DNA of 63,356 nucleotides, counting the filler, from Basidiobolus ranarum (lineage: Eukaryota): assembly GCA_040143965.1 (NCBI GenBank). It is 55 parts of 55 records of this genome, joined end to end, with 100 filler letters (N's around TTAATTAATTAA, not from the genome) between each part and the next. Parts side by side here need not be neighbours in the genome. Positions count along the whole stretch, not along the records: positions 48,514 to 49,564 come from JASJQH010013551.1; 54 more parts are not named here. One strand, given 5' to 3'. Below are positions 1 through 63,356 of the stretch, piece by piece. The position numbers were made by a program, and so were the translations under genes. The notes under the pieces were generated by a model. The model did no database searches, was not told where the DNA came from, and saw only the letters and a program-made list of their open reading frames with translations. Within the stretch, counting starts at the first letter, position 1. Each line of letters starts with the position of its first letter.

Positions 1-2
1 TG

Positions 3-434
3 CCGCGCACAAACAGACCTCAAAGGAAAGTGAAAACCTCTCCCGTACAAGTGGTAACATCTAGCAATGCAGACCTACAGACAATGCTCAATCTAGTTAA
101 CCAGCAACGTCAACAAAATGGTGCTGCTCCACTCAAACTCGACGATCATTTGGTACAGGCAGCTCAGAAGCATACTGATTATCAAGCTCGTGTTGGGCAA
201 ATGACTCACGATGAACCTGGAAGACCTTTAAGTACTCGAGTTACCGAAACTGGATTCAACTGGAGAGCTATCGGAGAAAATGTAGCCCAGGGTTATACTA
301 GTATCGAGATGGTCATGGAAGGTTGGATGAATTCCGCTGGACATCGAAGAAATATCCTCAACCCACAATTCACTTCCTTTGGTTCGGGTTATGTTGTCAA
401 TGGCAACTACTGGACTCAAGTCTTTGGTGCCTAA
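3..434 (+). CDS. CAP/SCP (cysteine-rich secretory/PR-1) domain protein, YkwD-like subtype, 5'-partial
   Basis: VNQQR..G..PL..D..L..AAQKH, MTHD, GENVAQG, WMNSAGHRRNILNP motifs; frame open from position 3; normal CpG content. Confidence 0.9.
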   Translation, partial: PRTNRPQRKVKTSPVQVVTSSNADLQTMLNLVNQQRQQNGAAPLKLDDHLVQAAQKHTDYQARVGQMTHDEPGRPLSTRVTETGFNWRAIGENVAQGYTSIEMVMEGWMNSAGHRRNILNPQFTSFGSGYVVNGNYWTQVFGA

Positions 435-796
435 TTTAATCAATGCTGTTCGTTCAATAAACAATGAATATGCTACAAATAAACGATGAATACTACCATA
501 CTGACTTTGATATTGCCCTCAATTGTAAGAGTGAGTAACCAATCACAAATTGGGAATGATTGAAACACAGGGTTAGCGCTTTCTATCATCCGAAAGAGCG
601 ATTTTCAATCTATAAGTGAAGGAACTATCCCTTAAACGGAAAACTGCACATAAATCTACAAGTCTGGCAGAAGATGGCATATAGAGGACAATCTTCTCCT
701 GGGAGAACATAATTCTCGCAGGTGGATCCCCATGAGATTTAGATAAATATACGAGGGACATCATGGATGACGTATCATTCACTTGACTTCCATAGC

Positions 797-1059
797 ATGA
801 GATATTCCTACATTCCTATTTGTATCCTGGCTTTGATCGCGCTATTCTTCCATGGGGTTGGAGCGGCTTGTAACGCCCAAGTGACCTTTGATGCTTGCAT
901 AGAGCGTGGCAAACAATACACCGCTTTGTGTTCAGACAACGATTGGCCATGTAAATGTCAACGACAGAAGGATATTTTGAATTGTTATAATTTATGCCCA
1001 GAAGATAAAGCGGTACAGGCACAAGGGGAGATTCAAAAGACGGTTGTGAATGCCGATTG
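797..1059 (+). CDS. Secreted Cys-rich protein, 3'-partial; resembles the N-terminal domain of fungal GPI-anchored Ser/Thr-rich proteins
   Basis: Signal peptide MRYSYIPICILALIALFFHGVGA, then CNAQ..FDAC...C..NDW.C.C....L.CYN.CP.D spacing. Confidence 0.75.
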
Positions 1060-1159
1060 NNNNNNNNNNNNNNNNNNNNNNNNNNNNNNNNNNNNNNNNN
1101 NNNTTAATTAATTAANNNNNNNNNNNNNNNNNNNNNNNNNNNNNNNNNNNNNNNNNNNN
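1060..1159. other. Artificial contig linker (44 N + TTAATTAATTAA + 44 N); first of 54, recurring every ~1150-1160 nt
   Basis: Identical 100-nt spacer with a six-frame stop palindrome; contig lengths fall monotonically from 1059 to 1048 bp. Confidence 0.99.
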
Positions 1160-2218
1160 ACTGGATCTAAAATCAAGAAAATATGTACTGATAATGGTGG
1201 AGAATATACTTCAACACTATTTAAGCACTTTTGCAAAGTTCATGGAATTAAGCAAGAAACTACTGCCCCTATTCACCGCAACAAAATGGAGATGCTGAAA
1301 GAGCTAACAGGACTATAATAGAAATGGCAAGATCTATGATAAATGCACAAAATTTATCTTTCAACTTTTGCATGGAATCTGTTGCTACAACTGTATATCT
1401 GAAGAATAGGAGCTTTACTAGAAGTCTGTTTAACTCTACACCATATCAAGCTTGGTTTGGAGTTAGACATGATGTAAAATAGTTGAGGATCTTTGAATAC
1501 ATCACTTATGTAAAAATTATGAACAAAAATTGGTCTAAATTTGATCCAAAAAGTAAGAAATGCATATTTCTAGGTTATTGCACTCAAACTAAGGCTTACA
1601 GACTCTATGATACCAAAATTTCCAAGTTAATCAAGTCCAGGGATGTTTTGTTTATTGAAAATGAAAAAGTTTCATCCAAAATGACCTGAGATGATGACAA
1701 AAATCAATTTTCTCCTGATGCAATCATTCAAATTGATTCAAACCAACACAATGAAGAAAATAGCATTACTGTGGACCCTTCAACCAAAATTTTGCCTACT
1801 GAAGTGCCCAATACAATGCCAGAAGTTGTGGTACCTTTGTCCCAAACCAGGAGATCAAATCAGATCAGAAATAGCTCTGATTACTATATCAATGAGTCTC
1901 CAAATTGGGCCTCTGCCTGCACAGCTCAAATACATGAACCCCAGACAGCAAAAGAGGCCCTGAATTGCCCTCACACAAAATTTTGCAGATCTGCAATGGC
2001 TGATGAATACCAGGCTTTGATTGATAGTCAAACTTGAATTTTAACTAACTTACCTGATGATAGAAAATCAATTGGCTGCCAATGGGTTTTTAAAGCTAAA
2101 TACAACTCTGATGGCAATATACAAAGGTACAAGGCTAGACTAGTAGCCAAAGGCTATTCCCAAACACCAGGAATAGATTATATAGAAACTTTTGCTCCTG
2201 TAGCAGAGTATAATTCAA
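1160..2218 (+). mobile_element. Ty1/Copia family A, decayed integrase core to RT N-terminus
   Basis: TDNGGEY, QQNG.AERANR, CIFLGY, YKARLVAKGYSQ.PGIDY.ETFAPV with stops and frameshifts. Confidence 0.95.
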
Positions 2219-2318
2219 NNNNNNNNNNNNNNNNNNNNNNNNNNNNNNNNNNNNNNNNNNNNTTAATTAATTAANNNNNNNNNNNNNNNNNNNNNNNNNN
2301 NNNNNNNNNNNNNNNNNN

Positions 2319-2770
2319 AAAATTTTGGAAGTGGTGGTTTCCTGTACCAAAGTAGGTTGTGAATCAGGAAGAATCTGCTTTGACATGATACGTAACTACC
2401 ATATATATCTATGATGTTAGACTTTATTGATCTCAATTGGAATTAGGGATCTTTTTATATTATTGGTTAAAATGTCAAAGTTAATTTCCTATAGTGTGAT
2501 CAAGCATAATGCATTCCACTTTGAGCCGTTTCAATATATGCGCTAAATAAATTGATTTGGATTGAACTATGATTAACTTTGCTGATGCAGTTTATTATAT
2601 AATTTCCATGCAATTACATATAATTGAAATAATTAGGATAATAAATGCAAACAGAAATTTTATTATACAGAATGTAGGGAATTTTACCATGATAATTGAA
2701 ATTCTTAGATAAATAACTTGCACATGCCAGATTGATCAGTATTGTGCCAGCTCAATACAAGATTAATAGC
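2319..2770. mobile_element. PHIS element: start of divergent ORF2 (ATG at 2386, minus) plus AT-rich bidirectional spacer
   Basis: Collinear with 27167-27614. Confidence 0.75.
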
Positions 2771-3377
2771 ATGCTCTCCATCTACTCCAAATGGTCATTT
2801 GTCATTAATCCAAAAGCAACTACCGGATTTCCTATCACCACCCTAGAAGCTATATTTGAGAAATGCTGTGGCTCATATACTCCAATACCTACCAGAAAGC
2901 AGCTAGTCAATTTGTTTTGTTACTACAAAAACTATTGTCCAATCTGATTTCAGTGCACTATTAATGGTAGCACAAGTGGGAGAAGCTTCCATACCAGGCT
3001 TCAAGTAAGTGAGTATTATCTAGCTTTAGTGATGAATGATGTGGAAGGGGCCTGGGACAAAAGATTTAGAGACTCTAATATCCTTCCATTTCCTGGAGTA
3101 TATCCCAACAGAGTTCATAGCAGAAGTATTCTTGACACATTTCCAGTCAGAATTAACAGGCCCAAAAGCAACCAAGAGCTATTCTATTCTGGCAAGTACA
3201 AAGCCCACTCTGCAAAGTTCCAGGCTTTGACAGATATGGAAGGAAACATCATTTGGTTTGGTGGGCCACATCCAGGGAGACACCATGACAAAAGGCTTTG
3301 GGTTGAGAGCCATGCACCAGGCATGCACCAATTGTAAGATATGAGAAGACTATGGCTGATTTGGCATATGTTGGGGA
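2771..3377 (+). pseudogene. DDE_Tnp_4 (PIF/Harbinger-ISL2EU/PHIS) transposase, 3'-partial
   Basis: ILDTFPVRINRP, FYSGKYKAHSAKFQ, G.I.W..GP.PGRHHD, then frameshifted MADLAYVG; one in-frame TGA at 2945. Confidence 0.88.
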
Positions 3378-3477
3378 NNNNNNNNNNNNNNNNNNNNNNN
3401 NNNNNNNNNNNNNNNNNNNNNTTAATTAATTAANNNNNNNNNNNNNNNNNNNNNNNNNNNNNNNNNNNNNNNNNNNN

Positions 3478-3624
3478 TGGATCAATATATTAGAGTAAAT
3501 GTGATAGAAATTGATCATGCCAGAGGGTGATGGATAGTGCCAAATTGTGCCACATAAATTTTAGAATACTTTATCCAATATGATATATCAAGCACAATCT
3601 GGCACTATCACCGGGAACAAGTCC
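3478..3624. mobile_element. Partial MITE (same family as 51112-51293) inserted in CACTA ORF2
   Basis: Ends GGGAACAAGTCC followed by ATT; reverse complement of the 51112 copy. Confidence 0.8.
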
Positions 3625-4535
3625 ATTTTATGTGCTGATGTTTTGGCTAGTTGAGAGGTGCCAGGTATTAGATAGAATTCCAAATTTAGCACTCTTCCAA
3701 CTGGTGTACCTGGTTCCATGTTGAAATTAAGCTTTTTTGCAAGTATATCTGACTCTGGATATGCAGATCTTTATAATGGTGTGAAGAGTTTCGTAAGTGG
3801 GACAGTAGAGCCTGAACTCATTGACTTCTTTGCTTTTCCCATGGGTTTACTAACTTCCTGCTTGTTGAGTACTTCTTTAACTGCTTTTCTGTCCTTTACA
3901 AGTTGCTGATATTGGGAAAATATGGGCTGTTTGGAGGAACTATAGAAAAGTGGAGTTGTGAATAACTTTGTGAGATACCTATTTATTGTCCAGAAATAAA
4001 GCATTTATACATTTTGGTGGAAATACAGAAAACTAACACTGGAGTTGTATTCAGAAAATATGTGGGAGTAAAATGGGCTATCTTTGGGGCATTTCGGATG
4101 TGTTTGAAATCTCCAATATGGAATTGCTAACTCTCACATAATGCACATATACATATAATATATGTTCCAATTTTCAGTTAGGTGATATTTGATCAAGTAA
4201 TGTTAACTAACTTAAATGAGATATATGCAATAGTTAGGTGTATGAAGATAGATATAACAAATATGATAAAGACAATAAACTTCAACAGATATTTATATAC
4301 ATTTTTGAGATGTTTCATGAACAGGCCTAAACCAGCCTAATTCCCATTTGCTTGCAAAAACCCAGGATAAGCCATATGAAATAAGTCAAGAACCTATAGA
4401 GTAATGCCTGGTTTTTGGTTTTCCTTGAATGGCTCAAATCCAGGTGATTTTGGCCAAGATTCCACACAGTTTCCAACATATTAAACTACTCATCATCAGA
4501 GCAAGTGATGGCAGCTCTGACATTTAGAGTCTTTT
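3625..4535 (-). mobile_element. CACTA/EnSpm element ORF2, central part, interrupted by a solo LTR-B
   Basis: Collinear with 62430-62940 and 8960-9167. Confidence 0.8.
3910..4287 (-). repeat. Solo LTR of Copia family B (378 bp, TGTTGAAG...CCCAATA)
   Basis: Same length and sequence family as 52291-52668; host sequence continues on both sides. Confidence 0.9.
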
Positions 4536-4635
4536 NNNNNNNNNNNNNNNNNNNNNNNNNNNNNNNNNNNNNNNNNNNNTTAATTAATTAANNNNNNNNN
4601 NNNNNNNNNNNNNNNNNNNNNNNNNNNNNNNNNNN

Positions 4636-4745
4636 CTAAGTGATATTTGACTAAATAATGTTGACTAACTAATATGTGATATATGAAATAGTTAGGTGTA
4701 TAAAGATAGAGATAATAAATATGATAAAGACAATAAACTTCAACA
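4636..4745 (-). repeat. LTR-B 5' end inserted in Copia A
   Basis: Ends ...GACAATAAACTTCAACA as in other LTR-B copies. Confidence 0.88.
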
Positions 4746-5693
4746 AGATCTTCATGTAAAGGTCAAAAGCAACTTAAGAAGAAAAGTAACACATTTGGTG
4801 ATTACACCAAAAGAACTGGCCATTTAAGCAAAGATTGCTTCAAAAGAGTTGCAAAAGAAGACAAATGTAGTGAATCTGGAAATGAGTTACAACAGAAGAT
4901 CACTTGTTCATATCTGCACTATCTATGACTACAAACAGGGATTCCCAGACATGGTATATTGATTTTGGAGCCTCACAACATTTCACAAATGAAAAACATC
5001 TGTTTGTGAATTATGAAGAAATCCCAATTAGAAAGGTTTTTATGTGAGATGACTGCACATTGGATGCTATTGGAATGGGAAAACATCAAGTCAATTTAAC
5101 TGGAGCTTCTAAAGAGAAGGCATATAGTTTTAAGGATATACTACGTGTTCCAGATTTTGCCAAGAATTTAATATCTGTGTGCAAGGCCACCTCTGAAGGG
5201 CTAAAATTCAATTTTGATAAGTCAGGATACACCATCACTGATCAAGATGGAAATTATTAGGTTTGGGAGAAAAGGATCAGAACTTATATAAACTTACATA
5301 TAATCCAAAAGGTTTATATATAGATATAAGTTGTTCCAATCAAGAAACTATTCAATTATGGCATAAGAGATTTAGCCACATTGGATTTGAATATTTGAGC
5401 AAAATGATCAAAAATTGCCTAATTTCTGGATTTCAAATAACCCCCCAACCAAAATGGAAACTTGTGAGGGTTACATGTATGCAAAACAAGTCAGGCAACC
5501 ATTCAAGAGCTCTGGTTTAATTAAATCTGTCAAAAAAATGGATCTAATTTGTTCAGAGTTGTGTTGACCTATGGAAAGTTTGTCTTTAGGTGGAAAAAGA
5601 TATTTAATCACATTTATTGAAGATTATACAAGATACACTTGGGTCTACTTTATGGAAAGAAAAGAAGAAGCTCTCTCTATCTTTAGAGATTTT
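4746..5693 (+). mobile_element. Copia family A, zinc knuckle-protease-pre-integrase-integrase start, decayed
   Basis: WYID.GASQH, VPDFAKNLISV, LWHKRFSH, decayed DLCGP region. Confidence 0.92.
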
Positions 5694-5793
5694 NNNNNNN
5701 NNNNNNNNNNNNNNNNNNNNNNNNNNNNNNNNNNNNNTTAATTAATTAANNNNNNNNNNNNNNNNNNNNNNNNNNNNNNNNNNNNNNNNNNNN

Positions 5794-6208
5794 AGGACTA
5801 GAAACAACAACAAGAGGCTAGAAGGCAGGAGAGTACTTGGGTGCAGACCACAAGACAAGACAAGACTGGACAATGAAGATACTGTGACAAGAATCTTTAT
5901 TGATAACTGGCATTGATCAGACTGAGGTCTGATCAAGGAATACATGGGGCTTATATAGATATTGCAAGATGAAACATAGTATACTGAATAGGGAATATAC
6001 TGTGGCCAGTTTGAGAGTTGGGGTGTTGGGGACTACAAGGACCAATACAAAGAGGGATGATGTAAGGATGAAGAAAGGATGATCAGGTGACTTTCCATGG
6101 AAGGTCTTGGCAGAAATACACTATGTGTGGGATGACATGATTGGTTAGGTTACATGGAATGTTCTAAAGAACATGATCTCCATATAAGATAATCTGGATG
6201 AACTGACA
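5794..6208 (-). repeat. LTR-like repeat D, copy 1
   Basis: Diverged inverted copy of 6310-6640; starts TGTCAG on the minus strand; contains TATA-like CTATATAAG. Confidence 0.6.
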
Positions 6209-6290
6209 CCAGATTGCCAACAAGGGATGGCACAGCAGATATGATGTCATAATCTAATAATAGAGAAGTTCTATTTGTAGTGGATCAGTA

Positions 6291-6660
6291 TGTCAAGATC
6301 AGAATCATGACACATAGTGTACTTCCACCAAGGCCTTCCATGGCAGGTCACCTAATCATCCACACATCATCCCTGTTTGTATTGGTCCTTGTAGTCCCCA
6401 ACACCCCAATACTTGAACTTGCCACAGTATATTCCCTATTCAGTATATTATGTTTCACCCTGCAATATCTATATAAGCTCCACATATTCCTTGCTCAGAC
6501 CTCAGTCTGATCATCACCAGTTATCAAAAAAGATTCTTGCCAAAGTTTCTTGCCTGTCTAGTTTTGGCTTGTCTCTTCTTGTGGTCTCTACCCATGTACT
6601 CCTCTGCATTCTAGCCTCATGTCATTGTTTCCAGTCCTTGTGTGATTCCTTATTGGGACA
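6291..6660 (+). repeat. LTR-like repeat D, copy 2 (boundaries tentative)
   Basis: TGTC...GACA ends; inverted relative to copy 1. Confidence 0.55.
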
Positions 6661-6722
6661 GTTTGCTCAGACTACTTACACTTGCCTGTAGACTTCTCTC
6701 CATTCCTGTTCTCCAACCTTGC

Positions 6723-6851
6723 TATTAGGAAAATATGGGCTGTTTGGAGGAACTTTAGAGAGGAGGAGTTGTGAATAGCTTTGTGAGATAATTGTTTATT
6801 GTCCAGAAATAAAGCATTTATACTTTTTGGTAGAAATACAGAAAACTAACA
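6723..6851 (-). repeat. LTR-B 3' end
   Basis: TATTAGGAAAATATGGGCTG... Confidence 0.88.
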
Positions 6852-6951
6852 NNNNNNNNNNNNNNNNNNNNNNNNNNNNNNNNNNNNNNNNNNNNTTAAT
6901 TAATTAANNNNNNNNNNNNNNNNNNNNNNNNNNNNNNNNNNNNNNNNNNNN

Positions 6952-7322
6952 CTCTTGTTTCTGAGTTAGCTTTATAGCTGCATGAAACAAAACAGCCTAA
7001 AAATGTTGCTATAGACTACCAGTTCAACCTTTGGAAGCAATACCTTGCCTCTAAGACACCTTTTTTAATTCCCATTATTCCAGGTTTTTGTCCTATTGTC
7101 CATCTGGTTTGTACTGAGTACCTTCCATTCTGCTTACCACCTTTGCCCCTTAACACTATATTTACATCCTCTGAACTTGATTACATTGGTCATCAAGTTA
7201 AGTATGGATATGATGCAGTATTGTCACAATATCATAAAAGATTGATGCCTTGATTGTCACTTTGTTTAGCTTAGTATTTAAGCTAAATAAAGTCCACACC
7301 ATCTGGTGCTTTTCATCCCCCC
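6952..7322. mobile_element. Non-coding interspersed repeat E (probable non-autonomous TIR element)
   Basis: Shared with 47363-47597 and 56153-56463; all end at GCTTTTCATCCCCC-like terminus followed by TAA. Confidence 0.7.
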
Positions 7323-8109
7323 TAAGCCTAAATGCATAAGCTAACTCTTAGTACCTACTACCGGGATTTTGTCATGTCTATGTCACTTGTACTAGTATCT
7401 TCAAAAGTATAATGGAATCTTCTTAGCTTTATGTTGTCCACAACAACCCATGTTTATTCGCATATATGACCGCCAACCCCTATGATTCAACTCAACATAT
7501 ATGTAATATCACTAACCCTTAGAAACAGTATCGTTGAGAGAAAAAAGTTCTCTCTTTAGTCCATAAAAGTCGTTGTTAGCTCTACATTGACGAAGCGGTT
7601 TTCCAGAAACGTTTATGGAAAATCCAAGTACGTTGATAGAAGTGAGCTTATACTCATATAGAGAATGTCCTGTTCAGAGTTAAAAAGGGGCTTAACCCCG
7701 ACAGATTACGGTTTGACTTTTGTAACAACGATGAAAGCTTATCTGCTAAATATAGAAGTTCTAACGAGTTTTGGAATTTCAACGCACACTGAATGTCAAC
7801 ATTCAAAATTTTAGAACAGTATGTAGCATTTTATGTTTCTTCAAATGGGAATATTAGCAGGTCGATACGAATCAAATCATTACAAAACGTTTAGACTTGT
7901 TTACCAAGACCAGATTTTTCGTATACCATATCAACAGCTACCATGGAATTTAAGAAGTCTTCTCCATTAACACCGCTATCTTCATCAACCATAGTCCAGA
8001 AGGGGTCACNNNNNNNNNNNNNNNNNNNNNNNNNNNNNNNNNNNNNNNNNNNNTTAATTAATTAANNNNNNNNNNNNNNNNNNNNNNNNNNNNNNNNNNN
8101 NNNNNNNNN

Positions 8110-8224
8110 ATACATGTTTCAGAGCCTAGTTAAGGCCCTAGAATCAAGAACTAAAAATTTTACCTTAAGTTATATATTTGGCACACTTCTGGACAAAGAT
8201 TTACACAAATCAGGATTCAACCAA
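8110..8224 (+). mobile_element. Copia A gag fragment
   Basis: FQSLV.ALESRT.N.TL.Y.FG.LLD. Confidence 0.85.
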
Positions 8225-9167
8225 CCCTAACAGAAATTTGAGGATTGTTATTGTAGGAAAACCATAACAATTTTAATCCATTTGGGATTGATAATTTACT
8301 TACCATCATAAAATCATCAAGTTAGATTTGATTTTAATCAATTTATTCAGTTTCAGGAGTGAAATTTCAAGATCTTGCAAAATAGTTGTACATGATTGGC
8401 TAAAATCTCAGAGAACTATGGATCAACACATGGGCAAAAGATGTAACTCAGATTTTACACAGTTACCACTTGAATGCTAATTTGTCACCTTAGAAATCCC
8501 TAGTCTCTTGGATATATTCTTGTGAATATTTTTATTAAGTTCTTCATACCCAAGGTTTAGCTCATACCCAACATGAGTCTGTATCAATATCCCCATCAAA
8601 GCCCACCATTGTATTAATGTTGCCAAATTAACATTCTTCCAGCTATCAGGGGGATACCCTGCAATATTGTGCCATTCTGTATTAAGTTCTTCCCAGATAT
8701 CTGAACAGTCAACACTGGACTGAATGTCAAGTTGAATGTTCTTCTTCTGAAGCCACTTTCTGCATATTTGCACTCTGTTTTTCCCTTCACACTTTTGAAA
8801 ATACTCCTCAAGCACTTTGACTGTTTTTGTCCATCCTTGTAGTGTGACACTACTGAGGGTGCTTTGCAGTGTTTGTGCGGCTTTTTGCTTGCCCTTAACT
8901 TTGGGGCTAATTTCAGCACTTTGAAAAGTACCAATTGAGGTTGGAGAGCCGTGAGTTTTATTTGCTGGTGTTGTGGCTGGTTCAGAGATGCTAGGTGTTG
9001 GACAAACTTCCAAATTTAGAACTCTTCCAACTGTTGGCACCTGGTTTCATGGTGAAATTAAGCTTTTTGCCAGTATATCTGAATTTGGAATTGCAGAACT
9101 TTGTAATGGTGTGAAGGATTTGTTAAGTGGGACAGCAGAGTCTAAACTCACTGGCTCCTTTGCTTTT
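8225..9167 (-). mobile_element. CACTA element: ORF2 C-terminal part (8477-9040) and ORF2-side TIR at 8225
   Basis: CCCTAACAGAAAT terminus; 187-aa open frame shared with at least 6 other contigs. Confidence 0.85.
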
Positions 9168-10425
9168 NNNNNNNNNNNNNNNNNNNNNNNNNNNNNNNNN
9201 NNNNNNNNNNNTTAATTAATTAANNNNNNNNNNNNNNNNNNNNNNNNNNNNNNNNNNNNNNNNNNNNATATATGATGGGTAATTTTATATATGATGGATA
9301 ACTTTACATTTCTATTTGAGATATTTCTTCCACAAAGCCTGAAAATAACAATTAGCAGTAGTCACAATCATGGCTATGAGAAATAGTGATCATGGAGCAA
9401 TTGAAATAGAATGTATCGTCAAGCTATAAAGTAAGAGTGCTATTCCAACCAGCTTCCCGGTAGACTTGGTCACCTCACATCAGGCTACAAAATTATCTAA
9501 TTTCCTGGATCTAGCACCAAGGGACCAAGAGTTTCCTCTAACTTTCACACCCTTTCACACCTTGCTTCACGCAGAATAAAACGAAAATGTTTGGTCAAAG
9601 GCTTCCTAGGATGAAGTTTGACTATACTGAACAGTATTCCAATACTGCAGCTGGTTACGAGTATTCCGATTCTAAAAGCTTGTTTGTTCAATTCCCCCTT
9701 AATCTCCAAATAAGGACTATACCCATTGATAGCTTTCATTCCTCACTATTTGGAGTCCAGTTCGTTATAATTGTTGATCATTTTCCATTTAGTAATGCTG
9801 CATGCATGAATATTCACTTGAGCCTAGAATTGCGCTTACCCCGAACCGATACCAAACTTTTTCCACCAAACCGTTCTAATGCATATTTGCATATTTTTTC
9901 TATATGCTTAGCATCATTCATCGAAATTACAACTCTAGCTCTCTTAGCGTTTAAGATTCGTTAGTAATCATTGTTTACGCATTCGTAACTAGCTAAGCTA
10001 AGAATGTGCAAGTAACATTAAACTTCATGTTTATCCCATTACAACCAGTCTTTTGTGTTGGTATCACTACCACTGCCTCATCACAACCAATGCCTCTTTA
10101 AATAGTATAATGAGTTTGATCTGGATTCAGCTCTGCCTAGATCCTTTACATCAAGGTTCATGTGAGGACTGCAGCCGTCAGATACTACTTTCAAATCCCG
10201 TCAATCTTTGCTCTTCAACTGCTCGGGTACAGTTGTCTAGAACTAGTCATTTTGATATGAAATTAAGCGTGCTCACATATTGGTTGTTTTGTCAGTTGCC
10301 TGATTGTGACTGATGATACTCAGTCNNNNNNNNNNNNNNNNNNNNNNNNNNNNNNNNNNNNNNNNNNNNTTAATTAATTAANNNNNNNNNNNNNNNNNNN
10401 NNNNNNNNNNNNNNNNNNNNNNNNN

Positions 10426-10635
10426 ACCATTACCAACAGTGATGGATCTCGTATGCCATCCCAGAAGGAGCATGAAGTAGCCGAGTTGCAAGGACAAAAC
10501 TATGGTGAGATTGTGTTGCGTCACACTCAGCCCCAAGTAGTGGAGAAAATTGTTGAGAAGATTGTGGTCAAAGAAGTTCCAGCTAAGGTTGAACTTGCCG
10601 AGAAGAAATCATTCCTTAAGAAGTTATTTGCTTGA
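10426..10635 (+). CDS. WrbA/Pst2-like flavodoxin NAD(P)H:quinone oxidoreductase, C-terminal end (5'-partial) with C-terminal extension
   Basis: TITNSDGSRMPSQKEHEVAELQG matches the WrbA GT...DGSR.PS..E..A..QG end. Confidence 0.85.
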   Translation, partial: TITNSDGSRMPSQKEHEVAELQGQNYGEIVLRHTQPQVVEKIVEKIVVKEVPAKVELAEKKSFLKKLFA

Positions 10636-11297
10636 ATGACATTCAAGCTATACTTGTAAAGAACCAAAGTCTATGTACCATAATAATACAATTTTCACTT
10701 ATAGGGAGAAAGCATTAAGTTGACGACTTCAACAGTTTCAAATTAAGTTGATGTCCATTTTGCAATAAATAAATAAATTATGATCAACTTAAATATGTTT
10801 CTTTGTTTTGCATGCAATAATACTCAAAATGAAATCTCTTCTAAAAAGCCACTTTTATATCGCAATATTTGTTATTAAAAGTATCTGCCTAAATAGTGTT
10901 AACGCAACACTACTACAAATTATGACTTCGTCATAGCAAGCAACCCTACCCCTAGATGTTAGAAGATGGATTTGATGCAGTTGCCATGGCAATCCCTAAT
11001 CCAATGAAACGTCTTGGTAGTATATATCACGATGGTGGTATTAGGAGTAGAAGTAATATTAGTATCAATCCAGATCACTTAGCAGCTCGGAATAATAATA
11101 CATATATGAGATATTTATCCTACAGTGTTCCGATGCCAACATGCTAAATTTTTCCGGTAATTGGAAATACACTGGCGAAATTTTACAATAAATAACGTTT
11201 GCCAGGCACTCTTAATTATCAACAAATATCATTTCCAAAGCGACTTTGGTTCTCACCTCCACTCCCATTTACAGATTAACTATCAAAGATATACAAA

Positions 11298-11483
11298 ATG
11301 ACTGCTCAATCCAAGACTAAGATTTTCATCATCCTCTACACTGTCTATGGCCATATCTATGAGTTGGCTAAATCAGTCAAGAAGGGAATCGAGAAGAGTG
11401 GCAATATTGAGGTCACTATCTACCAGGTTCCTGAGACCCTATCAAATGAAATCCTTGCTAAGCTTCACGCTCCACCCAAGCCA
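11298..11483 (+). CDS. WrbA/Pst2-like flavodoxin NAD(P)H:quinone oxidoreductase, N-terminus (3'-partial)
   Basis: KIFIILYTVYGHIYELA..V..G...YQVPETLS.EIL.KLHAPPK; AAAATG start context. Confidence 0.93.
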
Positions 11484-11583
11484 NNNNNNNNNNNNNNNNN
11501 NNNNNNNNNNNNNNNNNNNNNNNNNNNTTAATTAATTAANNNNNNNNNNNNNNNNNNNNNNNNNNNNNNNNNNNNNNNNNNNN

Positions 11584-12530
11584 AATACTTCCAGTCTTTG
11601 AATTTGAATAAATGCCTAGATGAGTAGATATTGATGGGAGTCCTGGTAAAATATGATGGTATCTTGACATTTTCAAGCATTTTTGCAATTGATTCAAACT
11701 TTGATCCTATTGTGAATGGCTCATGGAGATTGAATTTTCCACTATATAGCTGAGTAAGTAGTATTGGAATGTTTTTGAATAGTATGTGCATAGTGCCTAA
11801 TGGGAAGCTCTGGCCCCAGCTGATCCTCTTTAGCAATATAAGCTTAGGCCTACAGCTAATACAAAGTTTGATGTTAGACAGACTATGTGATGAATTGTTA
11901 TCAGTGATCATATGGAAATCTGACCAGGCTCTTCATGGTAAAATCATGAAGTTTAGTGTTCTATTTTGATAGTAGTAATGCATATGCCTGATAGAGTAGA
12001 CTCTATTGATTTGACAAAATCTGCAGCAAGATAGTGCATTATGCCTACAAAAACCTCCAAGTTTACTGATGACAGGACTGTCACCAATACATATCATGAT
12101 ATTGGCTTCAATATAATATTTGCCCATCTGAGCCCCATTAGATAACCATTCAAATTCCGCAGTCAAGGGCTCCAAGAAGCTATCTATAAGCACTGGTGAT
12201 TTGGGTCCAGATATGATGGATAGTGTCAAAATATTATGACTCTTATACTGTTCAGAAAGAGGAAGATTTAAGTTGATTAAAATTATTGGCCAGCAAGCAT
12301 ATCCAACGATATAGTTGTTTAGTGTGAAACCATCAAGAGCCAATGCATGATCATATATGTTCTCAAAGAAACCTTAACTTTACAGATTCTGGTAGTGATA
12401 ACCATCAAGTATATTGATAATACCATCAGCTTAACAGTGAATACTTTGGTATTGAATCAATGAACTATATTTGGGTGTTTCATCAAAACTTTAAGTCAGG
12501 GACTCAATGGTATGTGAGCCAAATGCAAAC
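11584..12530 (-). mobile_element. CACTA/EnSpm Tnp2 (Transposase_21-like) core
   Basis: ALDGF, WPIILINLNLP, ISGPKSP..IDSFLEPL, IGDSP...KLGG, CRFC motifs. Confidence 0.9.
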
Positions 12531-12741
12531 AAGTGGTTCTCTCTTTTAACTTCCTGTCGGATCGTAGTCAAGATCCTTCTTACTTGATTGAATTCTCAGA
12601 GGAAGAGAACTGATTTATAATGAGCACTTTCGAAAAGGTTGNNNNNNNNNNNNNNNNNNNNNNNNNNNNNNNNNNNNNNNNNNNNTTAATTAATTAANNN
12701 NNNNNNNNNNNNNNNNNNNNNNNNNNNNNNNNNNNNNNNNN

Positions 12742-12858
12742 TAGTGTCCGATTGAGTGTTATAGGACCCAGCCATGATTATTGACAGCTTGCGCCAGATG
12801 GTGTACTAGCAGGCTGGGTCGAGCAGCACGATCTGACCTGGTCCGATGGAACAAGTCT
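12742..12858. mobile_element. End of a CpG-rich TIR element inserted in Copia RT
   Basis: Ends GGTCCGATGGAACAAGTCT then AAT; the same TIR starts at 21874. Confidence 0.7.
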
Positions 12859-12861
12859 AAT

Positions 12862-13798
12862 TCACCCATAGCAGTCATCTAAAATTGGTTTGATAAGCAA
12901 CTTTTTGTCTGATAAAGTGCTTATAGATCATTTGTAGCTATGATTCAGTCATCCACATCTAGTGCAAAGATAAGGATCCTATTTCCAGTTGTTTTGATGT
13001 ACATACTGTGATCAGCTGTGCATTTTTGGAATTTCAGATATTCCAAATAGATATATATCTTGCTGTACCATGCCCTGGGTGCTTGCTTGAGTCCATAGTG
13101 TGAATTTTGCAGTTTACACACCATATTTGGATGTTCTGGGTCAACAAATCCGTCTGGTTACTCCATATAGATCTCTTCTTCTTAATTTCCATTCAGAATG
13201 GCTGTTTTTACATCCATTTGATGTATATCAAGGGTATGGATGGCTGAGAGTGCCAGGATTGATCTAATAGAGCTAAACTTAGCTAATGGGGCAAAAGCAC
13301 CATTTGAATCAACTCCTGGAGTCTGGGAATAGCCTTTTGCAACTAATCTTGCTTTGTACTTTTCTATGATGCCATCAGCTTGGTTTTTGACTTTGTAGAT
13401 GCATTTGCAACCTATTGGCTCTCTCCCTGATGGAAGAGAACTTAAAATGCATGTTTTATTGTCCTGAAGTGAAGAAAACTCATCTGACATGGCTTTTTTC
13501 CATAATTTTGATTTTGGACACTTCAGAGCTTGATCTAGAGTCTGTGGCTTGTCACAGATTGCTGCATAAGCATGTTCATCCTCATTGGAAGTGTTTCACC
13601 AGTTTTCTGGCTTATTTCTCCTTTTGGATGATTTTCTGGGTCCTGAATTAACCTTTGATGTAATTGGGATTGAAACTTTGGTTGGATAGGGCTCAAATAT
13701 AGCTGGAATTTTGTCTGACACTTCCTGAATAGTGCTGACTGTGTTTTCTGGATCAAGAGCTGTGATTTGAGGTGAAAAATTTACTTTTTCATCAAAAA
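12862..13798 (-). mobile_element. Copia IN-RT linker and RT N-terminal half
   Basis: YKARLVAKGYSQ, HQMDVKTA.LNG, YGLKQAPRAWY. Confidence 0.93.
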
Positions 13799-13898
13799 NN
13801 NNNNNNNNNNNNNNNNNNNNNNNNNNNNNNNNNNNNNNNNNNTTAATTAATTAANNNNNNNNNNNNNNNNNNNNNNNNNNNNNNNNNNNNNNNNNNNN

Positions 13899-14844
13899 TA
13901 ATATACTTCAACACTATTTAAGCGCTTTTGCAAAGTTCAGCGAATTAAGCAAGAAACTACTGCCCCCTATTCACCTCAACAAAATAGAGTTGCTGAAAGA
14001 GCCAACAGGACTTGAATAGAAATGGCAGGGTTGGTGATATATGCACAAAATTTATCTTATAACTTTTGAATGGAATCTGTTGCTACAACCATGTATCTGA
14101 GAAATAGGGTCTTTACTGGAAGTCTCTCTAACTGTACACCATGTTAAGCTTGGCTTGGAGTTAAACCTGCTGTAACATTTGATGATCTTTGGATGCAATT
14201 CCTATATCAAAATTATGACCAAAAATTGGTCTAAATTTGGTCCAAAAAGTATGAAACGCATATTTCCAGGTTATTGCATTTAAACTAGGGCCAGAAGACT
14301 CTATGATACCCAATTTCTAAGTTAATCAAGTCCTGGGATGTTTTGTTCAATGAAAATTAAAAATAATTGTCCCAAATAATTACAATAATGACAAAAATCA
14401 ATTTTGTTGGTTTCCAATCACTTGAATTGATACAAATCAAATCATTACAGAAGATAGCACTCCTGTAGACCCTTCAACTAGAATCTGTAGCACCTTTATC
14501 CCAAGCCAGGAGATCAAATGGGTTCAGAAATAGGCCTGATTAGTGTATCAATGAGTCCCAAAATTGGGCCTATGCCTGCACATATCAAATTCATGAACCC
14601 CAGACTGTAGAAGGGGCCCTTAAAGGCCCTCACACAAAATCCTAGTGCCTTGCAATGGCTGAAGAGTACCAGGCTTTGATTGATAATAAAACTTGGATTT
14701 TAACCAACTTACCAGATGAAAGAAAATCAATTAGCTGATAACAGGTGTTTAAAGTACAATACAACTCTGACGGTGATATAGAAAGGTACAAGGCTAGACT
14801 AGTAACCAAAGGATATTCCCAAATACCAGGAATAGATTACACAA
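13899..14844 (+). mobile_element. Copia A integrase-RT fragment, decayed
   Basis: Collinear with 1200-2180. Confidence 0.92.
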
Positions 14845-14955
14845 TGTTGAAATTAGGTAAATAGCAACTCATTATTTAGTAGTTAGTTTATTCATATTCT
14901 GATTATTTAGTACTCAATTCTGTCATTCAAAAACGTGTGTTTATTGCTCTAATTG
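14845..14955 (+). repeat. Probable start of another LTR (TGTTGAAATTAGG...) inserted in RT
   Basis: Abrupt loss of RT homology at a TGTTG. Confidence 0.55.
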
Positions 14956-15055
14956 NNNNNNNNNNNNNNNNNNNNNNNNNNNNNNNNNNNNNNNNNNNNT
15001 TAATTAATTAANNNNNNNNNNNNNNNNNNNNNNNNNNNNNNNNNNNNNNNNNNNN

Positions 15056-15093
15056 ACTCTAGCAAGGTGCTCTAACCACTGAGCTACCAGACC
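15056..15093 (-). tRNA. tRNA-like 5' half (tRNA, pseudo-tRNA or SINE head), truncated by the contig end
   Basis: GGTCTGG-TA-GCTC-AGTGGTTA-GAGC-A-CCTTG-CT-AGA: acceptor 5' strand, perfect D-arm, Pol III A-box. Confidence 0.65.
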
Positions 15094-15276
15094 TTGTATG
15101 CTATGCCTCTATTGCTAGGGAACCTTAACCTAGTCTGTCAATGTATGGTACTTTGGCATTTCAGCTATACAAGCAACTGATTGGCCTTAGACTTTGTGTT
15201 CAGATGCAGCCACCATACTCCATATTTTCCTCTTTGGGAATTACTGCTTGTACCACAAGTCACCAGACTTTCAACA

Positions 15277-16111
15277 TGCACTCTCTGTAATGTCAACCTC
15301 TTAAACTTATGGAACTTTTCCCTCTTCCAAAAAATTGGATGAAACAAATCAACAAGTTTGGAAAATTAAAATGAAAATGCTGCTGCAAGAAAAAGGACTT
15401 TGGGACACTGTTGTAGGAGAAGAAAACAATGCAAAACTATCCGAAGCCAAAATTTCACTCCAAATTAAAAAAGAACAAAGTGCCTTTAACACAATTTGTC
15501 TTAATGTCAAAGACAAATTTCTAATTCAATGTTCAAGAGCTAAAACTGCCAAGAAGGTATGGAAAGCCTTGGAAGACACCTACCAAACAAGTTCTGCTGC
15601 CCACAAGATGTGTCTAAGTAGACAATTATTTAACTTAAAGATGAAACCAGGAGAAGACATTAAATCACTAATTAATAGAGTCACTTTTTTAGTGGATGAA
15701 ATGGAATGCATTGGAGTACCTACCACTGAGCAAGATATCATAGTTACAGTCCTGAATAGCCTGCCACATGAGTTTCAGAGCCTAGTAATGGGTGCCTAGT
15801 AGTGGCTCTATAATCAAGACCAGAAAAATTGACCTTAAATTATGTATTTGGCAGACTTCTGGATGAAGATTTATGCAAATCAGGACTGAACCAAAAGAAT
15901 GAAGAAAATCCTTTAATAGGCTATCGGAAACCTTCCTATAAAGGTCAAAAGCACTTTGAGAAGAAAAGTAACACATTCTGTGATTACTGTAAAAGAACTT
16001 GCCATTTAAGCAAAGATTGCTTTAAAAGAATTGCATAAGAAGAAAAACATACTGAATCTGGAAATGTGGTTACAACAGAAGATCACTTGTTCATATCTGC
16101 TCTATCTATGA
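15277..16111 (+). mobile_element. Copia A gag (UBN2-like domain and CCHC knuckle)
   Basis: KLD..N.QVWKIKMKMLLQEKGLW, VLNSLP, CDYCKRTCHLSKDC. Confidence 0.93.
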
Positions 16112-16211
16112 NNNNNNNNNNNNNNNNNNNNNNNNNNNNNNNNNNNNNNNNNNNNTTAATTAATTAANNNNNNNNNNNNNNNNNNNNNNNNNNNNNNNNN
16201 NNNNNNNNNNN

Positions 16212-17267
16212 TCATGCCACAAGACAAATGATTAAAGAAGCCCTGCTATTATTGTAACAAATTGTTGTGCTATGAAAGCTGGAGGCTTCATAGAAAAATT
16301 AATCACAAGCATGGTCACTGTAAAATGCCACCAGCTGCACAAAGCCTGGTGTATAACAACCGTAATAAGTGCACTAAATTGACTTTGGTTTTGCCTATTG
16401 CATGCACTGACTGTACTTTGCCTGAAAGTTTTGGTGACACTGCCAAAAGTCAAGATACCATGGAGTTACCACAGTTATATGAATAGAATGATATAGGTAG
16501 AAATGCTACTTTGGTCAAGACAGTAAGTCCAGACAACTTTGAGGACTTGCTGCTAGATGTTGACCTCACTTAGTCCAGTACCAATGGTAGTATATCAGAA
16601 GTTGAAGAAAAAGATGACAGCTTTGTTACAGACTCTTTGTTATTGGCAAGCAGTAGTCCACTCATAACATTTACTGTAAAGGAAGCTGCTTTGCTTATTG
16701 AGGAGTGGAGAGTTCAATCCAATTGTATCAACCAGGTATTTATTGGTTTTCTTACACTTTTACCACAGTTGATTGGCAACTGTTGCTTGCCACAGTCCTG
16801 GTACAAGTGGAAAACACTTGTCAATTGTTTGACTCATAATCCTTCAGTACTAGACTACCTTCATGTCCAAATGGTTTTTTGGCTCTTGTCAGTGATCTGA
16901 AAAGCCTGAAGCATGTGCTGTTTACACACAATTGACAATCACTGAATCAGGTAAATATTGCTCCAATTTGGCTTACATACCATTGATTTCCCATCTTAAA
17001 GTTTTGATGTAATCACCCAAATATAGATCATTGATCCAATACCAAAGTACTCAGCACAGAGCTGATGGTATTACCTATAAACTTGATGGATTTCACTACT
17101 AGAATCTGAAAAGTCAAGGTATCTTTGAGAACATGTATGATCATGCATTTGCATTGGCTCTGGATGGTTTCTCACTAAATAAATACACCACTGGAAAGGC
17201 TTGCTGGCCAATAATTTTAATCAACTTAAATCTTCATCCTTCTGAATGGTATAAGAGTCATAATATT
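16212..17267 (+). mobile_element. CACTA transposase gene, 5' third (ATG 16214), decayed
   Basis: Runs from the Cys/His N-terminus into FALALDGF...WPIILINLNL. Confidence 0.88.
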
Positions 17268-17367
17268 NNNNNNNNNNNNNNNNNNNNNNNNNNNNNNNNN
17301 NNNNNNNNNNNTTAATTAATTAANNNNNNNNNNNNNNNNNNNNNNNNNNNNNNNNNNNNNNNNNNNN

Positions 17368-18423
17368 TTTACCAGGACTCCCATCAATATCCACTCATCT
17401 AGGCATTTATTCAAATGCAAAGACTGGAAGTATTGGATTTGTATATATTCAAGTGGAATTTTGAAAAGATTTCTGCCTGATAAGTATTGGCAACATTGGG
17501 AGTTGTTTGTGGATATTGTTAATATATTCTTACGGCATCAACTCACATTGGCAGATCTCAGGCAGATACAGCGACTGTGCAAAGATTTTGTAATTGGATA
17601 TGAAAAACTTTATTACAGGTTTAAAGAAGATAGACTGAATCTATGCCGGTATTCAATACATTCCCTGCTGCATCTTTCACAATGCTTAGAGATTATAGGC
17701 CCTTGCTATACATTCTGGGAGTTCCCAATGGAGCGCACCTGCGGTGAAATGATGCTCCGTGTGAAATTGTCAGTATTACCGTATGCTAATCTGATTAACA
17801 ATGTATCAGCAAAATCAGTGATGGATGTAATGCAATGGGTTAAGGAGACTCCAGAGTATATTCACCTGCCAACAAAGGGCTCTTTTCAATGTGCTCACGG
17901 GTTTTCACATTGTTTGAGCACAATAACAGCAACAAAGCCCAATCCATGGACACAGAGTAAGTACCTTTATAATCGGACTAATTTGCTTGTGTGATAATCT
18001 GACGGTTTTTTTAGGAAAGCTGCAAGACAGACTTCTTGGTGAGATAGATGGAGATACGCAGTATTATCGTTTTAGCCATGGGGTAATCTATTCAAGCAAT
18101 GACACATCTACTTGTGGCAGGACATTTGTTGACTGCAAGTCGGGGATATATTGGCTGAATTCTTTACGGAAATTTGCCAAAATCCAAGAGCTTATTCTCA
18201 TTGTGAACGGTAACAAGAGTCAGCTATTTGCCAAGTGTCAGTGCTATTCAAAATTTCAGATGTTTAGCAATTTTTCCACCATTAGTTTGCTGGTAAAGCA
18301 TATTGATGTTGTTGAGTTATGTCTAATCAGTCAAATATGTGCATATGTAGAGACTAAACACAACAAGATTCTTGTATTTTTTGATTCTCATTATGGCTGG
18401 AATACAAAGCCTAAAATATCTAA
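17368..18423 (+). mobile_element. CACTA transposase gene, 3' part (DUF4218-like), comparatively young copy
   Basis: K.KDWK.W, YEKLYY, HSLLHL..C...GP...WEFPMER; long ORFs; CpGs retained. Confidence 0.9.
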
Positions 18424-18523
18424 NNNNNNNNNNNNNNNNNNNNNNNNNNNNNNNNNNNNNNNNNNNNTTAATTAATTAANNNNNNNNNNNNNNNNNNNNN
18501 NNNNNNNNNNNNNNNNNNNNNNN

Positions 18524-19579
18524 GAGATGAAAAGGAACCTGCTGCCCCTTCTTTATTGGAAGCTTACAAGAAAGGAGACAAGAAGGCCTTTAATGTTATT
18601 TGTCAAAGTTTGAAGGATTTACAACTTGTCAATATTCAATAGCCAAGACTTCCCATCAAGCTTGGACTATATTGGAAGAGTGTTATGAAGCAAAGAGTCT
18701 TGCTAATAGACTCTTTCTCAGACAATAATTCTTCAATATAAAGATGGAAAAGTCTGAAAGCATGGTTACTTGTATTGCAAATGTGAGATCTTTGGCAAAA
18801 CAACTGGAGAATATTGGTGCAACTTTACAGGAAGAAGATGTCATTGTGACTCTTCTAAGTAGTCTACTGGAAAAGTATTCAAACTTGGTCCCAGCTTTGG
18901 AAGCAAGATCTGACAAATTGTCTTTGGAGTTTGTGGTAGCAAGGAAAATGGATCAACATCTCAGAAGTAAGAATTTGGAAAAAGAATCTGAGGAAGTGGC
19001 TCTTTTTGGAGCTGGAAAACATAGCTTTGGCAAGTACAAAGGTAACAAAAGAAGGAAACCAGGTTTATGCAATGGTTGTTACAAACTAGGACACCTGATA
19101 AAAGATTGCAAATCAAGAATTTACAACAAAAAGGTAAAAGTCAGAACAAGCAAATCAGGTTTCAACCAAAGAGGAAGTTTTATTCATTTCTACCCTATCA
19201 GTGACCTCTGAATAAGACTGTAGGTTGTGGCATATTGATTCTGGAGCCTCTCAACATTTTACTAATCAAAAAAACTGGTTTAAGACACTCAAAACTAACA
19301 GAAACAAGAAGGTTTATATGGGAGATGACTGGCCACTAGAAGCTCTGGGAGTGGGAGAAATTGAAGTGGATCTTGGGGGCACCACTGGGGACATGTGTTT
19401 TAAACTGATAAGTGTGCTATATGTGCCTGGGATAGCAAAAAATATGTTATCAGTGAGTAAAGCAACATCTGAGGGATAAAGCTTTAATTTTGATCAAAAT
19501 GGCTGTGAACTCATGGATCAAAAAGGGAATTACGTAGCTTCTGGAGCTAAGCAAAATAACTTGTATAAACTTCATCATA
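18524..19579 (+). mobile_element. Copia family B gag-protease
   Basis: LL.SL.E.Y, CNGCYKLGHLIKDC, WHIDSGASQH, LYVPGIAKNMLSV; overlaps the gag start at 51965-52258. Confidence 0.93.
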
Positions 19580-19850
19580 NNNNNNNNNNNNNNNNNNNNN
19601 NNNNNNNNNNNNNNNNNNNNNNNTTAATTAATTAANNNNNNNNNNNNNNNNNNNNNNNNNNNNNNNNNNNNNNNNNNNNTAATTGCTGTTAGTATATTTG
19701 GATATTGGGAAAAATGTAAGAAGAAGGAGAGTCATACCCTTGGCCTGGTTAATGAACTTGCAAATGTAGTAATTCTCTTTGCAAGTGCAAAGCTTCTGAC
19801 ATCATGTAAGCATTTGCACCTTTTGTCCAAGGTATTGAGCTGGAACACAA

Positions 19851-20198
19851 TGTTGAAATTAGCATTGCCTAAACATCTATATAGTCATATATAGCTTAGT
19901 ACTTAGTTATCTTTTAATTCACCAAGATATTATCAATTATTCTCAATTGGAATTTACTTGGAATATTTTTACCAATTTAGAAGTTCTCAGATAAATTGAT
20001 TTTTCAAACTTGTGCTAGAAGCCCCAAACTTTGCACACATGTTCCTGGGACCTTCCTTAACTTATTCTACATGTCAGTTTGTTTACATCTTGACAAAACT
20101 ATAAATGTCAACTTTCTACTCAATAAATCAATAAGTGAAAAACAACAATTCCTCTAATTCTCCAAACCACTTCCAACAGGCTCCCAAATACTTTAACA
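19851..20198 (+). repeat. Solo LTR of Copia family A (348 bp) with 5-bp TSD
   Basis: TGTTGAAA...TTTAACA; flanks CACAA / CATAA. Confidence 0.93.
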
Positions 20199-20835
20199 CA
20201 TAAATGGTATTACCTTTATCAACCACCATCTTGAGGATTTTTCTAGGTCTCAGAAGGTAAATATGCAAAGTGTGAATAGAAAAATGATGTTGTGAGGAGA
20301 AGAGATATTGAATGGCTTTTTATGGACTTCTTGGACAAGTACTTGATGATGTTCTCATGATCATAGGCTGCTTTGAGAGGAGTACTAACAATGAAGTAAA
20401 CTTTCACTCCTCACTTATTGCAATGATGTTGATCTAGGATTGCTAGGATTGAGCAGGATACTTGCTAATTTTGCATCTCTAGCCTGTGCATGATTCATGC
20501 TAACTCAGGTCTGCCTAATGATGCATATAGCAGCTTATTATAGCTCAACATATGCTAAATGGATTAGATAGATTTTATGTTGTATTAAAAACTTTGTAGT
20601 TGGTCTAGTTACATGTGTAAACAGCCATCTATCTACATGTCAGGTGTGTATACATTTCCCTCTGCATCAGAGAGAAAAATTAAGTGAAGAACATGGGATC
20701 AGCAAGTGTATACTACTGCTCCAGTGAGGAACTATNNNNNNNNNNNNNNNNNNNNNNNNNNNNNNNNNNNNNNNNNNNNTTAATTAATTAANNNNNNNNN
20801 NNNNNNNNNNNNNNNNNNNNNNNNNNNNNNNNNNN

Positions 20836-21541
20836 ATAGTATGATGGTATTTCTAGGAAAGCTGCAAGACAGACTTCTTGGGGAGATAGATCAAGATATG
20901 CAGTATTATAGTTTTAGCCATGGGGTAATCTATTCAATCAATGATACATCTACTAGTGGCAGGACATTTGTTGACTGCAAGTTAGGGATATGTTAGCTGA
21001 ATTCTGTATGGAAATTTGCTAAAATCCAAGAGCTTATTCTCATTGTGAACTGTAACAAAAGTCAGCTATTTGCCAAGTGACAGTGCTATTCAAATTTCAG
21101 ATATTTAGCAACTTTCCACCATTACTTTGCTGGTAAAGCATATTTATACTGTTGAGTTAAGTCAAATCAGTCAAGTATATGCATATGTAGAGACTAAACA
21201 CAATGATATTCTTGTATTGTTGATTCTCATTATGGCTGGAATACAAAGCCTAAAATATCTATATAAAGGCATGCATATTAATTGGAATTCCTACAACAGT
21301 AAACCCAGTGATTTGCCATTCAAAAATGATATTTTTGCAAAAATTGCTGGATATTGAAAAACGCATGCCAAATTTGAGGATCAAAATTTCAACATGTGCA
21401 AATACCATTAAGAAACTACCATCACACCATTAAAATCCGTGGCAGAGTGCAAGCCACCAATATTGTGATGGTTCTCTGATGGTTTTGCTCTTTTGGATGG
21501 TGGATCCAATCCAGATCCAATCAATTCTATTTTTGTTAGGG
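20836..21541 (+). mobile_element. CACTA transposase 3' end and transposase-side TIR
   Basis: Collinear with 18000-18423; ends ATTTTTGTTAGGG. Confidence 0.87.
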
Positions 21542-21870
21542 CTAAGTATACTATACTTCTGTGGATTGGTTTGCAGCTGGAAAACCAATCTTTCTTCTTT
21601 GACACACACTGGGTAGCTCATTTATCACTATACCACATTTCTGCATCCTCTTTAGTGATCTCTACTAGTGTGAATATAAAAAATGATCCCTATCATTGTC
21701 AACTTGCTTTGCTTGGTCCAATTTGGGCTTTTTGAACAATATCCTTTACCTCTATTCTTCAATCAAATGATCTGTTGGCTGCAGTACTTGCAGAAAACTG
21801 ATTTCATATAAGTGATACCATTAGTGAAGCCTGTTGCAAGTTTCACAGATCCAAAAAATGTCTCATGCAC
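21542..21870 (-). mobile_element. Copia family D knuckle-protease fragment
   Basis: Collinear with 24425-24760. Confidence 0.8.
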
Positions 21871-21873
21871 ATT

Positions 21874-21891
21874 ACACTTGTTCCATCGGAC
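21874..21891. mobile_element. TIR (ACACTTGTTCCATCGGAC) preceded by ATT
   Basis: 17/18 match to the reverse complement of 12841-12858. Confidence 0.65.
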
Positions 21892-21991
21892 NNNNNNNNN
21901 NNNNNNNNNNNNNNNNNNNNNNNNNNNNNNNNNNNTTAATTAATTAANNNNNNNNNNNNNNNNNNNNNNNNNNNNNNNNNNNNNNNNNNNN

Positions 21992-22572
21992 CTATCCATA
22001 TTTTCTACAGAGGGTTGTTCAATAGTGGGCAAAGTAGTCATTTTGGAAGTTGATGGTCTTGATGGTGTTTTGGTTGAACTTTGCTCAACTATTGATTTAC
22101 TAAGTAATTGCGGGATTACAATCTCTTCACTTGCACTATTGGTGGAAAGGAACATATCTGGTAAATTGATTAATGCTTCATCATTACTTGAGTTAGTTTC
22201 TGGCATGTTAATGCCTTGCAAAGTGGATAGTGGATTGCTACACTGCTCAACAATTAGGTCCTCCATTCTTGCTGGTTTTTTTCCTTTTATGCCAGCAGGC
22301 TTTGGCTTGGAAGCCAAATTTGACTTAGATTTTGAACACTTTTTGAATGGCATTGAAATTTTCAGATGGTAAACTTGGTCTAATGAAATTGCATAGAAAT
22401 AGCTTATAATAAACCAAAATTACCATCCATTACCAGAAATATCTTGTAAATCCCCTGATGAATCATCTGTGACACCATCTCAGAATCAGCTGATGATATT
22501 GATGGGCTGTACCTAAAATACCACCCTTACATGGGAGGTGTTCTTTTTTTAACAATATCCTTCTCATGCCAC
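21992..22572 (-). mobile_element. CACTA ORF2 N-terminus (ATG 22353) and divergent spacer
   Basis: MPFKK.SKSKS.LAS.PKP; collinear with 48775-49350. Confidence 0.85.
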
Positions 22573-23047
22573 TGTAGTGGTGTAGCATTGCTACCCACTG
22601 GCAGGTTGACTTACTTCCATTCCAAGCTGATATCATTAATATTACACAATTTATATATCATTATCCTTATTTGACTTACCCATATTTTCTAGCCAATCAT
22701 ATCACACTATCAGTATTAACCCCTATTATCTCAGATTTATCAGTATTAACCCACACTAGCCCTATTATTTTCTGGAAAATTCTACAATCTTCCAGAACTT
22801 TCCACAAGATACTTGGAATATTTGTTTATTGATTAAGTTTTGACTAATCAAAACTTGATTTTGCCTGAACAGTCCATGACTCTCTGGATTTTTCTACAAC
22901 CTTCCGGAACACTCTATGGATTACTAATCTCATGATTAATGATGATATCATAACCCCAGATCCCTACCAATAGAAATCTCTGGAACTTTCAAGATAACTC
23001 TCGTTAGAAATCATAGCTACCTTCATAAATGTATAAACAGGAGCCAT
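22573..23047 (+). repeat. LTR-like repeat F, copy 1, inserted at the CACTA transposase start
   Basis: Starts TGTAG; collinear with 23179-23652. Confidence 0.65.
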
Positions 23048-23178
23048 NNNNNNNNNNNNNNNNNNNNNNNNNNNNNNNNNNNNNNNNNNNNTTAATTAAT
23101 TAANNNNNNNNNNNNNNNNNNNNNNNNNNNNNNNNNNNNNNNNNNNNTGCATCTTAGACCCTAAAACAACTACACTGG

Positions 23179-23779
23179 TACAGTGGGGCTGCATTGCTAC
23201 CCACTGGCAGGTTGACTTATTTCCTCTCCAAGCTCACATCATCACTATTGCACAATTTCTATTTTATTATCCATATTTGACTAACCCATATTTTTTAACC
23301 AATCATATTGAACTATTAGTATTCTCCCCTATTATCTCCAATATATCAGCTTAACCCACCTTAGCCCTATTATTTTCTGGAAAATTCTACAATCTTGCAG
23401 AACATTCCATAAGATTCTTGGTATATTTGATCATTGATTGAGTTTTGACCTAACAAAACTTGAATTTTCCAGAACAGTCCATCACTTTTTGGATTATTCA
23501 ACAACCTTCCAGAACATTCAATGGATAACTAATCTTATGATTTATGGAGAAATAGTAACCCCAGATCCCCACCAACAGAAGTCCCTGGAACTTTCCACAA
23601 ATTCTGATTAGTAATCATTTCTACCATCCGAAAAGTATAAATAGGACCCATATCTTTTCAAACAAAAATCATCCTAGTTTACAACAAACAATTACTACTT
23701 GTTATCACCTCTTATTTTCATCACTGCATACAAGAGCTTTGAAGAGGAAGCCCAAGAGAGTCAACTAGAGGCAGTTACA
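23179..23779 (+). repeat. LTR-like repeat F, copy 2 (3' boundary tentative)
   Basis: Homology to copy 1, TATA-like GTATAAATA, candidate end GTTACA. Confidence 0.55.
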
Positions 23780-24098
23780 GGCTACTCTGTGACTAGAAAG
23801 GACTTGACCAGCTCAAAGGAAGTACTGACAGGTAGGTGTTATATTTCTGAATATTTATACTTTTTTTCCCTTGCTTTGTCTGCATAGGCAAGGAACCTTT
23901 CATATCTTTGGATAAATCTCTACTAGTGCATCTGCATTCAAGACCCTGCTGGCTGAGATTACAGTTGTTTTTGATTGGATATACCCTTTTTATCTGATCA
24001 TTCTCAAAGGACAGTGAAGCCAATATATTTTTTTGTCAGGTGCCAGCATATGATTCAACAGAAAGCTGGACATTGCAATGTGGTTTATTAGTTGTTTT

Positions 24099-24202
24099 TA
24101 TTGGGAAAATATGGGCTGTTTGGAGGAACTTTAGAAAAGTGGAGTTGTGAATAGCTTTGTGAGATAATTATTTATTGACCAGAAATTAAGCATTTATACA
24201 TT
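24099..24202 (-). repeat. LTR-B 3' end
   Basis: TATTGGGAAAATATGGGCTG... Confidence 0.88.
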
Positions 24203-24302
24203 NNNNNNNNNNNNNNNNNNNNNNNNNNNNNNNNNNNNNNNNNNNNTTAATTAATTAANNNNNNNNNNNNNNNNNNNNNNNNNNNNNNNNNNNNNNNNNN
24301 NN

Positions 24303-25352
24303 GTTCTTGGCTATCTTTGGTACATAGAGTACATCATCTAATTTTTCAGATGGTGCAGCTGAATTTTGGTCTAAATTGAGTCCAACTGTGCCCGTACCAA
24401 CTGCATCTAGTGCAAAGTCATCACCTAAGTAGACTTTCCTTGTTTGGAATGGTTTTAAGCTGGAAAACCAATCTTTCTTGTTTGACATATGCTGGGAAGC
24501 TCCTGAATCAATGTACCACATTTCTGAGTCTTCTTAAGTGGTTACTGATAGGGCAGACACAAATAGATGATCTCTATCAGTGCTCACTTGATTTGCTTGT
24601 TCCAATTTTAGCTTTTTGGCAAAAATCCTTTTTCTGCAATCTTTGATTAAATGGCTTTGTTTCTGGCAATACTTGCGGATGATTAACTTCCTAATAGGGG
24701 CACCATTATTGAAGCCTGTTGTACATTTTACAGCTCCAAAAAATGCCTGCTCTGCATTATTTTGCTGACAATTAGATCTCCTTAATTCTTTGTTTAAAAG
24801 CCTGGCACCAACATATTCCATTGTTAATGGCTCTGATCTTGATTCTAGGGCAATCAAGAGGTTCCCAAACTCCTCTGGCAAGCTCCCAAGTAGTGTTGTG
24901 ACTAAGTCATCTTCATTTAGAGATGCTCCAATGGATGAGAGCTGATCTGCCATAGCTTTTATTCAATATATATGATTAAGCATAGAATCATCAGGATTCA
25001 TGTGAATTGAGAACAATTTTCACCTAAGATATAGCCTTTTAGCCAGACTTTTAGTCTCATATAGTCCTTCAAGTGCTTCCCAAGCATTTTAGACATTTTT
25101 GGCTGATTGTATGTGCATCAATTGAGAATCTCTGAGATGTAGACAAAGTGTAGAGAGTGCTTTCCTCTGCTTCTTGTAAAAGGCAAGGATAGCTTCTGGT
25201 GGTCCCTTTGGCTCTATTTCTTCTCCTGTAGCAAATCCCCAAAGGTCCTTGTCTTCTAGCACCATTTGCATAGTGAACTTCCAAAGGTGAAAGTCTTCAC
25301 CATCAAACTTCTCTGTGGATGCAAAAACATTGGTAATAGTACTGGTAGACAT
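24303..25352 (-). mobile_element. Copia family D gag-protease
   Basis: EKFDGEDFHLWKF.M.M.L..KDLW, LLGSLPEEF, WYIDSGASQHM. Confidence 0.93.
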
Positions 25353-25457
25353 TCCTTNNNNNNNNNNNNNNNNNNNNNNNNNNNNNNNNNNNNNNNNNNN
25401 NTTAATTAATTAANNNNNNNNNNNNNNNNNNNNNNNNNNNNNNNNNNNNNNNNNNNN

Positions 25458-26512
25458 CTTGGCCCACCTGCTAGCTTGAACACATGTCCAGTTCTGGACT
25501 TATGGTCTTCTGTATCATTAGCCTAGTCTGTATCAGCATATCCTTCCAAAATAAGTAACATGTTGTACTGCTTACTAAATTGAATTCCATGATATATTGT
25601 TCCTTTCAGATAGCATATTATCTGTTTCACAGCTCTCCAATGTTCCATTGCAGGATTTTCCATATATTTGCTTATTATGCTTACTGCTGTAGCAAATATC
25701 AGGCCTAGTACCAGTTGTTGCATATATGAGACTTCTAACTACACTATGGTAAGGATTATCTTTCTTGATTTCAATATCTTCAGAGGTCTGTGGTTCCATA
25801 TCCTTAGTGATTTTCAGCATACAAAGTGGATTGGAAGCTGTTTTACATTCCAGCCTATTGAATCTGTTTAAAATATCTCCAATATATTTCTCTTGTGTAA
25901 TACAGAGTGTTCCAATAGTGGAGTTTTGATGTATATGCATTCCAAGACAATATGCTAGTGATCCAAGATCTTGCATTTCAAACTTGGTAGATAGTCAGGT
26001 CTTAGTTTCTTTCATCAGATTTGAGCAATTACTAACTATTATGATTTCATCAACATAGAGAGCAATTATCACTTTGGTGGCTTTGATAGTCTTGAAGTAT
26101 ATGCAGTGATCAGCTTTGTTATGATGGAAAAGCTGTTTCATGATGATCTGATTGATTTTGGTATTCCATGTGCAAGGAGCCTGTTTCAGACCATATAGAC
26201 TTCTCTGTAGTTTGCATACTTGATGTTCTTTTCCTTTTGCAATGTATCCCTCTGGTTGATCCATGTATATATCTTCATCAATTTATCCATTAAGAAATGC
26301 TGTCTTGGCATCCATTTGTTCAATCAGCATTCCTTGGTGGATAGCAATGGCTAGGATTACTCTGATTGAGATAAATTTAACAATGGGAGAAAATGTTTCA
26401 TCATAGTCAATGCCATGTTTCTGAGCATATCCTTTTATTACTATTCTTGCTTTGTACCAGTTGATAGATCCATCTGAGTTAAGTTTCATTTTCTGCACAC
26501 ATCTAGTACCAA
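25458..26512 (-). mobile_element. Copia reverse transcriptase to RNase H start
   Basis: GIDYDETFSP, QMD.KTAFLNG, SLYGLKQAP, LYVDE, TRPDI, GYAD.D. Confidence 0.95.
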
Positions 26513-26612
26513 NNNNNNNNNNNNNNNNNNNNNNNNNNNNNNNNNNNNNNNNNNNNTTAATTAATTAANNNNNNNNNNNNNNNNNNNNNNNNNNNNNNNN
26601 NNNNNNNNNNNN

Positions 26613-27232
26613 TCTAGACTGCTCCAATTCGCCTTTGGGAATATCTTCTGATTCAATAAATTGTCTTGCTTTTCTCTTTACACCTCTGTTGATTACTCTT
26701 GCCATAGTGTCCTGATATGTTGTCTTGAACTCTCCAACCTCCATCAATAGTTGCTGCAAACTCTCATTGAGTAGTGGTAGATATTTATTTAGAACATCTT
26801 GTGTCTCTAAAGTTGAGGCTGCAACAGTTGCTTCTGGTCCATACAAGCATAAACGTGATTGGAATTGTGTCTTTGCAGACTCAAAATCAAAATTTCTATT
26901 TCTCAGTTCATCCTTTCTATCCTCATGAGTCTTATTGTATATTTCCTGCAGACTTCTGAAGGTATGAATATATAATATTCTCTCCAAAGCAGAGTCAAAA
27001 GTTGCTTCCACTTTTGCCTAATGCCCCCTTCCCCAGCTTCTGTCAAGTTTATCAATAACTGCCATATATCCAAGCAAGAATTCATAGTGGATACCTGGGC
27101 ATCTTTAAAATCATTAGGTGCACACTGATTCACACCACCCACACCTTCATTTGACTTCATGCACAAAATTTTGAAAGTGGTGGTTTCCTGTACCAAAGTA
27201 GGTTGTGAATCAGGATGAATCTGTTTTGACAT
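26613..27232 (-). mobile_element. PHIS element ORF2 (unknown helical protein), 3'-partial; possible intron 27094-27018
   Basis: Head-to-head with the transposase ATG at 27615; second copy at 38774-39201. Confidence 0.65.
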
Positions 27233-27667
27233 GATACGTAACTACCATACATATATATAATGTTAGAACTTATTGGTTTCAATTGGAATTATGGATCTTT
27301 TTATATTATTGGTTGAAATGTCAAAGTTAATTTCCTATAGTGTGATCAAGCATAATGCATTCCACTTTGAGCCATTTTGATATGTACGCTAAATGAATTA
27401 ATTTGGATCAAACTATGATTAACTTTGTTGATGCAGCTTTTTACATGATTTCCATGCAATTAAACATAATTGAAATAATTAGGATAATAAAAGCAAACAG
27501 AAATTTTATTATACACATTATGGAATTTTACCATGATAATTGAAATTCTTACATAAATAACTTGCATGCACCAGGACAATCAGTATTGTGCCAGCTCAAT
27601 ACAAGATTAATATAATGCTCTCCATCTACTCTAAATGGTCATTCCTCATTAATCCAAAAGCAACTAC
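27233..27667 (+). mobile_element. PHIS spacer and transposase start (ATG 27615)
   Basis: MLSIYSKWSF.INPK as at 2771 and 52678. Confidence 0.8.
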
Positions 27668-27767
27668 NNNNNNNNNNNNNNNNNNNNNNNNNNNNNNNNN
27701 NNNNNNNNNNNTTAATTAATTAANNNNNNNNNNNNNNNNNNNNNNNNNNNNNNNNNNNNNNNNNNNN

Positions 27768-28258
27768 TGTTGACTATGCAGATATCTGGGAAGAACTTAA
27801 TACAGAGTGACACAATATTGCAGGGTATCTGACAGATAGCTGGAAGAATGTTGATTCAGCAATGCTAATACAATGGTGGGCTTTGATGGAGATACTGATA
27901 CAAGCTTGTGTTGGGTATGAGCTAAACCTTCGGTATGAAGAACTCTATAAAAATATTCAGGAGAATATATTTGAAAGAAACTGAGAATTTTGAAGGTGAC
28001 AAATTAGTATTCAAGTGGTAAATGTGTAAAATTTGAGTTACATTTTTCACACATTTATTGATCCATAGTTCTTTGAGATTGTAGCCAATCATGTACAACT
28101 ATTTTGCAAGATATTGAAACTTCACTCCTGAAATCAAATAATTGATTAAAACCAAATCTAACTTGACAATTTTATGATAGCAAGTAAATGGTCAATCCAA
28201 AATGGATTAAAATTGTGATGGTTTTTCTATAGTAACAATCCTCAAATTTCTGTTAGGG
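27768..28258 (+). mobile_element. CACTA ORF2 C-terminus and TIR
   Basis: Ends ATTTCTGTTAGGG. Confidence 0.87.
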
Positions 28259-28495
28259 CCTGACTCACCACTTGCAGGACATTTTGGTATTGCCAAATCA
28301 TATACGTTGTCATTCATGGATTATTGGTGTCACCAAATTCTTTCATTTTTCAAGACTTATGTTTCCACCTGTGATACTTAAACTCAAGTGAAGAATCCAA
28401 GACATCAGCCCTATGGCCTCCTACAGCCACTTCCAATTCCTGATCAGCAGTGGAAAATCATATCCCTGGATTTCATAACTGATCTACCCTTGCCC
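28259..28495 (+). mobile_element. Ty3/Gypsy integrase fragment (HHCC region)
   Basis: [32 protein letters not shown]. Confidence 0.88.
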
Positions 28496-28499
28496 ACCA

Positions 28500-28822
28500 A
28501 GATTGGTTTCATGATTTGTCCACTCAGAATTTGAGTTGCTAAGAAATTGATTTTCTGCCAAAATCAAATTCCCTTGATTAAAAGATTTGAGATTTACCTC
28601 AATGAATATAGTATCTCTGGAATTGATGATTAGATTTGTGTCAGCAATTAGGAGACAATAGCCTTTGATCTGATATCCTAATAGGGTAAACTTAGTTGCC
28701 TGTTGTCCAAATTCCTATGCTCAGGTTTAGGAATATGAGCAAATACTATTGATCCAAATATTCTGAGATGATTCAGATTAGGCTTGTTTATAGTCCAGAA
28801 TTTAATAGGAGCTTTAGAGTCC
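28500..28822 (-). mobile_element. Copia integrase C-terminal fragment
   Basis: KPNLNHLRIFGS..FAHIPK. Confidence 0.75.
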
Positions 28823-28922
28823 NNNNNNNNNNNNNNNNNNNNNNNNNNNNNNNNNNNNNNNNNNNNTTAATTAATTAANNNNNNNNNNNNNNNNNNNNNN
28901 NNNNNNNNNNNNNNNNNNNNNN

Positions 28923-29868
28923 AACCATCTTGTTTTTGATTAAATTTCTCATATTTTCAGCTCCTAGATGACCCAATCTCCTATGCCAGATTTTCCAGTC
29001 TATCTCTTCAGCTGTGGCAGTATTAACTTGTTCGTATGTTGGTCCAATATAATGAGGTCTATAAAAGTTATTTTGCTTAGCTCCAGAAGCTATGTAATTC
29101 CCTTTTTGATCCCTGATTGTACAGCCACTTTGATCAAAATTAAAGCTATATCCCTCAGATGTAGCTTTACTCACTGATAACAAATATTTTGCTATCCCAG
29201 GCACATATAGCATGTTTTTCAGTGTCAAACACATGTCCCCAGACATGTCCCCAAGATCCACTTCAATTTCTCCCACTCCCAGAGCTTCTGGTGGCTGGTC
29301 ATCTCCCATATAAACCTTCTTGTTTATGTCAGTTTTGAGTGTCTTGAACCAGTTTTTTTGATTAGAGAAATGTTGAGAGGCTCCAGAATCTATATACCAT
29401 GACCTACAGTCTTGTTTGGAGGTCACTGATAGGGCAGAAACAAATAAAACTTCTTCTTTGGTTGAAACCTGATTTGCTTGTTCTGACTTCTCACTTTTGT
29501 TGTAATTTCTTGATTTGCAATCTTTTATCAGGTGTCCTGATTTGTACAACCTTAGCATAAACCTGATTTCCTTCTTTTGTAACCTTTGTACTTGCCAAAG
29601 CTATGATTTCCAGCCCCAAAAGGAGCCACTTGCTCAGATTCTTTTTCCAAATTCTTACTTCTGAGATGTTGATCCATAAGCCTTGCCACCACAAACTCCA
29701 AACACAACTTGTCAGATCTTGCTTCCAAAGCTGTGACCAAGTTTGAATACTGTTCTGGTGGACTACTTAGAAGAGTCATAATGACATCTTCTTCCTGTAA
29801 AGTTGCATCAATATTTTCCATTTGTTTTGCCAAAGATCTCACATTTGCAATATGAGTAACCATGCTTT
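28923..29868 (-). mobile_element. Copia B gag-protease-pre-integrase
   Basis: WYIDSGASQH, WHRRLGH; collinear with 18760-19579. Confidence 0.93.
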
Positions 29869-29976
29869 TGTTAAAGTATTTGGGAGCCTGTTGGAAGTGG
29901 TTTGGAGAATTAGAGGAATTGGTGGTTTTCACTTATTGATTTATTGAGTAGAAAGTTGACATTTATAGTTTTGTCA
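29869..29976 (-). repeat. LTR-A 3' end inserted in Copia B gag
   Basis: TGTTAAAGTATTTGGGAGCC... is the reverse complement of the LTR-A end. Confidence 0.9.
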
Positions 29977-30076
29977 NNNNNNNNNNNNNNNNNNNNNNNN
30001 NNNNNNNNNNNNNNNNNNNNTTAATTAATTAANNNNNNNNNNNNNNNNNNNNNNNNNNNNNNNNNNNNNNNNNNNN

Positions 30077-31130
30077 TTTGGGACTAAATTTCGTAATTCC
30101 ACCAGATCTGGAGCTATGTGAAGGTTGCCTATATGGTAGGCAACACAGACAGCCGTTTGTGGGCTCTGGAATGAGCAAAATTGATCAAAAATTGGGCCTG
30201 ATACACTCAGATCTGTGTGGCCCAATGCAGACAAAATCCTTAGGCAGAAAAAGGTATTTTATGACCTTTATTGATGATAAGACAAAGTATACTTGGGTGT
30301 ACTTTCTGGCCAGTAAGGATGAAGCCTTTGATACCTTCAAGAAGTTCAAAGCAATGGTGGAGACTGAAACAGGTCTAAAGATTAAGATTATCTGTACTGA
30401 TAATGGAGGGGAATATACCTCAAAACTCTTCTCTAACTTCTGCTCAACACATGGGATAAAACAGCAGACTACAGTGCCATATTCTCCACAGCAGAATGGA
30501 GTAGCAGAACGTGCAAACAGATCAATAATGGAAAAGGCAAGATCAATGCTTCATGATCAAGATTTACCAAAACAGTTCTGGGCTGAATTGGTTGCAACTG
30601 CAGTATATATTAGGAATAGATGTCCTTCTAGGTCTCTATTGGCTATGACACCTTATCAAGCTTGGTTTGGAAGTAAACCTGATGTGGCTAATCTCAGAGT
30701 TCTTGAAAGTATCACTTATGCAATGATTCCTGACCAGAAGAGATCAAAATTAGACTGGAAAAGGCAGCAATGTCTTTTTTTGGGATATTGTGATGGGACA
30801 AAAGGGTACAGACTGTATGACACTGAAAATAAGAAGCTAATCAAGTCAAGGGATGTGGAATTTGCTGAAGAAGAAAAATTTTCAATCAAAACAATCCAGG
30901 ATCAAGAAAAACAACCAAAAATTGATGAAAATTCTTCTTTTTCTCACCAGATCCTGATCAGTGAGAAAAACATTGAAAATTTCAAACCCACAGTGTCCTC
31001 AACTGAGCCTGAGGTGGTGTCATTGCCTAAATTGGTACCAGAAGTTGTAGTGCCAATTTCCCATCTTAGGAGATCCAATTGGATGAGATCTCTGCCTGAT
31101 TACTACTCTCACACTAGCCAAAAGGAGCCT
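30077..31130 (+). mobile_element. Copia integrase, uninterrupted ~350-codon frame
   Basis: CEGC, HSDLCGP, TDNGGEY, PQQNGVAERANR, CLFLGY...KGYRLYD. Confidence 0.96.
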
Positions 31131-31913
31131 NNNNNNNNNNNNNNNNNNNNNNNNNNNNNNNNNNNNNNNNNNNNTTAATTAATTAANNNNNNNNNNNNNN
31201 NNNNNNNNNNNNNNNNNNNNNNNNNNNNNNAGGTTAGTAACGTTTTACCATTTAGTGCTGGAGATATATGCATTTCCACTTAAACCAAATCATCTCAGAT
31301 TTTACATGGTGATTCACTAGGTGTTCCAATTCATTTTCCTCGATCTCTCAAAGAGTCCGAAGTTTAGTGGGATTTTCCGCGTATATTCATATGACTTCAA
31401 TATACGAATTGCGGGTCTTGCTTGCATTTCGTGGCAACAAACTCTATGCGCAAGTATTATGGCTATATCATTTAACAGCTTGTATTTTGTACAGCAAATG
31501 GTTGACTTAATGAATATATAGGTTATAGGACACTAACCAAAATGCTCAATGCGATCACGGGAACCAAGTTTATCTGATTTATGTGTGGGCAATATATAAT
31601 TTATTCAGATTTGCTTAAGCAGCTTTGGCCTAGGTTGAATATGAATAGTCATTTTGTCGTCGAGTATTCTAATCTATAACAAGCAACGAAAACAAAGGAA
31701 TTAATTGACATGCATTATGGTACCAATTTTGTAGCTGAACAAATGTACTCTAATTTTTTGAATTATCCTAGTCGTTCTGGAGATCATGTATTCATTGTGC
31801 AAGGAAAATTAAGAATTCAAAATTACAGTAAACATTTACTTATTTATTGATTTTATGCAAAATTATACAATTCATAACAAGATGAAGAATTCAATTATGT
31901 ACGAGTGAGAAGC

Positions 31914-32282
31914 CTACAAGGCAGGGCAGCTGGAACACTTGCAGTCATCACCACAACAGCACACATTCTTCTTAGCATCGCATGATTCACACTTGCACTC
32001 TTCGCCACAGCAGCATTTGCTTTCCTTGGCTTGTTCACATTTGCAGTCAGCTCCACATTCACACTTGTCACCGCAAGTGCACTTGTTCTTCTTTACTTGC
32101 TCACATTTGCAGTAGGCTCCGCATTCACACTTGTCGCCACAGGTGCAGTTGGCTTTTTTGGCTTGTTCGCATTTGCAGTCAACTCCACAGTCACACTTGT
32201 CACCACAGGAGCAGTTAGATTGCTTCTTTCCTTGACAGTTGGAGCACTTGCAGTCACTTCCGCATTGGCAAGCTGGAACTTC
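31914..32282 (-). CDS. Long modular metallothionein-like protein, 5'-partial (122 visible aa, 35 Cys); absent from the ORF track
   Basis: Hand translation EVPACQCGSDCKCSNC...(CxCGDKCxCGxxCKCEQ)x3...CCCGEECKCESC...CCCGDDCKCSSCPAL*; repeats differ mostly at synonymous sites. Confidence 0.88.
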   Translation of the reverse strand, partial: EVPACQCGSDCKCSNCQGKKQSNCSCGDKCDCGVDCKCEQAKKANCTCGDKCECGAYCKCEQVKKNKCTCGDKCECGADCKCEQAKESKCCCGEECKCESCDAKKNVCCCGDDCKCSSCPAL

Positions 32283-32384
32283 AANNNNNNNNNNNNNNNN
32301 NNNNNNNNNNNNNNNNNNNNNNNNNNNNTTAATTAATTAANNNNNNNNNNNNNNNNNNNNNNNNNNNNNNNNNNNNNNNNNNNN

Positions 32385-32515
32385 TCTAAGTTGGTAAAAA
32401 TATTCTAAGTAAATTCCAATTGAGAATAATTGATAATATCTTAGTGAATTATAAGATAACTAAGTACTAAGCTATATATGACTACATAGGTGTTTAGGCA
32501 ATGCTAATTTCAACA
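32385..32515 (-). repeat. LTR-A 5' part
   Basis: Ends GCTAATTTCAACA. Confidence 0.9.
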
Positions 32516-33537
32516 TTACTAACACCCATTCTTAATCTTGGTTAATTTGAATTTTGGATATTTCTCATGAAGTAAACAGTGCTCAGGTTTGTAATCTATA
32601 GTATAGCGAGAATTGATGTGCAGACATTAGAATTTTCATTTTTTTATTAACATCCTAGCTTGAAATTGGAAGTGTTGAATGAAGGTTTTGGTACTAGAAT
32701 TCCCACTAGCAAGTTCTAAACAATGATGTAGAAGGTCTATAGAAACTGAATACCTACTGACCATTGATTCAATTGTAACATTGTTACAATGCCTACTTGA
32801 GACAACTTACTTGGTTGATTGCCTCTGTCAGATACAGACCCGATTGGTGAATAATTACAGCCAGTAGTTTATCTATATACTCATATGTTGTATTCCTTAT
32901 GGTTGCTGCTTAACTATTGATTATACATAATTCTAGAAAAGACAGGGGGAATGTAAATAGAGTTGGCAGATTGAGTTAAGACAACATTAATACCACTGCC
33001 CAATCTCCAAGTCAACATCTCAACAGGAGTGATGCAGGAAAGTTGTGAAAGAAATATGATGGAGGTGTTGATGAAAAGATATGTGGAAACAAAGCTGATG
33101 ACATTTGATTTCAGGAATACACAGTTGTGGGCAAATCTGATAAATTTCATTAGTCATAATTATTAGTCATTTTGGAAAATAATTTTCCTTTTATTATAAA
33201 TCCAAATAAATTATCGGTTATAGGACCACTGCTCTACCCATGCCATAATGTAACTTCAGAAACAGCGGTAATTTAGCTTCTCTTTCCAAATACTTTTAGA
33301 CGATGTAGTCCCGTTTCTTATATAACAAGATTTCTAGTTTCCAATAAGTTTCATACTAATGCACCTTAAATTCTCCTAAACACATATTGTATTACAAGTC
33401 TCAATGCGCCATGTAATCAATATCAAGAATTTATTCGNNNNNNNNNNNNNNNNNNNNNNNNNNNNNNNNNNNNNNNNNNNNTTAATTAATTAANNNNNNN
33501 NNNNNNNNNNNNNNNNNNNNNNNNNNNNNNNNNNNNN

Positions 33538-34108
33538 ATGAAATCACCCATATATAGATCTTTGATCCATTCCTAAAGTACACATCATAAAGCTGAGGGT
33601 ATTACAATATACTTGATGGATATCACTACCAGAATCTGAAAAGTTAAGGTTTCTTTTTGAACACATATGATTATGAATTTGCATTGGCTCAAGATGGTTT
33701 CTCACCACAAAAACATACTATTGTCAAGGCTTGCTGCTTATTAATTTTGGTTAACTTAAATCTTATTCAGCATCATTCCAACACTACTTACTTAGCTATA
33801 TAATGGAAATTCACTATGACTAAGCCATAGGAGATAGGATCAAAGTTTAAATCAATTGGTAAAATGATTAAAACATCAAGAAGCCATTATATTTCACCAA
33901 GACTCCCATCAGGATGCACACATCTAGGTTCCTATTCAGATGCAAAGACTGGAAGTATTGGATTAAAATATATTCAAGTGCAATCTTGTGAAGATTTCTG
34001 CTTGATAAGTATTGGCATTATTGGGTGCTGTTTGTGGATATTGTTAATATATTCTTACCGCATTGACCCACATTAGCAAATCTTAGGCAGATACAGTGAG
34101 CATGGAAA
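33538..34108 (+). mobile_element. CACTA transposase, heavily decayed with an internal deletion
   Basis: Homology to 17010-17230, then to 17370-17570. Confidence 0.8.
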
Positions 34109-34590
34109 CCCTGAAAAGAATAAAATCAATTTGATCCAGATTGGATCCACCCTTCTGGATTGCAATACTGTCAGAAAACCATCACAATATTGGTGGCTTG
34201 CTTTCTGCCTGGGAATTTGCTGGTTAGATGATGGCTTCTTGATGGTATTTTGATGGTACTCATACATGTTAACATATTGATCTTCATATTTGGAACACAT
34301 TGTTCAATTTCCAGCAATTTTTGCAAAAATCTAATATTCAAATTGCAAATTACTGGGTTTACAGCTGTAGGAATTTGAATTAATATGCATGACTTTATTC
34401 AGGTCTTTTAGGCTTTGTATTCCAGCCATAATGAGAATCCAAATATATAAGAATCTTGTTTTATTTAGTCTCTATATATGCACATACTTGACTGATCAGA
34501 CATAACTCAACAATATCAATATGCTTTGCTAGCAAACTAACAGTGTAAAAATTGCTAAACATCCAAAATTTTGGATAGCACTGACACTTG
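34109..34590 (-). mobile_element. Nested CACTA copy: transposase-side TIR and 3' end
   Basis: Reverse complement of 21075-21541. Confidence 0.82.
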
Positions 34591-34690
34591 NNNNNNNNNN
34601 NNNNNNNNNNNNNNNNNNNNNNNNNNNNNNNNNNTTAATTAATTAANNNNNNNNNNNNNNNNNNNNNNNNNNNNNNNNNNNNNNNNNNNN

Positions 34691-35067
34691 GAGTAAGTAG
34701 TATTTGAAGACTGTTGAATACTACGTGACTGCTGCCTAACGGGAAGCTCTGGCTCCAGCTGATCCCGTTTAGCAATATAATCTTAGGCTTACTACTAATA
34801 CCAAGTTTTATGTTAGACTGACTATTTGGTGAATTGATATCAGTGATCATGTTGAAATCTGACCAGGCTCTTGATGGTAAAATCATGGAGTTTAGTGTTG
34901 TATTTGGATAGTAATAATGCATATACCTGATAGAGTAAACTCCATTGATTTGACAAAATCTACAGCTAGATCATGCATTGTTCCTGCAAAAACCTCCAAG
35001 TTTACTGATGGCAGGAGTGTCACCAATACATAAAATAAATATAAGCTTTAATAAAATATTCACCCAT
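34691..35067 (-). mobile_element. CACTA transposase core fragment
   Basis: Collinear with 11753-12128. Confidence 0.85.
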
Positions 35068-35523
35068 CGCTAACAAAAATAAAATTGCTTTGATCCAGAT
35101 CGGATCCACCCTCTAAAATAGCAAAGCTATCAGAAAACCATCACAATATCATTGGCTTTCATTCTGCCAGGGATTTTGATGGTGTGATGGTGGTTTCTTG
35201 GCAGTATCTTAACAGTATTCATCAATGTTAAAATATTGATCCCTGAATTTGGCATGCATTATTCAATATCCAGCAATTTTTGCAAAAATATAATTTTTGA
35301 ATGGTAAATTACTGGGTTTACTGCTGTAGGAATTTGATTTAACATGTATGCCTTTATTTAGATACTTTTGGTTTTGTATTCCAGCCATAATGAGAATCAA
35401 AAAATACAAGAATCTTGTTCTGTTTAGTCTCTACATATGGACATACTTGAATGTATAGATATAACTCAACAACATCAATATGCCTTACCAGCTAACCAAT
35501 GGTAGAAAATTTGCTAATCATCT
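35068..35523 (-). mobile_element. Nested CACTA copy: TIR (CGCTAACAAAAAT) and 3' end
   Basis: Reverse complement of 21100-21541. Confidence 0.82.
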
Positions 35524-35743
35524 TAGTATTGTCACCATTGTTCAAATGCAGCAATAGTTGCTAAAAGTTCCTTGTCATAGATGTTATAGTTGAGTTCTGT
35601 GGCAGAGAACTTTCTTGAGTAAAAGGCAACATGGTGCAGTAAGTTGTCATCATCAAACTGTGATAATACTGCTCCTAGAGCAAAGTAGAGGCATCAGTTT
35701 CAACAATAAATAGCGTGTCTAGCTTAGGATGTGCCGGGATTGG
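35524..35743 (-). mobile_element. Ty3/Gypsy RNase H fragment
   Basis: [35 protein letters not shown]. Confidence 0.9.
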
Positions 35744-35843
35744 NNNNNNNNNNNNNNNNNNNNNNNNNNNNNNNNNNNNNNNNNNNNTTAATTAATTAAN
35801 NNNNNNNNNNNNNNNNNNNNNNNNNNNNNNNNNNNNNNNNNNN

Positions 35844-36366
35844 GAAGAAGAACATTCAACTTGACATTCAGTCTGGTGTTGACCATGCAGATATCTGGGA
35901 AGAACTTAATACAGAGTGGCACAATATTGCAGGGTATCCACCAGATAGCTGGAAAAACGTTGATTCTGCAACATTAATACAATGGTGGGCTTTGATGGAG
36001 ATGTTAATACAAAGTCATGTTGGGTATGAGCTAAACCTTGGGTATGAAGAACTCTATAAAAATATTCCGGAGAATATATCAAAGAGACTAGAGATTTCAA
36101 AGGTGACAAATTAGCGTTCAAGTTTTAACTGTGTAAAACATAAGTTACATTTTTTGCACATATGTTGATCCATAGTTCTCTGAGATTGTAGCCAATCATG
36201 CACAACTATTTTGCAAGATCTTGAAATTTCACTCCTGAAACTGAAAAAATTAATTAAAATCAAATCTAACTTGACAATTTTATGACGGTGAGTAAGTGGT
36301 CAATCCCAAATGGATTAAAATTTTGAAACTTTTCCTACAATTACAAACCCCAAATTTCTGTTAGGG
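35844..36366 (+). mobile_element. CACTA ORF2 C-terminus and TIR
   Basis: Ends ATTTCTGTTAGGG. Confidence 0.87.
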
Positions 36367-36896
36367 TACCAATGGGTCTTTGGATTGGAGTTTGCAGATG
36401 TCTTCATGGAATGTGCTTGAGCTAGGCAGAGAAAGGGCAGTTGCACTAATTTGAAGTTGGTGGGGCTTCAGTAAGGAAGGAGTTTGTTGGCCAAAGGCCT
36501 CATACCATTCTTTAGGCTGATATTCTGCTCTACGTGATAAGGCATTGTGTTTTCCTTGCTGGCGACCAGGTTGATTTGTAATCACAAAATCAAAACTTGC
36601 AGGAAAAAATGACCATCTTGCTGGATGACAGTTGAGAACTTTGGTTGTACCAAAATATTGAAGATTCTTGTGATCACGATAAACTGTGATTTTGTGATTT
36701 GCTCTATCCAAGTATTGTTGCCATTGTTCAAATGCAGCAATAATTGCTAATAGTTCCTTGTCATAGATGTCATAGTTGATTTCTGCAGCAGAGAACTTTC
36801 TTGAGTAAAAGGCAACAGGGTGCTCTAAGTTGCCAACAACAAACTGTTATAGTACTGCTTCTAGAGCAAAGTTGGATGCAACAATTTCAACAATAA
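36367..36896 (-). mobile_element. Ty3/Gypsy RNase H
   Basis: [33 protein letters not shown]. Confidence 0.92.
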
Positions 36897-36996
36897 NNNN
36901 NNNNNNNNNNNNNNNNNNNNNNNNNNNNNNNNNNNNNNNNTTAATTAATTAANNNNNNNNNNNNNNNNNNNNNNNNNNNNNNNNNNNNNNNNNNNN

Positions 36997-37317
36997 AGTT
37001 ATTTGGTGAATTAGAGGAATTGGTGGTTTTCACTTGTTGATTCTTTGAGTAGCAAGTTGATATTCATAATTTTGTCCATATAAAAGCAAACTAACATGTA
37101 GAATGTGTTAACAAAGGTCATAAGAGCATGTGTGCAAAGTCTGCAGCTTCTAGCACAAGTGTGAAAAATCTATATATCTGAGAACTTCTAAGTTGGTAAT
37201 AATATTCTAAGTAAATTTCAATTGAGAATAATGAGTAATATTGTAGTGAAATATGAGATAACCAAGTGCTCAGCTACATATGATTATATAAGTGTCTAGG
37301 CAAAACAAGTTTCAACA
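36997..37317 (-). repeat. Diverged LTR-A inserted in Copia RT
   Basis: Reverse-complement homology; ends TTTCAACA. Confidence 0.85.
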
Positions 37318-38049
37318 ATGACATTGTCATAGTTATTAATTACTCAAATCTAATGAAACAGGCTAAGATCTAGCTATCTACCCAATTTGAAATGCAAGAT
37401 TATAGCCCACTAGCATATTTTCTTGGAATGCAGATACATCAAAGTTCTAATATTGGAACACTCTGTATCACATAAGAAAAATATAGTGGAGTTGTCTTAA
37501 ACAGGTTCAATTTGTTGCAATGTAAAACAGATTCAAATCCACCGTGGATGCTCAAACTCATGAAGGATTTTGAACCAAAAACCTCTGAGGATATTGAAAT
37601 TATTAGACATATTCCTTACTATAGTGCTGTTAGAAGTCCCATATATGCAACAACTGGTACTAGGCCTGATACTGCCATAGCTGTAAGTGTAGCAGTAAAT
37701 ATGTGGAAAATCCTACAACAAATCATTAGATTTCTGAGAAACATATAATATGCGATTGGAAAGGAACCAGACTTCATGGAAGCCAATTTAGTAAGCAGTA
37801 CAACCTGATATTTGTCTTGGAAGGATGTGCTGCTGTACACTGCACTAACAATACAGATGACTCTAAGTCCAGAGTTGTATATACATTTGCACTAGCTTGT
37901 GGACCAATAAGATGAGTGAGAAACAACAAACTATTGCATTATCAACTACAGAAGCAGAATATATGGCAAACTCTATGGCTTTTAAAGAAGCTATATGGCT
38001 AAGAAATCTCCTTAAGGAATTAGGATTTGATTAAGTTCATCCTATCCCA
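37318..38049 (+). mobile_element. Copia RT C-terminus and RNase H
   Basis: TRPD.A.AVS, ALSTTEAEY, KEAIWLR; same family as 25458-26050. Confidence 0.9.
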
Positions 38050-38149
38050 NNNNNNNNNNNNNNNNNNNNNNNNNNNNNNNNNNNNNNNNNNNNTTAATTA
38101 ATTAANNNNNNNNNNNNNNNNNNNNNNNNNNNNNNNNNNNNNNNNNNNN

Positions 38150-38773
38150 AGTGTCACACTACAATGACATATTAGAATAGTCAAAGTTCTTGAGGATTAT
38201 TTTCAAAATTATGAATGGACAATGCAGTGCAAGTATGCAGAAAGTGGCTTCAGAAAAAGAACATTCAACATAACTTTCAGTCTGGTGTTGACTGTGCAAA
38301 TATCTGGGAAGAACTTAACTAGAGTGGCACAATATTGCAAGGTATCCATCAGATAGCTGGAAGAATGTTGATTCAGCAACATTAATATAATGGTGGACTT
38401 TAATGGAAATATTGATACAAACTCATGTTGGATACAAGATAAACCAGGGGTATGAAGAACTTTATAAAAATATTCAGGAGAATATATCAAAGAAACTAGG
38501 GATTTCAATGGTGACAAATTTGCATTTAAGTGGTAGTTGTGTAAAATTTGGGTTATGGTTTTTGCACCTATGTTGATCCATAGTTCTTGGAGATTGTAGC
38601 CAATCATTTGCAACTATTTGGTGAGATCTTCAAATTTCACTCCAGAAACTTAAAAAACGGATTAAAATCAAGTCTAAAAGAACAATTAATGATGGTAAGT
38701 AAGCGGTGAATCCACAATGAATTAAAACTGTAATGGTTTTCCTACAATAACAATCCTGCAATTTCTGTAAGGG
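38150..38773 (+). mobile_element. CACTA ORF2 C-terminus and TIR
   Basis: Ends ATTTCTGTAAGGG. Confidence 0.85.
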
Positions 38774-39201
38774 TGTGCCTATTTGAACTCAAAATCTAAA
38801 TGCCTATTTATTAGTCCATGCTTTAGATTCTCATGAGTTTTATTGTATAGTTTTTTGTGGATATCCAAAGGCATGAAGATATAGCACTCTCTACAGAGCA
38901 GTGTTAAAGTTGCTTCCACTTTGAATAACACCCCATTACCTTGTTTTGGGAATATCTTCCAATTCAATAAGTTGTCTTGCTTTTCTCTTTTACACCTCTG
39001 TGGATTACTCTTGCCATAGTGTCCTGAAATGTGGTTTTGAACTCTGCAACCTCCATTAACAGTTGCTGCAAAGTCTCATTGAGTAGTGGTAGATTACTAT
39101 TTAGAACATCTTTTGTCTCTAAAGTTTAGGCATAAAGATATAGTGTGCTCTCCAAAGCAGAGTCAAAAGTTGCTTCCACTTTTGTCTAATGCCCCCTTCC
39201 T
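38774..39201 (-). mobile_element. PHIS ORF2, decayed and rearranged
   Basis: Blocks homologous to 26640-27030 in permuted order. Confidence 0.7.
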
Positions 39202-39301
39202 NNNNNNNNNNNNNNNNNNNNNNNNNNNNNNNNNNNNNNNNNNNNTTAATTAATTAANNNNNNNNNNNNNNNNNNNNNNNNNNNNNNNNNNNNNNNNNNN
39301 N

Positions 39302-40353
39302 CCTGGAAGAATGCAAGCCAGCAATATTGTGAAGGTTCTCTGATGGTTTTGCTATTTTGGAGGGTGGATCCAATCCGGATCAAATGGATTTTATTTTTGT
39401 TAGGGATGTGTAGAAGGTGATCTTCTTTCTACTGTATCCATCTCATGCTGCAACACAAATGTTTAAAGAAGCCCTGCCATTATTGTCACAAATTCTTGTG
39501 CTATGAAAGCCAGAGGCTTCATAGACAAAATAACCACAAGCACAATCACTGTACAAAGCCACCAGCTGCACAAAGTCTGGAGTATAACAACAGTAATCCC
39601 TAACAGAAATTTGAGTATTGTAATTGTAGGAAAACCATCACAATTTTAATCCATTTGGGATTGACTGTTTACTTACCATCATAAAATTTTCAAGTTAGAT
39701 TTGATTTTAATCAACTTTTTCAGTTTCAGGAGTGAAATTTCAAGATCTTGCAAAAAAGTTGCACACTAATGGCTAAAATCTCAGAGAACTATGGATCAAC
39801 ACTTGTGCAAAACAAGTAACTCAAGCTTTACACAATTACAACTAGATTGCTAATTTGTTACCTTTGAAATCCTTAGTCTCTTTGATATTTTCTCCTGAAT
39901 ATTTTTGTAGAGTTCTTCATATCCAAGGTTTAGCTCATAGCCAACACAAGTTGTGTCAATTACTCCATCAAAGCCCACCATTATATTAATGTTGCTGAAT
40001 CGACATTCTTCCAGCTATCTGGCAGATATCCAGCAATATTGTGCCACTCTGTATTAAGTTCTTCCAAGATAACTGCACAGTCAACACCAGACTTAGTGTT
40101 AAGTTATATGTTCTTCTTCCAAAGCCACTTTCTGCATACTTGCACTGTGTTTTTCTCTTCATACTTTTGAAAATATTCTTCAAGCACTTTGACTATTTTT
40201 GTATGTCCTTGTAGAGTGACACTACCTTTGGGACTAATTTCAACACTTTGAGAAGTACCAGTTGAGGTTGGAGAGCTACAAGTTTTATTTGCTGGTGTTT
40301 TGGCTTGTTGAGAGGTACCAGGTGTTGGATAAACTACCAAATTTAGTACTCTA
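39302..40353. mobile_element. Three nested CACTA pieces: TIR end (39302-39405), host transposase start (39406-39597), ORF2-side end (39598-40353)
   Basis: TGTTAGGG at 39405 and CCCTAACAG at 39598 flank a same-family segment. Confidence 0.85.
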
Positions 40354-40453
40354 NNNNNNNNNNNNNNNNNNNNNNNNNNNNNNNNNNNNNNNNNNNNTTA
40401 ATTAATTAANNNNNNNNNNNNNNNNNNNNNNNNNNNNNNNNNNNNNNNNNNNN

Positions 40454-41505
40454 AAGGAGGAAGATTTAAGTGGATTAAAATTATTGGCCAGCAAGCCTTT
40501 CCAACAGTATATTATTTAGTGAGAAACCATCCAGAGCAAATGCAAATACATGATCATATGTGTTCTCAAAGAAACCTTGACTTTTCAGATTCTGGTAGTG
40601 ATATCCATTAAGTATATTGGTAATACCATCAGCTTTATGGTGAGTACTTTGGTATTGGATCAATGATCTATATTTGGGTGATTTCATCAAAACTTTAAGA
40701 TGGGGAATCAACAGTATGTAAGCCAAATATCATCAATATTTACCTGATTCAGTGATTGCCAATTGTGTGCAAACAGTACATGACTTCAGGTTTTTCAGAT
40801 CACTGGTGAAAACCAAACAATCATTTGGCCATTAAGATAGTTTAATTACTGAAGGATTATAAGTCATACAATTGACAAGTGTTTTCCACTTGTACCTGGT
40901 CTGTGGCAAGTAACAGCTGCCAATCAACTGTGGTAAAAGTGTAAGAAAACCAATAAACACCTGGTTGCTAAGATTGGATTGAACTCTCCACTCCACAATA
41001 ATTGAAGCTGCTTCCTTTACAGTAAGTGTTATGAGAGGACTAATGTTTGCTGAGAACAAAGAGTCCATAACAAAAACGTTGTCTTCTTCTTTAACTTCTA
41101 ATATACAACCATTGGTACTGGAATAACCAAGGTCAACATCTAGCAGCAAGTCCTCAAAGTTGTCTGGCCTTACTGGTTTACCCAAAGCTGCATTTTGACC
41201 TACATCACTCTGATCATATAATTGTGGTAACTCCACAGTATCTTGACTTTTTGCAATGTTACCAAAACTTTGAGGCAAATGTTTGTGTTGCAGCATGAGA
41301 AGGATATTGTAGAAAAACAAACCCCTCCCACTTAAGGGTGGTATTTTAGGTATAGCCCATCAATATTGTCAGCTGATTCTGAGATGGTGTCACAGATGAA
41401 TCATCAGGGGATTTACAAGATATTTCTGGTAATGGATGGCAATTTTGGTTTATTATCAGCTGTTTCAAAGCAATTTCATTACACAAAGTTTACCATCCAA
41501 AAATT
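40454..41505 (-). mobile_element. CACTA transposase 5' third (with deletion) plus divergent spacer
   Basis: Collinear with 16420-17240 and 48780-48990. Confidence 0.85.
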
Positions 41506-41605
41506 NNNNNNNNNNNNNNNNNNNNNNNNNNNNNNNNNNNNNNNNNNNNTTAATTAATTAANNNNNNNNNNNNNNNNNNNNNNNNNNNNNNNNNNNNNNN
41601 NNNNN

Positions 41606-42296
41606 GAAGCAGAATTCATAGCTGCCTGTGAAGCAATAAAAGAGGCAATATGGTTAGAAAACTCTTAACAGATTTAAGTTATTCTCAAAATTCACCAACT
41701 ACAATATTTCAAGGTAATCAAAGTTGTATCAAATTAGCTAAAAATACCATGTTTCATAATAGAAGCAAACATATAAATATTAGACACCACTTCATTAGAG
41801 AGACTATAGAGAATAAGCTTATTGACTTAACTTATTACTCTACAGAAGACATGATTGCTAATATATTAACCTAACCATTAGCTAGACCAAAATTTGAGAA
41901 ATATAGACTTTTATTAGGATTAGTTTACATGACTATTTAGTTGAGAGAGGGTTGAAATTAGCATTGTGTAAACGCCTATAAAGTTATATATAACTTAGTA
42001 CTTAGTTATCTTATAATTCACCAACATATTATCCACTATTCTCAGTTGGAATTTACTTAAATATTTTTACTAACTTAGAAGTTCTCAGATATATAGATTT
42101 TTCAAACTTGTGCTAGAAGCCTCACACTTTGCACACATGTTCCTGGGACCTTCATTTACACATTCCACATGATAGTTTGCTTAGCTCTTTACAAAACTAT
42201 AAATGTCAACTTTCTACTGAATAAACCAATAAGTGAAAACCATCAATTCCTCTAATTCTCCAAACCACTTCCAACAGGCTCCCAAATACTTTAACA
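41606..42296 (+). mobile_element. Copia A RNase H end, PPT (~41939-41950) and 3' LTR
   Basis: EAEFIAA, FHNRSKHINIRHHFIRE, DMIA.ILT; AGTTGAGAGAGG before the LTR. Confidence 0.93.
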
Positions 42297-42577
42297 AGGA
42301 TAGGTTTATATGCATATTCAGTTGAAGGAGAGTGTTGAAGTCAGCATTGCCTAAACATCTATATAGTCATTTATAGCTTAGTATTTAGTTATCTTTTATT
42401 TTACTAAGATTGTACCCATTATTTTAAATTGGAATTTACTTAGTAAATTTTTACCAAATTAGAAGTTCTCAGATATACAGATTTTATATACTTGTATTGG
42501 AATCTCCAAATGTTTCACACATGTTTCTGGGACCTTTCTAAGCACATTTTACATGTTAACTTGCTTAAATCTTGACA
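42297..42577 (+). mobile_element. Host Copia A copy: pol end, PPT (AGTTGAAGGAGAG) and 3' LTR from 42333, interrupted
   Basis: Second PPT-LTR junction 36 nt after the first LTR. Confidence 0.85.
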
Positions 42578-42580
42578 TTC

Positions 42581-42657
42581 TGTTGAATAATTAATCTTTA
42601 TTTAACATCATAGTTAACTTTAGTTATGATACATATATCAGAAACAGAAAGCAACAT
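42581..42657 (+). repeat. LTR-like repeat C, 5' end
   Basis: TGTTGAATAATTAATC...; near-identical reverse copy at 50847-50922. Confidence 0.7.
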
Positions 42658-42757
42658 NNNNNNNNNNNNNNNNNNNNNNNNNNNNNNNNNNNNNNNNNNN
42701 NTTAATTAATTAANNNNNNNNNNNNNNNNNNNNNNNNNNNNNNNNNNNNNNNNNNNN

Positions 42758-43308
42758 AGCATTTTCCTCATTCTTTTGGTTGAGTCCTGATTTGCATAAA
42801 TCTTCATCCAGAAGTCTGCCAAATACATAATTTAAGGTCAAATTTTCAGTTCTTGATTCTAGAGCCATAACTAGGCTCTGAGACTTGTGTGGCAGGCTAT
42901 TCAGGACTGTAACTATGATATCTTCATCAGTGGTAGGTACTCCAATGCATTCCATTTCATCCACTAAAATAGTGACTCTGTAAATTAGTGTTTTAATGTC
43001 TTCTCCTGGCTTCATCTTTAAGTTAAAGAATTATCTTCTTAGAAACATCTTGTTGGCAGCAGAACTTGTTTGGTAGGTGTCTTCCAAGGCCTTCCATACC
43101 TTTATGGCAGTTTTAGCTCTTGAACATTGAATTAGCAATTTGTCTTCAACATTAAGACAAAGTTGTGTTGAAGGCACTTTGTTCTTTTTTAACCTGGAGT
43201 AAAACTTTGGTTTCATATAGTTGTGCATTGTTTTCTTCTCCTACAACAGTGTCCCAAAGTCCTTTTTTTTGCAGCAGCATTTTCATTTTAATTTTCCAAA
43301 CTTGATAA
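42758..43308 (-). mobile_element. Copia A gag, interrupted by a same-family element
   Basis: Collinear with 15350-15910. Confidence 0.92.
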
Positions 43309-43809
43309 TGTTGAAATTAGCATTGCCTAAACACCTATATAGTCATATATAGCTTAGTACTTAGTTATCTTATAATTCACTAAGATATTATCAATTATTC
43401 TCAATCAAAATTTACTTAGAATATTTTTACCAACTTAGAAGTTCTCAGATATATAGATTTTTCAAACTTGTGCAAGAAGCCCCAAACTTTGCACACATGT
43501 TCCTGGGACCTCCCTTAACATATTCTCCATTTTGGTTTGTTTACATCTTGACAAAACTATAAAAGTCAACTTTCTACCCAATATATCAAAAAGTGAAAAC
43601 CACCAATACCTCAAATTCTCCAAACCACTTCCAACAAGCTCCCAAATACTGTAACAGGTTATGAGCCCCAGGCTTGCACTCTCTATAATGTCTACTTTTC
43701 AAATTTATGGAACTTTTCCCTCTTCTGAAAAATTGGATGGAACCAATTATCAAGTTTGGAAAATTAAAATGAAAATGCTGCTGCAAGAAAAAGGACTTTG
43801 GGACACTGT
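43309..43809 (+). mobile_element. Copia A 5' LTR (43309-43656), PBS GGTTATGAGCCC (43657-43668), gag start (ATG 43688)
   Basis: 348-bp LTR directly followed by the PBS and MSTFQIYGTFPSSEKLDGTNY. Confidence 0.94.
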
Positions 43810-43909
43810 NNNNNNNNNNNNNNNNNNNNNNNNNNNNNNNNNNNNNNNNNNNNTTAATTAATTAANNNNNNNNNNNNNNNNNNNNNNNNNNNNNNNNNNN
43901 NNNNNNNNN

Positions 43910-44363
43910 CTATTCAACATTTTAGATATTTAGCAATTTTTCCACCATTAGTGTGCTGGTTTAACATATTGAAGTTGTTGAGTTATGTCTACTCAGTCAA
44001 ATATGTGCATATGTAGAGACTAAACACAACAAGATTCTTGTATTTTTTGATTCTCATTATAGCTGGAATACAAACCTAACGTATCTAAATAAAGGTATGC
44101 ATATTAATTCAAATTCCTACAGCAGTGAACCCAGTAATTTGCCATTTGAATACTATATTATTGCAAAAATTGCTGGATATTGCATAATGCATGCCAATTT
44201 GAGGATCAATACTTTAACCTCTATGAGTACCATTAAGATACTGTCACACCATTAAAATCTCTGGCAGAATGCAAGCCAACAATATTTTGACGGTTCTCTG
44301 ATGGTTTTGCTATTTTGGACAGTGGATCCAATCCGGATCAAATTGATTTTATTATTGTTAGGG
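43910..44363 (+). mobile_element. CACTA transposase 3' end and TIR
   Basis: Ends ATTGTTAGGG. Confidence 0.85.
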
Positions 44364-44960
44364 CTTATTATGCATCAAATGGATATTGAAACTTTGTTTT
44401 TGAATGGTGAGCTTGCTGAGGATATCTATATGGACCAGCCAGATGGATTTGTGGACCCAGAAAACCCTAAAAAGTTTGCAGACTCCAGAAAACACTATAT
44501 CTTAAAACAATCTTCAAGAGCTTGGAATTGCAAGATAGACAATTTTTTGAAAACACTCAAATTCCAAAAGAGTAATGCTGAATATAGGATCTACTTCAGG
44601 CTAGTTAAGACAAACCCAGTTTTATTAGCCTTGCATGTACATGATTCAAATGAAAGCCAGAAAATTCCTTATCAATCTGTTGTTGGTAGTTTGATGTATA
44701 TCATGGTTGGAACATGGCCAGATATATCATATTCTGTGGGAGTTATGTGCCAATATCTTCAAAAATATGGATCTGATCAAATCATAGCAGTTAAGACAAT
44801 TTTCAGATATTTGAAAGGTACCATAGATCTATGCTTAAAATGAATGTATTCTGGATAAAACTTTGATCTGTTGGGATATTCAGATATAAATTGGGGAAGA
44901 AATATTGAAGTCAGGAGATCTACAACAGTATACTTATTTCTTGGCTGTAATGGAGCTATT
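44364..44960 (+). mobile_element. Copia A RT with an internal deletion
   Basis: [18 protein letters not shown]; jumps from the YVDD region to [11 protein letters not shown]. Confidence 0.9.
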
Positions 44961-45175
44961 NNNNNNNNNNNNNNNNNNNNNNNNNNNNNNNNNNNNNNNN
45001 NNNNTTAATTAATTAANNNNNNNNNNNNNNNNNNNNNNNNNNNNNNNNNNNNNNNNNNNNGCTGGTTTTCCATATATACAACCCTCACAAATTTCCACTT
45101 TGGTTGGGAGGTTAATTTGAATTCCAGATATTGGGTGACTTTCAATCAATTTGCTTGAATAATTGTTGAAGCTTA

Positions 45176-46111
45176 CCTAACCAGATGACAAAGAATAAAC
45201 TTCTGAAGAAGAAAGTACAGATTCTGACACTGAAACAAAGAAGCCAACATGTAAAGAAGCCAGGGCAGCCTTCAGAGAAAAAGACAGATTGGCTTTTAGG
45301 GAAATATGTTTAAGAATGCAATCACAACAACTTATGCTAGTCAGAGATGCTGACTCTGCCAAGAATGCATTGGAAATCCTAGTGGAACATCATGAGCAAA
45401 AAGGGCTTGCTCACTTGATGATGCTACAAAGAAAGTTCTTAAACTCTTGCATGTCTGAGAATTCAGATATTATAACATATGTAAATGGTGTCAAGAAACT
45501 TGCCCAACAAATTGAATCAGTGAATTATGAAGTACCTGAAATGGATATAATTCTTACCAAAATCAATGGTCTCCTTGAATCATATTCAGCCCTTGTACTC
45601 ACTTTGGAAGCAATTGGGGATAAACTTACTCAGCATTATTCAATCTCTCATCTATGCCAAGAAGAATTTAAAAGGAAAGACAAACCTCTAAACCAGGAAA
45701 TGACTCTGCTGATGTTTGGATTCTAGATTTTGGAACAAGTGATTATATGTGTCACAATAGAAACATAATGCATGACTATAAGGAAATAGAACCTCTGGAC
45801 ATCATGGTAGCTGGAAGAAACAAACTGGTTGCATGTGGAATGGGAAAGGTCACACTTGACTTACAAATAAGTAAAACCAAAAGTGTAATGGTAACATTGG
45901 AAGATGTCTTATATATTCCATCATTTACAACAAATCTGCTTTCAATTGGTGCAATTGAAAAGAAATATTATGATGTCAAATTCAGCCAAGGAAAAGCAAT
46001 CATATACAAATCAAAGGACTTGATAGTAGCAACTGGAACAAGAATTGGGAATCTATATCACCTGGATATTGCACCAATAACTGAGACTGTTTCTAACTTT
46101 GCAACAATTAC
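45176..46111 (+). mobile_element. Copia family E gag-protease (zinc knuckle not visible)
   Basis: NGL.ESYS, WILD.G.S..MC, LEDVLYIP...NLLSIG, GTRIGNLY. Confidence 0.88.
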
Positions 46112-46211
46112 NNNNNNNNNNNNNNNNNNNNNNNNNNNNNNNNNNNNNNNNNNNNTTAATTAATTAANNNNNNNNNNNNNNNNNNNNNNNNNNNNNNNNN
46201 NNNNNNNNNNN

Positions 46212-46752
46212 TGTAAGCCAACAATATTGTGACAGTTCTCTGACGGTTTTGCTATTTTGGAGGGTGGATCCAATCCGGATCAAATTGATTTTATTTTTGT
46301 CAGGGCACAGTATTGCAGGGTATCTGCCAGATAGCTGGAAGAATGTTGATTCAGCAACATCAATACAATTGTCAGCTTTGATGGAGATATCAATTTAAAC
46401 TTGTGTTTGATATGAGCTAAACCTTGGGTATGAAGAACTCTATAAAAATATTCAGGTGAATATATCAAAGAGACCAGGGACTTTGAAGGTGACAAATTGG
46501 TGTTCAAGTGGTAAATATGTAAAATTCAAATCACATTTTTTGTACAAGTGTTGATCCATAGTTTTCTGAGACTGTAGCCAATCATGTGCAACTATTTTGC
46601 AAGTTCTTGAAATTTCAATCCTGAAATTGAAAATATTGATTAAAATCAAATATAACATGACAATTTTATGATGGAAATTGAATGGTCAATCCCAAATGGA
46701 TTAAAATTGTGATGGTTTTCCTGCAATAACAATTGTCAAATTTCTGTCAGGG
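46212..46752 (+). mobile_element. Two nested CACTA ends (TIRs ending at 46305 and 46752)
   Basis: TTTTTGTCAGGG inside ORF2 of a copy that ends TTTCTGTCAGGG. Confidence 0.85.
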
Positions 46753-46834
46753 TTAAGTACATGTATCTCAGACTGTAAAAAAGAGCCTGAATGGTGCTCA
46801 CACAAAATTTTGAAGATCTGCAGTGGCTGATGAG

Positions 46835-47262
46835 TACTGAAATTAACAATCCCTAAGCACCTATATAGGCATTTATAGCTTAGTACTTAGTTATCTTATA
46901 TTTCACTAGGATATTATCCGTTATTCCTAATTGGTATTTGCTTAGAAGATTTTTATAAACTTAGAAGCTTGTAGATATATAGATTTTTCAAACTTGTGCT
47001 AGAAGCACCACACTTTGTACATATGTTCCTGGGACCTTTCTTAACACATTCTACTTTTTAGTTTGCTTACAACTTGACAAAACTATAAATGTCAATTTTC
47101 TAGTGAATAAATCAACAAGTGAAAACTACCAATTTCCCTAATTCTACAAGCCACTTCCAACAGGCTCCCAAATACTTTAGCAGGTTATGAGCCCCAAGCT
47201 TGCACTCTCTGTCATGTCTACTTCTCAAATTTATGGAACTTTTCCCTCTTCTGAAAAATTGG
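46835..47262 (+). mobile_element. Copia A 5' LTR (to 47182), PBS (47183-47194) and gag start, inserted in another Copia A (46753-46834)
   Basis: LTR-A homology, GGTTATGAGCCC, ATG at 47214. Confidence 0.9.
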
Positions 47263-47362
47263 NNNNNNNNNNNNNNNNNNNNNNNNNNNNNNNNNNNNNN
47301 NNNNNNTTAATTAATTAANNNNNNNNNNNNNNNNNNNNNNNNNNNNNNNNNNNNNNNNNNNN

Positions 47363-47597
47363 TTTGTTCTATTGTCCATCTAGTTTGTACTGAGTACCTT
47401 CCTCTCTGCTTACCACCTCTGCCCCTTAACACTATATTTACATCCTCCAAACTTGATTACATTGGTCATCAAGTTAAGTATGGATATGATCCAGTATTGT
47501 CACAATATCTTAAAAGATTAATGTTTTGATTGTAACTTTGTTTAGATAAGTATTTAAGCTAAATAAAGTCCACACCATATGGTGCTTTTCATCCCCC
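47363..47597. mobile_element. Repeat E end
   Basis: See 6952-7322. Confidence 0.7.
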
Positions 47598-48513
47598 TAA
47601 CCAGTATATTTACTAGCCACCAGTCTGTCTAAATTTGAGATAGGCTTGATAAAATTAATTTGGTCTTTACATTAAGTTTGGGACCATACTGTTGGTGTTT
47701 CTGGCTCCGCGTTCCTGTTGTTAAGAGTATCCCATAACAGGGCTATTCAAGTCAGAATATCTGATTTGATAGTGTAATGTATTGCGCTTACCATTATGGA
47801 CTTGGAGTAAATCATGTTCCTTTTACTTCAAGATAACCGAAACAAACGTTTAACCCATCACTACTCCCATATAAGATGAGAAGCGTGACTGAAATATAAA
47901 ATCACATTTTCAGATGTTTCGCATGCTATATCTGAAATAAGCAGCTTCCATACAATGATACTAGAAAGAAATTCAGTACAATTAGCCACCCTAAAATCGT
48001 ATATGCCAGCTAGTTGTAACGGTACTCTGCAGATGTAGTGCTCTCAGCTTTTCATGGGTTACTATAACAATCCTAGTTAAATGAACAAGCTTCTGATAAT
48101 GACCACTGGTTTATACGATTAATCTGGCCCATGAGTCCCTGGAACAATATATAGGAGAGACAGTAGTATTCAGGCTGATGAGTGAAAACCAGAGAGGAAG
48201 TATTGTATCTACAGCGATACACTGAGTAGTCAATGCAAAGGAGGGTTTTCTTGGGACGCATCAAACCATAAGGCTCAGTAATATTTCAATGAATCTATCA
48301 TATTCTCTCTATTTTCCTTTGTATGCTTTGTTACGCCGCATTAACAGAGCACCACGTCTAGCAAACCTTTGCTAACTTCAAGACTAATACTAATTCAAAT
48401 CTGATCTACTGTCNNNNNNNNNNNNNNNNNNNNNNNNNNNNNNNNNNNNNNNNNNNNTTAATTAATTAANNNNNNNNNNNNNNNNNNNNNNNNNNNNNNN
48501 NNNNNNNNNNNNN

Positions 48514-49564
48514 TATAACTGTGGTAACTCCACGGTATCTTGACTTTTGGCAGTGTTACCAAAACTTTGAGGCAAACTATAGTCAGTGGACTCAATAGGC
48601 AAAACTAAAGTTGATTTAGTGCACTTATTACTGTTGTTATACATCAGGCTATATGCAGCTGGTGGCTATTTACAGTGACCATGCTTGTGCTTATTTTTTC
48701 TATAAAGCCTCCAGCTTTCATAGCACAAGAATTTGTGACAATGATAGCAGGGCTTCTTTAAATGTTTGTTTTGCGGCATGAGATGGATATTGTGGAAAAA
48801 AGAACGCTCGCACATAAGGGTAGTATTTTAGGTATAGCCCACAAATATCATCAGCTGATTCTGAGACGGTGTCTTCGATGAATTATCAGGGGATTTACAG
48901 GATATTTCCAGTAATTGATGGCAATTTTGGTTTATTACAAGCTGTTTCTAAGCAATTTCATTACACCAGGTTTACCATCTGAAAATTTCAATGCCATTCA
49001 AAAAGCAATCAAAATCTAAGTCAAAATTGGCTTCCAGGCCAAAGCCTGCTGGCACAAAAGGAAAAAAACCAGCAAGAACAGAGGACTTAGTTGATGAGCA
49101 GTCTAGCAATCCACTATCCACTTTGGGAGGCAATAACATGCCTGAAAATAACTCAAGTAATGATGAAGAATTAATCAATTTACCAGATGTGTTCCTTTCC
49201 AGCAATAGTGCAAGTGAAGGGATTGTAATCCCCCCATTACATTGTAAATCAGTAGTTGAGGAAAGTTCAACCAAGATACCATCAAGACCATCAACTTCCA
49301 AAATGGCTACTTTGCCCCTATTGAACAGCCTCTGTAGAAAATTTGGATAGAATTATTACAACTAGGGGTTGCAGGCAGAACACCATAATGATTTGTATGC
49401 AATCATAGGTAAAAACTATGAAGTTGCTATACAGGCCATGACAAGCAATAATGTGGCAATATTGCAATTAATGCAGCATTTGGAAGCAACTAGTTAACAT
49501 TTAGACAGTCACTCAGCAATGATATAAGACCTTCAAAATGATGTACTTGAGCTACAGCAACATG
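48514..49564. mobile_element. CACTA central region: transposase start (ATG 48779, minus), 211-bp spacer, ORF2 start (ATG 48991, plus)
   Basis: Both divergent starts lie within one contig. Confidence 0.87.
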
Positions 49565-49664
49565 NNNNNNNNNNNNNNNNNNNNNNNNNNNNNNNNNNNN
49601 NNNNNNNNTTAATTAATTAANNNNNNNNNNNNNNNNNNNNNNNNNNNNNNNNNNNNNNNNNNNN

Positions 49665-50714
49665 ATAGCCCTGATTACTATATCAATGAGTCTCAAAATT
49701 GGGCCTATGCCTGCACAGCTCAAATACATGAACCCCAGACTGTAAAAGAGGCCCTGAATGGCCCTCACACAAAATATTGGAGATCTGCAATGGCTGATGA
49801 GTACCAGGCTTTGGTAAATAATCAAACTTGGATTTTAACCAACTTACCTGATGATAGAAAATTAATTGGCGGCTGGTGGATATTTAAAGTTAAGTACAAC
49901 TCTGATGGCAATATAGAAAGGTACAAGGCTAGACTAGTAGCCAGAGGCTATTCCCAAACACCAGGAATACATTATACCGAAACTTTTGCTCCTGTAGCAA
50001 AGATTAATTCAATTAGATTGATTTTAGCAATTTCAGCTAAATATCAGTTTAATATACATCAAATGGATGTTAAAACTGCCTTTTTGAATGGTGAGCTTGC
50101 TGAGGAGATCTATATGGACTAGCCAGATGGATTTGTGGACCCAGAAAACCCTAAAAAATTTTGCAGACTCCAGAAAACACTCTATGGCTTAAAACAATCT
50201 CCAAGAGCTTGGAATAGCAACATAGATGCTTTTTTGGAAACACTCAAATTCCAAACAAGTAATGCTGACTATAGTATCTACTTCAGGCCAGATAAGACAA
50301 ACCCAGTTTCATTAGCCTGATTTGTAGATGACCTTATAATAGCAACTGATGATTTGAAGACTTTGGAGAAAATCAAATCCAGCTTATCTGCCAAATTCAA
50401 AATGACTGATCTAGGTGAACTGACATACTATCTTGGGATCCAAATTAAGATAGATAGAACTACCAAAAAAATAACTTCAAACCAGTCTAAATATATCCTA
50501 TATATACTAAAGAAGTTTAAAATGGAAGAATGTAATCCAGTTTCTATCCCAATGGAGAAAAATCTTAACTTGACCAAAAATGGCTCAAATCAGATGGTCT
50601 TAGATTCAAATGAAAGCCAGAATTTTCCTTGTCAATCTATGGTCGATAGCTTGATGTATATCATGGTTGGAACATGGCCAGATTTTGCATATTCTTTGGG
50701 AGTTAAGTGCCAAT
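49665..50714 (+). mobile_element. Copia A reverse transcriptase
   Basis: YKARLVARGY, HQMDVKTAFLNG, LYGLKQSPRAW, FVDD, MTDLGEL. Confidence 0.95.
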
Positions 50715-50814
50715 NNNNNNNNNNNNNNNNNNNNNNNNNNNNNNNNNNNNNNNNNNNNTTAATTAATTAANNNNNNNNNNNNNNNNNNNNNNNNNNNNNN
50801 NNNNNNNNNNNNNN

Positions 50815-50922
50815 TATTCCTATTTAGAATATAGGGGCTATAGATACGTTGCTTTCTGTTTCTGATATATGTATCATAACTAAAGTTAACTATGATGTTG
50901 AATAAAGATTAATTATCCAACA
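50815..50922 (-). repeat. LTR-like repeat C inserted in CACTA ORF2 (50923-51068)
   Basis: Ends TTATCCAACA. Confidence 0.7.
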
Positions 50923-51068
50923 GAACCAACATTCTTCCTGCTATCTGGTGGATACCCTGCAATATTGTGCCACTCTGTATTAAGTTCTTCCTAGATATCT
51001 GCATGGTCATTACCAGACCAAATGTCAAGTTAAATATTTTTCTTCTGAAGCCACTTGCAGCATACTTA

Positions 51069-51601
51069 TATTGAAATCAGCATTATCTAAGCACCTATAC
51101 AGTCATATATAAGACTTGTTCTCTGTGATAGTGCCAGATTGTGCTGTATATATCATCTTGGATAAAGTATTCTAAAATTTATATCGCACAATTTGGCACT
51201 ATCAATCACCCTCTGGCATGATCAATTTCAATCACATTTACTCTAACATATTGATCCAAGGTCCAATAAATCCTGGCACAATGGAACAAGACCATAGCTT
51301 AGTACTTGGTTATCTTTTATTTCACAAAGATATTTTCCATTATTCTCAATTGGATTTTACTAGGAATATTTTTATCAACTTGTAAATTTGTAGATATACA
51401 GATTTTTCAAACTTGTGCTAGAAGCCCCAAACTTTGCACACATGCTTCTGGGACCTTCCTTAACATATTCTACATGTTATTTTGTTTACATCTTGACAAA
51501 ACTGTAAATGTGAACTTTCTACTCAATAAATCAATATGTGAAAACCACCAATTCCTCTAATTCTCCAAACCACTTCCAACAGGCTCCCAAATACTTTAAC
51601 A
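51069..51601 (+). repeat. LTR-A carrying a MITE insertion
   Basis: LTR-A consensus resumes after 51296. Confidence 0.88.
51112..51293. mobile_element. Complete 182-bp MITE with 3-bp TSD (ATA)
   Basis: AGACTTGTTC...GAACAAGACC; the empty site GTCATAT-ATA-GCTTAG is seen in other LTR-A copies. Confidence 0.88.
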
Positions 51602-51735
51602 GGTTTCCCATAGCCTATTAAAGCATTTTCTTTATTCTTTTGGTTGAGTCCTGATTTGCGTAAATCTTCATCCAGAAGTCTGCCGAATACATAATTTAAG
51701 GACATATTTTCAGTTCTTGATTCTAAAGACCTTAA
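51602..51735 (-). mobile_element. Copia A gag fragment
   Basis: LESRTENMSLNYVFGRLLDEDLRKS. Confidence 0.87.
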
Positions 51736-51782
51736 ATATTGTATTTGGCAGTCATCTGGATGAGGATTTAAGGCCACCTCAG

Positions 51783-51864
51783 TATTGGGAAAATATGGGC
51801 TGTTTGGAGAAACTTTTAGAAAAGTGGAGTTGTGAATAGCTTTGTGAGATAATTGTTTATTGTC
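51783..51864 (-). repeat. LTR-B 3' end
   Basis: TATTGGGAAAATATGGGC... Confidence 0.88.
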
Positions 51865-51964
51865 NNNNNNNNNNNNNNNNNNNNNNNNNNNNNNNNNNNN
51901 NNNNNNNNTTAATTAATTAANNNNNNNNNNNNNNNNNNNNNNNNNNNNNNNNNNNNNNNNNNNN

Positions 51965-52668
51965 ATAACATTCTTCCAATGTAGTCCAAGCTTGATGGGA
52001 AGTGTTTGCATATGGAATATTCACAAGTTGTGCACCCTTCAAACTTTGACAAATGACATTAAAGGCCTTCTTATCTCTTTTCTTTTGAGCTTCCAATAAG
52101 GAAGGGTTGGAAGGTTCCTTTTCATCTCCAGAGACTACATCCCAAAGCTCCCTGTCTTCCAGCATGATTTGCATCTTGAACTTCCAGAAATTGTAATTTT
52201 CTCCATCAAGCTTTTCAACACTTGAGTTAATAAAAGTGGTAGTAGTGGTTTCTGTCATGCTGTAAAGGTTAGAACACAGGGCTCATAACCTATTGGGAAA
52301 ATATGGGCTGTTTGGAGGAACTTTAGAAAAGTGGAGTTGTGAATAGCTTTGTGAGATAATTGTTTATTGTCCAGAAATAAAGCATTTATACTTTTTGGTG
52401 GAAATACAGAAAACTAACACTGGGGTTGTGTTCAGAACATCTGTGGGAGTAAAATGAGCTATCTTTGGGGCAATTTGGACAAGTTTGAAATTTCCAATAT
52501 GGAATTGCTAATTCTCACATTATTCACATATATATATAATATATGTTCCAATTTTCAGCTAAGTGATATTTGACTAAGTAATGTTAACTAACTTGTATGT
52601 GATATATGAAATAGTTAGGTGTATAAAGATAGAGATAACACATATGATAAAGACAATAAACTTCAACA
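51965..52668 (-). mobile_element. Copia B 5' LTR (52291-52668), PBS GGTTATGAGCCCTG (52277-52290), gag start (ATG 52258)
   Basis: LTR-PBS-gag order; EKLDGENYNFWKFKMQIML..RELW. Confidence 0.94.
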
Positions 52669-53014
52669 GATTAATATCATGCTCTCCATCTACTCCAAAT
52701 GGTCATTACTCATTAATCCAAAAGTAAATACTGGATATCCTATCACCACCCTAGCAGCTATATTTGAGAAAAACTGTGGCTCATATACTCCAATACCTAC
52801 CAGAGAGCAGCTAGTCAATTTGTTTTGTCACTACAAAAACTATTGTCCAATCAGATTTCAGTGCACTATTAATGGTAGCACAAGTGGGAGAAGCTTCCAT
52901 ACCTGGCTTCAAGTAAGTGAGTATTATCTAGCTTTAGTGATAAATGTTGTTGAAGGTGCCTGGGACAAAAGATTTAGAGACTGTAATTTCCTTCCATTTC
53001 CTGGAGTATTTCCC
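52669..53014 (+). mobile_element. PHIS transposase N-terminus; Copia B inserted just upstream of its ATG
   Basis: Collinear with 2761-3106, and open (AGA) where that copy has TGA. Confidence 0.85.
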
Positions 53015-53114
53015 NNNNNNNNNNNNNNNNNNNNNNNNNNNNNNNNNNNNNNNNNNNNTTAATTAATTAANNNNNNNNNNNNNNNNNNNNNNNNNNNNNN
53101 NNNNNNNNNNNNNN

Positions 53115-54164
53115 CTGATTTTGCTGATACATTGTTAATCAGATTAGCATATGGTAATATTGACAATTTCACACAGAGCATCATTCTACCACAGGTGTGC
53201 TCTGTTAGGAACTCACAGAATGTATAACAAGGGCCTATAATCCCTAAGCAATGTGAAAGTTGCAGCAGGGAATGTAATGAATACCAGCATAGATTCAGTC
53301 TATCTTCTTTAAACTTGTAATAAAGTTTTGCATATCCAATGACAAAATCTGTGCACAGTGGCTGTATCTGCCTGAGATCTGCCCATGTGAGTTGATGCTG
53401 TAAGAATATATGAACAATGTTCACAAACAACTCCCATTGTTGCCAATATTAATCATGCAGAAATCTTGTCAAGATTTCACTTGAATATGTACATATTGAA
53501 GACTTCCGGTATTTGCATTTGAATCAATGCCTAGATGAGTGGATATTGATGGGAATCCTAGTAAAATATGTTGGTATCTTGATGTTTCAAAGCATTTTCC
53601 CCATCAATTCAAACTTTGATCCTATGTTAAATGGCTCATGCATATTGAATTTTCCACTATATAGCTGAGTAAGTAGTATTAGAATGTTGTTGAATAGTAA
53701 GTGCATATTGCCTAATGTGATGCTCTGGCTTCAGCTGATCTCCTTTTGCAATATAATCTTAGACTTATGGCTCCTAACAGAAATTTGAGGATTGTTATTG
53801 TAGGAAAACCATCACAATTTTAAGCCATTTGGGATTGACCCTCAATTTTTTTGGTTTCAGGAGTGAAATTTCAAGATCTTGCAAATTAGTTGCAAATGAT
53901 TGGCTACAATCTCAGTGAACTATGGATCAACACATGTGCAAAAAATGTAACTCAAATTTTACACAATTACCACTTGAATGCTATTTTGTCACCTTCAAAA
54001 TCCCTAGTCTCTTTTATATATTCTCCTGAATATTTTTATAGAGTTCTTCATATCCAAGGTTTAGCTCATACCCAACACGGGTTTGTATCAATATCTCCAT
54101 CAAAGCCCACCATTGTATTAACATTGCTGAATCAACATTCTTCCAGCTATCTGGTGGATACCCT
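53115..54164 (-). mobile_element. CACTA transposase (53115-53771) with a nested ORF2-side end (TIR at 53772)
   Basis: DUF4218-like motifs; TCCTAACAGAAAT junction. Confidence 0.86.
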
Positions 54165-54264
54165 NNNNNNNNNNNNNNNNNNNNNNNNNNNNNNNNNNNN
54201 NNNNNNNNTTAATTAATTAANNNNNNNNNNNNNNNNNNNNNNNNNNNNNNNNNNNNNNNNNNNN

Positions 54265-54682
54265 GTAGATGTGTCATTGTTTGAATAGATTACCCCATGG
54301 CTAAGACAATAATACTCTGCATCTTGATCTATCTCACCAAGAAGTCTGTCTTGCAGCTTTCCTAGAAATACTGTCAGATTATCACATAAACAAATTAGTC
54401 CAGTTTATAGAGATACCTACTCTGTGTCCATGGATTGGGCTTGGTTGTTGTTATAGTGCTCAAACAATGCACCATCAATGAGCATATTCAAAAGAACCTT
54501 TTTTTGGAAGGTTAATATACTCTGGAGTCTCCTTAACCCATTGAATTATGTGCATAACTGATTTTACTGATACATTATTAATCAGATTAGCATACAGTTA
54601 TACTGACAATTTCATCTGAAGCATCATTTCACCGTAGGTGTGCTCTATTAGGAACTCCCAGAATATATAGCAAGGGCCTATA
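54265..54682 (-). mobile_element. CACTA transposase 3' part
   Basis: Reverse complement of 17695-18112. Confidence 0.85.
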
Positions 54683-55314
54683 TACTGGGAAAATATGGGC
54701 AGTTAGGATGAACTTTAGAGAAGTGGAGTTGTGAATAGCTTTTGTTAGATAATTATATATTGTCAAGAAATGAAGCATTTATACATTTTGCTGGAAATAG
54801 AGAAACCTAACACTAGGGTTCTGTTCAAAACAACTGTGGGAGTAAATGAGCTAGTTTTGGGGCAATTTGGACAAGTTTGAAATTTGCAATATGTCATTGC
54901 TAAATCTCACATTATTCAAATGTATATACAACATATGTTCCAGTTTGCAGGTAAGTGATATTTGACCAAGTAATCATAACTAACTTTTATGTACATATGT
55001 TAAAGATAATAAATTTCAACACTCCCACTCAACTAAAAATTCATATAACTTAATCCCAACTTAAATCATAATTCTTCAAATTTTGGCTTGAATAATAGTT
55101 TGGTAAGGATGTCAGCAATCATGTCCTGTTAGACAGTACTGTAACTGCATGTGCTTATTCTCAGCAGTTTCCCTAACAAAGTGATGTTGAATATCAATGT
55201 GCTTACTTCTAGGAGGAAATTTGGGGTTATTAGCCAAAAAAATACAACTTTGCTTATCCTTGAAAATTATGGTGTATGAACAATAAAAATGCCCAAGTCT
55301 TTGAGCAGTTTTCT
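54683..55314 (-). mobile_element. Copia B RNase H end, PPT AGTTGAGTGGGAG (55022-55034) and 3' LTR (54683-55021)
   Basis: RSKHIDI.HHFVRE, DMIADILTK; PPT abuts the LTR. Confidence 0.9.
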
Positions 55315-55414
55315 NNNNNNNNNNNNNNNNNNNNNNNNNNNNNNNNNNNNNNNNNNNNTTAATTAATTAANNNNNNNNNNNNNNNNNNNNNNNNNNNNNN
55401 NNNNNNNNNNNNNN

Positions 55415-55641
55415 CTAACGTGTAGAATATGTTAAGGAAGGTCCCAGAAACATGTGTGCAAAGCTTGGGGCTTCTAGCACAAGTTTGAAAAATCTATATA
55501 TCTGAGAACTTCTAAGTTGGTAAAAGTATTCTAAGTAAATTCCAATTGAGAATATTTGATAATATCTTAGTGAGTTATAAGATAACCAATTACTAAGTTA
55601 TATATGACTATATAGGTGTTTAGGCATTGTTAATTTCAACA
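55415..55641 (-). repeat. LTR-A 5' part
   Basis: Ends AATTTCAACA. Confidence 0.9.
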
Positions 55642-56152
55642 GAGGCAACAATTGAACCAAGATGGAATGAAACATAAAAAAAAACTAGAGAGCTTATGCT
55701 GAAGACTAGGTACAGAATGTCTTGGGTTAATTTTGTACATGAGTAAGATATATGCATGCAAGTAGTCTGTCTGCATACTGAAACTAACAAAATTTGCTCT
55801 CATGGCATTTGGTATATCTTGGTAAAGCAATCATCAGGACAGTGATATTAGAAGATAGAAGTACTATGCAATGGAACTGTAAGACTTCAAGGGAAAGAGG
55901 CTACTATGCCAAAGTATGGAAAGTAAAACGCTAAGCAAACACCACTGGGTGAAGAGATCAAAGTATCTATTGATAGAGACCTGTGACTTGAGCTACTCAG
56001 TGAGAATATATAGCTATGTAGACAGATAGTCTAGATACAAATTGAAGTAATAGAACTTGCTTATTTTGCATTGTGCCCTAATCAGAATGTCACTTGTTGG
56101 TGATAGCAACATTTCATATTAATAGAATATCTAATTTCAAATGCTGGAATTA

Positions 56153-56463
56153 GGGGGGGGGATGAAAATCACCATATGGTGTGGTCTTTATTTAGCTTAA
56201 ATACCAATCTAAACAAAGTGACAATCAAGACATCAATCTTTTAAGATATTCTGACAATACTGGATCATATCCATACTTAACCTGATGACCAATGTAATCA
56301 AGCTCAGAGGATGTAAATATAATGTTAAGGGGCACAGGTGGTAACCAGAAAGGAAGGTACTCAGTGCAAACCAGATGGACAACAGGACAAGAACCAGGAA
56401 TAATGGGAATTAAGAAAGGTGTCTTGGAGGCAAGGTATTGCTTCCAAAGGTCTAGCTGGAAGT
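56153..56463. mobile_element. Repeat E end, reverse orientation
   Basis: TTA followed by a G-run and ATGAAAATCACC. Confidence 0.7.
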
Positions 56464-56704
56464 NNNNNNNNNNNNNNNNNNNNNNNNNNNNNNNNNNNNN
56501 NNNNNNNTTAATTAATTAANNNNNNNNNNNNNNNNNNNNNNNNNNNNNNNNNNNNNNNNNNNNTATTATTGAACCTTTTACAGTGCTACTGTAATCTGTT
56601 GTACCGCACTCTGACTCTCATAAGCTGAGGAATTTAGTTTCTCCTGATATGTTGCAAGTTGACCAAGATTTTTTCTGTAATTTATTCCATTGTAAAAAGC
56701 ACAT

Positions 56705-57612
56705 ATTGATTCAAATTAGCATAGCCTAAACATCTATAGAGTCATATAGCTTTGTATTTTTTAAGTATTTGGGAGCCTGTTGGAAGTGGTTTGGAGAAGT
56801 AGAGAAACTGGTATTTTTCACTTGTTGATTTATTGAGTTGAAATTGGACATTAATAGTTTTGTCATAGTATAAACATATTAACATGTAAAATGTGCTTAG
56901 TATTTAGTAATCCTATATTGAACCATGATATTGTTGAAATTAACATTGCCTAAACACCTGTATAGTCATATATAGCTTAGTACTTAGTTATCTTATAATT
57001 CACTGAGATATTATCTATTATTCTCAATGGGAATTTACTTGGAATATTTTTACCAACTTAGAAGTTCTCAGATATATAGATTTTTCAAACTTGGGCTAGA
57101 AGCCCCAAACTTTGCAAACATGTTTCTGTGACCTTCCTTAACACATTCTACATGTTAGTTTGCTTATGTTATGGCAAAACTATAAATGTCAACTTTCTAC
57201 TCAATAAATCAACAAGTGAAAACACCAATTCCTCTAATTCTCCAAGCCACTTCCAACAGGCTCCCAAATACTTTAACAGGTTGTGAGACCCAAGCTTGCA
57301 CTCTCTGCAATGTTTACTTTGCACATTTATGGAACTTAACCTGTATAGTCATATATAGCTTAGTACTTAGTTATCCTATAATTCACTAAGATATTATCAA
57401 TTATCCTTAATTGGAATTTACTTGTAATATTTTTACCAACTTAGAAGTTCTCTAATATATAGATTTTTCAAATTTGTACTAGAAGCTCCAAACTTTGCAC
57501 ACATGTTACTGGGACCTTCCTTAACATATTCTACACCTTAGTTTGTTTACATCTTGAAAAACTATAAATGTCAACTCTCTACTCAATAAATCAATAACTG
57601 AAAACCACCAAT
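56705..57612. repeat. Cluster of four LTR-A pieces, including a full copy (56932-57278) with a decayed PBS
   Basis: Partial +, partial -, full +, partial + copies. Confidence 0.87.
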
Positions 57613-57712
57613 NNNNNNNNNNNNNNNNNNNNNNNNNNNNNNNNNNNNNNNNNNNNTTAATTAATTAANNNNNNNNNNNNNNNNNNNNNNNNNNNNNNNN
57701 NNNNNNNNNNNN

Positions 57713-58721
57713 TACTCTTTTGGAATTTGAGCATTTCCAAAAAATTATCTATCTTGCTATTCCAAGCTCTTGGAAATTGTTTTAAGCTGTAGAGTGTTTT
57801 CTGGAGTCTGCAATTTTTTTTAGGGTTTCTGCATCCACAAATACATCTGTCTGGTCGATTTAAATCTCCTCAGCAGGCTCACCACTCAAAAAAGCAGTTT
57901 TGACATTGACTTGATGTAGAATAAACTGATATTTAGCTCAAATTGCTAAATTCAATCTATTTGAACTAAACTTTGCTACAGGAACAAAAGTTTGGCTATG
58001 ATCTATTCCTGATGCTTGGGAATAACCTTTGGCTACCAGTCTAGTCTTGTACCACTCTACATTGCCATCAGAGTTTTATTTAACTTCAAACACCCATTGG
58101 CAGCCAATTGATTTTCTATCATCTGGTAAGTTGGTTAAAATCCAAGTTTGATTCTCAATCAAAGCCTGGTACTCATCAGCCATTGCAGCTCTCCAGAACT
58201 TGTGCAAGAGCCATTTAGGGCCTCTTTTACAGTCTGGGGTTCATGTATTTGAGCTGTGCTGGCAAAGGTTCAATTTTGGGACAAATTAATGTGGCAATCA
58301 GGGCTATTTCCTATCCAATTTGATATCCTGGTTTGGGTAAAGGTATTATGACTTCTGGTATTGTATAGGGCACTTTAGTAGGCAAAATTTTGGTCAAAGG
58401 GTCCACAGGAAAGCTTTTTACTTCATTGTTTTAGTTTGTACCAATTTGAATGATTTGATCAGGAGAAAATTGATTTTTGTTACCATCTGAGGTTATTTTG
58501 GGTGAAAATGCTTCATTTTCATTAAACAAGACATCCCTTGACCTGATTGATTTTGGAATTCTGGTATCACAGAGTCTGTAAGCCTTAGATTGAGTACAAC
58601 AACCCAGAAATATGCATTTCTAACTCTTTGGATCAAATTTAGACCAATTTTTGGTCATGATATTGACATGGGCAATGAATCCAAAGGTCCTCAAATGTTT
58701 TACATCAGGTTTAACTCCAAA
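57713..58721 (-). mobile_element. Copia A integrase C-terminus to RT
   Basis: Reverse complement of 1460-2218 and 49665-50260. Confidence 0.92.
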
Positions 58722-59425
58722 CGATACCACTAATCTCTATATGATCATGGAGTATGTAGCTNNNNNNNNNNNNNNNNNNNNNNNNNNNNNNNNNNNNNNN
58801 NNNNNTTAATTAATTAANNNNNNNNNNNNNNNNNNNNNNNNNNNNNNNNNNNNNNNNNNNNAAGGAAAGGATAAAGAATATGGTGTAGTTTTGATTGTGC
58901 TAAGGCTAGAAGCTTTTTCAATAGGGGGAAGGGTTGCTTATATAAAGAAACAGCTTAGAATAAATGCTATGAATTGGTGGCTGAGAATAAATGCTATGAG
59001 TGGGTGGCTTAGCATCGAAGTGCTAATAAGATCACTAATAAAGCAGCTGTGGCTTTGAAACTTAGAACACATCAGCATCAAGTACTGTCGCAGCTCTGTG
59101 CAAAATTTGAAGAGAATCCATTGGCTGGTTCAAAAGTTAGCACTAATTTTGTGAGCATCCTGAGATCCTGAATTCCTGTGTTCTGAATATATGCTAGTGT
59201 TGATTTTTGTGTTGGCAATTTTGAAATGATTGTAGCTCCACCAATATTTGATCAAATCTTATGATTCTTGCATGGTTGCAAAGCTCTAATTCCGGAGTTT
59301 TTGATTGCAGCTTGAATTGTTGTAATCAGCTAGGTATTGATGTGACTATGAGCGATCAAATATTCTTGTTCTTTTTCTTGATCTGTAAAATATTTTAAGA
59401 TAGCAATTGTTTGGCTTTCACCGGT

Positions 59426-59910
59426 TATCTGAAAAACCTGAAGTCATGTACTGTTTGCACATAATTGGCAATCACTGAATCAGGTAAATATTGTTTATAT
59501 TTGGCTTACATACCATTGATTCCCCATCTTAATGTTTTGATGAAATCACCCAAATATAGATCATTGATCCAATACCAAAGTACTCACTGTAAAGCTGATG
59601 GTATTACAATATACTTGATGGATATTACACCAAAATCTGAAAAGTCAAGGTTTCTTTGAGAACACATATGATCATGCATTTGCATTGGCTCTGGATGGTT
59701 TCTCACTCAACAAATATACTATCAGAAAGGCTTGCTGGCCAATAAATTTAATTGACTTAAATCTTCCTCCTTCTTATTGATATAGGAGTCATAATATTTT
59801 GATACTATCCATCATATGTGGATCTAAATCACCAGTGCATATAGATAGCTTCTTGGAGCCTTTGATTGTGGAATTTGAATGGTTATCTAATTGGGTTTAG
59901 ATGGGTGATT
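59426..59910 (+). mobile_element. CACTA transposase core fragment
   Basis: FALALDGF, IDSFLEPL. Confidence 0.87.
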
Positions 59911-60460
59911 NNNNNNNNNNNNNNNNNNNNNNNNNNNNNNNNNNNNNNNNNNNNTTAATTAATTAANNNNNNNNNNNNNNNNNNNNNNNNNNNNNNNNNN
60001 NNNNNNNNNNCGTGAAGCAGCTCAAGCTTTAGATCACGTCAACAAAAAGTAGTTCTTGGTTCTCATCGATATTTAAAAATATAACCAGTGGATTTAGCAT
60101 CACAACTCGTACATATTGACTTGGTATGCGCTTGAGCTCTTTAGGTTGTTCGTGAACTGGCAGAATGAAATGGAAAGATTGTCATAAATAAACCATTCGT
60201 ATCTTAAGTATACAGCACCTTCTGCTTATGTAATTTATATATCGCTTTATCGCAATAATTGTTGTGAGAACCTTGGGATTTGTAAGCACATTCTTCATGT
60301 TATTAGATATGACTTAGTCTGACAGAGATTGTAGTTTATCTTAATCTGTTTCTGTATTGTCAATTTTCTATCAACAATCAATACCTCAATTTATTTCTTC
60401 ATGGTAAATCCATTTATATTGCATGTATTCCTTTGCTTTCTTCATTAAAATTAAATTAAA

Positions 60461-60973
60461 ATGCATAGCTTTGGCGCTCGAGAGAGCCAAGTAAACCTGG
60501 AGGAACCCTTACCAACGTTCCCCAATAATCATCACTTTTTACATAAAACACCACACGGACAGAGGGTCAATTCTTTCAAAGAGAGACCAAAAAGTTGTCC
60601 AACTTTTGACCGAAAACCCCCCAAGTATTTCCAAGGTACGATGGAGTTTCTGCTTCTGAAGTTCATTCGAATTTTTTATCTAGAAATTCACAGACGAACT
60701 AACCCACTGTTTTCTTTCAGATGCACATAATCAGCAACCAAAGACTCGTGAAAAGCAAAAATGAAGTTGGGAAAGCACTACACAAGCAAATTCCCAAAAA
60801 GAGAATCAGAGTAATCAAAAGTCGAATTTTAAGCGAAAAAATACCTCAAAAGACAAAAAAACTTTTCGCAAAGCTAAACCAACGTAAGTGATACCCCCTC
60901 GTATATCTGATCACCCAATGTTTTATAAGCTTGTCAGATGTCCAACCCGAACTAAAACCCTTTCACTTTACAG
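60461..60973 (+). other. Possible intron-containing host gene or pseudogene, product unknown
   Basis: Intron 60636-60720 (GTACGA, ACTAAC, TTTCAG); second donor GTAAGT at 60884 with acceptor TTACAG at 60973; CpG retained. Confidence 0.4.
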
Positions 60974-61159
60974 CCGCCTTAGTCAAGGATTTTTGAGCCT
61001 AAGCTTCCAAATGTATTTTGTATACAATGTTCTATACATTTTGCTACGTTCTTGCAATTNNNNNNNNNNNNNNNNNNNNNNNNNNNNNNNNNNNNNNNNN
61101 NNNTTAATTAATTAANNNNNNNNNNNNNNNNNNNNNNNNNNNNNNNNNNNNNNNNNNNN

Positions 61160-62208
61160 AAATATCCTGTTGTAGATCACCTGTCTTCAATATCTCTTAC
61201 CCTATTTGCATCTGAATATCCCATCAGACCAAAGTTTGATCCAGAATATGTGTATTTTATGCATAGTCCACAGTACCTTTCAAATATCTGAAAATCCACT
61301 TAACTGATATGATTTGATCAGATCAATAATTTTGAAGATATTGGCACATAGCTCCCACAAAATATGCTATATCTGGCCATGTTCCAATCATAATATGCGT
61401 CAAACTACCAACCATAGATTGATAACAAATTTTCTGGCTTTCATTTGAATCCAAAAATGTCTGCTTTGAGCCATTTTTGGTAAAGTTAAGATTTGTCTCC
61501 GTTGGGGTATATACTGGATCACATTCTTCCCTTTTAAGCTTCTTTAGTATATCTAGAATAAACTTAGACTGGTTTAAAATTACTGTTTTGGTAGTTCTAT
61601 TTATCCTAATTTAGATTCCAAGATAGTATGTCAGTTCCCCAAGATCAGTCATTTTGAATTTGGCAGATAAGCTGTATTTGGTTTCCTCCAAGTCTTCAAG
61701 TCATTGGTTGCTATAACAAGGCCATCCACATATAGGGCTAATAGAAGTGGGTTTGTTTTATCTGGCCTGAAGTAGGTACTATATTCACAATTATTCTTTT
61801 GCAATTTGAGTGTTTCCAAAAAAGTGTCTATCATGCTATTTAAAGCTCTTGCGGATTGTTTTAAGCCATAGAGAGTTTTCTGGAGTCTGCACACTTTTTT
61901 AGGGTTTCTGGGTCCACAAATCTATCTGGCTGGTCCATATAGTTCTCCTCAGCAAGTTCACCATTCAAAAAGGCAGTTTTAGCATCCATTTGATGTATCA
62001 TAAACTGATATTTAGCTGAAATTGCTAGAATTAATCTAACTGAATCAAACTTTGCAACAGGAGCAAAAGTTTCTGTATAATCTATTCCTAGTGCTTGGGT
62101 ATAGCCTTTGGCTACCAGTCTATCCTTGTACCTTTCTATATTGCCATCAGAGTTGTATTTAACTTCAAACACCCATTGGCAGCCAATTGATTTTCTATCA
62201 TCAGGTAA
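61160..62208 (-). mobile_element. Copia A reverse transcriptase
   Basis: GIDYTETFAPVAK, LYGLKQS, LYVDG, GYSDA. Confidence 0.94.
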
Positions 62209-62369
62209 NNNNNNNNNNNNNNNNNNNNNNNNNNNNNNNNNNNNNNNNNNNNTTAATTAATTAANNNNNNNNNNNNNNNNNNNNNNNNNNNNNNNNNNNN
62301 NNNNNNNNAGTTAGGGCAGGCTGATAGGTCTAGCATTAGATTATGACAATAAATAGACTGTTTCTCCAG

Positions 62370-63180
62370 CCAGTGTTTCCAACACTTTGTAAAGTGTCAG
62401 TTGAGGTTGGAGAGCAGCAAGTTTTACTTGGTGGTGTTTTGGCTTGTTGAGAGGTGCCAGATGCTGGATACACTTCCAAATTTAGCACTCTTCTAGCTGG
62501 TGTACTTGGTTCCATTGTAGAATTAAGCCTTTTAGTCAGTATATCTGCTTGTTTATCTGACTCTGGAAATACAGATCTTTGCAATTGTCTTATGAATTTG
62601 GCAAGTGGGAAAATAGTCCTAAGCTCACTGGCTCCTTTGCTTTTCCTGCTCCTGGAGTACTATGTCAGCTGCTTTTCTTTTTTTTCCAAGTCACTAATTG
62701 CCTACATTTTTGAGATGTTCCATGAATAGGACTACACTAGCCCAATTGTCCTTTGCTTGCAAAAACCCACAATAAGCCACATGAAATAAGTCAAGAACCT
62801 TTGGAGTAATGCCCGGTTTTTGATTTTCCTACAATTGGCTCAAATTGAGGTGATTTCAAGCAGGATACTCCACAGTATCCAAAATGTAAATCCACTCATC
62901 ATCAGAGCAAGTGAAAGCTGCTCTGACATTCAGAGTCTTTTGGAATGCTAGTTTTCCTAAGAGATTTATATTCCCATGTGCCCAAGCAATTTTGAATTGC
63001 TATGTATGCTTAATGGTCTGACAAATATTGTGCTCTGCTAGATTAATATGGTGACATATACATGTATGGTGTGGGATTGTTTGAAATCCTGAATAAAAAT
63101 GGATGGAGGGAGCAGCATGTTGCTGTAGCCTAGGTACAGCATTGTGAAGATCTTATATTGTTGTTGAGTGACTCACTAAC
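62370..63180 (-). mobile_element. CACTA ORF2 central part, bridging the N- and C-terminal fragments
   Basis: 63116-63173 matches 49508-49564; 62370-62640 matches 8905-9167. Confidence 0.83.
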
Positions 63181-63195
63181 TATCAGTGAATATTC

Positions 63196-63356
63196 ATGGA
63201 AGTCCTGGTAAAATATGAAGGTATCTTGACATTTTCAAGCATTTTTGCAATTGATTCAAACTTTGATCCTATCTCAAATGGCTCATTCATATTGAACTTT
63301 CCACCCTATAGCTGAGTAAGTAGTATTGGAATGTTGTCAAATAATAAGTGCATAGT
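63196..63356 (-). mobile_element. CACTA transposase fragment (rearranged relative to ORF2)
   Basis: Collinear with 11634-11794. Confidence 0.8.

Follow-up and report, generated by a model that had tools for sequence, protein, structure and literature searches.

The reading frame in the window

The window, by which we mean the whole analysed stretch of 63,356 nucleotides from Basidiobolus ranarum, consists of 55 contigs of about 1.05 kb each that are chained by artificial N44-TTAATTAATTAA-N44 linkers. One of these contigs (G000:C13536, 31231-32284, 1,054 bases) carries a reading frame on its minus strand at 31914-32282, from which 122 amino acids followed by TAG can be read. Thirty-five of the residues are cysteines (28.7%), the single aromatic residue is a tyrosine, and neither His nor Arg is present. 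A preliminary description of this DNA had listed the same frame with the same length, Cys number and single aromatic residue and had noted its missing start codon, which is explained by the contig end falling inside the gene. The division into six modules given there, namely one 5-Cys module, three 22-aa repeats with the consensus CxCGDKCxCGxxCKC and two CCCGxxCKCxSC units, was also recovered. The features of the locus are:

31231-31913, minus strand: 3' flank of the window copy, homologous to the flanks of its paralogs
31843-31848, minus strand: AATAAA, candidate polyadenylation signal about 66 nt past the stop codon; the 3' flanks of the paralogs are similar there
31914-32282, minus strand: 3' part of an intronless metallothionein-like coding sequence, 122 codons and TAG, with an N-terminus predicted from five full-length paralogs
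31917-31961, minus strand: C-terminal CCC module 2, CCCGDDCKCSSCPAL, 15 aa, 6 Cys
31962-32015, minus strand: CCC module 1, CCCGEECKCESC plus linker, 18 aa, 6 Cys
32016-32081, minus strand: 22-aa 6-Cys repeat 3
32082-32147, minus strand: 22-aa 6-Cys repeat 2
32148-32213, minus strand: 22-aa 6-Cys repeat 1, [CxC]x3[CxC]x3[CxC]x7
32214-32282, minus strand: 5-Cys module EVPACQCGSDCKCSNCQGKKQSN, 23 aa, third module of the full protein
32285-32384, no strand: artificial contig linker N44-TTAATTAATTAA-N44; the DNA on its two sides is not neighbouring in the genome

Tandem Repeats Finder detected a 66-nt period with 3.4 copies at 32005-32234, and the repeats of the gene differ among themselves at the DNA level. 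Regarding the Cys arrangement, 26 of the 35 lie in CxC pairs, six in CCC clusters and three are single, and CxCC does not occur. The frame is not a product of chance, as it tops the Cys content among the 87 stop-to-stop frames of at least 80 aa in the window (28% vs 14% for the next one). The window also contains fragments of fungal retrotransposons (integrase and gag-like; 30077-31130, plus strand, and about 29500-29976, minus strand), which were named Ty1/copia-type by eye; they are located on separate contigs and are unlinked to the gene described here.

A metallothionein-like family in Basidiobolus ranarum

The assembly (65 Mb, 13,754 contigs) was searched with DNA and protein sequences and holds seven long metallothionein (MT)-like loci, including the window copy, and two shorter ones. 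Five copies are complete and intronless, namely C8267 (127 aa), C8086 and C346 (149 aa each), C9881 (192 aa) and C18 (203 aa), and another copy, C9936, is cut at its 5' end. Contig C18 also encodes a segment of RNA polymerase III subunit C1 (RPC1), which shows 100% identity to an NCBI protein carrying the name B. ranarum, the one hit among 221 candidates. The five full-length paralogs start with an MSSQQTVKICCC-like sequence, M(S/P)SQQ(T/I)VKIC, and follow a layout of three N-terminal modules (7, 6 and 5 Cys), 22-aa repeats and two C-terminal CCC modules, with one or two of the three N-terminal modules missing in C346 and C8267. The 22-aa repeat is present once in C8267, twice in C8086 and in C346, four times in C9881 and three times in C18, which additionally carries two 16-aa half units. 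In its number of 6-Cys repeats the family forms an accordion-like ladder (1, 2, 2, 3, 4 and 3 plus half units), framed by CCC end modules that stay fixed. The earlier claim of a long modular MT-like gene is supported, its module having expanded by internal duplication. From the two shorter copies, one of 92 aa is located on C9881 in tandem with and upstream of the long copy and ends after the first 6-Cys unit; it may resemble the form before expansion. The other, C184 (L023:549-797), is a diverged 82-aa copy that has lost its C-terminus and keeps a TATA box and two intact copies of the promoter element described below despite its divergence.

With 27.5-28.2% Cys in the five full-length copies, the paralogs and the window copy are inside the range of 13-35 mol% given for MTs (PMC12508003). 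The five copies contain 17-34 Lys vs 0-2 Arg, at most one aromatic residue, at most one His and almost no Pro, and their Lys and Asp/Glu are balanced. Lys much above Arg is general for MTs (PMC4862169), and the long copies share this trait together with the scarcity of aromatic residues, the exception being C184 with five of them.

An in-frame stop is located 2-7 codons ahead of the ATG in all five full-length paralogs, TATA boxes lie at -52 to -66, and hydropathy analysis revealed no hydrophobic N-terminal core or signal peptide in any of the five. These three findings remove two readings for the family, that of a larger protein's tail and that of a secreted protein. The first of them had been put forward in the preliminary description as the Cys-rich tail of a larger metal protein and is not supported: as the complete paralogs start only 49 residues upstream, the window copy appears to be a stand-alone MT-like protein whose N-terminal part of about 49 codons (13 Cys) is predicted to lie beyond the contig end, giving a whole protein of 171 aa with 48 Cys. 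The contig end inside the frame does make an upstream exon conceivable for this copy, and collapsed repeats could mimic such a gene, yet the upstream stops and TATA boxes of the paralogs, a protein from B. meristosporus that starts alike, the DNA differences between the repeats and the related sequence in contigs of two public runs (see below) largely refute both the tail and the assembly artefact, to which we assign practically no probability. The signal peptide had been named beforehand as the sign of a disulfide-rich secreted protein, and its absence bears on a further reading, in which the product, either a disulfide-cross-linked structural component of the spore or wall matrix or a Cys-rich protein that is secreted, would bind no metal at all. 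Cys-rich repeats alone are indeed no proof of metal binding and no curated MT profile passes its cut-off, but besides the missing signal peptide the near absence of Pro and aromatic residues, the balanced Lys and Asp/Glu and a promoter element common to copper-handling genes argue against it, and we regard it as highly improbable. Judged by its sequence, the window protein is very probably a metallothionein.

Among the contigs of the genome none was identified that matches the missing 5' half of the window gene. C8338 was rejected as it is 91-96% identical to the upstream region of C18 and more likely belongs to C9936, and C2615 was rejected with 67-72% identity to all copies alike.

Database searches

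The sole homologue found outside B. ranarum is the hypothetical protein ORX81395.1 from B. meristosporus (109 aa, E 8e-23), which has the start of the B. ranarum copies and has lost several Cys. Using the window protein as query nothing was obtained at E<=0.001 among 64 candidates, a profile of six sequences retrieved the B. meristosporus protein as one out of 359 candidates, and a full HMMER scan gave two matches, this protein and P0011. The latter (E 3e-4) was discarded as a homologue, being a compositional match only, with a signal peptide and a His-rich sequence. From 171 pattern matches in metagenome contigs none was confirmed. Exact look-up in a collection of 15 billion proteins returned none of seven family proteins, the RPC1 protein encoded on the C18 contig being present, and from two proteins looked up in the Atlas the short paralog P0003 was present letter for letter and P0004 was absent. 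As the long copies are absent from the protein collections checked, they were probably overlooked during annotation.

None of the Pfam MT families reached its cut-off with the eight proteins scanned, the best being PF02068 (E 3e-4, 21.3 bits vs 31.8). MTs are polyphyletic, and thus a profile miss counts against membership in a named family and not against MT function. Feature matches in the Atlas amounted to only 0.76-0.81, with PF02068-type plant MTs as the top cluster (0.79), and the Atlas structure model of P0003 shows a pLDDT of 0.24, models of apo-MTs being uninformative. No MT was present among the PDB sequence matches, and matches to the Nab2 zinc finger (E 0.004-0.009) were dismissed as chance Cys spacing. 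A search of the open-access literature gave no paper on an MT from Basidiobolus or Zoopagomycota, and a search by term of the supplement of PMC12508003 gave no mention of one.

Selection and duplication

The MT-like family is under purifying selection. Among the five full-length copies dN/dS is 0.16-0.47 in all ten pairs (112 unambiguous codons), Cys is kept in 147 of the 150 cells of the Cys columns, and only 3 of 30 Cys columns vary compared to 34 of 82 others. For the window copy against its paralogs dN/dS is 0.21-0.63, with p<0.05 (Fisher) in three of five comparisons; against three paralogs it is 0.21-0.31, and the comparisons with C18 and C346 are not significant.

The flanks of the loci are 65-89% identical between copies, and the 3' flank of the window copy shows 87-89% identity to C8086 and C8267, 74% to C346 and 65-66% to C18 and C9936. 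The homology of C18 to its nearest upstream relative stops after about 1.2 kb, and an RPC1 segment, which serves as one control against general redundancy of the assembly, is single-copy at high identity. These three observations favour segmental duplicates. B. ranarum, a fungus of the vertebrate gut, has been reported to be at least diploid and to show gene or genome duplication (PMC3281927), and therefore some MT copies or pairs may be alleles. Within a functional family the window copy could also be a redundant allele, or a duplicate in decay that lacks a promoter of its own, as its 5' end is missing with C8338 and C2615 fitting other copies or none, diploidy or more is reported, and orphan promoter fragments on C787 and C7342 as well as the diverged C184 show that copies do decay. 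Its frame is open, however, with every Cys position intact and a distinct repeat number of three, its 3' flank is 11-35% diverged from every other copy, and its dN/dS against three paralogs is low, which makes an allele or decaying duplicate improbable.

Related sequence was found at 80-99% identity in contigs of two public runs, X1 and X2, and X1 is possibly not independent of the assembly analysed here. One X1 contig has a net 66 nt less in the repeat region, corresponding to one module, and another joint in the public-run contigs shows a net gain of 180 nt, suggesting that the repeat number varies outside the source assembly too. In run X2 contigs cover the coding sequence and about 80 nt of 3' flank at a depth of hundreds to thousands and 16 of 30 bins are bare; this looks like a transcript library and was not counted as evidence of expression.

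Several further sequences accompany the MT loci. U1 snRNA genes are located upstream of two copies, and tRNA-Leu(CAG) and U6 snRNA genes downstream of two, the U6 matches being 122 nt long against a model of 105 positions. The duplicated block seems to include these RNA genes, and the 3' flank of the window copy tracks C8086 up to a point about 250 nt from the tRNA. A dispersed repeat of about 340 nt, possibly a small mobile element aiding the duplications, is found near many MT loci in both orientations. A cytochrome P450-like gene (95% identical over 200 nt) lies downstream of both C9936 and C18, marking these two as a closely related pair.

L012:536-698 (C346): match to U1, tRNA-Leu(CAG) or U6
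L014:2244-2406, 6516-6596 and 6812-6933 (C8086): matches to the same RNA genes
L015:2106-2187 and 2404-2525 (C8267): matches to the same RNA genes
L012:3887-4230; L016:2221-2525; L066:3078-3415 and 5637-5927; L065:1518-1818; L110:798-1339; L034:2070-2374: dispersed repeat of about 340 nt
L017:2-1459 and L010:1-245, minus strand: cytochrome P450-like gene

A common promoter element

The 5' end and the promoter of the window copy lie outside its contig, and the element described here is known from the paralogs. TT-NN-GC-N-ATTGG is present in one to three copies in all nine MT upstream regions, three of which otherwise do not align. In this loose form it occurs 23 times in the 4,431 nt of the nine regions compared to once in 87,900 nt of background. 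A fuller form derived from the paralog promoters reads G-M-G-N4-TT-NN-GC-B-ATTGG, in which ATTGG is a CCAAT box.

A first pattern, made from MT promoters alone, had 34 matches in the genome vs 3 for the reversed control. Sixteen of these are in MT promoters, seven in promoters of a P1B ATPase family (C2039, C3526, C9367 and the homologous promoter of C6755), one at an Atx1-like HMA gene (C7113) and the remaining ten at unrelated or unclear places. A refined pattern gave 44 matches vs 3 in the control (22 MT, 12 ATPase family, 1 Atx1-like, 9 other), but as it was built with the ATPase sites included it is not an independent test; its nine other matches comprise two orphan pieces of MT promoters and seven sites without evident metal link. 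A double-site pattern, whose fourth letter excludes most MT sites, had six matches vs none in the control, all of them in ATPase-family promoters. All 26 sites carry a G five positions ahead of the TT, partly by construction.

Between the ATPase and Atx1 promoters and those of the MT genes the alignment is limited to one 21-nt motif match, and the orientation of the element at MT genes is opposite to that at the ATPase and Atx1 genes. The copies on C7113 are located 250-280 nt upstream of the Atx1-like gene in the ATPase-type orientation. The five ATPase promoters are mutually homologous and therefore count as one event. No copy was found at six other copper-related regions of 0.8-5.5 kb each (three Cu ATPases, a CCS-like gene, a second Atx1-like gene and the copper-fist gene). 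From the known patterns, Mac1 and MRE (TGCRCNC, TTTGC(T/G)C(A/G)) are absent in all nine upstream regions and an Ace1-like one occurs once in five of the nine at scattered places; the element does not match the MacA site TGTGCTCA either. Together with the CCAAT box this would allow for another regulator. Its presence upstream of MT genes, of an expanded group of Cu(I)-type P1B ATPase genes and of one Atx1-like chaperone gene points to a copper-excess regulon.

Two orphan pieces of MT upstream DNA carry the element without any MT coding sequence. The piece on C787 is located about 300 nt before a glutathione S-transferase (GST) gene, assigned by Pfam, and could put it under the same control.

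L101 (C787:7571-7589): orphan MT upstream piece with the element
L110 (C7342:5342-5360): orphan MT upstream piece with the element

Copper ATPases and a copper-fist gene

The Cu(I)-type P1B ATPases form an expanded family with four HMA domains and at least four distinct N-termini. Its full-length representative on C783 combines four GMTCSSC domains with a CPC motif, passes TIGR01511 (Cu) with 471 bits at a cut-off of 397 and narrowly misses TIGR01512 (Cd) with 308 vs 313.5. Two looser copies of the element are located 266 and 354 nt upstream of it. Directly upstream of this ATPase and on the same strand lies a 379-aa globin-like frame, which by eye we take to combine a truncated-globin-like N-terminal and a protoglobin-like C-terminal part. 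The C9868 ATPase copy is broken by frameshifts, and further Cu ATPases on C200, C8105 and C6903 are without the element. One candidate copper-fist gene was found in the assembly, a number to be read as a lower bound; it shows KGRP, several Cys-rich exons and two PCRC-x4-CxC stretches, and its protein is a candidate regulator.

L082 (C783), L041 (C2039), L046 (C3526), L062 (C9367), L047 (C6755), L086 (C9595) and L087 (C9868): Cu(I)-type P1B ATPase family
L082:4504-5640, minus strand (C783): 379-aa globin-like frame
L064 (C6898:~37500-39400, minus strand): copper-fist gene

Proposed function

We consider it probable, from sequence and by analogy to other fungi, that the window copy belongs to a cytosolic, intronless Basidiobolus MT family that is part of a copper regulon. 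The same MT family could instead prefer Cd or Zn, or act as a broad buffer against metal or oxidative stress, with a general stress or CCAAT-linked factor recognising the element and the ATPase exporting Cd or Ag besides Cu. In line with this, the element holds a CCAAT box and fits no copper element tested, the C783 ATPase is only narrowly under the Cd-family cut-off, and both the GST gene on C787 and what is presumably a MAPEG-like gene on C7113 adjoin copies of the element. On the other hand, the element marks Cu-type ATPases and an Atx1-like chaperone together with the MTs, the copy on C787 is displaced MT upstream DNA, and those on C7113 precede the Atx1-like gene by 250-280 nt in the ATPase-style orientation. 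The Cys clusters speak for both sides: CCC marks Cd-type MTs in Tetrahymena and is nearly absent from its Cu-type MTs, but the CxC pairs holding 26 of the 35 Cys are the cluster dominating the latter (PMC4862169). On balance a Cd/Zn or stress buffer seems rather unlikely.

Each MT of the family is built from three fixed modules at the N-terminus, one to four 22-aa 6-Cys repeats in the middle and two CCC modules at the C-terminus. Repeat numbers changed through in-frame gain or loss of 66-nt units and also of 48-nt half units, and whole loci were duplicated together with their flanks. In the copper-regulon reading a factor binding to the fuller form of the element would, under copper excess, switch on the MTs, the Cu(I)-type P1B ATPases and the Atx1-like chaperone. 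The thiolates would then bind Cu(I) additively in module-sized clusters, so that the metal capacity would scale with the repeat number while the pumps export copper. For Tremella four Cu(I) per 6-Cys box have been assumed (PMC4755600), and by this analogy the window copy might bind roughly 30 Cu. Going one step further, we tentatively propose that this accordion-like Cu-thionein family evolved independently in Basidiobolus and is co-regulated with the amplified Cu(I) exporters and the chaperone via an undescribed bipartite element (G-M-G-N4-TT-NN-GC-B plus the CCAAT box), which a single copper-fist factor and the CCAAT-binding complex might recognise together.

What is new is the lineage, the natural series of repeat numbers and the promoter element. 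The family adds a second fungal lineage, far from the Tremellales, with long MTs made by amplification of a different module, and its copies are a ready series for asking whether metal binding grows by a constant number of ions with every 6-Cys repeat, which has so far been tested on a few proteins from Cryptococcus, Oikopleura and a snail (PMC11645667). The mechanism of Cys-motif duplication has been called poorly understood (PMC12508003), and the intronless Basidiobolus genes display gains and losses of 66 and 48 nt directly. The common element offers a testable entry point to the copper regulation of early-diverging fungi, and if the co-regulation with the accordion-like MTs holds true, Zoopagomycota would have a first outline of a copper-detoxification regulon. 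Basidiobolus lives as a commensal in guts and also causes infections in people and animals. As the MTs of Cryptococcus counter host copper (PMC4755600), its MT family would be a natural candidate for coping with copper in guts or tissue.

Comparison with known metallothioneins and regulons

The closest parallels are CnMT1 and CnMT2 from Cryptococcus neoformans and TmMT from Tremella mesenterica, which are fungal, longer than 100 aa, made by tandem amplification of Cys modules and often missed or mis-annotated (PMC4755600), a fate that the long Basidiobolus copies probably share. Their unit is the Neurospora-type 7-Cys box [CxC]x5[CxC]x3[CxC]x2C, whereas the Basidiobolus repeat is [CxC]x3[CxC]x3[CxC] with Lys/Glu linkers, and TmMT has ten exons and Pro-rich boxes in contrast to the intronless genes found here (PMC4755600). 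A family 8-type 7-Cys box was not found in Basidiobolus, where the modules contain 7, 6, 5, (6)n, 6 and 6 Cys with x3 spacing and none has x5 plus the seventh Cys. Also unlike CnMT and TmMT, the Basidiobolus proteins carry capping CCC modules at both ends, and a single genome, from another phylum, contains at least seven long copies that vary in repeat number. By analogy, the Basidiobolus MTs may work like these long Cu-thioneins while standing outside their 7-Cys family.

The independently expanded family proposed in the preliminary description stands as far as the expansion is concerned, but the newness of its unit was overstated, since all its parts are known separately. Two 6-Cys boxes are known from TmMT and CQCGDKCECK/CGCGDKCECK from Candida glabrata MT1 (PMC4755600), CCC is found in Cd-MTs of Tetrahymena and in an MT of Yarrowia (PMC4862169), and module amplification is recurring in MTs, with long repeat MTs reported in chordates and molluscs (PMC11645667) and internal duplication across Agaricomycete MTs. 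The core of the repeat is present in C. glabrata MT1 (Binz-Kagi family 9), and CGEKCKCE in Saccharomyces Crs5 (family 13), yet both are described as His-containing proteins of 63-69 aa with neither a regular tandem module nor CCC (PMC4755600). No alignment-level homology to MT1 or Crs5 was found by any search. The six-Cys domain of plant MTs has the spacing CxCGxxCxCGxxCxC, equal to that of the Basidiobolus repeat. The Cys-rich domains of plant types 1, 2 and 4 are also CxC-only, but types 1 and 2 have two domains separated by a long Cys-free spacer (PMC4382971), which is in no Basidiobolus copy, the latter having 6-10 modules with linkers of 5-8 aa. With scores far under the cut-off, convergence is as likely as descent. 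Family 7 of Tetrahymena (7a Cd, 7b Cu) is similar in being long (up to 54 Cys), intronless, multigene, modular and Lys-rich, with CCC in 7a and CKC repeats in 7b; the modules of 7a are CC-rich and terminate in CxCCx, neither of which applies to the window copy, and Tetrahymena belongs to a different supergroup (PMC4862169). Unlike 7a, the Basidiobolus family mixes CCC end modules with CxC-only repeats.

Regarding regulation, the copper-fist factor Cup2 of Candida albicans jointly controls MTs and a Cu exporter (PMC6514546), and AceA of Aspergillus controls comparable targets. Basidiobolus resembles the Ace1/Cup2/AceA/Cuf1 regulons (MT plus Crp1/CrpA) in that MTs and a Cu P1B ATPase have common upstream sites and a copper-fist factor with KGRP is encoded. 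It differs from them in an element that is distinct from the MacA site and the Ace1 and Mac1 patterns and includes a CCAAT box, and in having both MTs and ATPase in multiple copies.

What the first reader, a model, noticed from the sequence alone, without database searches (positions are those of the whole stretch)
48514..49564. A complete two-gene CACTA/EnSpm transposon can be reassembled from about 20 scattered contigs
Seen: two seemingly unrelated repeats end in CCCTAACAGAAAT and CCCTAACAAAAAT (12/13 TIR match). This contig holds the transposase ATG (48779, minus; N-terminal CxxC..H..H cluster) and the ORF2 ATG (48991, plus), 211 bp apart. Overlaps 49508-49564 with 63116-63173 and 62370-62640 with 8905-9167 chain ORF2 to one TIR. 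Contigs at 16212, 11584, 17368 and 20836 chain the Tnp2/DUF4218-like gene to the other. Estimated length is roughly 5 kb. Known: plant CACTA genes are co-oriented and start with CACTA; CCC termini occur in non-plant members. The divergent layout may define an undescribed fungal family.
Basis: partly seen in the sequence, partly recalled or inferred. Interest (0 to 1): 0.75.

Follow-up and report, generated by a model that had tools for sequence, protein, structure and literature searches.

The report
Decayed two-gene fungal EnSpm transposon
About a quarter of this DNA is broken copies of what tiles into one roughly 5.2-kb cut-and-paste transposon of a known group (EnSpm/CACTA), likely from a Basidiobolus fungus, whose transposase gene points away from a second, unrecognised gene that likely encodes a helper protein.

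Summary
The window is 55 short contigs; 22 tile into a 5,167-bp path: end A, ORF2 (reversed), 211-bp spacer, transposase, end B. Seven A ends and six B ends (13-bp TIR, 12/13 match) all have different flanks; run X1 adds 58 and 83 such junctions. The transposase has Pfam Transposase_21, a D-D-E triad, CxxC and HxxxH motifs and a predicted RAG1/Transib-like fold. Its nearest named relative is from Basidiobolus ranarum (74%), a genus with already reported CMC-EnSpm expansions (PMC5751038). The divergent layout recurs in three copies. ORF2 (about 585 codons) is open in the consensus but has no recognised relative. Limits: the path is a mosaic of copies 78-93% alike; one link is a 58-bp overlap; no sequence holds both ends; the target-site duplication was not determined; Repbase/Dfam could not be checked. 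This scan has noted what reads as the same element at least 11 times on other DNA of this genome. Verdict: real, decayed, a new variant of a known kind, modest interest.

The parts
48514..48779 (-). Transposase 5' end; ATG at 48779; N-terminal CxxC-x11-H-x4-H cluster (C2H2-like, label recalled)
   Evidence: same start in copies at 16212, 39406-39597, 40454
48780..48990 (.). 211-bp spacer between the two start codons; inferred bidirectional promoter
   Evidence: crossed by copies at 48514, 21992 and 40454; promoter function untested
48991..49564 (+). ORF2 5' part (low-complexity start, then a likely coiled coil), with indels and stops in this copy
   Evidence: insertions relative to this copy seen in run X1 near 49326
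62377..63179 (-). ORF2 middle part; the only bridge over path positions 1241-1414; this copy lacks 19 bp present in the copy at 3478 and is rearranged at 63179
8477..9167 (-). ORF2 3' part, stop at 8479-8477; 189-residue stop-free stretch 9046-8480
   Evidence: 0 consensus stops in 119 codons at depth 4 or more
8225..8237 (+). Terminal inverted repeat, end A (further A ends start at 39598+, 53772+, 28258-, 36366-, 38773-, 46752-)
   Evidence: 58 contigs of run X1 with unrelated flanks at the A end
8260..8267 (+). Subterminal AACCATCA-type motif at position 36 of end A (weaker copy at 77)
   Evidence: within one mismatch in 6 of 7 A ends
16212..17267 (+). Transposase, N-terminal to first catalytic Asp region (degraded copy)
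   Evidence: tblastn of P0001
11584..12524 (-). Transposase core: first Asp (LDG, near 12334), second Asp (GDSP, near 12082), CRFC at 12025
   Evidence: Pfam Transposase_21 E 1.5e-13
17368..18423 (+). Transposase helical part: HSLLH at 17659, catalytic Glu (MERTCG, near 17731), predicted last exon after 18014
   Evidence: 94% identical to P0001 over 202 residues
17957..18014 (+). Predicted 58-nt GT-AG intron; removing it joins the two frames without a stop
   Evidence: matching donor and acceptor in the copy at 54265, acceptor in 20836; no RNA evidence
20836..21541 (+). Transposase 3' end and right subterminal region
21466..21484 (-). Two AACCATCA motifs at positions 58 and 69 of end B
   Evidence: at least one present in 6 of 6 B ends
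21529..21541 (-). Terminal inverted repeat, end B (further B ends at 39405-, 44363-, 46305-, 34109+, 35068+)
   Evidence: 83 contigs of run X1 with unrelated flanks at the B end
21992..22570 (+). Second independent copy of the head-to-head junction (ORF2 start, spacer, transposase ATG), cut by an LTR-like insertion
   Evidence: 89% identical to 48775-49350
40454..41505 (-). Third copy crossing the spacer into the transposase, with an internal deletion

Best explanation
These contigs hold decayed pieces of one very abundant transposon family of about 5.2 kb with 13-bp inverted ends and an EnSpm-type (Tnp2) transposase gene, which likely moved by cut-and-paste with the help of a second protein, ORF2, predicted to be made from the same short bidirectional promoter. 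Shown: the two ends, the tiling path, the divergent start codons, the D-D-E transposase motifs, an open ORF2 consensus, heavy CpG loss and stop codons in the copies. Inferred: (1) the transposase binds the CCCTAACA ends, cuts and inserts with a short target duplication, as its RAG1/Transib-like predicted fold and family membership imply; (2) ORF2 is a TnpA-like partner that binds the subterminal AACCATCA motifs and/or keeps the promoter active against host methylation (about even odds for this step); (3) host CpG methylation silenced the family, and the copies then decayed and were interrupted by copia, Harbinger and further copies of the same element.
For: Tiling: 22 of 55 contigs, both ends reached. 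Ends: 7 A and 6 B termini with 13 different flanks; run X1 shows 58 and 83 contigs leaving the element exactly at these bases with flank agreement 0.37-0.38. Abundance: 8,005 contigs of run X1 lie on the 1,051-bp finding (X1 may be the source sample, so not independent). Transposase: Transposase_21 E 1.5e-13 in the window, 1.9e-16 in P0001; P0001 is an uninterrupted 698-residue frame, 87% identical to the consensus over 515 residues, on a 5,233-bp contig, close to the tiled length; D260, D344, E609, C363/C366, H585/H589 invariant or nearly so in 18 relatives and present in window copies; model pLDDT 74, best PDB matches RAG1 (E 5e-12), ProtoRAG-type BbRAGL and Transib. Layout: three copies cross the spacer. 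ORF2: 0 consensus stops in 119 codons against 9, 7, 6, 7 and 1 in the other five frames; the frame runs through the 58-bp link and, using the copy at 3478, through the middle. CpG observed/expected 0.15 in the element against 0.54-0.79 in four contigs outside the repeat network. Host: P0047 from Basidiobolus ranarum, 74% over 114 residues, groups with P0001 in a 4-row clade with SH-aLRT 100. Role of TnpA in Spm: PMC1636069 passages.
Against: No contig, read or listed joint holds both ends; no target-site duplication was measured. The ORF2 link rests on a 58-bp overlap with a contig that is itself rearranged; path positions 1241-1414 and 1479-1628 are covered by one copy each. ORF2 has no Pfam hit of note, no homologue among 472 candidates, no Atlas hit at 0.8 or above and no confident model (pLDDT 42), so its helper role rests on analogy only. 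pN/pS did not separate ORF2's frame from control frames (0.54 against 0.54-0.88). Subterminal repeats are only 3-4 short motifs, far fewer than in plant elements. The predicted last exon scored no better than shuffles against a profile of 55 relatives' C-termini. No RNA run was listed.
Confidence: 0.72

Rival explanations
1. Same element, but ORF2 is a passenger or anti-silencing cargo gene unrelated to the cut-and-paste reaction, like the TET/JBP genes carried by rust and mushroom EnSpm elements.
For: Fungal EnSpm elements carry extra genes that are swapped between transposon lineages (PMC12730594). The host methylates this family heavily, judged from CpG loss. ORF2 shows no similarity to plant TnpA-type Pfam families and has its own direction of transcription.
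Against: No TET/JBP or other enzyme family was hit. The low-complexity, basic and helical make-up fits a DNA-binding or scaffold protein (read from sequence). A two-ORF build is the rule for CACTA elements (PMC4158355 passages).
Confidence: 0.2
2. The 5.2-kb unit is a reconstruction artefact: an ORF2-bearing repeat and a transposase-bearing repeat, or two subfamilies, were chained through short overlaps in rearranged copies.
For: One link is 58 bp at 83% identity, in a contig with a TIR-free inversion-type junction; nothing spans both ends; many copies are nested or deleted.
Against: The ORF2 start and transposase start are joined in three copies; the ORF2 frame is continuous over the weak link; both ends carry the same TIR and the same subterminal motif; P0001 lies on a 5,233-bp contig.
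Confidence: 0.06
3. The family is already catalogued (Repbase or Dfam) or the divergent layout is common among fungal EnSpm elements, making this an ordinary member.
For: PMC5751038 reports huge CMC-EnSpm expansions in two Basidiobolus genomes and 28 fungal CMC entries in Repbase in 2016. 7,320 protein clusters resemble the transposase.
Against: That paper lists Repbase fungal CMC entries only for Basidiomycota and Mucorales as of 2016. Seven literature searches listed no description of this element; the library lacks most subscription journals and Repbase Reports.
Confidence: 0.25

Closest known systems
TRC elements: SmTRC1 (Schistosoma mansoni), Tribolium 5.2-kb and Aedes elements (DeMarco et al. 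2006, PMC1636069; passages and section 6 read)
   Same: Transposase_21 domain; termini beginning CCC (Tribolium CCCTA); short TIRs; similar size to the Tribolium element
   Different: Animal hosts; 2-bp direct repeats (not determined here); second proteins of SmTRC1 come from alternative splicing, here from a divergent gene; that paper could not define fungal TIRs
Maize En/Spm and plant CACTA elements (PMC4158355, PMC8978399, PMC1636069; passages read)
   Same: Tnp2-family DDE transposase plus a second ORF; TIRs with subterminal motifs
   Different: CCCTA instead of CACTA; Spm is one transcription unit for TnpA and TnpD, here the genes diverge; only 3-4 subterminal motifs; ORF2 shows no detectable similarity to plant ORF2 families
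Fungal EnSpm families of rusts and mushrooms, some with TET/JBP genes (Kojima 2025, PMC12730594; parts 1-3 of 7, passages, 14 supplement rows cut at 400 letters)
   Same: Fungal EnSpm/CMCT transposase with C(2)C and H(3-4)H motifs; extra genes within the element
   Different: The 14 EnSpm rows seen all begin CAC and are 10-31 kb; no TET/JBP domain found here; gene orientation in those families could not be read from the text
CNIRT6 of Cryptococcus neoformans (PMC12810828, passages read)
   Same: Fungal CACTA-superfamily element with DDE core
   Different: 7.5 kb, 24-bp TIR beginning CACTG, one annotated gene, still active
Basidiobolus CMC-EnSpm expansion (Muszewska et al. 2017, PMC5751038, passages read)
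   Same: Same superfamily and likely the same genus; PIF-Harbinger co-expansion is also seen in this window
   Different: Counted by Pfam domain; the passages read give no termini, second gene or layout

Membership tests
EnSpm/CACTA within CMC(T) | Transposase_21 (Tnp2) domain | tested here: met
   window:11936-12373 E 1.5e-13, 50.9 bits over cut-off 28.6; P0001 E 1.9e-16
EnSpm/CACTA within CMC(T) | D-D-E catalytic triad | tested here: met
   D260, D344 nearly invariant, E609 invariant in 18 sequences; present in window copies; assignment as the catalytic triad follows family knowledge
EnSpm/CACTA within CMC(T) | C(2)C and H(3-4)H motifs between second D and E (PMC12730594) | tested here: met
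   CRFC at 12025 and 34964, HSLLH at 17659
EnSpm/CACTA within CMC(T) | RAG1/Transib-like fold | tested here: met
   AlphaFold model of P0001, pLDDT 74; Foldseek best RAG1 E 5e-12, Transib E 1e-7; a prediction, on a close relative
EnSpm/CACTA within CMC(T) | Terminal inverted repeats at true element ends | tested here: met
   13 bp, 12/13; 13 distinct flanks in the window, 141 junction contigs in run X1
EnSpm/CACTA within CMC(T) | 2-5-bp target-site duplication | tested here: inconclusive
   No two ends of one insertion among 13 window ends or 12 joints in run X1; two earlier scan notes say mostly 4 bp, not checked
Plant CACTA (strict) | CACTA...TAGTG termini | tested here: not met
   ends begin CCCTA or CCCTG/CCCTT in 11 of 13; none begins CACTA
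Plant CACTA (strict) | TnpA/ORF2 co-oriented with the transposase | tested here: not met
   divergent in three copies; no Pfam match of ORF2 pieces
Plant CACTA (strict) | Subterminal arrays of several hundred bases | tested here: inconclusive
   only 3 exact and 1 near AACCATCA motifs within 110 bp of the ends
TRC (CCC-ended CACTA relatives) | CCC termini | tested here: met
   11 of 13 ends
TRC (CCC-ended CACTA relatives) | 2-bp direct repeat | tested here: inconclusive
   as above
ESTA / CNEST (TA-targeting CMC elements) | TA target duplication | tested here: not met
   1 of 13 flanks ends in TA
Plavaka | Plavaka transposase; TGT or CATCA termini | tested here: not met
   no such Pfam family listed for P0001 at E<=0.1; ends are CCC
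TET+ fungal EnSpm | TET/JBP dioxygenase gene | tested here: not met
   no hit in five ORF2 pieces scanned; degraded pieces lower sensitivity
A catalogued Repbase/Dfam family | 80% identity to a consensus | not testable with these tools
   no such library is offered

The most novel reading that the evidence does not exclude
This is the type member of an undescribed Basidiobolus-centred EnSpm lineage (long, well-supported branch of four sequences), with CCC ends, possibly a 4-bp footprint, and a head-to-head partner gene whose 585-residue product is a new class of transposon-encoded end-binding or anti-methylation protein, co-expressed from a 211-bp bidirectional promoter.
Probability: 0.3. Interest if true: 0.55.

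Novelty: new variant of a known kind. Interest (0 to 1): 0.3.

Why it matters
It gives the anatomy (ends, genes, intron, motifs) of a repeat that makes up 28% of this window and likely a large share of the repeat-rich, poorly assembled part of a Basidiobolus-type genome, which is useful for masking and annotation. If ORF2 proves to be a helper or anti-silencing factor, it would be a new example of how EnSpm elements outside plants replace TnpA. The superfamily, the CCC ends and the expansion in this genus are already known, so the gain is incremental.

Tried and rejected
No genome was held, so full copies could not be sought. Metagenome scans found nothing: 0 relatives among 588 pattern matches and 0 matches to an end-A pattern. 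Scans with alignment A1 did not run. Target-site duplication: a 336-bp stretch holding both ends was laid on run X1 to find paired joints; 12 joints listed, no pair; flanks of 13 window ends gave no pair and no clear target motif. Two joints from end B straight to end A (side 24, letters between unknown) are too weak to read. No RNA holder listed. ORF2: Pfam, homologue search, Atlas (best 0.79, treated as chance), scan look-up by sequence and a single-sequence model (pLDDT 42; not fold-searched) were blank; the middle part of ORF2 stayed unsearched in the Atlas. pN/pS among copies did not discriminate frames. The first intron script picked a wrong acceptor and was redone. The predicted last exon did not beat 1,000 shuffles against relatives' C-termini. 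PDB sequence search with A1 gave only chance hits. Self-targeting: 6 of 13 ends lie in another copy of the element, P=0.14 given a 29% share, rejected as unproven. A suspected second CAC-ended element at 22571 reads better as an LTR start. The tree used 140 of 157 rows (17 covered under 300 profile positions), quick mode, no bootstrap, midpoint root, few named rows; it places the family but cannot name clades. No tRNA in the window.

Full report
What the window is. It consists of 55 contigs of 1,048-1,059 bp joined by N-linkers; no whole genome is held. An all-against-all comparison links 50 of the 55 into one repeat network (output partly cut). CpG is depleted window-wide (observed/expected 0.16). 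Most contigs are junctions between decayed transposons, as expected for the leftovers of a short-read assembly (inference).

Checking the observation. The order is end A, ORF2 on the reverse strand, a spacer, the transposase forward, end B. Seven A ends and six B ends were found, and similarity between copies stops exactly at the first C in each, with 13 different flanks. The two ends share 12 of 13 bases; 0 of 200,000 random pairs do. In public run X1, 58 contigs leave the element at the A end and 83 at the B end, with flank agreement of only 0.37-0.38; 8,005 contigs lie on the finding's 1,051 bases. X1 may be the source sample and is not independent. The start codons are at 48779 and 48991, 211 bp apart; copies at 21992 and 40454 also cross the spacer, so the divergent layout is not a one-copy rearrangement. 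Weak points: copies are 78-93% identical (72 pairs), so the path is a mosaic; positions 1241-1414 and 1479-1628 have one copy each; the link between 48514 and 62309 is 48 of 58 bases, and contig 62309 is itself rearranged just beyond it. In favour of the link, the ORF2 frame reads through it. The copy at 3478 has 19 bases missing from 62309, so the true length is near 5.19 kb. P0001, an uninterrupted 698-residue transposase 87% identical to the consensus core, lies on a 5,233-bp public contig; its DNA was not seen.

The transposase. Pfam gives Transposase_21 above cut-off for a window piece and for P0001, DUF1258 weaker, and no DUF4218; DUF4218 appears in 8 of the 9 relatives scanned, above cut-off in one. 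In 18 aligned sequences D260, D344, E609, the CxxC and the HxxxH motifs are invariant or nearly so, and all occur in window copies. These are the motifs that PMC12730594 gives for the CMCT clade. The model of P0001 (pLDDT 74) matches RAG1 (E 5e-12), BbRAGL and Transib. A 58-nt GT-AG intron at 17957-18014 joins the frame to a further 136 codons without a stop; the same splice signals occur in two more copies. There is no RNA evidence, and the last exon showed no measurable similarity to relatives. 7,320 clusters resemble P0001. Of ten top hits looked up, two clusters carried species names: Basidiobolus ranarum (74% over 114 residues) and Ceratobasidium. In a quick tree of 140 of 157 rows, P0001, the B. 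ranarum fragment and two unnamed proteins form a clade with SH-aLRT 100 on a long branch. The host is therefore likely Basidiobolus or a close relative (inference); a CAP-domain gene and a CFEM-like lead fit a fungus.

ORF2. From ATG to stop it spans 1,736 path bases plus the 19-base gap and small indels, about 585 codons. In the deeply covered 3' part the consensus has 0 stops in 119 codons, against 9, 7, 6, 7 and 1 in the other frames; individual copies carry private stops. It was therefore intact in the active element (inference). pN/pS did not separate frames. By eye it has a low-complexity start, a likely coiled coil, a helical middle part ending in a basic patch, and a helical C-terminal part. 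Pfam, a homologue search, the Atlas and a single-sequence model gave nothing; these used fragments, so the blank is weak evidence. AACCATCA occurs exactly three times in the consensus, all within 110 bp of the ends and pointing inward, a plausible binding site.

How it likely works. Shown: ends, genes, motifs, decay. Inferred: cut-and-paste by the DDE transposase; co-expression of both genes from the spacer; ORF2 as a TnpA-like partner. TnpA is needed for Spm transposition and reactivates the methylated promoter (PMC1636069 passages); the analogy is by position and build only, so I give this step about even odds against a cargo or anti-silencing role. CpG observed/expected is 0.15 in the element and 0.54-0.79 in four contigs outside the network, which fits silencing by methylation followed by decay.

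Target-site duplication. Not determined: no two window ends belong to one insertion, and 12 joints in run X1 gave no pair. Only 1 of 13 flanks ends in TA, which excludes TA-targeting groups. Two earlier scan notes report mostly 4 bp; I could not check this. It would lie within the 2-5 bp given for CMCT.

Comparison with what is known. [quoted passage not shown] CCC ends with 2-bp repeats are described for animal TRC elements, with no fungal TIRs defined (PMC1636069, passages and section 6). Fungal EnSpm families with defined ends that I saw begin CAC: 14 rust rows in the supplement of PMC12730594 (28 of 60 places, cells cut at 400 letters) and CNIRT6 (PMC12810828, passages). Plant elements have two ORFs, CACTA ends, 3-bp duplications and long subterminal arrays (PMC4158355, PMC8978399, passages). 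Seven searches listed no paper on this element or on a divergent two-gene fungal EnSpm; the library lacks most subscription journals, Repbase and Dfam were not available, and unread supplements of PMC5751038 and PMC12730594 may bear on this. It works like En/Spm and belongs to the EnSpm/CMC group; it is not a strict plant-type CACTA.

Earlier scan notes. Eleven distinct notes on other pieces of this genome describe what reads as the same element; matched by description, not by sequence. My reading was formed before I saw them. They add two unverified leads: a 4-bp footprint and distant ORF2 relatives.

Verdict. A real, abundant, decayed EnSpm-type family with a divergent orphan gene: new variant of a known kind, interest 0.3.

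Noticed in passing
window 63179-63182: ORF2 middle is joined to the transposase middle in inverted order with no TIR at the junction: a rearranged copy.
   Followed up: partly
window 39302-40353: End B, 192 bp of the transposase start of a third copy, then end A: two insertions close together inside another copy; 6 of 13 ends in the window sit in the same family (P=0.14).
   Followed up: partly
window 3914, 6727, 24103, 51787, 52295, 54687; 2948-3334: A second DNA transposon with a GGGAAAATATGGGC end (6 copies, 5 preceded by ATT) and a DDE_Tnp_4 fragment (E 8.8e-12): likely PIF/Harbinger.
   Followed up: partly
window 30078-31130, 1160-2218, 49665-50714 and others: Many Ty1/copia-type fragments (rve E 1.4e-15, SH3_retrovirus E 1.2e-25; gag- and RT-like frames read by eye); the 30078 frame is open for 351 codons.
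   Followed up: no
window 22571-23047 and 23182-23651: An LTR-like repeat starting TG, inserted a few bases after the transposase ATG in the copy at 21992.
   Followed up: partly
window 3-431 and 743-1057: Host genes: a CAP-domain protein (E 2.5e-22) and a small secreted Cys-rich protein with a CFEM-like Atlas lead (0.86); CpG not depleted here.
   Followed up: partly
window 31917-32282 (minus): A 122-residue Cys-rich repetitive frame resembling a metallothionein (by eye).
   Followed up: no
window 5794-6638: An inverted duplication of about 340 bp at 82% identity inside one contig.
   Followed up: no
window 48780-48990: 4 of the contig's 6 CpGs lie in the 211-bp spacer (hand count), a weak hint of a CpG-richer promoter.
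   Followed up: no
window 21492-21511 (end B, positions 31-41): End B carries GGATTGGATCCA-type short palindromic motifs absent from end A.
   Followed up: no
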